Below, piece after piece: positions 1-40,113 of a stretch of DNA of 40,113 nt. Each line of letters begins with the position of its first letter. The first letter of the stretch is position 1. The notes below the pieces were generated by a model, which saw nothing but the letters and a program-made list of their open reading frames with translations, had not been told where the DNA came from and did no database searches. The position numbers and the translations under genes were made by a program. The stretch comes from an uncultured Elusimicrobia bacterium (GTDB lineage Bacteria; Elusimicrobiota; Elusimicrobia; Elusimicrobiales; UBA9959): contig CBDUMF010000001.1 of assembly GCA_965368225.1 (NCBI GenBank), positions 1-40,113 on the forward strand, written 5' to 3'.

Positions 1-32
1 TGCTCGGGCCCAGGGAAGAAGACGCTCCCGTC

Positions 33-386
33 ATGGGGCAAATTACGTTTTACTCGGAGAAAAATCCCTACTTTAAAGATTACAAGGATTTTATAGAAAG
101 AAACTCCAGGGATATTTTCGGTGAAAAAGGCGACGGCGAAAGCAAATACGGCCCGGTCAAAAAAATAAGACTGAATAAAAGATTCGCCTTTAAGTTTGAG
201 AATCAAATCAAAGAATACATCGAGCCAGAAAGCAAGAGCGACGAATATGTTCTGTTAAAGGAAAAATATTATGTCATACCTTCAAAAAAGGGGTTTCATG
301 TGCTGCATTTTACCGTTTCAAAAGACAAGTATTACAAATACTACAGAACCTTCAATAAAATAACGCTTTCGTTCAGGGGAATATAA
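33..386 (+). CDS. hypothetical protein (may be the 3' part of a longer gene)
   Basis: 117-aa ORF rich in Lys/Tyr/Glu with no motif I recognise. The frame stays open from base 3 to the ATG at 33, so the gene may start upstream of the window. Confidence 0.4.
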   Translation: MGQITFYSEKNPYFKDYKDFIERNSRDIFGEKGDGESKYGPVKKIRLNKRFAFKFENQIKEYIEPESKSDEYVLLKEKYYVIPSKKGFHVLHFTVSKDKYYKYYRTFNKITLSFRGI

Positions 387-391
387 ATCCG

Positions 392-778
392 TCAAAATCC
401 CTTTACCGCCGACAAAAGTTTAAGCATATTTTCTATTTTGTAAACGGCGGGAGGTTTTATCACATAATTGTAAGCACCTTCCTTCAGGCACTTTTCTGCA
501 AGGTCAACATTGTCCACTCCCGTTATGATAATCACGGCAGCCGACGGGTTTTTCCCCCTGACTTTGTGGAGAACCTCCAGACCGGAAATAGAGTAAACAT
601 AAATGTCGGTTATAACGACATCGTAAACATTTGAGTCGAGCAATTGACGGATGCCTGAGGCAAGATTGCCGCAGTCCACTTCAAACTGAGGGAAATTTTC
701 GAGAATTTTTTTTAATTCTTCAAGAACATACCCCTCGTCTTCCACAATGAGCATCCTGGCCTTGCCTTTTTCACCCAT
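392..778 (-). CDS. stand-alone response regulator receiver (CheY-like) protein
   Basis: MLIVEDE acidic pocket, phospho-acceptor context VVITDIYV, conserved IITG and VIKP lysine. It starts 4 nt downstream of the HD-GYP gene's stop. Confidence 0.85.
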   Translation of the reverse strand: MGEKGKARMLIVEDEGYVLEELKKILENFPQFEVDCGNLASGIRQLLDSNVYDVVITDIYVYSISGLEVLHKVRGKNPSAAVIIITGVDNVDLAEKCLKEGAYNYVIKPPAVYKIENMLKLLSAVKGF

Positions 779-782
779 CTGC

Positions 783-1793
783 CTAATCCCAATTTACCCA
801 GATTCTTGAAAGCTCCAAAACTCCCTTAAAGCGCGGAGCTTTCGCCTCAATTTCCCGGTAATCAAGAACTCTGTCTATGCCGAGAAGCTTATTGCTCGCC
901 AAATCCACCAAATAAGGCCTGACTTTTCTGAAATTTTCATCCATGACAATTTTCACAATTGGTTTAAGGAAGGATTCCGGATTTGTTTTGAAAACCTCGG
1001 CCACAGCTCCGTTTGTGAGTTTTACCAGGGTTCCCGGGGGATATACAGTCAAAAGCGCTGTAAGTTTTTTTAATGCCACAGGATTGAAAAGGGAGCTTTC
1101 CACCTCTATAAGCTGCCTTATGGCGGCATGATGGTCCAGGGCTCTTCTCCACGGTCTAAAATGTGTCATGGCCTCATAAGCGTCGGCAAGTGATATAATT
1201 TGCGCCATTAAGTTTATCTCGCTCCCCTTTAAGCCGAACGGGTAACCGATTCCGCTATGGCGCTCATGGGAATGCAGAATGGTTTTGGCCACTTCTTCCC
1301 TGAAATTGTAATCAAAATCGGCTATTCTGTCCAAATTTTCGCAACTTAAAATAACGTGATTTTTTATTTTCTCCATTTCATAGTCTTTAAGCTCTCTTTC
1401 CTGGTTCGCCAAATACAAATATCTCGTCATTCCCGTATCATGCATTATTGCCGCTATGCCAAGTTGAATAAGTTCTTCTTCTTTCATGCCATACGCTTTT
1501 CCGAGGTAAAGGGAAAGAATCGTGACATTCGCACTGTGGGAATAGAGATAGCTATCGTAGGTTCCATAGAGACTCATATTCAAAAGAAACGGATTTTTCT
1601 GAACGGAATTGAGACAGGTGCGAATTACGCGCCTGGCCTTTTTGTAAACAACCGGATAGGTTCTGTCTATTTCACTTATCACGGTTCTGCAAAAGTTTAT
1701 CAGTTCCGCGTAATCGCTTTCGGCTTTGCCATAAAGCTGGCGCAACAATACGGTTTCTCCTTTTAAATCCAAATTATCCGGATGAACGTTCAT
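783..1793 (-). CDS. HD-GYP domain protein (putative c-di-GMP phosphodiesterase)
   Basis: HD motif (IMHDTGM) and HSHERHSGIGYPFGL, which matches the HHExxDGxGYP signature. Confidence 0.85.
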   Translation of the reverse strand: MNVHPDNLDLKGETVLLRQLYGKAESDYAELINFCRTVISEIDRTYPVVYKKARRVIRTCLNSVQKNPFLLNMSLYGTYDSYLYSHSANVTILSLYLGKAYGMKEEELIQLGIAAIMHDTGMTRYLYLANQERELKDYEMEKIKNHVILSCENLDRIADFDYNFREEVAKTILHSHERHSGIGYPFGLKGSEINLMAQIISLADAYEAMTHFRPWRRALDHHAAIRQLIEVESSLFNPVALKKLTALLTVYPPGTLVKLTNGAVAEVFKTNPESFLKPIVKIVMDENFRKVRPYLVDLASNKLLGIDRVLDYREIEAKAPRFKGVLELSRIWVNWD

Positions 1794-1820
1794 ACTATCT
1801 ATTTTTATACCTTTCTTATA

Positions 1821-2927
1821 TTACAGATATTTTTCATAAATACGGTATTTTTTGTAAACCTTTCCCCCCACCATCTCTATAATTCTGTTTATTCTATCAT
1901 TATCTTCCAGTGTCCAGGAAAGTTCCGCCCATTCCCAGTTGGACTTCTCTCCCCACTTAATGGCGTGCCTGATGAGGGCAAGCTCTATTCCTCTGTTTCT
2001 GAATTCCTTTTTAACCCCGAGGGCAAGCAGCCTGCCTCTTCTTATCCTGGACATTTTCAGCAAGAACGGAATGAAATTAAGAATATTCAGCTTGCCATTG
2101 ACCTCTTTAAGAGGCAGATAAAAATCCGGGAGCAAAAGCGTAAAGCCGGCCGCCTTTCCGTCCATTTCGGCGAAGTACAAATATTCCGGCTTCAATATGG
2201 GCCCTAAAGACTTTGCCAAGTCAGTCATCTCTTCTGAATCCATCGGAACAAAGCCCCAGTTCCTGCTCCAGGCCTGATTGTATATGTTTTTGAAAATGTC
2301 CAGTTCCCTCAAAATATTGCGGGTGTCGGCATTTTTAATTTTCATTTTATGCCTTTTATAGAGGCGACTGACTATTTTTTCAAAATTCTCTGGAAAAGGA
2401 ATATGGGTCTCCCGCTTGAAAGCGTAAAGGTCCTTGGCTTTTGCAAAACCCGCGGCAAGGACAAGTTCGTTATAATAATCCGGGTTATACGACATCATTA
2501 TCATGGGCGGCAAATCAAAACCCTCTATGAGCATGCCGCAGGTTTCATTCATGGATGGGTTTGTGGGTCCCGCGATTCTGCGCATGCCTTTTTCCTTAAG
2601 AAAATCGCAGGCGCTTTCAAAAAGCATGTTTGAAACCTTCTTATCGTTGATTGAATCGAAAAATCCAAAAAAACCCATTTTGGTTTTATGATAATCATTG
2701 TGTTTATGATTCACTATGGCGGCTATTCTGCCAGCGGGTTTTCCTTCTTTTTCAGCGATGAAGAGTTTTTTTTCGGCATGATTCCAGAATGGATGGGAAG
2801 TTAAAAGATGCCTGACATTCTTTCTAAAATCCGACACCCAGAACGGATGGTTTTTAAAAAGTTCGTACGGAAAATCTATGAATAACCCGATATTCGAGTC
2901 GTTGATTCCGAAAACCTTGATGGACAT
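1821..2927 (-). CDS. GNAT-fold N-acyltransferase-like protein of uncharacterised subfamily
   Basis: 368 aa. The C-terminal LALGVKKEFRNRGIELALI matches the GNAT acyl-CoA binding motif A (R/Q-x-x-G-x-G/A type). The N-terminal half is not assignable by eye. Confidence 0.6.
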   Translation of the reverse strand: MSIKVFGINDSNIGLFIDFPYELFKNHPFWVSDFRKNVRHLLTSHPFWNHAEKKLFIAEKEGKPAGRIAAIVNHKHNDYHKTKMGFFGFFDSINDKKVSNMLFESACDFLKEKGMRRIAGPTNPSMNETCGMLIEGFDLPPMIMMSYNPDYYNELVLAAGFAKAKDLYAFKRETHIPFPENFEKIVSRLYKRHKMKIKNADTRNILRELDIFKNIYNQAWSRNWGFVPMDSEEMTDLAKSLGPILKPEYLYFAEMDGKAAGFTLLLPDFYLPLKEVNGKLNILNFIPFLLKMSRIRRGRLLALGVKKEFRNRGIELALIRHAIKWGEKSNWEWAELSWTLEDNDRINRIIEMVGGKVYKKYRIYEKYL

Positions 2928-2946
2928 ATTTTGCGATGTTTCAGTT

Positions 2947-4143
2947 TCAAGAGGAAAGCGAAATTCCTATCTTAGATATACAGGAGTCTATTATGGAAAT
3001 TGCCTTTTCCAAATGCTTCGGCTCGTGAGCTGCCGTAACCGCCACCCTTATGAGAGAACGCGAAGGAGGCACCGCCGGACTTATGACTGGATTGGTAAAG
3101 AGACCCCCTTCAAACAGCATTTTCCATAATATGAAAGTTTTTTTGTCGTCGCCGATTATTATCGGAATAATCGGGGTTTGAGTGTTTCCGGTGTTAAGTC
3201 CTCTCTTTTGGAATTCCCGAAGAAGATATTTGGAATTGTCCCAGAGTTTCTTTATCCTTTCCGGTTCCGATTCTATGATATCAATGGCCCTGGATATAAC
3301 CGCCACAGGGGCAGGGGGCAAGGCCGCCGAAAATATCATGGACCTTGAAACATGCTGAATATAATGTATTATGTCTTTACTTGCTGCCGCAAAACCGCCC
3401 ACCGAGGCAAATGACTTGGAACATGTTCCGACTATAATATCAACCTCGTCATGCTCCATTCCATAGTATTCGCAGGTGCCCCTTCCCGTTTTGCCTATAA
3501 CGCCGGTAGCGTGGGCATCATCCACCATTATTCTCGCCCCGTATCTTCTGCCTATCTCCACAATTTCCGGCAAAGGGCAAATGTCCCCCTCCATACTGAA
3601 AACCCCGTCCACTATAACGAGTTTTCCCGATTCGGGCGGCAGTTCTTCCAGCGTTTTTCTCAGGTCATTCATGTCATTGTGCTTAAACCTCACTATTTCT
3701 CCGCTTGAAAGCCGGCATCCGTCCAGTATGCTGGCATGGTCCAATTTATCGGTTACCGCAAAGTCCCCCTTCCCCACCAGGGAAGAGATTACTCCTAAAT
3801 TCATCTGGTAACCGGTGGCATAGAGAAGGGCGGATTCTTTTTGCTTAAATCGGGCTATTTTCTTCTCAACCTCCGTATGAAGAGTTGTGTTTCCATTCAA
3901 AAATCTGGAGCCCGCGCAGCCGGTACCGAATTTTTCAAGGGCTTTTCTGGCGGCTTCCTTCATCCTTGGGTCATTAGCAAGCCCCAAATAATTATTAGAA
4001 CCCATCATTATGTATTTTTTGCCGTTTATCGTCACTTCGGGAGCCTGTTCGCTTTCAAATTCCTTAAAATACGGATAAATGCCGTTGTCGATAAGGTCCC
4101 TGGCTGCCCTGAAATTTCTGCATTTATCAAAGATATCTTTCAT
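2947..4143 (-). CDS. PLP-dependent alpha-oxoamine synthase, serine palmitoyltransferase-like (Kbl/BioF/SPT family)
   Basis: NNYLGL, GSRFLNGN, HASILDG, DDAHATG and the PLP-lysine motif GTCSKSF. GSRxLNG, RFKHND and SKSF resemble SPT more than Kbl, BioF or ALAS as I remember them. Confidence 0.85.
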   Translation of the reverse strand: MKDIFDKCRNFRAARDLIDNGIYPYFKEFESEQAPEVTINGKKYIMMGSNNYLGLANDPRMKEAARKALEKFGTGCAGSRFLNGNTTLHTEVEKKIARFKQKESALLYATGYQMNLGVISSLVGKGDFAVTDKLDHASILDGCRLSSGEIVRFKHNDMNDLRKTLEELPPESGKLVIVDGVFSMEGDICPLPEIVEIGRRYGARIMVDDAHATGVIGKTGRGTCEYYGMEHDEVDIIVGTCSKSFASVGGFAAASKDIIHYIQHVSRSMIFSAALPPAPVAVISRAIDIIESEPERIKKLWDNSKYLLREFQKRGLNTGNTQTPIIPIIIGDDKKTFILWKMLFEGGLFTNPVISPAVPPSRSLIRVAVTAAHEPKHLEKAISIIDSCISKIGISLSS

Positions 4144-4172
4144 AGTTATTATTGTAATAAATTAGACTACAT

Positions 4173-4634
4173 TTAACAATTGTTTTTTATCTTCCTTATC
4201 AAATCCGTGGTTGAAAAACCGCGTTTGAGGTTAATTCTAACGACTTTGGAGGCAAACTCGGCTCCCACAATTTCATCAAAGGAATAATCCGCGCCTTTCA
4301 CAAGGATATCAGGTCTCAAAGACTTTAAAACATTAAAAGGAGTCGTCTCATGAAAAACCAGTATTTTATCCACACATCCTATGGCAGACAAAACCCGCAC
4401 CCTGCTGGATTCCTTGTTTATAGGTCTGAATCTACCCTTTATCCTGCGCACAGAAGTATCGGAGTTAACCCCCACCACAAGCACATCGCCCAGTGATTTT
4501 GCCTTTTGAAGAATATGAATATGACCCTCATGAATTATGTCAAAACAGCCATTGGTAAAAACCAGCGTGCGTTTCTGTCTCTTGAGTCGCTTTCTGAAAG
4601 AAGCTATTTGGCGGCGGTTAAGCAGTTTACTCAT
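4173..4634 (-). CDS. hldC: D-glycero-beta-D-manno-heptose 1-phosphate adenylyltransferase (RfaE domain II type)
   Basis: FTNGCFDIIHEGHIHIL (HxGH nucleotidyltransferase motif), VGVNSD, LVKGADY, STT. Its start overlaps the accC stop by 4 nt. Confidence 0.8.
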   Translation of the reverse strand: MSKLLNRRQIASFRKRLKRQKRTLVFTNGCFDIIHEGHIHILQKAKSLGDVLVVGVNSDTSVRRIKGRFRPINKESSRVRVLSAIGCVDKILVFHETTPFNVLKSLRPDILVKGADYSFDEIVGAEFASKVVRINLKRGFSTTDLIRKIKNNC

Positions 4635-5992
4635 AATTTGTTCTGATTTTTTTTGAGAAATTCTTCCATATACCCCGTGTGGACGTTCCCCTGAACGAAG
4701 TTCTCATCATCTATCAAAAGCTTGTGCAGATGAATGGTCGTTGGGATTCCTTTCACAAAAAACTCATTCAGCGCTCTCTTGCTTCTGGCTATGGCCTCTT
4801 TTCTGTCCACCCCCCAGATTATAAGCTTTGCAAGCATGCTGTCGTAGTAAAAAGGCAAATCGTAGCCCTGATATATATGCGTATCTAACCTCACCCACTG
4901 CCCGCCGGGCGGGACAAATTCCTTTATCTTGCCAGGAGAAGGCAGAAAATCTCTGGAAACATCCTCGGCATTTATCCTGTGTTCTATGGCATGCCCCCTG
5001 AAATTTGAAATCTGGGACTGTTTTACGCTTATGCTTCCTCCAGCGGCTATAAGTATCTGCTCTTTTACAAGATCTGTGGCTGTTATAAACTCGCTTACTG
5101 GATGCTCCACCTGAAGACGGGTATTGACCTCCATAAAATAAAAATTTCCCGCTTTATCGAGAAGAAATTCAACAGTTCCCACTCCAACGTAATTTGACGT
5201 TTCGGCAAGTCTTATGGCGGCATCCATCAGTTTTTTCCTTGTTTCCCGGTTCACCGCCGGAGAGGGAGACTCTTCAAGCAGTTTTTGATGCCTTCTTTGA
5301 AGCGTGCAGTCCCTTTCGGGAAATGCCACTGCATTTCCCCTTGAGTCCCTGGCAAACTGCACCTCCACATGCCGGGGCCGTTCTATGTATTTCTCAAAAT
5401 ATATATCGCCGTTTTTAAAGGCAGCCTTTGCCTCGGCCTGAGCCATTTTCGCCTCATGCTCCAGGCGGGCGGATTCCCTCACCACTCTTATTCCTTTCCC
5501 GCCTCCGCCGGCCGCTGCCTTTATCATAATGGGATAACCAATCTTATCGGCTTCTTTCTTAAAATGCTTGCTTATACATCCCCTCGTTCCCGGGGAAACG
5601 GGAATTTTGCTCCTGACAGCGAGATTTCGGGCGGTGGATTTATATCCAAGCATTTTCATCGACGCAGGATTCGGACCAATAAAGACTATGCCGTTTTTCC
5701 GGCACGCATCGGAAAAGGCGGGATTTTCGGACAAAAAGCCGTATCCCGGATGTACGGCCTGGGCCCCGGTTATTTTGGCAGCCTGAATTACAGCTTCCAT
5801 ATTCAGATAACTTTCAGTTGCGGGGGCAGGACCTATGCACACCGATTCGTTCGCTTCCCTCACATGCAGGGAGCTCCTGTCCGCCTCAGAAAAAACGGCA
5901 ACCGAGGATATACCCATTTCTTTGAGCGTTCTTATCACTCTTATGGCTATCTCTCCCCTGTTGGCTATAAGGATTTTTTGGAATTTTCTCAT
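4631..5992 (-). CDS. accC: acetyl-CoA carboxylase, biotin carboxylase subunit
   Basis: KILIANRGEIAIRVIRT, an ATP-grasp glycine-rich loop (AAAGGGGKGIRVV), MEVNTRLQVEHPVSE. 453 aa, a typical length. Confidence 0.95.
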   Translation of the reverse strand: MRKFQKILIANRGEIAIRVIRTLKEMGISSVAVFSEADRSSLHVREANESVCIGPAPATESYLNMEAVIQAAKITGAQAVHPGYGFLSENPAFSDACRKNGIVFIGPNPASMKMLGYKSTARNLAVRSKIPVSPGTRGCISKHFKKEADKIGYPIMIKAAAGGGGKGIRVVRESARLEHEAKMAQAEAKAAFKNGDIYFEKYIERPRHVEVQFARDSRGNAVAFPERDCTLQRRHQKLLEESPSPAVNRETRKKLMDAAIRLAETSNYVGVGTVEFLLDKAGNFYFMEVNTRLQVEHPVSEFITATDLVKEQILIAAGGSISVKQSQISNFRGHAIEHRINAEDVSRDFLPSPGKIKEFVPPGGQWVRLDTHIYQGYDLPFYYDSMLAKLIIWGVDRKEAIARSKRALNEFFVKGIPTTIHLHKLLIDDENFVQGNVHTGYMEEFLKKNQNKL

Positions 5993-7644
5993 TGATTCAA
6001 CTCCCCTTTTTCAAGAATTATATTTTGGGTCCATAGATTTACCCGGAATACATACAAATATCTTTTCTCAATCTTCCCGCTGGAAGGGTTGAGCCGCTTT
6101 TCCTTGAGAAAAACCCTGTATTCCGGTCCTCCGATATGCTGCGCCGACCATACATCCCTGGGCACATACCTTTTACTTGTTTTCCTGGACGTTTCTTTCA
6201 GCTTTTTTCTTCTCATTTCATAAATAGACGGCGCCTCCGAAGAAAATTTCGATTTCTGCGCGAAAGATATCGCCTCCTGTATGGCGTCGCCTTTTAAAAA
6301 CCGGAAGAACATTTCTATGTCATTTTGAAAGGTTTGTGGGCAGAGACCTTTGGCTACGATTATATCCTTAAGCGCGTCGATATAATTCTTAATCTGAGCG
6401 TAGGCATCGGCACGGTTTATCAACACCTGGCATTTTTCGTAAAAACCCGAATTTTTATCGGCAAGAAGCATGTTGTATATGTTAAAAGCCTGTTTGTAGT
6501 GCCCGGTAAATTTTAAGCTGTTGGCAAGTTGAAAATAATACCATTGACTGGTCTCGTTATCAAAGCCCACAGGATAGAATTTTTCGGCCTCAAGAGTCTT
6601 CCTGCAGGAAACCACCGCTTTGTCATACAGTTGCATACTGTATTCAGCCGAACATAAGTAGCCCCAGCTCCTCGGGTCGAGAGGGTCGGTAAGGGTAATC
6701 TTTTGCGCCAGGAACAATGCCTGGCTGTAATCTCTTTTCTCAAGGGCCTCGTCTATGGGCGCAAAGAGATTCCATATATATGGCCTGCGCCAGGAATCGT
6801 GTTCATTGACAAACGAAATAACGTCATCCTGCCACGGCCCGTCGCCTTCCTTTAACTTGTATTTCACAAGAGCCGCATTGCCCATAATTTTGTAGACTTT
6901 TACATCCTTGAATTCCCATTCAGGTCGCCTGGAATAATAGTCGCGGCTGTTTGACACATAAACATCCAGAGGGCAAGTGGCTTTTGAATTGGTGGATAAA
7001 AATTTGTATGCCTCTTCATATTCTTTTGAGGCAAGATGGGAAAGATATTTTTTTGCCGTCATCACGAGTTTGACTTTCGGAATATAGGGCGCCGCTATGA
7101 GGTAAAGCATAAAAAACAGAACAAGAGACAGGGTTGAAACTGCAATTGTGTTGATTATCTTGTTTTTTTTCCTGGCGGATTTTGCAAGCGTCGAAGTTTC
7201 AAAGCGGTGTGAGGATTTTTTATCCTGTTCAGAAGCGGGGGACGAAGACTGCAAAATTTTTATTTGTTCCCTGCTTAACACTTTTCTCCCGGATCTCAAC
7301 TTTCTGGCGGATTTTTCGGGAGTGCTTTCCGCGTCTATAGTCGCTTCTATCGGTTGTATTTCTATGTTTATTTTTCCAATTTTCTCTTCCTTCTCCGGCT
7401 TTGCCTCTTCTTTTGCACTTACCGCCGGACCTTCTTCCTTTTTCTTTTGTTTATCCGCTTTATTTTCGGGATGGATACACACTTCCGCCGAGCATTTCCC
7501 GCATTTTTGAACACCAAAATTGTTTTCGGCGCCGCATCTTGCGCAATACACCTTCATCTCTGAACCGCATTTTATGCATGCGTCAGTAACAATATTGGGC
7601 ACGTATCCGCAGGACGGACATTTGATGAGAGAATATTTGGGCAT
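5989..7644 (-). CDS. membrane-anchored double zinc-ribbon / TPR-like protein, function unknown
   Basis: N-terminal CxxC pairs (CPSCGY..CIKCGS..CARCGAEN..CGKCSA), a Lys/Glu-rich linker, one TM helix (IAVSTLSLVLFFMLYLIAAPYI), then a helical-repeat region. Confidence 0.7.
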   Translation of the reverse strand: MPKYSLIKCPSCGYVPNIVTDACIKCGSEMKVYCARCGAENNFGVQKCGKCSAEVCIHPENKADKQKKKEEGPAVSAKEEAKPEKEEKIGKINIEIQPIEATIDAESTPEKSARKLRSGRKVLSREQIKILQSSSPASEQDKKSSHRFETSTLAKSARKKNKIINTIAVSTLSLVLFFMLYLIAAPYIPKVKLVMTAKKYLSHLASKEYEEAYKFLSTNSKATCPLDVYVSNSRDYYSRRPEWEFKDVKVYKIMGNAALVKYKLKEGDGPWQDDVISFVNEHDSWRRPYIWNLFAPIDEALEKRDYSQALFLAQKITLTDPLDPRSWGYLCSAEYSMQLYDKAVVSCRKTLEAEKFYPVGFDNETSQWYYFQLANSLKFTGHYKQAFNIYNMLLADKNSGFYEKCQVLINRADAYAQIKNYIDALKDIIVAKGLCPQTFQNDIEMFFRFLKGDAIQEAISFAQKSKFSSEAPSIYEMRRKKLKETSRKTSKRYVPRDVWSAQHIGGPEYRVFLKEKRLNPSSGKIEKRYLYVFRVNLWTQNIILEKGELNQ

Positions 7645-8027
7645 TATTTCGGTTCAAGAAAAAACAGTGTCTGGCCGTATTCCACCGCTTTTGCGTCTTC
7701 CACGCAGATTATCTTCACAAATCCGCTGTCCTCGCTGTTCACGGGTTTGAGCACTTTGCCTATTTCAATAATTCCAAGAGTCTGCCCTTTTTTGACTTCC
7801 ATCCCCTCCTTGACGGAGAAGGTTTGACCGCGCGCTGAAAATCTGAAAATACCGACCCCCGGAGAGTTTACAGGAATAAGTTTCGCGGAAGCGGTGAGAT
7901 TGTAAGAAGGAGTCTCTCCTTCCCCGAACTTTATGCTTATCTTGTTCTTCCCCTTCTTCCAGGTAACCTCCTGCAAATCGGTGCCGTTCATCCACCTGCT
8001 TATTTTTCCCAAAGTTTTGATATTCAT
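7644..8027 (-). CDS. accB: biotin carboxyl carrier protein-like (biotinyl/lipoyl domain)
   Basis: The C-terminal domain aligns with E. coli BCCP around the modified lysine (GIIEIGKVLKPVNSEDSGFV vs [20 protein letters not shown]). I start it at ATG 8027 because GGGAGG lies 6 nt upstream. Confidence 0.75.
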   Translation of the reverse strand: MNIKTLGKISRWMNGTDLQEVTWKKGKNKISIKFGEGETPSYNLTASAKLIPVNSPGVGIFRFSARGQTFSVKEGMEVKKGQTLGIIEIGKVLKPVNSEDSGFVKIICVEDAKAVEYGQTLFFLEPK

Positions 8028-8060
8028 TTTTTCCTCCCGAAAATACAAAGCAATCTCCTT

Positions 8061-8462
8061 TTACAGTCCCGCCTGCGAGGGATTAAAAGGTTTGGGTAAA
8101 AGTTTTCCAACCGTAGTGCAATAGACCTTTTCCTTTTTTTCGAGTGGTTGCCAGTCCACAAAAATTATCTCGGCTTCCCTCGGGGCGAATTCTATAATGA
8201 CCTGCCTGCATGCTCCGCAGGGCCTGGCCGACTTTGCCACCACCGCCAGGGCGCGCACTTTTTTCTCTCCGTGGCTTATCGCGTTGAAAATAGCGATTCT
8301 TTCAGCGCAGCAGGAAAGACCAAAGGAGGCATTTTCCACATTGCAACCCGTGTAGATTTTACCGGATTCCATCAAAACAGCGGCTCCCACAGGATACCTT
8401 GAATAAGGGCAATATGCCTTTTTCTGGGCAATTTTGGCCGCCTGCACAAGTTTCTTTCTCAT
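8061..8462 (-). CDS. cdd: cytidine deaminase
   Basis: CPYSRYPVGAAV, the zinc ligand motifs CAERIAI and PCGACRQ. The start is set at the internal Met (MRKKLVQAAK) because the longer GTG-initiated ORF overlaps mtnP by 50 nt. Confidence 0.85.
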   Translation of the reverse strand: MRKKLVQAAKIAQKKAYCPYSRYPVGAAVLMESGKIYTGCNVENASFGLSCCAERIAIFNAISHGEKKVRALAVVAKSARPCGACRQVIIEFAPREAEIIFVDWQPLEKKEKVYCTTVGKLLPKPFNPSQAGL

Positions 8463-8532
8463 TGACCTGTGCCAGCTTTTCCGGTTGTTGAATTTCTTTG
8501 CTTTTCTTCTGTTTTTCCTCATAAATAGAGAC

Positions 8533-9387
8533 TCATTCAAGAAAGATTTTGAGTTTGTTGTACATATTTTTCTTGATCGCACTTTTTGCCGTGAGCACCG
8601 AGGACTTTATAAAATCCGCGCAGTTCGAGGAGCATCCGGCGCCGGCTATCAACGGCACAGTTTTAAGCAGCAGTTTTTTTATATTCTCCACATTTTTCCT
8701 CAGGGTTTGAGTAACCTTTTCCTGGTCAACCTCTTCTCCTTCAAGCCAGCAGTCATAGTCGGTTACCAGTGAAACGGGAGAGTAGCAGAAACCCGCCTCC
8801 CGAGCGAGTTTCGCTTCTGTCGCCATAGTCATTCCTATTACCGAATATCCCATTTGCCTGTGGTATTTTGATTCCGCCTTTGTTGAAAACTGGGGACCCT
8901 CCATGCATACATATATCCCACCGAAATGCGATTTTATTCCGATTTTACGCGCGACCCCGAACATGATTTTTGAAATTTCTTCGCAAAAGGGCTTCGCCAT
9001 TGGAACATGCCCGACTATACCCCCGCCAAAAAAAGTTGAGGTTCTTCCTTTCGTTTCGTCCACAAACTGGTCCGGAAACACAAAATGGGTGGGCGCAAGC
9101 GATTTTTTAAGGGAGCCGACCGCACTTACTGAAATTATCTTTTTTGCTCCCAATGATTTCAATGCCCACATGTTCGCCTTCTGCGGTATTTCCGACGGCA
9201 ATAATGTGTGCCTTTTCCCGTGGCGGGGGAGAAAGGCGCATTTCACCCCCTTTATCTCGCCGAGCATTATAGCATCAGAAGGAGAACCAAAGGGAGTTTT
9301 GACTTTTACCTCCCGCTTTTTAGAAAGCTGTTCCATATCATACAATCCGCTTCCTCCGATGATTCCAATTTCAGCGATATTTTTCAT
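8533..9387 (-). CDS. mtnP: S-methyl-5'-thioadenosine phosphorylase
   Basis: IGIIGGSGLYD N-terminus, FLPRHG, and PNP/MTAP-family length and motif order. Confidence 0.85.
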   Translation of the reverse strand: MKNIAEIGIIGGSGLYDMEQLSKKREVKVKTPFGSPSDAIMLGEIKGVKCAFLPRHGKRHTLLPSEIPQKANMWALKSLGAKKIISVSAVGSLKKSLAPTHFVFPDQFVDETKGRTSTFFGGGIVGHVPMAKPFCEEISKIMFGVARKIGIKSHFGGIYVCMEGPQFSTKAESKYHRQMGYSVIGMTMATEAKLAREAGFCYSPVSLVTDYDCWLEGEEVDQEKVTQTLRKNVENIKKLLLKTVPLIAGAGCSSNCADFIKSSVLTAKSAIKKNMYNKLKIFLE

Positions 9388-9402
9388 ACCGTTCTCCGTA
9401 AA

Positions 9403-10653
9403 TTAATTTTCAAAACCAGCGTACATCGGAAACCGGGCGCAAAGTTTTTTTACCTTCTCCGATATGGCCGCAAGCATAGTCTCGTTTTCTCTGGCACCTA
9501 TAGATTCGTCCATATATTCAGCAATTGTTCCCATTTCGCCCTCTTTCATTCCCCGTGTGGTAACCGCCGGAGTACCGATTCTTATGCCACTGGTTATGAG
9601 GGGCTTTTGGGGGTCGTAAGGAATTGTGTTTTTGTTCACTGTTATTCCGGCTTTATCCAGCGCTATTTCCGCCTCCTTTCCGGTTATGTTTTTGGAGCGC
9701 AGGTCTACGGAAAACATATGGCAGTCCGTGCCGCCGGAAACTATTCTGTAGCCCCTTTCCGACATAGATTTTGCAAGCGCCCGAGCGTTTTTCAAAACCT
9801 GATTCTGATACTCTTTAAATTCGGGTTTCAGCGCCTCACCGAAACAAACGGCCTTAGCAGCTATCGCGTGCATAAGCGGTCCCCCTTGATTCCCGGGAAA
9901 ATTATTGCGGTTTATGGCTTTTCTGTGTTTTTCCTTCGAAAGGATGAGCCCGCCTCTCGGACCTCTTAAAGTTTTGTGTGTGGTGGAGGTTACTGCGTCC
10001 GCAAAGGGCACGGGAGAAGGATAAATCCCCGCGGCTATGAGTCCCGCGTAATGGGCTATGTCGCACACGAGATATGCCTTGACCTGGTCGGCTATCTTCC
10101 TGAATCTTTCCCAATCAAACTTGCGCGAATAATTGGAGGCGCCGGCCATTATCAATTTGGGTTTGTTCTCAAAAGCAAGTTTTTCAACTTCGTCATAGTT
10201 TATCTGTTCGCTCTCCCTGTCCACATTCATAAAAATTATTTTGAAATACTTGCCCGAAAAGTTCAGCGGATGTCCGTGGGACAAGTGTCCGCCGTGGGAA
10301 AGGTTGAGTCCCATGACCGTGTCCCCCGGCTCGATAAAAGAAAGATAGGCGGTTATATTGGCCTGGGTGCCGGAATGAGGCTGAACATTGGCGTGTTCAG
10401 CCGCAAAAAGCTTTTTGGCTCTTTCTATCGCCAGATTTTCAGCAATGTCCACGAACTCGCAACCCCCATAATATCTCCTTCCGGGATAGCCCTCGGCGTA
10501 TTTATTGGTAAGCACCGAACCAAGCGCCTCAAGAACAGCTCTGGAAGCATAGTTTTCCGAAGCAATCAATTCCAATTTATTTTGCTGGCGGAGGACTTCC
10601 TGTCTTATTGCCTCGTAAACTTCAGGATCATATTTTTTCACTTCTTCATACAT
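9403..10653 (-). CDS. glyA: serine hydroxymethyltransferase
   Basis: SHGGHLSHG, the PLP-lysine motif [14 protein letters not shown], 416 aa. GGAGGA lies 6 nt before the ATG. Confidence 0.97.
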
Positions 10654-10724
10654 AGCGTCCTCCTACAAACTCGGGCCTGCCGCTTTCAAAGTACCGGTTT
10701 TGCGCCTGAGATTTACTAATATGT

Positions 10725-10752
10725 ATTATACCAATTATATATATTACGCCAA
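10725..10752 (-). promoter_or_regulatory. candidate sigma70 promoter with extended -10 for the glyA string
   Basis: On the minus strand: TTGGCG, a 16-nt spacer, then TGGTATAAT (TGn + TATAAT), about 70 nt upstream of the glyA ATG. Confidence 0.45.
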
Positions 10753-10790
10753 TCACACACAATAATCCAGGGTTCATTGAAAAAGTTTAT

Positions 10791-10980
10791 TTGCAAGACA
10801 CAGGTCACAAGGTGCAAGAGCGCAAGAGCGCAAGAACACAAGTAGTAAGTCGGAAGTCAGGAGTCGGAAGTCACAAGGCATAGGGCATAAGGCGTAAGTT
10901 GCAGGTTGCGGGTTGCAAGAGCTAAATAAACGCAATAAACTCAACTTCGGCAGTGTATCCCTGAACCTTGAACCTTGAAC
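10791..10980. repeat. mosaic of short tandem words (three 8-mers, eleven in-phase 7-mers, three 7-mers)
   Basis: Read directly: GYGCAAGA x3; AGTCGGA AGTCAGG AGTCGGA AGTCACA AGGCATA GGGCATA AGGCGTA AGTTGCA GGTTGCG GGTTGCA AGAGCTA (10848-10924); CCTGAAC CTTGAAC CTTGAAC (10960-10980). Confidence 0.85.
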
Positions 10981-11006
10981 GCCCTATCCGCGTGAACGCA
11001 GGGCGG

Positions 11007-12224
11007 TCAGGACGGGGCATTTGCGGCTGGTTTTTCTTCAATCTTTGCCTCCTCCACGTATCTGGCAAAGTACAGAACGCTCACAACTCCGAAAATGAAG
11101 GCTATAATAAAATTCATGCGCGGGGCGATTCCCCATATAATCCCCCCGCCAAAGGCCGCGCAGGCGACAATCACATCCCGAAGGAAATAATAGGTCCCGT
11201 ATGTCATGGCTCTTTGCTCTTCGGAGGAAAGGTCTAAAATCATCGCCTTCCTCGTTGGTTCCCCGAATTCCTTCAAGCCGCGTATTACAAAAGATAGAAC
11301 CAATCCCCAAAAACTTTCAAAAAACAGAAGAGAAAGGGGAAAAAGAGAAAAGAAAATAAAAGTTGTTGTGACGAATTTCTTCTTCGTTTTGCTCTTTTCA
11401 ACCAGATATGCAACCGGCACATACACAAGCATGGCGGTTACCATTTCTATCGCACTCAAAAAACCAAACTGGACGGCGGATATTTTCAGATGCTTCATGC
11501 ACCATATAACCACGAAAGCATAAGGTATTTGTTCGCAAAACCTGACCAGAATATCCGCTATCAGGAGCCTTTTGAGCCGCGGATTTATCAATGTGAAAAT
11601 TCGGGAAAAAGCGAAGGTTTGCCTGCTCTTTTTTGCGGAGGGCTCGTCTATCAAGTATTTCTGGGCAAACATTGAAATTATAGACAGAATAAAAGCGATT
11701 GAAAAGGCTATCCGCACCCCACTTATTTCCCCCCACGCCCCTATGCAAAAACCACCAATGACGGGTCCCAGCGCTTTTGGCACCCTTCTTGAAATAGAAT
11801 GCATAGAGACCCCCATAGTCCTTTTGTGAAACGGCAAAATTTTACTTATAGCGCTCATTATGGCCGGCATGGAGGTTGAAGACCATGAAATAAAAAGCAC
11901 CGCTCCCGCCAACGCCGTCTGCCAGTAAGGAAACAATATTATCAGGAGGTACCCGACTGAGGCGAAAACATTGAAGAGAATCAGGGATTTTTTATAGCCT
12001 ATTCTGTCGCTTAAATATCCGCCCGGCACGGAGTACAGGGCGCCTAAAAGGTTGTCCATCGCGTTCAGAAGACCAATGACAATAGCGCTTCCCCCCAAAG
12101 CCATTATATATATGGGAAGAAATCTTTCCCCTATTCTTTCCCCCATTTCAAGCAAAATGGCGGCAGTTAAGATGGCCGCTATGTTTTTCTTGAGAGTCAA
12201 AAAGTCTGCAATTTTTTTAAGCAT
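11007..12224 (-). CDS. MFS transporter
   Basis: 405 aa with about 12 hydrophobic segments and an MFS loop 2-3-like motif (GGYLSDRIGYKKS). Confidence 0.8.
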   Translation of the reverse strand: MLKKIADFLTLKKNIAAILTAAILLEMGERIGERFLPIYIMALGGSAIVIGLLNAMDNLLGALYSVPGGYLSDRIGYKKSLILFNVFASVGYLLIILFPYWQTALAGAVLFISWSSTSMPAIMSAISKILPFHKRTMGVSMHSISRRVPKALGPVIGGFCIGAWGEISGVRIAFSIAFILSIISMFAQKYLIDEPSAKKSRQTFAFSRIFTLINPRLKRLLIADILVRFCEQIPYAFVVIWCMKHLKISAVQFGFLSAIEMVTAMLVYVPVAYLVEKSKTKKKFVTTTFIFFSLFPLSLLFFESFWGLVLSFVIRGLKEFGEPTRKAMILDLSSEEQRAMTYGTYYFLRDVIVACAAFGGGIIWGIAPRMNFIIAFIFGVVSVLYFARYVEEAKIEEKPAANAPS

Positions 12225-12243
12225 ATGACCAACCGCAAAGCTT

Positions 12244-12921
12244 TTAAATAATAATCATCAGTTTGTCAAAAAACAAGACTATGCCGAGGAGGCAAAGAAT
12301 TATGCCAGCTCCTCTTTCTATGTAAACAAGAATTTTCCGGTTTCTGGACGCCCAGGCAATAAATTCTCCCGTCACAAGAGACGCCAGTAAAAGCGGCAAG
12401 GCTATGCCCATGGAATAGACAAAGAGAATGGAAATCCCTTCCCACACCCGGGAAGAATTTGCCGCAAGCACAAGGGCTCCTGCCAGGAACGGCCCTATGC
12501 ATGGCGACCAACCCAGGCCAAAACCCAAACCTATTAAAAAAGAACCGGCATATCCTCCCCGGCGCTTTACTTTCAGGCGTTTTTCATAATACATAAACCT
12601 GAATTTCAAAATTTGGGCTGTGTGAAGTCCCATCAGGAAAATCAAAACACCCATTACCCTCAGCAAAATGGTTTTATACTCCACCAGGATGTTTCCGAGG
12701 CTGGAAGCTGCGGCTCCCATCAGCGAAAAGACAAGGGAAAATCCAAGTATAAAAAAGGAAGAGCTTATTAACAACCCCCTGTTTATCCCCTTCCGGGAGG
12801 TCTCAGTTAGTTCTCCCGCCGTTTGCCCGCCAATCCATGAAAGATAGGCTGGAAGAATGGGTAAAATGCATGGACTGAAAAAAGAAACTAATCCGGCCGT
12901 GAAAGCGGAAAGATAAATCAT
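12244..12921 (-). CDS. ccdA: cytochrome c biogenesis / thiol-disulfide transfer membrane protein, CcdA (DsbD-core) family
   Basis: FSPCILPILPAYLS and WSPCIGP conserved cysteine motifs; six TM segments. Confidence 0.8.
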   Translation of the reverse strand: MIYLSAFTAGLVSFFSPCILPILPAYLSWIGGQTAGELTETSRKGINRGLLISSSFFILGFSLVFSLMGAAASSLGNILVEYKTILLRVMGVLIFLMGLHTAQILKFRFMYYEKRLKVKRRGGYAGSFLIGLGFGLGWSPCIGPFLAGALVLAANSSRVWEGISILFVYSMGIALPLLLASLVTGEFIAWASRNRKILVYIERGAGIILCLLGIVLFFDKLMIII

Positions 12922-13529
12922 CTCCTACCTGAACGGTTTTTTGAGTAGGACACAACTTTCAAAACATTTTTTTCCGCTTTCGGCCAGCAGGCTGCGCCGG
13001 CGTATTCCATAACGCGCCGCCAGTATCCCTGGCTTTTCAGCAATAAATCGCAAACCTCTCTCACCGCGCCGTTGCCCCCCTCTTTTTCGGTGACAAAATG
13101 TGATATCCTCTTAACCTCTTTCAAAGCATTCCGCGGCGCGCAGGCAAGTCCCACGCGTTTCAGTATAGGCACGTCGGTCAGGTCGTCCCCGATGTAAGCC
13201 GCCTCTTCCGGCCTAATTTTCAGGTCCTTAAGAATTTCATCAAAGGGTCCCGTTTTTGACAGAAAACCCTGGTAAACATAGCTCATAAGCATTGTTCTTG
13301 CCCTGTCCTCGGTGCTCAAAGACTCCCTGCCGGTGATTATGCCCGTCCTTATTCCGAAAATGGGCAACAACCGAAGACCTATCCCGTCCAGCGCGCTGAA
13401 TGCCTTGCACTCGTATACCCTGCCGTCCCTGTTCGGAAAGAAATACATTTTGCCGTCGGTCAAAACCCCGTCCACATCCATCAAAAGAGCCTTGATTTTC
13501 GCCGCTCTTTCAAAAATCCTTTTTTTCAT
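12918..13529 (-). CDS. kdsC: 3-deoxy-D-manno-octulosonate 8-phosphate phosphatase (HAD-IIIA)
   Basis: LLMDVDGVLTDG, GIITGRES, IGDDLTDVPILKRVGLACAP. Its stop overlaps the ccdA start by 4 nt. Confidence 0.8.
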   Translation of the reverse strand: MKKRIFERAAKIKALLMDVDGVLTDGKMYFFPNRDGRVYECKAFSALDGIGLRLLPIFGIRTGIITGRESLSTEDRARTMLMSYVYQGFLSKTGPFDEILKDLKIRPEEAAYIGDDLTDVPILKRVGLACAPRNALKEVKRISHFVTEKEGGNGAVREVCDLLLKSQGYWRRVMEYAGAACWPKAEKNVLKVVSYSKNRSGRR

Positions 13530-13587
13530 AAACTAAATTATACAAAATAAACTTTCCTCCCTTTTAATTAACTTTTCCGAACCGGTA

Positions 13588-15402
13588 CTATTTATAAAAC
13601 CTGCCTGCTTCCTTCTGAAATTCAAGAAGAAACTTTATGTTGTCTTTGACAATCTGCCTGCTGGTTATTTCCGAATAGTCATCGGTCCTGTAAGCTTTTA
13701 TCCGCACCAGACGGTGGGAAGACAGAGGAATCCTGAGGGTTATATCCCGCTTTACGATGCCGGCCGTGTCCCACGAGAAAACAGGCTCAAAACTTTTTTC
13801 ATAATTTTTAAAAAGGTCGTAGCCGTTCGAGTAATCGGAGGGCTCATTTTTCACGTTCAGCACACCCAACAAAGTAGGAACAATATCCATATGATTTGTG
13901 AACTTCCTGTAAACCCGGTGGCGTTTCCACGGAACATAGACAATCAGAGGAACCCTGACCTCTTCCTCGCAATACCCGTGATTATGGCCGCGATAGCCTT
14001 TTTCAAAAAAGGCTTCGCCATGGTCGCCGCTTATAAAGACCAGAGTGTTGTTTGCTTCATTTTTAAGGGCGTCAAGGATTTTTCCCACAAGATAATCATT
14101 GTAGTAAACCGCATTTTTATACTTATTGAAAACCGGCACAATCTCTTCTTTTGTCTGGGCGAGATAACTTATGAAATGCGCTGGCTTGAATTTTTCAAAC
14201 TCCGGGGGATAATCATAACTTCCATGGGGTCCGTCAAAGAATATAAATCCGAAAAAAGGTTTTTCTCCTTTCCGTCCTTTCAAATATTCTATTAACTTCA
14301 AAGCTGTTTTCTCGTCCTTTTCATGCTTTATGTCTGTCGGCGGTTCGTCGTAAATATCCTTACGCGGCACATTCACAAAACAGGTCCGGTCAAATTCGGG
14401 ATAAGTGAGCCGGGCGGCGGCAAAGATTTTAAACTCATAACCCAGAGAGGCAAGCACGTCCATTATAACCGGAGAACGCCCTTCCTTCAATACAGGAAAC
14501 CAGTAATTGCCGTATATCCCGTAAAACAGCGAAAACACGCCGAAACGCGAGCAATTACCTCCGCTGTAATGGTTTAAAAAAACCTGGCTCTTTTTGGAAA
14601 ATTCATATATATTAACTGCGACTTCCGGGTTCATCATATCATAGCGGAAAGAGTCAATCAATATGATGAGAATATTGGGCAGATTGCCGTTCGGAGAAAC
14701 CGATATCTTCTTCAAAGGATAATTCAGGAGCGAACGTTTTTTGTCTATTTTCACTTTCATCTCCGTTCTCGGTTTGATTTTAAGATATTTCTCGGCAAAA
14801 TGGCGCATTGTAAAGGGTTGATAGAGAAAAAGGTGGACTGAGTTTCTGGAGATGAAAGGAATTTGCTTCAAATCACTCCACGCGTAAGCGGCTTTGTCCA
14901 CTACGACGAAAAAAAGCGCCGCCGCGGTCAGGAATTTGTAGTTTACCCGAAACTTTCTCTCGGTTTTCGAAGACAGCGAAAATTTAATCAAAAGCCATTC
15001 AGTCAGAAAAACAGTCAGAAAAATGCCGACGGCGGTCAGTTTCATCCCCCACCCCTCATCTATTGCCTGCAGTCCCCCTTTGGTAAAGACCAGATTCAGC
15101 ACCATTGAATTCATATGAAATTTGAAAAGGTGATAAAGAATGGCATCAAGGACAAGCAAAAACTGAAAAAAAGAGTATAGCACAAAAACAAAATACCTGC
15201 CCGCCCGCGCAAAGAAGAACGGCAAAGAAAGCACAAGCCAAATCGCGCTCAGCATTATTGTGTTTGAAATGAGGGATATGCTGGTAAAAAAAATTTCACC
15301 GGGGCCAAAGTTCGCATACTTAAAGCAAAACGCGCTTATGAGAAGAGACACCGCGAAATTGCCCAGAATAAAGAATTTATAATCAACATGCTTTGCCTTC
15401 AT
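13588..15402 (-). CDS. membrane-anchored sulfatase-superfamily protein (YejM/PbgA-like or phosphoethanolamine-transferase-like)
   Basis: About five N-terminal TM helices followed by an alkaline-phosphatase/sulfatase domain (IDSFRYDM, SGDHGE). Confidence 0.7.
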   Translation of the reverse strand: MKAKHVDYKFFILGNFAVSLLISAFCFKYANFGPGEIFFTSISLISNTIMLSAIWLVLSLPFFFARAGRYFVFVLYSFFQFLLVLDAILYHLFKFHMNSMVLNLVFTKGGLQAIDEGWGMKLTAVGIFLTVFLTEWLLIKFSLSSKTERKFRVNYKFLTAAALFFVVVDKAAYAWSDLKQIPFISRNSVHLFLYQPFTMRHFAEKYLKIKPRTEMKVKIDKKRSLLNYPLKKISVSPNGNLPNILIILIDSFRYDMMNPEVAVNIYEFSKKSQVFLNHYSGGNCSRFGVFSLFYGIYGNYWFPVLKEGRSPVIMDVLASLGYEFKIFAAARLTYPEFDRTCFVNVPRKDIYDEPPTDIKHEKDEKTALKLIEYLKGRKGEKPFFGFIFFDGPHGSYDYPPEFEKFKPAHFISYLAQTKEEIVPVFNKYKNAVYYNDYLVGKILDALKNEANNTLVFISGDHGEAFFEKGYRGHNHGYCEEEVRVPLIVYVPWKRHRVYRKFTNHMDIVPTLLGVLNVKNEPSDYSNGYDLFKNYEKSFEPVFSWDTAGIVKRDITLRIPLSSHRLVRIKAYRTDDYSEITSRQIVKDNIKFLLEFQKEAGRFYK

Positions 15403-15443
15403 TAGTAAAATATTATCTTATCAAAAATGGTAAAATTACACAC

Positions 15444-16175
15444 ATGAAAACAATAATTGTCCTGCCCGCTTATAACGCGGGAAAGACTCTCGAAAAAACC
15501 ATAAACGATATTCCGGAAAATTTAAGAAAAAGCGCCCTGCTTGTGGACGACGCTTCCAGCGACAATACCGCTGAAACATCCGAAAAACTTGGCATCACAA
15601 CAATAAGGCACAAAAAAAACATGGGCTACGGGGCGAATCAAAAAACCTGTTATAAACATGCCCTTGAAAGCGGGGCCGATATTGTAGTCATGCTTCATCC
15701 GGATTACCAGTACAACCCAAAAATCATTCCTTACCTGATCGGCTTTATTGAAAGCGGAATCTGCGATGTCATGCTGGCCAACAGAATCAGAACCAGAAAA
15801 GAAGCGCTGGCGGGAGGCATGCCCGTCTACAAATACATTTCAAACAGATTTTTGACTTTCGTAGAGAACCTTGTCACGGGCGAGAATCTGGGAGAGTGGC
15901 ACAGCGGAATGAGAGCATATTCCAGACAGGTCCTGGAGACTATTCCGTGGCGGAAAAATTCGGACGATTTTGTTTTCGACACTCAATTCCTGGTTCAATG
16001 CGTAAATGCCGGTTTCAGGATAGGAGACGTTCCCGTGAATACGAAATACTTTGCGGAAGCTTCCTCAATAAATTTCAGCCGGAGTCTGAAATACGGTTTT
16101 GCCTCTTTATACATTCTCTTAAGATATATTCTCCATAAAAACCATATTTTAAATTGCCCACTATTTTCGAGATGA
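15444..16175 (+). CDS. family 2 glycosyltransferase (polyprenyl-phosphate glycosyltransferase, ArnC/Dpm1-like)
   Basis: IIVLPAYNAGKTLEKTI, LVDDASSDNT. I use the ATG at 15444 rather than the TTG at 15393. Confidence 0.8.
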   Translation: MKTIIVLPAYNAGKTLEKTINDIPENLRKSALLVDDASSDNTAETSEKLGITTIRHKKNMGYGANQKTCYKHALESGADIVVMLHPDYQYNPKIIPYLIGFIESGICDVMLANRIRTRKEALAGGMPVYKYISNRFLTFVENLVTGENLGEWHSGMRAYSRQVLETIPWRKNSDDFVFDTQFLVQCVNAGFRIGDVPVNTKYFAEASSINFSRSLKYGFASLYILLRYILHKNHILNCPLFSR

Positions 16176-17650
16176 ATCTTATAAAATCCCTCTCTGAAAA
16201 ACTGACTCGCGCGGTAAACAATGACTGGGTTGTTCCAAAATCCGGCAGGGAGAAATTCCTAGACAGATTTTATCTTTTTCTGCTCTTTGTCCTCTGCTTC
16301 ATAAAACTCGAACCGTATATTATTCCCCAACTGGACGACATGACTCACGCTGCAATGGGCATCTCCATACTTCAGACCGGAGACTGGTTTACCATGCATG
16401 AGGGGAAAATGATAAGCTGGCTGAAGCCTCCCTTGTATTTCTGGATTGAAGCCGTATTGTTCAAAATATTCGAACCCGGCGAATACTGGGCAAAATTCCC
16501 CGCGGCTTTGACGGGTTTTCTGACATTTCTTTTTTCCTATAAAACCGCCTGCAAATTATTCAACAGAAAGGTGGGGTTTCTCACTCTGTTTGTGCTTTCG
16601 ACGAGCCTTTTCTTTCTAAGATACACTCAAAGAGTAATGCTCGATATGCCGGTGGCTTTCGCCGTAACACTGGGGGTTTTCGCCGTCGTGGAAGCCCAAA
16701 TTTCAAAAAACAAAAATTATTATTTTCTCTTTGGCCTTGCGGCGGCTCTGGGATATTATTTCAAAGGCATGCAGGGACTTTATTTATTCGGCATAATTCC
16801 TCTTTATTTTGTTTTTACCGGGCAGATAAAGGAAATTTTCTCATCCCGATTCTTATTGTCCGTTTTGACGGCTTTTACTTTAATCGGGCTCTGGTTCATA
16901 CCTCAGTATTTGACGCATGGCAGAGAATTCCTCCTTTCCCAGTCCGGCATAGGGCCCTTAATTTACGGAGGGCTCCCGGGTTATGAAAATCCTTTTTACA
17001 ATCCGTTCAAGAATCTCCTGCGCATGTTTTACTGGATACTGGTTTCCGTTTACGGAATGTGGATAGGAATCAAGGAACTTAAAAATCCCGTCAGAAAAAA
17101 CTCTTTCATAATGCTGTTTTCATGGTTCTGGACAATAATGGCGGCTTTGTCCATAAGCAGTGTGTTCGGGGTAAGGTATTTCATACCGGCTCTTGTTCCG
17201 GCCGGCATGTTCGCGGCAATAGGGCTTGAAAAAGTAATAAAAGGAAAAAATTTCGATTATTTTCATCATGCAGCCGTTTTCTTCGCGGCCGCAATTTTAA
17301 CCATAATAGCCGTTTTCCCGATGCCTCCAGCCAAAAAAGGCAGCAAGTATATCTCCCTTTACCGCTGCGTAAATCATATAGTGGATAAGAAAGATAAAAT
17401 CATTCTATATAAGGATAGGCAGTACATATTCAATCAGGGGCTTGTTTTTTACAGCCGCCGCCCGCTGGATAAACAGGTGCGTGATTTGAAAGAGTTAAAA
17501 GAAGAAATTAAAAATACGGATAAAAAGATATTTATAATATCGACTCCTCAAGATTACGGGGAAATAGAACAATATTTCTCCAAAGAAAAAATTCTTAAAG
17601 TCGCTTCATCCGGCAATTGGATTCTGTTCCAAATTAAAGATGGATATTAA
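16172..17650 (+). CDS. family 39/83 glycosyltransferase (ArnT/PMT-like polyprenyl-phosphate-sugar-dependent transferase)
   Basis: About 11 TM segments with an ArnT/PMT_2-like N-terminal layout. ATGA start/stop overlap with the GT2 gene. Confidence 0.7.
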   Translation: MNLIKSLSEKLTRAVNNDWVVPKSGREKFLDRFYLFLLFVLCFIKLEPYIIPQLDDMTHAAMGISILQTGDWFTMHEGKMISWLKPPLYFWIEAVLFKIFEPGEYWAKFPAALTGFLTFLFSYKTACKLFNRKVGFLTLFVLSTSLFFLRYTQRVMLDMPVAFAVTLGVFAVVEAQISKNKNYYFLFGLAAALGYYFKGMQGLYLFGIIPLYFVFTGQIKEIFSSRFLLSVLTAFTLIGLWFIPQYLTHGREFLLSQSGIGPLIYGGLPGYENPFYNPFKNLLRMFYWILVSVYGMWIGIKELKNPVRKNSFIMLFSWFWTIMAALSISSVFGVRYFIPALVPAGMFAAIGLEKVIKGKNFDYFHHAAVFFAAAILTIIAVFPMPPAKKGSKYISLYRCVNHIVDKKDKIILYKDRQYIFNQGLVFYSRRPLDKQVRDLKELKEEIKNTDKKIFIISTPQDYGEIEQYFSKEKILKVASSGNWILFQIKDGY

Positions 17651-18671
17651 AAAAATTGAGAAATTCATCAAATCCCGCAAATACCCTTTGTACCACATAA
17701 ATCAAATTCAGAGAGCGGTTTACAAAAACTATGTCGATGAATGGAGTAAAGCCACTTCCCTGCCGCTGCAATTGAGGGAGGAACTCTCGTTAAAAATCCC
17801 GATACTCTCCTTTTCGCCGTCAAAGATTCTGATATCCGGCAAATCGGACGCGGTAAAGGCTGCCCTGAAACTAAGAGACGATTTAAGCGTGGAAACCGTC
17901 CTGCTTAAATTAAAGCCGGGCCATTTTTCCACATGCGTTTCAGTTCAGGTCGGCTGCGCTGTGGGATGTCCCTTTTGCGCCACGGGCAAAACGGGATTAA
18001 AAAGAAATCTTACCGCCGAGGAAATAAGCGATCAGATCCTGTTCTGGAAGCAGCATATAAACCGGGAAGGTCTTGAGGGAGATCTGAAGAATATTATCTT
18101 CATGGGGATGGGCGAACCCTTTTTCAATTACGAAGCGGTAAAGAAAACAATCAAAATTCTCAATAACCGGGATTTGTTTAACATCGGGCAGAGGCATATA
18201 TCGGTTTCGACTTTCGGCTATGTTCCGAAAATAACTCAATTTGCCAAAGATTTTCCGCAGGCAAATCTCGCCATAAGCCTTCATTCGGTTTCAGATGAAA
18301 TAAGGCAAAAGCTTGTCCCTTTGAGCGGCAAATTCAAACTTGAAAAGCTTTCAACGGCAATCAAAAACTACTTGCAAATTACAAACCGCAAAATTTTCAT
18401 AGAGTACGTTCTTTTAAGCGGCATCAACGATTCGGCGAAAAAAGCGAAAAAATTGGCTCTCTGGCTTAGAAATGCGGCTCCCGCCAAATATTTCGCGGTA
18501 AACTTAATCCCCTGCAACAGCGTCTCAAAATCTTTTTCAGCGCCATCTCCCGAAAAAGTCAAACTCTTTCAGAACACTCTTCTCGACTATAATATAAATG
18601 CCACCATAAGAAAAAGTCTGGGGCGGGACATAAAAGGCGCCTGCGGACAACTCGCTTATAAACCATTCTAA
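17640..18671 (+). CDS. rlmN: 23S rRNA/tRNA adenine-C2 methyltransferase, radical SAM (RlmN/Cfr family)
   Basis: Radical-SAM CxxxCxxC (CAVGCPFCATG), GMGEP, and the C-terminal catalytic Cys context GACGQL. Confidence 0.9.
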   Translation: MDIKKIEKFIKSRKYPLYHINQIQRAVYKNYVDEWSKATSLPLQLREELSLKIPILSFSPSKILISGKSDAVKAALKLRDDLSVETVLLKLKPGHFSTCVSVQVGCAVGCPFCATGKTGLKRNLTAEEISDQILFWKQHINREGLEGDLKNIIFMGMGEPFFNYEAVKKTIKILNNRDLFNIGQRHISVSTFGYVPKITQFAKDFPQANLAISLHSVSDEIRQKLVPLSGKFKLEKLSTAIKNYLQITNRKIFIEYVLLSGINDSAKKAKKLALWLRNAAPAKYFAVNLIPCNSVSKSFSAPSPEKVKLFQNTLLDYNINATIRKSLGRDIKGACGQLAYKPF

Positions 18672-18689
18672 CCGCGTCGGTTAGAATGG
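18663..18689 (+). terminator. perfect 11-bp hairpin spanning the rlmN stop codon (possible terminator or RNA-stability element)
   Basis: CCATTCTAACC-gcgtc-GGTTAGAATGG. No U-tract follows, so an intrinsic-terminator role is uncertain. Confidence 0.3.
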
Positions 18690-19305
18690 GCAGGCGACGA
18701 AGTGACCGTACTTTTTTCCCCGACTTCCGCAGAAGCCCTAAAATTTAGGCCGCTCTCGACGAGAAAGACTTGAAATTTGGGTGTCCCAATGCAAAAGACG
18801 GGTTTCCATATCTTTGATTTGCTTAATATAGTCAATTATTTCAGTTTTTGCTCTACTACTATTCGCAGATTACGCTAAAACATCGCAAAAACCGCAAAAC
18901 CAAACTATTCGTAGATTACGCAAAACTGAACGCAAAAGCGCGGAAGAATAGAAGTTACAAAAGAAACCTCTGTCTTTTCTTAAATTTTTAATATTCATAA
19001 ATAATCTCCGCAATTGCCTTTTATCTAAAGTTGAGCATTATACATAGTATTCAAAAAATCAATCTCCAGGAACGTTCGCAAGAGCTAAAGCGCAAAACCA
19101 ATAATACTATAGAAAACACTAAATTTTGCGTCCTTTGCGTTTCAATGTTTTACCCTGTGTTCTCCGCGTGAATTTCACCCCGCAGGTTTCTCCGCCAAAA
19201 CCACATTGAACCCAACCTACGGGGTAAAATTCTCTTGCGCCCTCCGCGTTTCACTGTCTTTTGCGTCCTCTGCGCGAGGCTCCGGGCCTCGCACTACGAC
19301 CTCGT

Positions 19306-19459
19306 TCAATGAACATTATAAACGCTATAAACTCAATAAACGCTTAACGCTATAAACTCAATGAACGCTCAACGCTATAAACTCAATGAATGCTCAACGC
19401 TATAAACTCAATGAACGCTCAACGCTATAAACTCAATGAACGCTCAACGCTATAAACTC
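19306..19459. repeat. 25-bp tandem repeat, about 5.6 copies
   Basis: The unit AACGCTATAAACTCAATGAACGCTC starts at 19321, 19346, 19371, 19396, 19421 and 19446 (exact 25-bp phase). A degenerate partial copy precedes it. Confidence 0.9.
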
Positions 19460-19512
19460 TTCACTCCTCACTCTTTATCCTTCATCCCTTATCCCTTATC
19501 CCTTATCCTTAC
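19457..19512. repeat. heptanucleotide repeat tract (CTCCTCA / CTCTTTA / TCCCTTA words)
   Basis: CTCTTCA CTCCTCA CTCTTTA TCCTTCA TCCCTTA x3 TCCTTAC. Bases 19473-19494 are identical to 36662-36683. Confidence 0.9.
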
Positions 19513-19525
19513 CACTGTTTGCCTT

Positions 19526-19891
19526 TGCGACGGATAGTACCCCGGATTCTGTTTTATGGAATCATTTATCTGTCGCGGCCCACTTCGCGCCTTCGCTCAA
19601 AGCGAAAGGAAGGCACCTTTGACGCGCATTTGGCCTTGCTCCGGGCGGGGTTTGCCATGCCTTAAAAGATTACTCTTTTAAGCGGTGCGCTCTTACCGCA
19701 CCTTTTCACCCTTATCCGCCTGAGGCGGACGGTATATTTTCTGTTGCACTTTCCGTCTAAGCGGATATTGCCGCTTATCCCGGACTTATGCCCTTTCGCA
19801 AAAGCTCAAGGGTTTAATCCGGCGCCCTTGCCTTTGGAGTCCGGAAGTTCCTCCCCTGCCGAAAGGCGGAGGCGATTCCTCATCCGACGCA
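19526..19891 (-). ncRNA. rnpB: RNase P RNA, bacterial type A (boundaries +/- about 10 nt)
   Basis: The minus strand reads GGGGAGGAACUUCCGGACUCC, AAGGGUGAAAAGGUGCGGUAAGAGCGCACCGC, CCCGGAGCAAGGCCAAAU and ACAGAAUCCGGGG in the canonical order. The ends pair as P1 (UGCGUCGGAU / AUCCGUCGCA). Confidence 0.85.
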
Positions 19892-19925
19892 AAAAACAAA
19901 CAGCATTCATTAAAAGCGGGATTAG

Positions 19926-20195
19926 ATGCTCTGTCCAATAAATAGTTAATGGTTTGGAAAGCCAGATTTGAGGCAAGTTCAAGGCTCGGGCGCGCGCATA
20001 CCTGAAGGGGGCTGCATGCAAGGAGCAACGAAGAAATTGACCAAATATGGCTTTCCCTATAAGGGCAGGTTACTTTTGGGCTGCAACTTCGTCATTCATC
20101 GCTCACATACCACAACAGGTATGCTTACTCTTCATTCCTTGTTTCGCTCCAAAATTAACTCTGCCAAACTATCAAATATCTATTGGACAGAGCAT
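19926..20195. repeat. 270-bp element bounded by perfect 15-bp terminal inverted repeats (MITE-like or structured RNA locus)
   Basis: ATGCTCTGTCCAATA (19926-19940) and its exact reverse complement TATTGGACAGAGCAT (20181-20195). TAG sits on both outer flanks. There is an internal 15-bp imperfect inverted repeat (19956-19970 / 20042-20056). Confidence 0.5.
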
Positions 20196-20674
20196 TAGAA
20201 CAAATCGGGTTGGTGAAACTTCTTTTCGTTTTCTTTTTGTATGCTTTTGCCCAGGCGTTTATTAATCTTTATTTTGTTGAGAATCTGATTTACAAGTTTG
20301 TCGGCGACCTTGTTTTTGGCGCGGGGAATATAAGAAAGAGTTACTTTGTATTTTGCAGCTTCCCTCATTATCTCTGCCATAAGATTAAACAGCACCGTGT
20401 TCTTTATCTTATATTCTCCGCTGAACTGTCGCACCAAAAGATCGGAATCGGAAAATATTTCAAGATGCGTGGCTTTTAGATATTTTGCCGCTGACAATGC
20501 CTGCATAAGAGCGTTATATTCCGCGAAATTGTTGGTGCATATACCCAAATATTTCGCCTCTTCATGAACAAGTTTTTCGTTCTGGTCGAAAATAACCACA
20601 GAGCACGCTCCGTGACCTGGATTTCCTCTCGAACCTCCGTCTATGTATATCTTAAACTTTTTGGTTTTAGTCAT
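20195..20674 (-). CDS. rnhA: ribonuclease HI
   Basis: IYIDGGSRGNPG, NNFAEYNALMQAL, IFSDSDLLVRQ, the C-terminal N..AD.L motif. 159 aa. Confidence 0.9.
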   Translation of the reverse strand: MTKTKKFKIYIDGGSRGNPGHGACSVVIFDQNEKLVHEEAKYLGICTNNFAEYNALMQALSAAKYLKATHLEIFSDSDLLVRQFSGEYKIKNTVLFNLMAEIMREAAKYKVTLSYIPRAKNKVADKLVNQILNKIKINKRLGKSIQKENEKKFHQPDLF

Positions 20675-20711
20675 CTCTTGAATTAATTTCGAGTGTTTTT
20701 CAAATCAAGTT

Positions 20712-21470
20712 TTATTTTTCGTTCTCCTCTTTGAAAGAGCCCGGCGCGACCTTCAAACAAAGCATTCTCTGGCAATTGTCACAGATAGCTATGACGTTGG
20801 GTTTGCGCAGTTCACCGCTTTTCTTTGAGGTTAAAGCCATATTGCAGCCGCTGCAGAAATACTTACCGTCCCTTTCCTCAGCCTCAACCAGAGCCTCTCC
20901 CTTTTTGGAGCGAAGATACTCATATTTTTCAAGCAATTGTGCGCTTATTTTTAGAGCCATCTCCCGCCTTGACTCCATTTCTCCTTTCAGCACATTTTCT
21001 ATTTCACAAGAACGTTTTCTCAAAGCGTCTATCTCCTGCCTTTTGCCTTTTTCCATTTCCATAAATTCGCCTTTGCGTTTCCTTTCCGCTTTCTGCGCCT
21101 CTTCCAGTTCATCCAGCAAAGATATCTCATCATTTTCAAGGCTGTCTATTCCATTCTTAATCCTTTCTATTTCCGTCAGAATCGCTTTATACGCTTCGTT
21201 ATTCTTAACAGCGTTTAACTCCTTCTGATGCTTCAAGACATTTTCTTCCTTTTCTTTTATCAAAAGTTCCATCTCTCTGCTTTTCACCTGCAAATTTAAC
21301 ACTCTTTTCCTGGCTTCTTCAAGAAGATCCTTCTTCGCTTCCATATCCTTCTCGATTTCAGCAATTTTTAAAGGAATCAAATCCATTTCCTCGCGCATGG
21401 AATTAATTCGCCTGTCCTTTTTCTGAAGAGCCATCAATTTATCTAATTCCTGCGTATATATAATGTCCAT
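20712..21470 (-). CDS. coiled-coil protein with C-terminal C4 zinc ribbon (COG1579-like)
   Basis: A long Glu/Lys-rich coiled coil followed by CSGCNMAL...CDNCQRML. Confidence 0.7.
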   Translation of the reverse strand: MDIIYTQELDKLMALQKKDRRINSMREEMDLIPLKIAEIEKDMEAKKDLLEEARKRVLNLQVKSREMELLIKEKEENVLKHQKELNAVKNNEAYKAILTEIERIKNGIDSLENDEISLLDELEEAQKAERKRKGEFMEMEKGKRQEIDALRKRSCEIENVLKGEMESRREMALKISAQLLEKYEYLRSKKGEALVEAEERDGKYFCSGCNMALTSKKSGELRKPNVIAICDNCQRMLCLKVAPGSFKEENEK

Positions 21471-21546
21471 CGCTAATTATTATACAAAACCTTTTCACCA
21501 GGAGGAAAAATTCCGAATGTCATAACGTTACGGAGTTAAGAAACGT

Positions 21547-21562
21547 CCGGAAGAATTTCCGG
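21547..21562 (-). terminator. small hairpin just after the metF stop (weak terminator candidate)
   Basis: On the minus strand: CCGGAA-attc-TTCCGG followed by ACGUUUCUU. Confidence 0.25.
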
Positions 21563-21565
21563 CAT

Positions 21566-22417
21566 TTATTTCAGTCCTTTTAAGATTTCCATTGTCGCAT
21601 TCGAGCGATTTAATGTGTAAAAATGGATTCCTTTAGCCCCTTGTTTCAGCAAACTTTCGCACTGACGCCTTGCATAATCAATACTGAACTTCAACATATC
21701 TTTTTCATTTCCTGAATACTTTTCTATTCCCTCAAGCAGTTTGCGTGGCATGGCAACTTTTAGTCCTTTTGTGAATTTGATTATCTGCTTGTAGTTCGTC
21801 ACCGGCATTATCCCCGGAATTATTTGAAGAGTAATGGAATGGGATAAACACTTATCAAGAAAGGCAAAGTAATGTTCATTCTTAAAAAAGAGCTGGGTAA
21901 TGGCAAAATCCGCTCCGGCGTCCTCCTTGCGCTTCAAATTGTCCAAATCCAGTTTCCAGTTCTTCGCCTCAGGATGTTTTTCAGGATACGCCGCCACCCC
22001 TATCAAGAAATTGCCGCCCTTTCTAATGTCCCTTACCAATTCATATGCCCTTTTGTAGTCGCTTTTAAAAACTCCTCCTATATTCTTTTCGTCTCCGCGC
22101 AAAGCCAGAATATTTTTGATTCCGGAATCTTCGAGCGTGGAAAGCATTCTTGAGATTTCTCTCTTAGTATGGGCTATGCAGGTCATGTGGGACACGACTT
22201 CAATGTCAAATTTTTCTTTTATCAATATTGAAAGAGCGGCCGTATTGTAGGACGGGCCAACGGTAGAGTTGGTTATGGAAACGAAATCCGGTTTAAGGCT
22301 TTTTAACCGTTTTACGGATTCATACAGCATTTCAACTGCTTTGTCGTTTTTGGGCGGATAGAATTCAAAAGAAAATAACTTTTTGTTTTTGTCCTTAATC
22401 TTCTCTTTAAGATTCAT
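21566..22417 (-). CDS. metF: 5,10-methylenetetrahydrofolate reductase
   Basis: FSFEFYPPK N-terminal motif, LRGD, ITQLFF. 283 aa. Confidence 0.9.
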   Translation of the reverse strand: MNLKEKIKDKNKKLFSFEFYPPKNDKAVEMLYESVKRLKSLKPDFVSITNSTVGPSYNTAALSILIKEKFDIEVVSHMTCIAHTKREISRMLSTLEDSGIKNILALRGDEKNIGGVFKSDYKRAYELVRDIRKGGNFLIGVAAYPEKHPEAKNWKLDLDNLKRKEDAGADFAITQLFFKNEHYFAFLDKCLSHSITLQIIPGIMPVTNYKQIIKFTKGLKVAMPRKLLEGIEKYSGNEKDMLKFSIDYARRQCESLLKQGAKGIHFYTLNRSNATMEILKGLK

Positions 22418-22472
22418 AAAACCGCCTGTAGTTGAACTACCCCCCCCGTATTCTTCTCCCTATGTTTATGTT

Positions 22473-23465
22473 TTATTTCGACACCTGCATTCTTTTCGGC
22501 GGCCAGTAGATAAACCATGCTTTTCCCTTTATCAAATACTCCGGCACAGGCCCCCAATATCTTGAATCGCATGACCTGTCTCTGTTATCGCCCATAACAA
22601 AATAACTGTTTTTCGGCACCTTGACCGGCCCGAAGTTATCCCGCACATATTCCCCCAGCATTTTTCCTATTTCTCTCTTTTGCCAATACCACTGGTATTT
22701 TGTCCATGGAATTTTTATGTTTGCAGGAGGTATTCTGTTGAAGCCGTCCACATACTGAGCGTAGTCCTCTAAAACCAATTTTCCATTTACATAAAGCCGC
22801 CCCTCTTTCACCTCAATCTCATCTCCCTCAATTCCTATAACCCGTTTAATAAAATCTTTTCCGTATTGATGTCCTCCGCACTGAAATTCATTCGGGCTAT
22901 TAGAGGGAAATCTGAATATAACTATGTCACCCCTTTTTATTTTTTTGAACTTCAATATTTTCTTTTTGGTATAAGGAATTCTTATTCCGTAAATAATTTT
23001 GTTCACAAACAGGTGGTCTCCCTCTAAAAACGTCATTCTCATGGAGCCGGAAGGAATTTTAAAAGCCTGAAGAAAAACATACATAACAATCGAAGCCAAT
23101 ATAACCGCCGAAAAAATCGTCTCCGACCATTCTATATCATGCTTTAAAATTTTATTTCTTTCTTTTTCACTTTTAAGATTCTTTCTGCCAGAAGAGAAAT
23201 AAGTGTAAATTCCAGCCACCAGCCCGGACAAAAATCCATACACGAGCTGCTTCCTGGAAAATAAAACTGCCGTCACGACAATGCCGCTGTTATTGTCGAG
23301 ACTCACTGCAACCATGAGACCCGCCACAAAGAAAAAAAGAAAGGCAAAAAAAGAATGCCACCACCTTAAAAATTTCGCGTTAAATTTCCTTTTATCCTTG
23401 AAATGATGGGTCAGGAATAGATGTAAGCCCATTATTATGCCAACCCAAAAGAGTTTTTCTTCCAT
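22473..23465 (-). CDS. lepB: signal peptidase I with extended multi-TM N-terminus
   Basis: Catalytic Ser motif PSGSMRMTF, the Lys box, and GDNRDRSCDSRYWG. Confidence 0.85.
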   Translation of the reverse strand: MEEKLFWVGIIMGLHLFLTHHFKDKRKFNAKFLRWWHSFFAFLFFFVAGLMVAVSLDNNSGIVVTAVLFSRKQLVYGFLSGLVAGIYTYFSSGRKNLKSEKERNKILKHDIEWSETIFSAVILASIVMYVFLQAFKIPSGSMRMTFLEGDHLFVNKIIYGIRIPYTKKKILKFKKIKRGDIVIFRFPSNSPNEFQCGGHQYGKDFIKRVIGIEGDEIEVKEGRLYVNGKLVLEDYAQYVDGFNRIPPANIKIPWTKYQWYWQKREIGKMLGEYVRDNFGPVKVPKNSYFVMGDNRDRSCDSRYWGPVPEYLIKGKAWFIYWPPKRMQVSK

Positions 23466-23481
23466 TGTATCTCCTTATTCG

Positions 23482-25278
23482 CTATTTCTCATTTACCCTG
23501 AGAATAGACATAAACGCTTCGTTGGGCAATTCCACACTGCCAAGCATTTTCATTTTCTTTTTACCTTCTTTCTGCTTTTGCAAAAGTTTCCTTTTCCTTG
23601 TCACATCTCCGCCGTAACATTTCGCTATTACATCCTTTCTTGCGGCAGGCACTGTCTCTCTCGCTATTATCCTTCCTTTTACGCGAGCCTGCACAGCAAC
23701 CTCAAATAAATGTCTCGGTATCACCTTCTTGAGTCTCTCACATATAAATTTCGCCATTGAGTGTTTCCTGGAGTCATGAACTATGAACGACAGCGCATCC
23801 ACAACTTCGCCGTGAAGCAGCACATCTATTTTTACCATATCCGAAGAGCAATACTCCTCAAATTCATAATCAAAAGAGGCATATCCCCTGGAAACAGACT
23901 TTAACCTGTCATAGAAATCCATAATTACCTCGTTCAGAGGCAAACGATATTCAATAATCACTCTGCTTGATGATATATAATCTATCTTAACATGTTTCCC
24001 CCGCTTCTCCTTGAGAAGATTCAAGACCCCCTCCATAAACTTGAGCGGAGTCAGTATGGAGGCTTTAACGACAGGTTCTTCCACGTTCAATATATCCCCA
24101 TAATGCGGAAACTGCGATGGATTTGTAACTAAAATCTTTTTCGTCGAATTTTTCACAAGCACCCTGTAAACGACATTGGGACTGGTCACTATAAGGGAAA
24201 TGCCAAACTCCCGCTGAAGTCTTTCCCTGATTATGTCCATATGAAGAATCCCCATAAAACCAAGGCGGAATCCGAAACCCAGCGCTTTTGAAGTTTCTCC
24301 CTGCCAGGTAAAGGAAGAATCAGTCAGACTCAACTTTTCAATGGCGGTTTTAAGCAAGGGATAATCGGAGCCGCTGACCGGAAAAAAGCCCGCGAAAACC
24401 ACGGGTTTTACCTCTTCATATCCTTCTAGCGGCTTCACATTCACAAATTTCCTGAAAATCGTGTCTCCCATTTTTATTTCATGCGTGTTTTTTATTCCGG
24501 CTATAATATAGCCGACTTCGCCGGCGGAAATTTTTTCCGTTCTGGTAAGGTCGGGCGAAAAAATTCCCGTCTCCTCGACCTTGTAGGAAGCCCTGGTGGA
24601 ATAAAAACTTATGTCCATTCCAGGAAATATCACTCCGTCCACCACACGCGCAAAAATCACAACTCCCCTATACGAATCGTAAAACGAGTCGAATATAAGC
24701 GCCCTGAGAGGCTTGTTTTCATCGCCCTTTGGCCCGGGAATTTCCCTGATTATCCTTTCAAGCAGTTCTTGGGCCCCCTCCCCGTTTTTAGCGCTTATCC
24801 TGAAAGCCGGAACTGGTTCTCTTAAAATTTCCCATATCTGTTCCTCCGTGGAATCTGAATCGGCATGTTCCAGATCTATCTTATTTATTACGGGTAATAT
24901 TTTAAGCCCGAGTTTTTGTGCCATATGCGCATGTGCCAGAGTCTGCGCTTCAACGCCCTGGGAAGCATCCACAAGGAGCAGAGCGCCCTCGCAGGCCGCC
25001 AACGCCCTTGAAACCTCATATGAAAAATCCACATGACCCGGAGTGTCTATCAAATTTAACACGTATTTCTTGCCGTCCTGAAGCGACACATAATTCATTC
25101 TCACAGCCTTGGCTTTTATGGTTATCCCTCTCTCCCTTTCAAGTTCCATCTTATCCATAAACTGCTCTTTCATCTGCCTATTCGGAACAAGCTTGGTTAT
25201 CTCTATAAACCTGTCGGCAAGAGTGGACTTTCCATGGTCTATGTGGGCTATAATTGAAAAATTCCTTATGTTCTTCAT
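23482..25278 (-). CDS. lepA: translation elongation factor 4
   Basis: IRNFSIIAHIDHGKSTLADR, DTPGHVDF, NKID, and the LepA-specific C-terminus. 598 aa. Confidence 0.97.
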   Translation of the reverse strand: MKNIRNFSIIAHIDHGKSTLADRFIEITKLVPNRQMKEQFMDKMELERERGITIKAKAVRMNYVSLQDGKKYVLNLIDTPGHVDFSYEVSRALAACEGALLLVDASQGVEAQTLAHAHMAQKLGLKILPVINKIDLEHADSDSTEEQIWEILREPVPAFRISAKNGEGAQELLERIIREIPGPKGDENKPLRALIFDSFYDSYRGVVIFARVVDGVIFPGMDISFYSTRASYKVEETGIFSPDLTRTEKISAGEVGYIIAGIKNTHEIKMGDTIFRKFVNVKPLEGYEEVKPVVFAGFFPVSGSDYPLLKTAIEKLSLTDSSFTWQGETSKALGFGFRLGFMGILHMDIIRERLQREFGISLIVTSPNVVYRVLVKNSTKKILVTNPSQFPHYGDILNVEEPVVKASILTPLKFMEGVLNLLKEKRGKHVKIDYISSSRVIIEYRLPLNEVIMDFYDRLKSVSRGYASFDYEFEEYCSSDMVKIDVLLHGEVVDALSFIVHDSRKHSMAKFICERLKKVIPRHLFEVAVQARVKGRIIARETVPAARKDVIAKCYGGDVTRKRKLLQKQKEGKKKMKMLGSVELPNEAFMSILRVNEK

Positions 25279-27008
25279 CAGTAAATCACATGATCCTTAA
25301 GCAATGCTTTTATATCGTCGGACCTGACAAGCCCCAGCGCGTTCTGCGCAACCTGCACCATTTCTTCAAAGCCTATGGACCTGAGTACATACTTTAACCT
25401 CAAATACATTTTGACAGGGACCGAAAGAATGTCCACCCCGAGTCCCACAAGAAGAGCGGCGGCAAGCGGTTCAGTAGCCATCTCCCCACATACAGAAACC
25501 TTCTTTCCTTTTTTGTGAGCGGTTTGAACTATCAGATTTATGATTCTCAGGACCGCGGGATGATAGTGGTCGTATAGCTCCGAAACGCCATGGTTGACTC
25601 TATCCACCGCCAGCATATATTGCACAAGGTCATTGGTTCCTATGGAAACAAAATCTATTTCGCCCAATATAGAATCCAATACCAGGGCAGCTGAAGGTAT
25701 TTCCACCATAATTCCGAATTCAACATCAAGATTTGATTTTATTTTTGTCGCGGCAATTTCATTCCTGCATTCAAGGGCTATCTCTTTAAAAGCATTTATT
25801 TCCTCCATATTGGAAACCATCGGTATCATGATTTTTGCGTTGCCGTGAACATTTGCCCGGTATATGGCGCTAATCTGATTTTTAAGGAGTTCAGGATGTT
25901 TGAGGAAAAATCTTATTCCCCTCAGTCCCATAAACGGGTTCCTCTCGTCCTCAAATTCCCGCATCACGAACTGCGGAGCCCTGTCCCCCCCTATATCAGC
26001 CGTGCGTATTATCACCGGGGAGTTCGGCAGATTCTTCAAGAATTTATAGTAAATCGCAGTCTGTTCTTCAACTGACGGGAACTCGTCTCTGTTCATATAC
26101 AGCATTTCGGTCCTGAAGAGCCCTATGCCGTCAGGACTTATATCCTTGATAACCTTCACTGAATCTGTAACATCCACATTGACCATAAGAGAAATTCTTT
26201 TGCCGTCGCGGGTGGCAGTCGGCAATTTTTTAAGTCCCCGAAAAAATCTCTCCTCCTGGAGAAGAGACTTTCTCTTCTCGGCATACTCCCTGAGGGTATC
26301 CTCGTCCGGGGAAAGTATAACTATCCCCTTTTCGCCGTCAACTATTATGTTTTCTCCATCGTTAATCTGCGCGGTAATGTCAGAAAGTCCTACCACCGCC
26401 GGGATGCCAACGCTCTGGGCGAATATCGCCGTATGGCTTGATTTATTGCCCATATCAGTGCAAAAAGCCAGAACCTTTCCGGACTCTTTTATCTGTATGG
26501 TGTCGGATGGATACAGATTATGAGCGACAAGTATCACCGGTTCGCTCAGATTTTTGAGACTCACGATTTTTTTCCTGATTAAATGAGAGATGATTTTTTT
26601 GCAAACATCAAATATATCATTCTTTCTCTCGTGAAAGAAATCGTCCTTTATCTTATTGAAATCCCTGCCTGTTTTCTCCATCACTTCTGAAAGGGCGGAT
26701 TCGGCAGTAATTCCCTTTTCCACTATAAGCAGGGGCACATCCTTGGTTATCAGCGGATCCTTCAAAATCAGATGATGCACTTCTATAAGCTTTGCGTGTT
26801 GATGCCCAAGGACATTCAGAACTTTTTCTTTCAGTTTATCTAAATCTTTTTCAACCTTTGTGATTGCCTCTTTGAAACGCTTTATCTCGCTTTTGGTTTT
26901 TTCTTTGGGTATATCCTTTTTTTCTATGTATATTCTTTCTTCCTTTAGAAGATGCACCCTGCCTATAGCGATACCTATGCTCGCCGGCACCCCTGTTTTG
27001 ACTATCAT
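25278..27008 (-). CDS. ptsI: phosphoenolpyruvate-protein phosphotransferase (PTS enzyme I)
   Basis: Active-site His context GNKSSHTAIFAQSVGIPAVVG, GLFRTE, SIGTNDL. The start is set at MIVKTG. Confidence 0.93.
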   Translation of the reverse strand: MIVKTGVPASIGIAIGRVHLLKEERIYIEKKDIPKEKTKSEIKRFKEAITKVEKDLDKLKEKVLNVLGHQHAKLIEVHHLILKDPLITKDVPLLIVEKGITAESALSEVMEKTGRDFNKIKDDFFHERKNDIFDVCKKIISHLIRKKIVSLKNLSEPVILVAHNLYPSDTIQIKESGKVLAFCTDMGNKSSHTAIFAQSVGIPAVVGLSDITAQINDGENIIVDGEKGIVILSPDEDTLREYAEKRKSLLQEERFFRGLKKLPTATRDGKRISLMVNVDVTDSVKVIKDISPDGIGLFRTEMLYMNRDEFPSVEEQTAIYYKFLKNLPNSPVIIRTADIGGDRAPQFVMREFEDERNPFMGLRGIRFFLKHPELLKNQISAIYRANVHGNAKIMIPMVSNMEEINAFKEIALECRNEIAATKIKSNLDVEFGIMVEIPSAALVLDSILGEIDFVSIGTNDLVQYMLAVDRVNHGVSELYDHYHPAVLRIINLIVQTAHKKGKKVSVCGEMATEPLAAALLVGLGVDILSVPVKMYLRLKYVLRSIGFEEMVQVAQNALGLVRSDDIKALLKDHVIY

Positions 27009-27101
27009 AACCCTTTCTCCTTGCGGCAAATCGCCAACTTATCATTTCTTAAGACTTTCAGTCTCATCTTTAACATATCAATGAAGTTGTTTGACAAAAT
27101 T

Positions 27102-27368
27102 TCATTCTTCATCAAAATTTTTTTTAAATAATTTTTCTATTTCCTCAGCGGCTTTTTCGGCGTCCTTTCCTTCGCAAACAAGAATTATTTCGCTGCCTTT
27201 CGCCGCCCCCAATGTCAATATACCCATAATACTTTTTGCGTTTATTTCAGCGGAATCCTTGATTATTTTTATACTGCAGTCAAATTTGCCCGCAACATCC
27301 GCTATTAAACCGGCGGGACGAGCGTGCAGCCCCATTTCATTCAAAACCTTTATGACTTTTTTCACCAT
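27102..27368 (-). CDS. ptsH: phosphocarrier protein HPr
   Basis: His15 context GLHARPA and Ser46 context NAKSIMGIL. 88 aa from the internal Met; the longer ORF overlaps the EIID gene. Confidence 0.9.
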   Translation of the reverse strand: MVKKVIKVLNEMGLHARPAGLIADVAGKFDCSIKIIKDSAEINAKSIMGILTLGAAKGSEIILVCEGKDAEKAAEEIEKLFKKNFDEE

Positions 27369-28216
27369 AATACCCGCACACCAACTACCCTCAAAATTAA
27401 AACCGCAACAAAAGAAAATCCGAAAACCGCTCCCGTCACAGAAAGAAAAGTTCTTTTTCTTTTCAGGATGACGGGAGCCAAAGCAAAAGATGAAACAACC
27501 AGAAGCATTTTGAAAATCGCCCATGACGGCGGGAGGCTGGCAAAAGCGGCTTCAAAAACTTCCCAGCAGGAAAAAAGACTAATCAAAAAGCAAAGGACAA
27601 ACCCGGCAAAATTTAACCGCGATAACGTTTTATTCCAGTTCATCAAGTCAAGACCGCAGGAAACATTGCCAGCGCATTTATACCCGTAGCCGATTCCCTT
27701 CCATCTGAAATACAGGGAAACCGCAGCGAAAATAAACACAGAAAAAACAGGTCCACCCGCGACGAACAATTTAGAATTCGAAGAACCTGCGCCTAACCAG
27801 AAATAAAAACCAGACCCCAACCACATTAAAAGACAGACTATTGTCGTCAGCGGATATATCCTGCCCCATATAAGGCGGTCCCCGATGGAAGCGAAACTTG
27901 AAGCCAGCGCTTTTTTTATGGTTTTCAATCCCGCCTCCATTTTCTCCTTTCTGGCCGCGTCCTCCTCCGCAGAGAGCATTTCTTCCACACTGCACACATT
28001 TCCTATTATAAACCCCGACATGTGAGGTTGGGTGTTAAAAACCTCCAAATGCCTTAAAAAAGATTTTTTTAATTTGTCTTCATCGCCCCACACTCTTTCC
28101 AGCCAGTGAGAGACAACATAACAAAAACCTATATTTTGAAGCCCTTCAAAATTCCAGCCGCACTGGATAAAGAACGACCTGAAAAAAAGACAAATCCTAT
28201 TTTTTGTATCTATCAT
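27362..28216 (-). CDS. PTS mannose/fructose/sorbose family EIID component
   Basis: FFRSFFIQCGWNFEGLQNIGFCY matches the EIID N-terminal signature; hydrophobic C-terminal half. Confidence 0.8.
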   Translation of the reverse strand: MIDTKNRICLFFRSFFIQCGWNFEGLQNIGFCYVVSHWLERVWGDEDKLKKSFLRHLEVFNTQPHMSGFIIGNVCSVEEMLSAEEDAARKEKMEAGLKTIKKALASSFASIGDRLIWGRIYPLTTIVCLLMWLGSGFYFWLGAGSSNSKLFVAGGPVFSVFIFAAVSLYFRWKGIGYGYKCAGNVSCGLDLMNWNKTLSRLNFAGFVLCFLISLFSCWEVFEAAFASLPPSWAIFKMLLVVSSFALAPVILKRKRTFLSVTGAVFGFSFVAVLILRVVGVRVLW

Positions 28217-28817
28217 TTTTCACATACCCGGCAAATTTATGGAGAATGGCGCTGAGAGCTGCCCATAAAACCATAAAATGCGCCATTCTCAATATATCCC
28301 TGAAAAAAGCGAAACGCAGGAAAACGGCAAGCGCAAAGAAAAAGACGGAAAAAAACAGGACAAAACCGACAGCACTTATGTTCTCTTGCATCAAAGATTT
28401 CGCCATCCAGAAGTTTAACCTTATTTTTCCGTCGGAAACCTCGTTTTCAACAATCTTGCTCCACTCTCCCCGTATCTGCCTCAACTTCACGTCCAAACCG
28501 GCATATAAAAACCCGGAGAAAAAACCCGCAAAAAAAGCGAAAGGATAATACCTTCCGGCAAAAGCAAACACAAGAGCGGAAATCGTTCCGGCGACAGCCC
28601 CGTTCGGCGGCACATTCCCACCCAGAGGCAAAAAAGTGCTATAGCAAAGTTCTATTCCCAGGCCGAGGGACGCGCCCTCAATCGGAGAACCAACGAGCCA
28701 GCCGATTAAAAGCCCGACAAGGGAAGGACGCGAAAGCGAAACCTGCGCGAATTGTAAATTATCCAGAACCAGCAAACCGCATAAAAAACTTGAAACCAAA
28801 AGCAAATATAAATCCAT
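28197..28817 (-). CDS. PTS mannose family EIIC component (short, 206 aa)
   Basis: LDNLQFAQVSLSRP...G..LGLGIEL follows the ManY-type pattern (LDxxQFxRP...G..LE). Polytopic. Confidence 0.7.
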   Translation of the reverse strand: MDLYLLLVSSFLCGLLVLDNLQFAQVSLSRPSLVGLLIGWLVGSPIEGASLGLGIELCYSTFLPLGGNVPPNGAVAGTISALVFAFAGRYYPFAFFAGFFSGFLYAGLDVKLRQIRGEWSKIVENEVSDGKIRLNFWMAKSLMQENISAVGFVLFFSVFFFALAVFLRFAFFRDILRMAHFMVLWAALSAILHKFAGYVKNDRYKK

Positions 28818-28819
28818 TT

Positions 28820-29299
28820 TTAGCCTATTATTTTCATCAAGTCCACAGGCTCGTCGGTTGGAAGACCCTTGCCTTCTATTTTCACACCGTAACCGGAAAT
28901 TATTTTAAGGCAGGCTGCATCGTCTTCGCTCAGAAAAATAGCCTTGCCTATGGATTGTGTCTTTCCGGCGCTGTAATGCATACCTCCAATATTCAAAACA
29001 TTTATTTTAACTCCGTTTTCCAAAAGCTCCACCACCTCTTCCAGGCCCGGAACAAGAGCCATCACATTTTTCCCCTCGAATGTCCCTTCATTTATCCGCT
29101 CAGCAACTCTTTTGACAGTCATTATTTCCAGAGACACATTTGAAGGGGTGGCAAACCGCATTATGCTTTTTCTTGTTTCATCCTGCGATATCTCGTCAGA
29201 AGCAATCCATATTTCGTTTACCTTCAAATAAGGCAGCCAGGATTCAACCACCTGTCCATGCACCAGTCTATCATCCACACGCAGAAGTTTTAAGGGCAT
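28820..29299 (-). CDS. PTS mannose/sorbose family EIIB component
   Basis: LLRVDDRLVHGQV active-site His motif. I use the ATG at 29299, preceded by GGAGGA, rather than the TTG at 29317. Confidence 0.85.
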   Translation of the reverse strand: MPLKLLRVDDRLVHGQVVESWLPYLKVNEIWIASDEISQDETRKSIMRFATPSNVSLEIMTVKRVAERINEGTFEGKNVMALVPGLEEVVELLENGVKINVLNIGGMHYSAGKTQSIGKAIFLSEDDAACLKIISGYGVKIEGKGLPTDEPVDLMKIIG

Positions 29300-29320
29300 A
29301 AACCACTCCTCCAACAATCT

Positions 29321-29357
29321 AATGCTCTGTCCAATAACTATTTATTTGACAGAGCAC
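29321..29357. repeat. compact hairpin copy of the 19926/20181 inverted-repeat sequence
   Basis: AATGCTCTGTCCAATAA (16 nt shared with 19926-19941), then 9-bp stem TGCTCTGTC / GACAGAGCA with a 16-nt loop. It sits between the EIIA stop and the EIIB start. Confidence 0.6.
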
Positions 29358-29761
29358 TAATCTTCCAGAAGACTTTTTACTTCGCATATTGCCTTTTTCC
29401 CGTCGCTAATTACTTTTTCAATCAAATCTTCAAATCCATATTTTGAACGATTGAAAAAGGCTGAAATAACCATATTCAGGTTTACTCCGCAGACAGCCGC
29501 AGTCTTATCCAGATTCTGAAGTATGGGAACGGCTACGTTCATTGGCGTTCCTCCGGGCATATCAATAAAACATATGAGCCCTTCAGGACCGCGCATTTCC
29601 TCCACCGCTTCCTGCACTTTTTCATGAATCATTGGCAGGGACATACGGGGGGACACCGAAACACTTTTTATCCCCTCCTTTTGCTCTCCCACTATATTCT
29701 CTGCCGCCTCAATTAAATAGGCACCGAATTCCCCGTGAGTAATCACAATGATATTAATCAT
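29357..29761 (-). CDS. PTS mannose family EIIA component
   Basis: MINIIVITHGEFG (phosphorylatable His in THG), DMPGGTP. The start is set at the internal Met. Confidence 0.8.
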   Translation of the reverse strand: MINIIVITHGEFGAYLIEAAENIVGEQKEGIKSVSVSPRMSLPMIHEKVQEAVEEMRGPEGLICFIDMPGGTPMNVAVPILQNLDKTAAVCGVNLNMVISAFFNRSKYGFEDLIEKVISDGKKAICEVKSLLED

Positions 29762-29783
29762 AACCCGGCTCCTCTGAAAACCT

Positions 29784-30635
29784 TTATTTCCGCATATCTC
29801 TGTGGTATTCTGAAACCGAAAAACCACCCTTTTTAAGAGACTGTGCTATTTTATGTGCCGTGTAAACACTTCTGTGCCTGCCGCCGGTGCAGCCAATGGC
29901 TATGGTCAAATAGGATTTTCCTTCCCTGACATAAAAGGGAAGCAGGGATTTAACCTGACGAATGTAATCTGAAAGAAAACTTTTAAGAATGCTCTTTTTC
30001 TCAAGATAATTCTGAACCGACTTGTCCATACCGGTCTTTTTTTTCAGTTTGGGGACATAATTGGGATTGGGAAGAAATCTCACGTCCATAACTATATCGG
30101 CGTCAAGCGGCAGCCCGTACTTATAACCAAAGGATATAATGTTAAGCCGCATTTCCTTTGACTGCTTCAATTCGAGCGCGGACGAAACCATTTCCTTAAG
30201 TTCACCGAGGGTGAGTTTGGAGGTATCGATAACTCTGTCGGCTCTGGATTTAAGATCTGTTAAATTCTTTCTTTCTTCCCTTATGGCCGCCGAAATATTT
30301 TTGCCAAGAGGATGCCTGTGCCGAGTTTCGGAAAATCTTTGAAGAAGAACCTGGTCGGCGGCGTCGAGAAAAATTATTTTAAGGTCTATCCCCTTTTTTT
30401 CAAGAAACCTTATTGAATCTGCAAAATTCTTAAAGAAGCGTCCCTCTCTTATGTCCATCCCCAACGCTACACGGGAAAGATATCTTTTGGAATGAAGAAT
30501 ACCCGCAAAATGAGGGAAAAGATCCGCGGGAAGATTATCTATGCAATAATATCCAAAATCTTCAAAACATTTGAGCGCCTGGCTCTTGCCCGCCCCTGAC
30601 ATGCCTGTTATCACAAAAAATTTTACTTTCCTCAT
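29784..30635 (-). CDS. rapZ: RNase adapter / nucleotide-binding protein RapZ (YvcJ family)
   Basis: FVITGMSGAGKS Walker A, CIDNLP, and the C-terminal CTGGRHRSV motif. Confidence 0.9.
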   Translation of the reverse strand: MRKVKFFVITGMSGAGKSQALKCFEDFGYYCIDNLPADLFPHFAGILHSKRYLSRVALGMDIREGRFFKNFADSIRFLEKKGIDLKIIFLDAADQVLLQRFSETRHRHPLGKNISAAIREERKNLTDLKSRADRVIDTSKLTLGELKEMVSSALELKQSKEMRLNIISFGYKYGLPLDADIVMDVRFLPNPNYVPKLKKKTGMDKSVQNYLEKKSILKSFLSDYIRQVKSLLPFYVREGKSYLTIAIGCTGGRHRSVYTAHKIAQSLKKGGFSVSEYHRDMRK

Positions 30636-31591
30636 TTCCTGAATCTCATTTTCCGGATTAAATTCATATTAAGCCGCTGCCCGGCATTGTAGCCCTGATT
30701 TTTCAGGCGTTGATTGAGGGCTGCAACCTCAATAAGAATAGCAAGGTTTCTCCCCGGGGTAACGGGGATATTGAGAGACGGCACTGAAACATTGAGAATT
30801 TCCACAACTCTTGAATCCAGGCCCGTTCGGTCATATTGGGAAAAGCCCTTCTCGCTGTCATACTTATCCAGATAGACCTGCATTTCAACAATAGTCTGGT
30901 CGATAATCGCTCCGACTCCGAACAAAAGCTCTATGTCTATTATGCCAAGTCCCCTGACCTCCATATAATGCTGTATATTCTTTGGAGACCTTCCAAGCAG
31001 AACATAGCCCATCCTGCGTCTTATTTCCACTATATCGTCGGCAACAAAAATATGTCCCCTTTTCAAAAGTTCAAGCGCGCATTCGGATTTCCCTATGCCG
31101 GGCCTACCCTGAATAAGGACGCCCATTCCGTAAACATTGACGAGAACGCCGTGAAGACGGGTTATGGCTGCCAGATTATCGTCCAAAAACATGGTCAATT
31201 CCCTGATGAAAAAAGAGGTGTCCATGTTCGTAACCAGAAGAGGGATTTTTGTCTTCTTGGACGCCTCCTTGAATGCTTTCAGGGGTTTAAGCCCTCCCGT
31301 TATTATAACGCATGGCGTTTCCTCATTTGAGAGCATCTGAGAAAGATTGCTCAGAATTCTCTGATAGTTCTCCTTCTGGCAAAAGGCATACTCGCCTTGT
31401 CCTATAATCTGGATTCTTTCCGGTTTAAACTGTTCAAGATGACCGGTTATGGCAAGTCCGGGCCTGTTGATCTCGCTCACTGTTATGGGACGCGAAAGAT
31501 AGTGAGAACCGACAACAAGCTTAAGGCCCAGCATTTTACCCCTGGCTTTAAGTAAATCTTTAACAGTTACCGCTTTTTCCGTATGATTCAT
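30632..31591 (-). CDS. hprK: HPr kinase/phosphorylase
   Basis: GRPGIGKSECALELLKRGHIFVADD (P-loop plus signature), EVRGLGIIDI. Confidence 0.93.
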   Translation of the reverse strand: MNHTEKAVTVKDLLKARGKMLGLKLVVGSHYLSRPITVSEINRPGLAITGHLEQFKPERIQIIGQGEYAFCQKENYQRILSNLSQMLSNEETPCVIITGGLKPLKAFKEASKKTKIPLLVTNMDTSFFIRELTMFLDDNLAAITRLHGVLVNVYGMGVLIQGRPGIGKSECALELLKRGHIFVADDIVEIRRRMGYVLLGRSPKNIQHYMEVRGLGIIDIELLFGVGAIIDQTIVEMQVYLDKYDSEKGFSQYDRTGLDSRVVEILNVSVPSLNIPVTPGRNLAILIEVAALNQRLKNQGYNAGQRLNMNLIRKMRFRK

Positions 31592-32112
31592 TTTGACTTT
31601 ACCGGCTGAAGCAGGCCATATGTATTGTCCAGCCTTTTAAACACCACTTGCAGTTGTTTTGAAGTCTTATCCATAAAAAGCCAGAAATTATACCCCAACC
31701 TTTCCATCTCCATCACCGCCTCCTCCTTATGCATTGGCCTGATGGAAACATCTTTAACCACTGAAAAACGGGGGGGCGGAGCGATATAAGAGGTGTGTTG
31801 CGGCAGCTCGTAATCGGTCGCAACTCTGTGTTTCTTCATTTTCTCTTTGTATTTCTTAACCTGAATCTCGATTTTATCCATTACCCTGTCAATCGCGGAA
31901 TATAAATCTTCAGAAACAGCACCCGCTTTCATTGTTTGGCGACCGGCGTGAATCACAATCTCCGCCAGATGGGATCTTTTTTCCACCGTTACTATAACCT
32001 GCGCCCAGACAATATTGTCGGAATATCCTTTTAGTTTTTGAATCTTCGACTTTATAAACTCCTTAATCGCCTTGGTGAGTTTTATTTTACGGGCTACTAT
32101 GTGTATCCTCAT
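31588..32112 (-). CDS. hpf: ribosome hibernation promoting factor, long form
   Basis: An N-terminal sigma54-modulation/YfiA domain plus a C-terminal dimerisation domain (RPMHKEEAVMEMERLGYNFWLF). GGAGG lies 5 nt before the ATG at 32112. Confidence 0.9.
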   Translation of the reverse strand: MRIHIVARKIKLTKAIKEFIKSKIQKLKGYSDNIVWAQVIVTVEKRSHLAEIVIHAGRQTMKAGAVSEDLYSAIDRVMDKIEIQVKKYKEKMKKHRVATDYELPQHTSYIAPPPRFSVVKDVSIRPMHKEEAVMEMERLGYNFWLFMDKTSKQLQVVFKRLDNTYGLLQPVKSK

Positions 32113-32319
32113 GTTTCCCTCCATAACCCCGTCAAAGATTACCGTTCAAAACTTTCTACAAGATTTTTTTATCCTTAAGCATTAGAGAACCAACTGCCTG
32201 CGGGGTTTTTATACTTCACAAATGCGTATTTATAGTATTTAATCAATTTATATAACTTTATTTCAATGCCGCCCTGTTCAAGAGCAATGCAAAACACACA
32301 TTTTTGTTAAAATTGTTTT

Positions 32320-33048
32320 ATGCACGATTTGGTATTTAAAAACGTGTCAAAAACCTTTTCTCCGCCCTCCTGGCCCATAGGATTTACTAAAAAAAATTTG
32401 CTTAAAAAGAAGGTGATTAACAATTTGTCGCTGTCGGCGGCAAAAAACGTGATTATAGGCGTCGCCGGAAAAAACGGAAGCGGAAAAACTACTTTTCTCA
32501 AACTCATATGCGGCATCCTGATTCCGGATGAGGGAGAAATAAAGATATACGGAAAAAGCCCCCTGTCTCCGGAGGCAAAACTCAAAACAGGTTATCTTCT
32601 GTCCGAGCGCGGGATGTATTGGCGCCTTACCGCAAGAGAAAATCTTAACTTCTTTTCTAAAATTTACGGCACCGGCATACACGAAGAGAAACATCATATC
32701 CACAAGCTTCTTAAACTTTTAAACGTGGAACCTGCAACCTACGACAAAAGAATGGACCTGCTTTCAAGCGGCGAAAAGAAGAAATTCGCCATTATTAAGA
32801 TGCTCATGACCAATCCCTCAATAATCCTTCTGGACGAACCGGACAAAAATCTGGACGCTGAAACCCTGAAAAATTTCAACGCTCTACTAAAAAAAGAAAA
32901 ATCCGCAGGGAAAACAATATTTTATGTAAGCCATAATTTGCGCATGCTCAAAGAAATATCGGATGAAATAATTTTGCTCGAGTCCGGACGCGCCGCCGCC
33001 CACTTCAAAAACAAACGGGAATTTCCTTTTCTTGAGATTGAACGATGA
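32320..33048 (+). CDS. ABC transporter ATP-binding protein (ABC-2 exporter type)
   Basis: Walker A GKNGSGKTT, signature LSSGEKKK, Walker B ILLDEPD. Confidence 0.9.
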   Translation: MHDLVFKNVSKTFSPPSWPIGFTKKNLLKKKVINNLSLSAAKNVIIGVAGKNGSGKTTFLKLICGILIPDEGEIKIYGKSPLSPEAKLKTGYLLSERGMYWRLTARENLNFFSKIYGTGIHEEKHHIHKLLKLLNVEPATYDKRMDLLSSGEKKKFAIIKMLMTNPSIILLDEPDKNLDAETLKNFNALLKKEKSAGKTIFYVSHNLRMLKEISDEIILLESGRAAAHFKNKREFPFLEIER

Positions 33049-33860
33049 CGAAAAAACTAAAAATACTTATGGCATTCATGAGAAGAGACTTGCTCACGGA
33101 AGCGAGCTATAAATTCTCCTTTATGCTCGGCATTTTTTACCTCCTGATAAATTTGCTTATTTTCTATTTCATCGACAAGATGTTCGGTCACTCTCTTACA
33201 GCGCACACCAGTACATTCGGGGCATCCTATTTTTCGTATGTATTTTTGGGCATTATTCTCTTCAATTTTGTAGGTCCCGGCTTTTCCTCCCTCGCCTCCA
33301 AGATAAGAACCGAACAGTATCAGGGGACATTCGAATCGCTTATCGCTTCTCCTCTCTCTCCTTTTGAGTTGATAATCGGTCTAAGCGCCTGGAATCTGGC
33401 ATATTCTCTGGCGGAATTTGGAGCGTATGTCTTTATAGGCGCCCTCGTCTTCCGCATAGACTTTTCAAATATCAATGTGGTTTCATTCCTGGCAACTCTC
33501 ACCCTCTCAATACTTAACTTTATTGCGATAGGAATAATATCTTCGTGCTTTGTGGTAATATTCAAAAAAGGCAACCCTATAAATCTTTTGCTCACTCCCC
33601 TTGAGGGCATTCTGGGCGGCGTATACTTCCCGATAAGCGTGCTCCCCGCAGGATTCCAGAAAATCTCCATGATTCTGCCGATAACCTATTCAATAAAAGC
33701 CGCGCAATTAGCCGTGCATAAAAACGCAAGTTTGAGCCAGATAAAAACCGAACTTTTCATTTTAGCGGCGTTTGCCATTTTCCTACTACCGATCAGTCTA
33801 AAGATGTTTGAAAAGTCTGTAAAAGCGGCATCCAGAACCGGTCAGATCTCAAATTACTGA
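33045..33860 (+). CDS. ABC-2 type transporter permease
   Basis: 271 aa with six TM segments. ATGA overlap with the ATPase gene. Confidence 0.8.
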   Translation: MTKKLKILMAFMRRDLLTEASYKFSFMLGIFYLLINLLIFYFIDKMFGHSLTAHTSTFGASYFSYVFLGIILFNFVGPGFSSLASKIRTEQYQGTFESLIASPLSPFELIIGLSAWNLAYSLAEFGAYVFIGALVFRIDFSNINVVSFLATLTLSILNFIAIGIISSCFVVIFKKGNPINLLLTPLEGILGGVYFPISVLPAGFQKISMILPITYSIKAAQLAVHKNASLSQIKTELFILAAFAIFLLPISLKMFEKSVKAASRTGQISNY

Positions 33861-33861
33861 C

Positions 33862-34734
33862 ATGAACAAAGTTTCAATAAAAGCCCGCAATGTGCTCCTG
33901 TTAAGCGAAGTTGACAGGGTTTGCGGGAAGATTTACGGGAAAAACATTCAAATTGTCCTTCTGAAAGGAACAGCGCTCCTCAAGGAAGAAATTTTCGAAA
34001 TCGGCGAAAGAGAAATGAGCGACGTCGACATTCTTGTCAAACCTGAAGACTTAAAAGGGTTTGAAAAAATCCTTTCCGAACTTGGATTTAAACCCATGGA
34101 AAACAGTTCAAGTTCTTTTATCAGGAAAATGCCTGCGGGCGTTCCACCGCTCATAATTGATATTCACATTACCTTAAGGCATCTAACCGATATAAAGGAT
34201 TTTTGGCGAGAAGGAATCAAGCCCTGCACAAAAAATAAAAATATTTTTGTCCCGAAAGATGATGAAATGCTTCTCCATTTAATAGCGCATCCATTTCTGC
34301 ATCATGGCGTTTTCTCCGAAAAAAACAGGAAAGATGTGAAACAAGTGCTTATTAAGAAAAAACTTTTCAAGGAAAATTTCTGGAGGAGTCTCTCCGAAAA
34401 AGCAAGAGAGAGAAAGTTATGCTTCATGACTGTTGCGGTCTTAACTGCCTTAGAAAAAGAAATGCCGCAATTAAGCAGTTGCCTTTCCTTTTTTAAGCCG
34501 AAATTCAGCGAAACAATTCTTCTCCCATTTATAAAAACCGCCTTGAGAAAACACTTCAATCTAACAGAATACGCCATTCCTCTTTTTTACAATCCGAAAA
34601 AAACCTTGAAATATTTATGGCTGCCTGATGAACCTATGGAGAGACGTTACGGGAAAAAAGACATTAAAACAAGGTTAAACCGGCTACTTCAAATTCTTAA
34701 AAATATTTTTTCACGAAGGCGGGGTAACTTTTAG
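33862..34734 (+). CDS. uncharacterised nucleotidyltransferase-like protein (NTP_transf_5-like)
   Basis: VLLKGTAL...SDVDILV...LGF resembles the minimal nucleotidyltransferase fold motif of that family. Assigned by eye only. Confidence 0.45.
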   Translation: MNKVSIKARNVLLLSEVDRVCGKIYGKNIQIVLLKGTALLKEEIFEIGEREMSDVDILVKPEDLKGFEKILSELGFKPMENSSSSFIRKMPAGVPPLIIDIHITLRHLTDIKDFWREGIKPCTKNKNIFVPKDDEMLLHLIAHPFLHHGVFSEKNRKDVKQVLIKKKLFKENFWRSLSEKARERKLCFMTVAVLTALEKEMPQLSSCLSFFKPKFSETILLPFIKTALRKHFNLTEYAIPLFYNPKKTLKYLWLPDEPMERRYGKKDIKTRLNRLLQILKNIFSRRRGNF

Positions 34735-34737
34735 TTT

Positions 34738-36261
34738 TTATTTTTCTTTACCAATGACAAAATGGGTGCTTAAAGGCACGTTCGCTTTAAAATATTTGTA
34801 ACCCGCCTCAAGAACCCCTGCCTCCTTTGCCTCAACCTGTTTCCAGCCGGAAGCAGTAAGATAAAAAAGGAAAATTTTCCCTTCATTTGCTTGCCGCGCT
34901 TTAAACTCAAAACTCAATGCTCCGGAGGTCCGGACATTGCAGACAAACTGGAAAGCTTTCAATACATCATAACTGACGGGAAAATTTTTCAGGAGTTTTT
35001 CCGGAAGTTGTCCCTCTTTCATTAAAAGACTTACGGCGGCGGGTCCCCTCATTTCAGTCTTAAAAGATATCCCCCTTATATCCGACATACTTGAACGAGC
35101 TTCTATATTATAAAGAATTCCCCGCGCCGAAATTCTGACGGGTTTTGAATTAATTTCATACAGGAATGTCTTTGCATTTTCTATCTGCTCGCCGGCCATA
35201 ACCAGCCGCCCGGCGGGAACAATCCTCTTCCTGAACGGACGTCCGAATCTGAGCGAGAGCGAAATAATATGCGAATTCCCCAAGTCGCCATAAGGACTGA
35301 AGGCATAGTCAAAACTGAAATTTTTAAGCCTGAAACCCACGCCGCTCGCAATTCCGCTGACTGCTCCGAGTTCATTTCCATGCATCCTGTATTTATAGCC
35401 GGCTCTCAGCACAAGCTTGTCACCCAGAACCTGTTCGGTTCCGATTTTGAAAAACGGATAATTGTCTATTCTTTTTTCAATGTCGAAGGAAACGAGGGAA
35501 TTTTCCGAGAGTTTATGGCTCAGGCCCGCATTGAAAATAAGCGGCAAGTCATATCTTCTTGAAACGAACTTCACCCCCGGCCCAATGTTCAAAACCGAAA
35601 ACCCTCCTCTAAACTCCCTTCCAAACAAAATTAAATCTCTCATCACGCCAACGTCCAAAGCAAAAGTCGAGCCGCTTTCATTCTCTATGGACTGCCTTAT
35701 GAATTTTACCGCCGCTCCGCCATTCCACTCACCAGCGAACTTAAAGGCATAAGCGACCTTAAAAGCCAGGTCGTCGGCGCTGAACTTCCCTTCAGCCGAA
35801 GTCAGGGGATTCAAGGGGTCATCCTCGTTCAGACCGCTTCTTTTCTCCAGGTCTTTTGGAATAGACAAATAATTCAAACTAAAACCCGCTACCCCGTCTC
35901 TTAGAAAGGTGTTTTTAATATAGATCACTTTTTTGGCGTCAAGGCTGAAGGTAAGAAACTCCTGTTTCAAGCCCTGAAAATAATCGTTGTGAGAAAAACT
36001 TAAATCCCGGGTTCCTTTCAAAGAAAAAAGACCGGCAGGATTCCAGTAAATGGAATATGGGTCGCCGGCAACCGCAGTAAAAGCGCCCGCCATGGAAACG
36101 CTCCTTGCACCAACACCTATTTTCAAAAAAGAGGCAGAAGTACTGCCCGCAGAGGGATAAATCTTCGCCGCGTAAACGAAGGATAAAGGATAAAGGATAA
36201 AGGATAAAGGTAAAATAACGGCAGACAAAAAAGAAAAAAACAATTTCTTTGTATATTTAAT
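34738..36261 (-). CDS. PorV/PorQ-like outer-membrane beta-barrel protein (C-terminal 507 codons of the single ORF 34738..36612)
   Basis: Signal-peptide-like KYTKKLFFSFLSAVILPLSFILYPLSFVYA|AK, then FLKIGVGARSVSMAGAFTAVAGDPYSIYWNPAGL, the hallmark N-terminal motif of PorV-type barrels, then alternating beta-strand pattern. No ATG at the signal peptide; the codon at the junction is ATT. Confidence 0.65.
   Translation of the reverse strand: MKYTKKLFFSFLSAVILPLSFILYPLSFVYAAKIYPSAGSTSASFLKIGVGARSVSMAGAFTAVAGDPYSIYWNPAGLFSLKGTRDLSFSHNDYFQGLKQEFLTFSLDAKKVIYIKNTFLRDGVAGFSLNYLSIPKDLEKRSGLNEDDPLNPLTSAEGKFSADDLAFKVAYAFKFAGEWNGGAAVKFIRQSIENESGSTFALDVGVMRDLILFGREFRGGFSVLNIGPGVKFVSRRYDLPLIFNAGLSHKLSENSLVSFDIEKRIDNYPFFKIGTEQVLGDKLVLRAGYKYRMHGNELGAVSGIASGVGFRLKNFSFDYAFSPYGDLGNSHIISLSLRFGRPFRKRIVPAGRLVMAGEQIENAKTFLYEINSKPVRISARGILYNIEARSSMSDIRGISFKTEMRGPAAVSLLMKEGQLPEKLLKNFPVSYDVLKAFQFVCNVRTSGALSFEFKARQANEGKIFLFYLTASGWKQVEAKEAGVLEAGYKYFKANVPLSTHFVIGKEK
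36181..36213. repeat. (GGATAAA)x4.5 heptad tract inside the PorV-like signal-peptide coding region
   Basis: Read directly. On the minus strand, CCTTTAT x4 encodes PLSFILYPLSF. Confidence 0.9.
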
Positions 36262-36612
36262 ATTCTTTGAACGAAGTTTTTTTACAATAGATGTTAATAT
36301 GGCGGTTAATTCATCCGATTCGGAGTATAAGGATTTTAATTTTTCACAATTCCCGATTTTGAGAGCGAGAAAAACTTTCAGCCAATACCTCGTTTCCCGC
36401 GCTTCCTTTTTAGATATATTCGCGCTATGAATAAAATCGGCATCCGTCAATCCTCCCGAAGCTTCTTCCCAATTCGCTCCCATGGACATGGAAGAATTCA
36501 ACAACTGCCTATACATTTCAATATAAATTCTATTGTATGGCAAGGAGTTTATAAACTTCGCCACGCTTACCGCAAATTCAAATATTCTCTCTCCCAGTTT
36601 TTTCTCTTTCAT
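36262..36612 (-). CDS. four-helix-bundle protein module (23S rRNA intervening-sequence protein / Avd family), with no stop codon before the PorV-like part
   Basis: The order of motifs (QLLNSSMSMGANWEEA, DFIHSANISKKEARETRYWL, ELTAILTSIVKKL) and the about 117-aa length match that family. GGGAG lies 7 nt before the ATG. Confidence 0.85.
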
Positions 36613-36687
36613 CCCTTCTCCCTTATCTTCATTCCTTATCCTTTCTCCTTTCTCCCTTATCCTTTATCCTTCATCCCTTATCCTTAT
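36613..36687. repeat. heptad tract (TCCCTTA / TCCTTTC / TCCTTCA words) filling the whole spacer between the cargo-gene stop and the four-helix-bundle ATG
   Basis: Read directly. It is complementary in word type to 36181-36213, and bases 36662-36683 equal 19473-19494. Confidence 0.9.
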
Positions 36688-39600
36688 TTAATGTATTATC
36701 GCCAGTTTTTTCACTATTTTCTTGCTCCCGGAAGGCGAACGAGCCTCCACCTTGTAAATATAAACCCCCGAAGCATAGTTCGTTATTTTCCACTTTATTT
36801 CAGAAACTATTCCGGCTGGGCAATTGGGTTTTTCAAGGCGCGCTACCTTTTCGCCGGCGACATTGTAAACATCTATCGTGACATATGATTTATCCGCCAC
36901 GTAAAACTTGAAAGTCAGTTCGTCCCCCCGGGCCGGGTTGGGATAAGTGTAAACCTTGTCGTAAACCAGCAGTTCCCCCGAAGGTATATATTCCATAATC
37001 CTGAAGTATGAAAAATGCGTGGTAATCGCCTTAACCTTTTTCTCGGAGAACAAGACCTCGCTGTTATTGAACATCATCCATCTTCCTTCAAAATACGTGT
37101 ACATTCTTAAATTTTCTTCATCCATTCCACTAATCTCTTCTTTTGTGTAGGGCAGTTTTACTGTCGCTTTTCCTATCAGTTTTGTAGCGGGATTTTCAAA
37201 TTTTATCTCGTAGATTATGCCAGTAGGATTGGCCCCTGCGGATTTAACCTTAAGCATGGACGGGCTGAAGGCGCTTGTATCAATCTTTGTAATAAGTATA
37301 TTATCGTTCTGGCTGACTCCATTCGGGGGTACGTTCACCTCGGCCCCATCTTTAAGTCTTATGGCGCCTCCATTGGCAGCGTCGAGAAAACGCCAATTAT
37401 CCGCTGAAATCCCGAATGCCTCATTTGACATAGGGGAATCATTGCTGCTGTCGAAAGCCGCCACCCTGTAATAGTACTTCACATTCACATTGGCGGAAGG
37501 ATCTATGTATTTTGAAACGCCGGCCGAAACCGAATCATAGGGAGCACTGGAAACATAAGCAGTCATCTTCAATCTTCTGTATATTTTGTATCCATAAACG
37601 TCATTTTCACCCGTTCCGTCATCCGGCGACAAACTCCAGGTTAACGTCAGACTCCCGCCGTGGTCGCCCTGAGTATCTTCCACCTGAAGATTGGAAGGGG
37701 GAGCCGGAGCGGTGGAATCAAACGTCGCCCACTGCGAGGGAATATTTGAAACTGCGCTTTCATTCCCGTTAGAATCCCTCGTTTTGATAGCAAAATAATA
37801 TGTGACACCTCCAAAAAGTCCGTCTATCTTTTCACTTTCTTCAAACCCTGCCTCCCCACCACAGACTCTTGAAGATTTAAACACATCCATTAAATCGAAA
37901 TCCGTCGAAAAAGAGGAATATTTTATCGCGTAATAAGCCGCCGTGCCCACATCCCCATCGTCTCCGGGAGCAGTCCACGACAACTCCACTTCTCCACCTT
38001 TTTTGCCCCTGATAACCGCCAAATCGCTTATCGCCGAGGGCATGGTATTATCGCTTGAAGGGTCATTATCTATGGAATAAGCAGTAGATTCATTCGAATT
38101 TACGCTTTCCACATAATTATCAAACGTCCTGAGAATATAAGTGAAAGTTGTACCTGTAATTGCAGTTGAATCGATATATGAAAGTGTTGAAGAGCTAACA
38201 GAAGTCAAATAAGAAAAATCGCCGCTTTCTTTTTTTCTATATATACGATAAGAAGTATAGTAGGGGGATGTGGAAGCCTCCCAGGAAAGACTTATTTTAT
38301 TCCCGCTGTCTGAGGGCACATCAGACGCGGTTAGATTCGAAGGCGGGGCCGGCGGATGATTTACTCTCACTGTCAAACGCGCTGTATTGTCGGAAGTATG
38401 AGCAACACTTTCATTCACCGTCAACCTAATTGTGTAAACCCCATTTGAAACCCCGCTTGTGTCCCATATTCCCAAAATCCCATTCTTAATTTCAGAAGAG
38501 GTATTACTTGAAATTATGGTAGACCACGAACCTGGATTCTCACCCTCTCCGTATTCAAGAAGATATCCCGAAAGATTCGGATTTCTCACATAGCCTTTTA
38601 TCTCAACGTTCTCATCGACAACCTCATAAGAATACGGGCTGGAAATGGAAACCACCTTCTTTGCCTCATATGCTATCAGTCGTCCGCCATTTCTTCCTAT
38701 AAAGACCATGCCATTGGATATAGCCGGAGATGAGTAGCACGATGTGGAAAGATTTATATCTCCCATTACAGAAGCTCCGCTTGAACTAACCGCCACCAGT
38801 CTGCCGTCAGGAGTGCCAACATATATCACTTCGTTCGCCATTGAAGGGGAAGACAAAAATCCCACCATGGCGGTATTTCCCAAAGTCGGGGAGCTTGCCC
38901 AAACAGACGACAACGAATCTCTCTTATAGGCATATAAAGTCAGAGGCGAAGACCCCATACCAAAATATATGTTTTTGTCAGTTATAACGGGAGATGTCAC
39001 CTCAGCCTCTCCGCTTATATTTATAGCATCCGAAACAATTATCTGATTACCGTCCTCCGCTTTGAAAATAAAAAGACTCTTTTCATCGTGTCCCGGCAGA
39101 GCATAAACACTGCCAGAACTGACGGAAACAGCGTTTATGCCAAAACTTCCTTTCGTTTGCTGAGTCCCTGAAGGAATCCAATCAAAAACGCCTGTATTCC
39201 TGTCCAGGGCATAAATCCTTCCATCGTTCGCCCCAAAGTAAATTTTATTGCCGTCGCTTGAGGGAGCGCCGTCAAGCGGCTGATCTATCTTATACTCCCA
39301 TAACACCTGCCCGCTGGACGCGTTCAAAGCGATGATTTTATTAGCCGGCATCCCCATTCCGACATAAACCGCTCCTTCAAAATAAAGTGGCGAGGAAACG
39401 GAAGGAGCGCCCAAATTTTTCTGCCACAAAATATTGCCGGTGTTCCTGTCCAGGGCGTAGAGATTTCCGTCCCTTGAAGGCACAAAAACGGCCGCGCTTG
39501 AAACCGCCGGAGTTGCATCCACCCAGTCATCCGTGGAATAATCCCAGATAAGCTCTCCCGTTTCAGCATTAATGGCATACACGCTTCCCGAACGAGCACC

Positions 39601-39879
39601 GATATAAACCACTCCCTCATAAACGACGGGACTTGAAATGACATCTCCTTGAATTTGAAAGTCCCATACTTTGCTCAAGGGGGGATATGCTTGTTCGCGC
39701 GCAAAACCCGTTCTTTGATTATTGCCCCTGAAAGTCGGCCAATCGGCGCAGTAGGTTATCTGGTAATTAGGCAATAAGGCAACAAGTATAAATATTATTA
39801 AGGCTATCACAAAATAATACCCATTGAACGAATAGTCGTAATGTTTTAACCGTGCGTTTTTTCTTAATCGCGTTTTCAT
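36688..39879 (-). CDS. large secreted/surface protein: PQQ-like beta-propeller repeats + FN3 domains + C-terminal T9SS-type (FlgD-Ig-like) sorting domain
   Basis: N-terminal signal-anchor. Repeated G.VY.G..DG.LYALD..TG...W units. PPAPPSNL...LSW FN3 starts. The C-terminus YTYPNPARGDELTFKF...IDVYNVAGEKV...GVYIYKV is typical of T9SS CTDs. Confidence 0.8.
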   Translation of the reverse strand: MKTRLRKNARLKHYDYSFNGYYFVIALIIFILVALLPNYQITYCADWPTFRGNNQRTGFAREQAYPPLSKVWDFQIQGDVISSPVVYEGVVYIGARSGSVYAINAETGELIWDYSTDDWVDATPAVSSAAVFVPSRDGNLYALDRNTGNILWQKNLGAPSVSSPLYFEGAVYVGMGMPANKIIALNASSGQVLWEYKIDQPLDGAPSSDGNKIYFGANDGRIYALDRNTGVFDWIPSGTQQTKGSFGINAVSVSSGSVYALPGHDEKSLFIFKAEDGNQIIVSDAINISGEAEVTSPVITDKNIYFGMGSSPLTLYAYKRDSLSSVWASSPTLGNTAMVGFLSSPSMANEVIYVGTPDGRLVAVSSSGASVMGDINLSTSCYSSPAISNGMVFIGRNGGRLIAYEAKKVVSISSPYSYEVVDENVEIKGYVRNPNLSGYLLEYGEGENPGSWSTIISSNTSSEIKNGILGIWDTSGVSNGVYTIRLTVNESVAHTSDNTARLTVRVNHPPAPPSNLTASDVPSDSGNKISLSWEASTSPYYTSYRIYRKKESGDFSYLTSVSSSTLSYIDSTAITGTTFTYILRTFDNYVESVNSNESTAYSIDNDPSSDNTMPSAISDLAVIRGKKGGEVELSWTAPGDDGDVGTAAYYAIKYSSFSTDFDLMDVFKSSRVCGGEAGFEESEKIDGLFGGVTYYFAIKTRDSNGNESAVSNIPSQWATFDSTAPAPPSNLQVEDTQGDHGGSLTLTWSLSPDDGTGENDVYGYKIYRRLKMTAYVSSAPYDSVSAGVSKYIDPSANVNVKYYYRVAAFDSSNDSPMSNEAFGISADNWRFLDAANGGAIRLKDGAEVNVPPNGVSQNDNILITKIDTSAFSPSMLKVKSAGANPTGIIYEIKFENPATKLIGKATVKLPYTKEEISGMDEENLRMYTYFEGRWMMFNNSEVLFSEKKVKAITTHFSYFRIMEYIPSGELLVYDKVYTYPNPARGDELTFKFYVADKSYVTIDVYNVAGEKVARLEKPNCPAGIVSEIKWKITNYASGVYIYKVEARSPSGSKKIVKKLAIIH

Positions 39880-39946
39880 TTCATCCTTCCCATTTCCGCA
39901 GAGCCCTGTCCGCCGTTCGTTTGGCGGATGCGCTCTGCATCTACAA

Positions 39947-39981
39947 CTGACTCCTGACTCTCGACTCCTGACTTCCGACTT
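39947..39981. repeat. heptad tract CTGACTC CTGACTC TCGACTC CTGACTT CCGACTT
   Basis: Read directly. Bases 39962-39980 are the exact reverse complement of 10848-10866. Confidence 0.9.
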
Positions 39982-40035
39982 TGATTTATAGGCAGAGCTG
40001 CGCTCTGCAGCTACATTTCTGTTTTTTTCTCCTCA

Positions 40036-40113
40036 CTCCTCACTTTTCACTCTTTACTTTTCACTCCTCGCTTATTAGCGAGGAGTGAAAAGTAAAGAGT
40101 GAAAAGTGAGGAG
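40036..40113. repeat. perfect 37-bp inverted repeat with a 4-nt loop, built from heptad words and truncated by the window end
   Basis: CTCCTCACTTTTCACTCTTTACTTTTCACTCCTCGCT-tatt-AGCGAGGAGTGAAAAGTAAAGAGTGAAAAGTGAGGAG. Confidence 0.9.

Follow-up and report, generated by a model that had tools for sequence, protein, structure and literature searches.

Organization of the Locus

The DNA analysed, hereafter the window, is a stretch of 40,113 nucleotides from an uncultured Elusimicrobia bacterium. On its minus strand a four-helix-bundle (4HB) domain is encoded between a cargo gene and a PorV-like gene, and is flanked by two arrays of seven-nucleotide repeats, the 5' and 3' arms (Table 1).

Table 1. 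Features of the cargo-porV locus in the order of transcription (positions in the window).
Feature	Position	Strand	Description	Evidence
Upstream cargo gene	36688..39879	-	1063-aa PQQ-type beta-propeller and C-terminal T9SS sorting domain	Profile matches
5' arm	36613..36687	-	Purine-rich, ~11 heptads on the transcript: GGAUAAG, GGGAUGA, GGAUAAA, GGAGAAA and similar	
4HB domain (TIGR02436 / PF05635)	36262..36612	-	Codons 1-117, ATG 36610-36612	
Junction: 4HB tail and positively charged signal-peptide n-region (..IKYTKKLFFSFLSAV)	36215..36261	-		
3' arm	36179..36214	-	(UUUAUCC)x5 on the transcript	
Mature PorV/PorQ-family outer-membrane protein and C-terminal extension	34738..36168	-	Continues the 4HB ORF	

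The preliminary description had placed the 4HB gene between a T9SS-type cargo gene and its PorV-like partner, and profile matches above cut-off agreed with this. The cargo protein matched TIGR04183 (Por_Secre_tail) with 37.9 bits (cut-off 23) at residues 979-1058 (Por_Secre_tail E 1.7e-9), and PQQ_2 with an E value of 5e-44. The downstream protein passed the PorV_fam model NF033709 (158 bits, cut-off 90) and fell under the equivalog cut-offs (PorV 64 versus 250, PorQ 87 versus 220); it is therefore of the PorV/PorQ family and not demonstrably PorV itself. PorV-like orthologues were 41-55% identical and mostly 490-560 aa long. The 4HB protein matched PF05635 (E 7.8e-15, 55.4 bits, cut-off 33.8, residues 8-107), TIGR02436 (77.7 bits, cut-off 24, residues 8-114) and the sequence of PDB 2RLD (E 1.6e-15, residues 1-114). 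The neighbours were the cargo gene, PorV, NTP_transf_5 and an ABC transporter. An Rfam scan of the window returned RNase P RNA alone, with no 23S rRNA gene around the element.

The 4HB domain and the PorV-like protein form one open frame (34738-36612, minus strand, 624 codons). The domain of about 117 codons was correctly recognized in the preliminary description, but it is not a separate ORF ending at 36262: no stop codon is present there in the 4HB frame, and the TAA at this place is out of frame. The same 624-aa ORF was obtained when genes were called independently on a near-identical contig, which differed from the window at three positions (36249, 36264 and 36275), the first two in the junction or at its boundary. 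Because the 4HB frame is open into porV, the 3' arm is coding and not the non-coding flank for which it had been taken. Its translation, codons 133-145 (ILPLSFILYPLSF), is the h-region of the PorV-like signal peptide, its hydrophobic core, and the predicted signal-peptidase site, between VYA and AK at 36168/36169, follows the arm.

The Heptad Arms and Their Predicted Pairing

Tandem Repeats Finder delimited two period-7 arrays, one at 36179-36214 (5.3 copies, 96% matches, unit AAGGATA) and the other at 36611-36687 (11.3 copies, 75% matches, unit ATCCCTT). They are mutually reverse-complementary over 37 nt at 86% and over 33 nt at 91%, so that the mirror-image tracts previously described around the 4HB gene were found again. 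The second array occupies, as had also been proposed, the whole spacer between the 4HB ATG and the stop codon of the cargo gene (36688-36690), which abuts the 5' arm, the upstream ORF spanning 36688-39879. The two arrays are the sole heptad-type inverted pair in the 40-kb window. Further heptad tracts lie at 10806-10980, 19456-19508 and 39947-40073; no inverted partner for them was found within the window. The 5' arm contains stop codons in all three frames and a Shine-Dalgarno-like GGGAG/AAGGG just before the AUG. The GGGAG had been reported 7 nt from the AUG, and the distance is in fact 5 nt. In the 3' arm, no frame is closed by a stop codon.

The long imperfect stem suspected to close around the ORF was recovered by folding. 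The predicted duplex between the arms reached -69.2 kcal/mol, as compared with -46.2±4.3 for dinucleotide shuffles (z -5.4), and none of the 600 shuffles equalled it. Both the minimum free energy and the centroid folds of 36150-36700 paired the arms (z -2.8), the long-range stem being worth approximately -62 kcal/mol. The outer helix comprised 24 consecutive pairs, and the U-rich segment 36228-36239 paired with the first 4HB codons (36598-36609). The Shine-Dalgarno sequence and the AUG would be buried in this imperfect RNA duplex of about 70 nt. We assume that the arms form the predicted stem on RNA in vivo.

PorV-like Loci with and without the 4HB Gene

Eight PorV-like loci shared this layout, four with the 4HB and four without. 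The seven-nucleotide unit differed from locus to locus, and the arms were always complementary. The 4HB was present without a stop codon in L002 (GGGATAA/TTATCCC), L199 (AGGGATR/TYATCCC) and L003 (GTATGAA/TTCATAC), the last having no alternative PorV start codon, and with a stop codon in L043 (GGTGAAT/ATTCACC). Arms only were found in L004 (GGCTAAA), L084 (GGCTGAA), L166 (GGGATGA) and L013 (GTAGACA), where the stems enclose the Shine-Dalgarno sequence, the AUG and the n-region, with energies of -55 to -86 kcal/mol. Cognate arms gave pairing scores of 18-43, whereas random non-cognate pairs (n = 400) scored 14.4 at the 99th percentile and 15.7 at most. Between lineages, the unit sequence of both arms thus changes jointly at orthologous loci. 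Three lineages with proteins diverged by about 50% have kept the 4HB-PorV fusion, which also occurred in four further protein clusters. Weak complementarity was observed in the high-GC orthologues L006 and L010.

Arms were present at all 4HB-bearing PorV loci, versus approximately 4 of the ~160 loci lacking the 4HB. The close relatives L164 and L169 possess neither arms nor 4HB; between them and L002 (mature PorV 87% and 80% identical, respectively), the whole segment from the cargo stop codon to the signal-peptidase site is replaced. Cargo-porV loci without the cassette, which the preliminary description had proposed to look for, therefore exist, and the replaced segment is in keeping with insertion; neither a target duplication nor a clean empty site was found for the window locus. 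The empty-site comparison gives no clean answer at this locus because of the four arm-only junctions, which fit equally well with a host hairpin older than the ORF.

Inverted Arms across the TIGR02436 Family and an Insertion in Nostoc

When clustered at 50% identity, the TIGR02436 "four helix bundle" genes still form 19,000 clusters or more. We sampled 21 unrelated members from Cyanobacteria, Bacteroidota, Spirochaetota, Chloroflexota and Bacillota. Inverted tandem-repeat arms were found at 19 of the 21, and these 19 beat every shuffle; generality is based on about 30 loci chosen by similarity, not on a census. The signal was weak in L174 and L180, and in L186 large direct arrays adjoin the gene, the inverted partner lying farther out. 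As a control, 50 kb of a Nostoc punctiforme plasmid showed bracketing at the two 4HB genes only. The nearest standalone 4HB homologues (L170 and L174) have inverted arms of the AAGGATR type in unrelated contexts. Of 18 cassettes, 12 had a 5' arm with every frame closed and none had a fully open one, and nine had a fully open 3' arm (frame asymmetry p 0.004). At two cas loci, the 4HB is on the strand opposite to its neighbours. Judged by these sequences, the arms travel with the 4HB gene and are a family-wide trait, which extends to relatives what had been noted at one gene.

The possible mobility raised in the preliminary description gained support from Nostoc flagelliforme, in which a family member (L192) is an insert of 524 bp with an 11-bp direct (target-site) duplication when compared with L193 and L194, two intact "empty" copies of the interrupted gene. 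In the window element no transposase, integrase or reverse transcriptase was found; the 4HB is its sole ORF and the neighbours are host genes.

Interpretation of the Locus

The locus is probably an insertion cassette of the intervening sequence (IVS) type situated outside rRNA, with a 4HB ORF between inverted heptad arrays, which has been built into porV. The original idea of a stem and 4HB unit in a messenger, possibly mobile, is supported in its core, and more strongly than the first description could tell; it needs changing in that the cassette is not self-contained. The IVS of 23S rRNA lie inside the 23S rRNA gene, in helix 9, 25 or 45. Those bearing an ORF (Coxiella burnetii S23p; Leptospira) share with the cassette the protein family and a stem of terminal inverted repeats that encloses the ORF; both are approximately 430-520 nt long and are regarded as selfish and horizontally acquired. 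In Coxiella, as here, tandem heptads (GACAGAT, two to three copies) accompany the ribosome-binding site and start codon, and RNase III was shown to cut within the 28-bp stem, at the first repeat (PMC4990558); excision by this enzyme is also documented for other IVS. Unlike these IVS, the window copy sits within an operon with a protein gene on either side, its ORF, in which the stop codon is lost or lacking, continues into the next gene, and its 3' arm is coding. Excision here would damage the messenger instead of leaving a functional fragmented rRNA.

The cassette also resembles MITEs and other small non-autonomous elements in its terminal inverted repeats, its target-site duplication (the 11 bp of N. 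flagelliforme), its insertion inside genes or operons and its lack of a transposase. It differs in that its ends are short tandem arrays varying from copy to copy, not a conserved terminal sequence, and in that it carries a conserved and apparently expressed ORF.

Processing by RNase III is our inference, and so is the way in which the cassette moves. As in the Coxiella IVS, the arm duplex would be an RNase III substrate, and its cleavage would cut out the 4HB segment and split the cargo message from the porV message. Ribosomes terminating at the cargo stop codon, or loading before the 3' arm is transcribed, might open the stem; translation would then start at the 4HB AUG and continue across the signal peptide into PorV, whose synthesis would be coupled to that of the cargo. 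On insertion of the fusion protein, the 4HB would stay in the cytoplasm and the mature PorV would be freed by signal peptidase. Cleavage of the stem would cut PorV off from its only start codon, so that processing and PorV expression would compete. Slippage, together with template switching or gene conversion, could homogenize both arms. We propose that tandem-repeat arms persist because they can pair in any register and slippage is tolerated. The loci with arms and no ORF would be deletion derivatives.

It is possible, if unlikely, that the stem belongs to the host, as a translational-control device at the cargo-porV junction which masks the porV ribosome-binding site as long as the cargo gene is not being translated, the 4HB being a passenger in the loop. 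The four orthologous or paralogous junctions with both arms and no 4HB speak for such a hairpin, as does the weak complementarity in the high-GC orthologues. It does not account for AAGGATR-family arms flanking the nearest standalone 4HB genes beside unrelated genes, nor for arms at 19 of the 21 other family members. The distribution among PorV loci, where arms accompany every 4HB and are otherwise rare, and their absence together with the 4HB from L164 and L169, also argue against it.

We regard as quite unlikely that the coding heptad tract is primarily a slipped-strand phase-variation switch, in which a change of one unit would shift the frame and turn PorV off or on, although such a function may add to the cassette. 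In Neisseria opa, CTCTT repeats in the signal-peptide coding region are phase-variable. Like this locus, opa and Haemophilus HMW have, near the start of an outer-membrane protein gene, a short repeat with a unit length not divisible by three; here it lies within the ORF, at the signal peptide. Heptad copy number varies among Coxiella strains (PMC4990558), and the available text of PMC12721329 reports that phase variation in Haemophilus HMW is driven by heptanucleotide repeats with an RNase III-targeted element in the 5' UTR. Here, in contrast, the tract counts only about five units, its length is identical in two independent assemblies, and a complementary partner lies 430 nt upstream with an ORF enclosed. 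Since no frame of the 3' arm is closed, translation would not halt within the tract itself after a frame shift.

It is very improbable that the arms are recombination sites of a DNA inversion switch flipping the 430-bp segment: inverted repeats of 33-37 nt with 86-91% complementarity, and the opposite strand of the 4HB at the two cas loci, would suit such a switch, but no recombinase lies nearby, the five PorV/FadL-linked copies read at the DNA level are all oriented like porV, and no inverted variant was present among the contigs fetched. Scarcely credible, finally, is the reading that the arrangement arose by chance, among many intergenic heptad tracts strewn over the genome, or that the protein serves as Avd, the accessory protein of diversity-generating retroelements (DGR). 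The window does hold other heptad tracts and PF05635 resembles Avd, of a homologous four-helix-bundle fold family (PMC10053308), but none of those tracts has an inverted partner, the arrangement with co-varying units recurs in many genomes, and the cognate-arm scores, the 21-gene survey and the Nostoc plasmid control contradict this reading. The genes called in the 10 kb downstream of the cargo gene, and the one upstream gene, showed no reverse-transcriptase Pfam domain; no reverse transcriptase adjoins the 4HB gene, and no DGR template/variable repeat pair was seen.

Beyond the IVS-type cassette itself, the TIGR02436 genes as a whole might be the cargo of unrecognized mobile cassettes, a broader proposal that we hold to be rather unlikely. 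The inverted heptad arms would make any host transcript yield an RNA excised by RNase III, perhaps bound by its own Avd-like protein, and a host reverse transcriptase would copy this RNA into DNA, or template switching would insert it. Tandem seven-nucleotide units just 5' of start codons, with suspected post-transcriptional roles, are described for the cyanobacterial STRR and intergenic heptads (TTTTGAA/TTCAAAA in Nostoc, TAACTGA in Beggiatoaceae; bioRxiv 10.1101/2022.06.06.494920; PMC4679880). In the available text of these two sources they are treated as direct repeats, unlike the inverted arms here, with no mention of a four-helix-bundle gene or of paired inverted arrays around a gene. The cassettes of N. 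flagelliforme and Aulosira also have TTTTGAA as their arm unit. If the proposal were true, one class of elements would lie behind rRNA intervening sequences, cyanobacterial STRR heptads and the Elusimicrobia heptad tracts, all of them its sites or its footprints, and outer-membrane proteins of the PorV/FadL type would have recruited the 3' arm again and again as a signal peptide already to hand.

Organization of the 4HB Locus

The preliminary description had placed both repeat tracts correctly, and had read the four-helix-bundle (4HB) module as a gene with its stop codon at 36262. No stop codon was present there: the frame runs uninterrupted between 36612 and 34738 and forms a single open reading frame (ORF) of 624 aa, which was also called independently on L001, a near-identical 42-kb metagenome contig (ENA ERZ27227320 k141_362788). 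The 4HB domain scored 77.7 bits against TIGR02436 (cut-off 24) and matched PDB entry 2RLD with an E-value of 1.6e-15. An alignment of approximately 120 orthologues, mostly labelled Elusimicrobia, placed the N-terminus of the mature PorV-like protein at AKIYPSAGSTSA, so that ILPLSFILYPLSF is the translation of the (TTTATCC)x5 tract. This peptide forms the signal peptide's hydrophobic core and is followed by the predicted cleavage site, between VYA and AK. The 3' arm, previously taken for a non-coding flank, is coding. Over 13.4 kb the window and L001 showed only three differences (36249, 36264 and 36275), all inside the 27 nt where the 4HB domain meets the signal peptide. They alter the protein (K122E, N117Y and L113H), and no clear compensation between the three was visible in the RNA fold.

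Features and repeats of the window
Feature	Position	Strand	Remarks
T9SS cargo gene	36688-39879	minus	1063 aa; PQQ-type beta-propellers and C-terminal T9SS sorting domain
Spacer (5' arm)	36613-36687	minus	75 nt; degenerate heptads throughout
ATG opening the 4HB domain	36610-36612	minus	
Perfect (TTTATCC)x5 tract (3' arm)	36179-36214	minus	
PorV/PorQ-family outer-membrane protein		minus	Last in minus-strand order, after the (TTTATCC)x5 tract
RNase P RNA, bacterial	19522-19891	minus	216 bits
25-nt tandem repeat x5.6, then heptad tract CTTCATCCCTTATCCCTTATCCC	19321-19508		Beside the RNase P RNA
32-nt inverted repeat	19926-19957 / 20164-20195		88% complementary; encloses 206 nt; adjoins the RNase P RNA
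Short hairpin motif GCGAGGC..GGGCCTCGCACTACG	19240-19290		Recurs here
5-6 different short tandem arrays, consecutive	10806-10980		One intergenic region; GCAAGAGC, AAGTCGG, AAGGCAT, GTTGCAG, TGAACCT
Heptad tracts CTGACTC, CTCCTCA	39947-40073		Upstream of the cargo gene
Perfect 37-nt palindrome	40036-40113		Window end; absent from L001

Pairing of the Arms

The two tracts are mutually reverse-complementary, over 37 nt at 86% and 33 nt at 91%. Their pairing exceeded chance: the arm-arm duplex reached -69.2 kcal/mol compared to -46.2±4.3 kcal/mol for dinucleotide shuffles, none of 600 being as good, and it was present in both the MFE fold and the centroid fold of segment 36150-36700. In the predicted fold, the Shine-Dalgarno sequence and the 4HB start codon AUG lie hidden within a long-range stem of about -62 kcal/mol.

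The arms were the sole heptad-type inverted pair anywhere in the 40-kb window. For the other heptad tracts there, including the CTTCATCCCTTATCCCTTATCCC tract, whose unit is identical to that of the cassette arms, and for the arrays at 10806-10980, the search gave no inverted partner. A general processing stalk at the RNase P RNA or at the other heptad tracts was rejected, inverted partners being absent. The 32-nt inverted repeat looks like a MITE, and the hairpin motif may represent a dispersed repeat family. Past the window end, L001 carries CTCCCGA x5, also upstream of the cargo gene, and immediately upstream of that gene this longer contig has a 6145-residue ORF (L001 1-9722). The terminal palindrome is an assembly-end artefact, since L001 diverges from 40084 onward.

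PorV-Like Loci With and Without the 4HB Domain

About 170 PorV-like loci were gathered and searched with the 4HB profile. The domain was present in only four, always directly upstream of the PorV-like gene, and a fifth locus with the same arrangement, L199, was fetched later. In L003, ATG, GTG and TTG are all missing between the 4HB domain and the signal peptide, and PorV must therefore be made only from the 4HB start. At the four loci possessing arms only, hairpins of -55 to -86 kcal/mol were predicted around the Shine-Dalgarno sequence, the AUG and the n-region.

Repeat arms at PorV-like loci
Locus	4HB domain	5' arm unit	3' arm unit
Window	Present, no stop	GGATAAA	TTTATCC
L002	Present, no stop	GGGATAA	TTATCCC
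L003	Present, no stop	GTATGAA	TTCATAC
L199	Present, no stop	AGGGATR	TYATCCC
L043	Present, own stop overlaps next ATG	GGTGAAT	ATTCACC
L004	Absent	GGCTAAA	TTTAGCC
L084	Absent	GGCTGAA	TTCAGCC
L166	Absent	GGGATGA	TCATCCC
L013	Absent	GTAGACA	TGTCTAC

Arm pairing across loci was measured with an ungapped pairing score, which was 18-43 for the cognate upstream/signal-peptide pairs; across 165 loci the median was 10.8, and random non-cognate pairs (n=400) had a 99th percentile of 14.4 and a maximum of 15.7. The unit differs by lineage and the arms are still complementary; judged from the sequences, the repeat as a whole has undergone compensatory change.

The mature PorV-like protein of L002 is 87% and 80% identical to those of its closest relatives, L164 and L169. 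The DNA is approximately 90% identical as far as the cargo stop codon, and again from the signal-peptidase site. Between these two points L002 contains 535 nt of arms and 4HB sequence, in place of an ordinary spacer and signal peptide, 175 nt together, in L164 and L169. Three 4HB-bearing PorV genes did not form one clade in a weakly resolved neighbour-joining tree, which is compatible both with one old insertion followed by losses and with several gains, and the three PorV-linked 4HB domains were no more similar to one another than to standalone homologues. In two 4HB-less orthologues, L167 (protein cluster P0003, ~630-660) and L165, the signal peptide is heptad-encoded (TATTCTC x4, giving FSILYSLFS) and the matching 5' arm is absent; these may be half-decayed arms.

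Arms Across the 4HB Family

The nearest standalone 4HB homologues, L170 and L174 (46-47% identical), have unrelated genes as neighbours, with an acylphosphatase gene downstream of one of them, and are flanked by inverted arrays with an AAGGATR-type unit, as in the window cassette. The sampling of 21 4HB loci from plasmids, a viral contig and a Nostoc plasmid segment covered Nostoc, Anabaena, Planktothrix, Dolichospermum, Gloeocapsa, Euhalothece, Aulosira and Pseudanabaena, together with Bernardetia and Chondrinema (Bacteroidota), Treponema, Chlorohelix (Chloroflexota) and Monoglobus (Bacillota). Inverted tandem-repeat arms scored above all shuffles in 19 of the 21, and 17 scored at least 19; most of the other 4HB genes sampled are flanked by such arms, as the preliminary description led one to expect. 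The unit is particular to each locus (for example TAATTCG, AATCGTA, AAGTCGG, GGGTGTA, GATTAGT or ACCAGTG) and is an 8-mer in one case. As a specificity control, 50 kb of N. punctiforme pNPUN01 (35 genes) showed heptad-type inverted pairs only around its two annotated 4HB genes, whose cassettes occupy pNPUN01 159762-160184 and 162595-163050. When some 1 Mb of fetched loci was scanned for heptad arrays under strict settings, the scan proved over-stringent and missed the window's own arms.

The arm-only loci L004 and L084 were the basis for another reading, in which the arms are a feature of the cargo-porV junction rather than of the 4HB domain. It was demoted to a rival because arms are also found at the nearest standalone 4HB genes and at 19/21 others, which favours arms borne by the 4HB gene.

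Cassettes were found wedged in operons between cas2 and cas1, cas6 and cas4, an RND adaptor and its permease, hsdS and hsdR, and a helicase and a methylase. The family had previously been noted in cas loci (PMC3936711), in agreement with the cas-operon cassettes. Further sites lie upstream of cas1 and between DUF1156 and HEPN genes. The cassettes within defence or transport operons are those of L176, L177, L186, L198, L180, L195, L178, L181, L182, L188 and L196; the 4HB gene of L195 (Monoglobus) carries no annotation at all. A viral-contig scan yielded one locus with the 4HB family and a phage collection two records, so the family appears rare in phages.

Insertion With Target Duplication

In N. 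flagelliforme CCNUN1 a helix-turn-helix gene is split by a cassette, and the intact gene exists elsewhere in CCNUN1 (94.7% identical) and in Nostoc ATCC 53789. The occupied site reads ..GTT[TGGAGTTGGGT]CAACCCCTTCGGGT-(AATTCAA)4-4HB-(TTTTGAA)4-TTGTTA[TGGAGTTGGGT]AAAAAAGG.. and the empty site ..GTT TGGAGTTGGGT AAAAAAGG.., so that the insert measures 524 bp and the direct duplication 11 bp. No movement enzyme lies within the unit. The three copies in N. flagelliforme were rejected as proof of movement by the cassette alone because they are inside a larger duplicated segment; the evidence is the intact paralogue. Around 15 other cassettes, a longest-common-substring search gave no target duplication above chance, only extra repeat arrays. 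Sequence comparison supports mobility for the 4HB family, but not for the window copy.

Arm Design and Fusion Proteins

The 5' arm contains stops in all three frames in 12/18 cassettes and was fully open in none of the 18, whereas the 3' arm was fully open in nine (Wilcoxon p 0.004). We propose that the 5' arm terminates incoming translation immediately ahead of the 4HB start, which would make coupling or re-initiation possible from any host frame, and that the 3' arm would permit readthrough. A readable 3' arm fits the observed 4HB-barrel fusions. When 1.84 billion cluster representatives were searched with a profile, 19,005 relatives were obtained at E ≤ 1e-3. The best 150 of these included four long proteins with an N-terminal 4HB domain and one common build, namely 4HB, a signal peptide with 7-residue periodicity, and a PorV/FadL-type barrel. 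L199 is the DNA of one of the four, with arms like those of the window.

Gene callers translate across arms. Protein cluster P0137 (268 aa) is a PIN domain joined to a 4HB domain, and the N-terminus of P0181 is a 7-residue periodic peptide (EVLSLKS repeats) corresponding to a translated 5' arm. Both probably arose as artefacts of annotation through open repeat frames.

Comparison With Known Intervening Sequences

More than 30 years after intervening sequences (IVS) became known in rRNA, neither the function of their ORF nor their route of spreading is, to our knowledge, established. Among small-gene annotations that lack an explanation, "four helix bundle protein" is one of the commoner ones in cyanobacteria, Bacteroidota and many uncultured phyla. 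The IVS of Coxiella burnetii, 428 nt long, encodes an S23p ORF of the 4HB family and is bounded by a 28-bp inverted-repeat stem cut by RNase III (PMC4990558). Its 5' region contains a Shine-Dalgarno sequence followed by two to three tandem GACAGAT heptads, with cleavage at the first repeat (PMC4990558). The window cassette has the same architecture. Unlike the Coxiella IVS, it resides in a messenger and not in rRNA, its ORF is fused to the next gene, and one arm has a coding role. A literature search of incomplete coverage found no description of the general arrangement (4HB family with heptanucleotide, STRR or inverted repeats).

Apart from the supposed 4HB stop and the non-coding 3' arm, the preliminary observation largely holds, and the comparative evidence supports the interpretation of the window element as an IVS-like cassette. 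At this cassette we can only infer that RNase III processes the transcript and that translation is coupled, and likewise what becomes of the 4HB-PorV fusion protein.

If 4HB genes are generally arm-borne and insertable with target duplication, annotation pipelines would need a rule for a 620-aa "PorV" with an N-terminal 4HB domain and for ORFs extended through repeat arms. The repeated fusion to PorV/FadL-type barrels is a rare instance of a signal peptide supplied by repeat DNA. A 5' arm with stops in three frames and an open 3' arm suggest a compact design which, if true, would let the cassette be expressed from any host transcript or frame and would be useful to engineers. On the same condition as for the annotation rule, the cassettes would offer a candidate origin for heptanucleotide STRR repeats, and the IVS would be the rRNA-resident subset of a far larger family, which would offer a route to study IVS movement.
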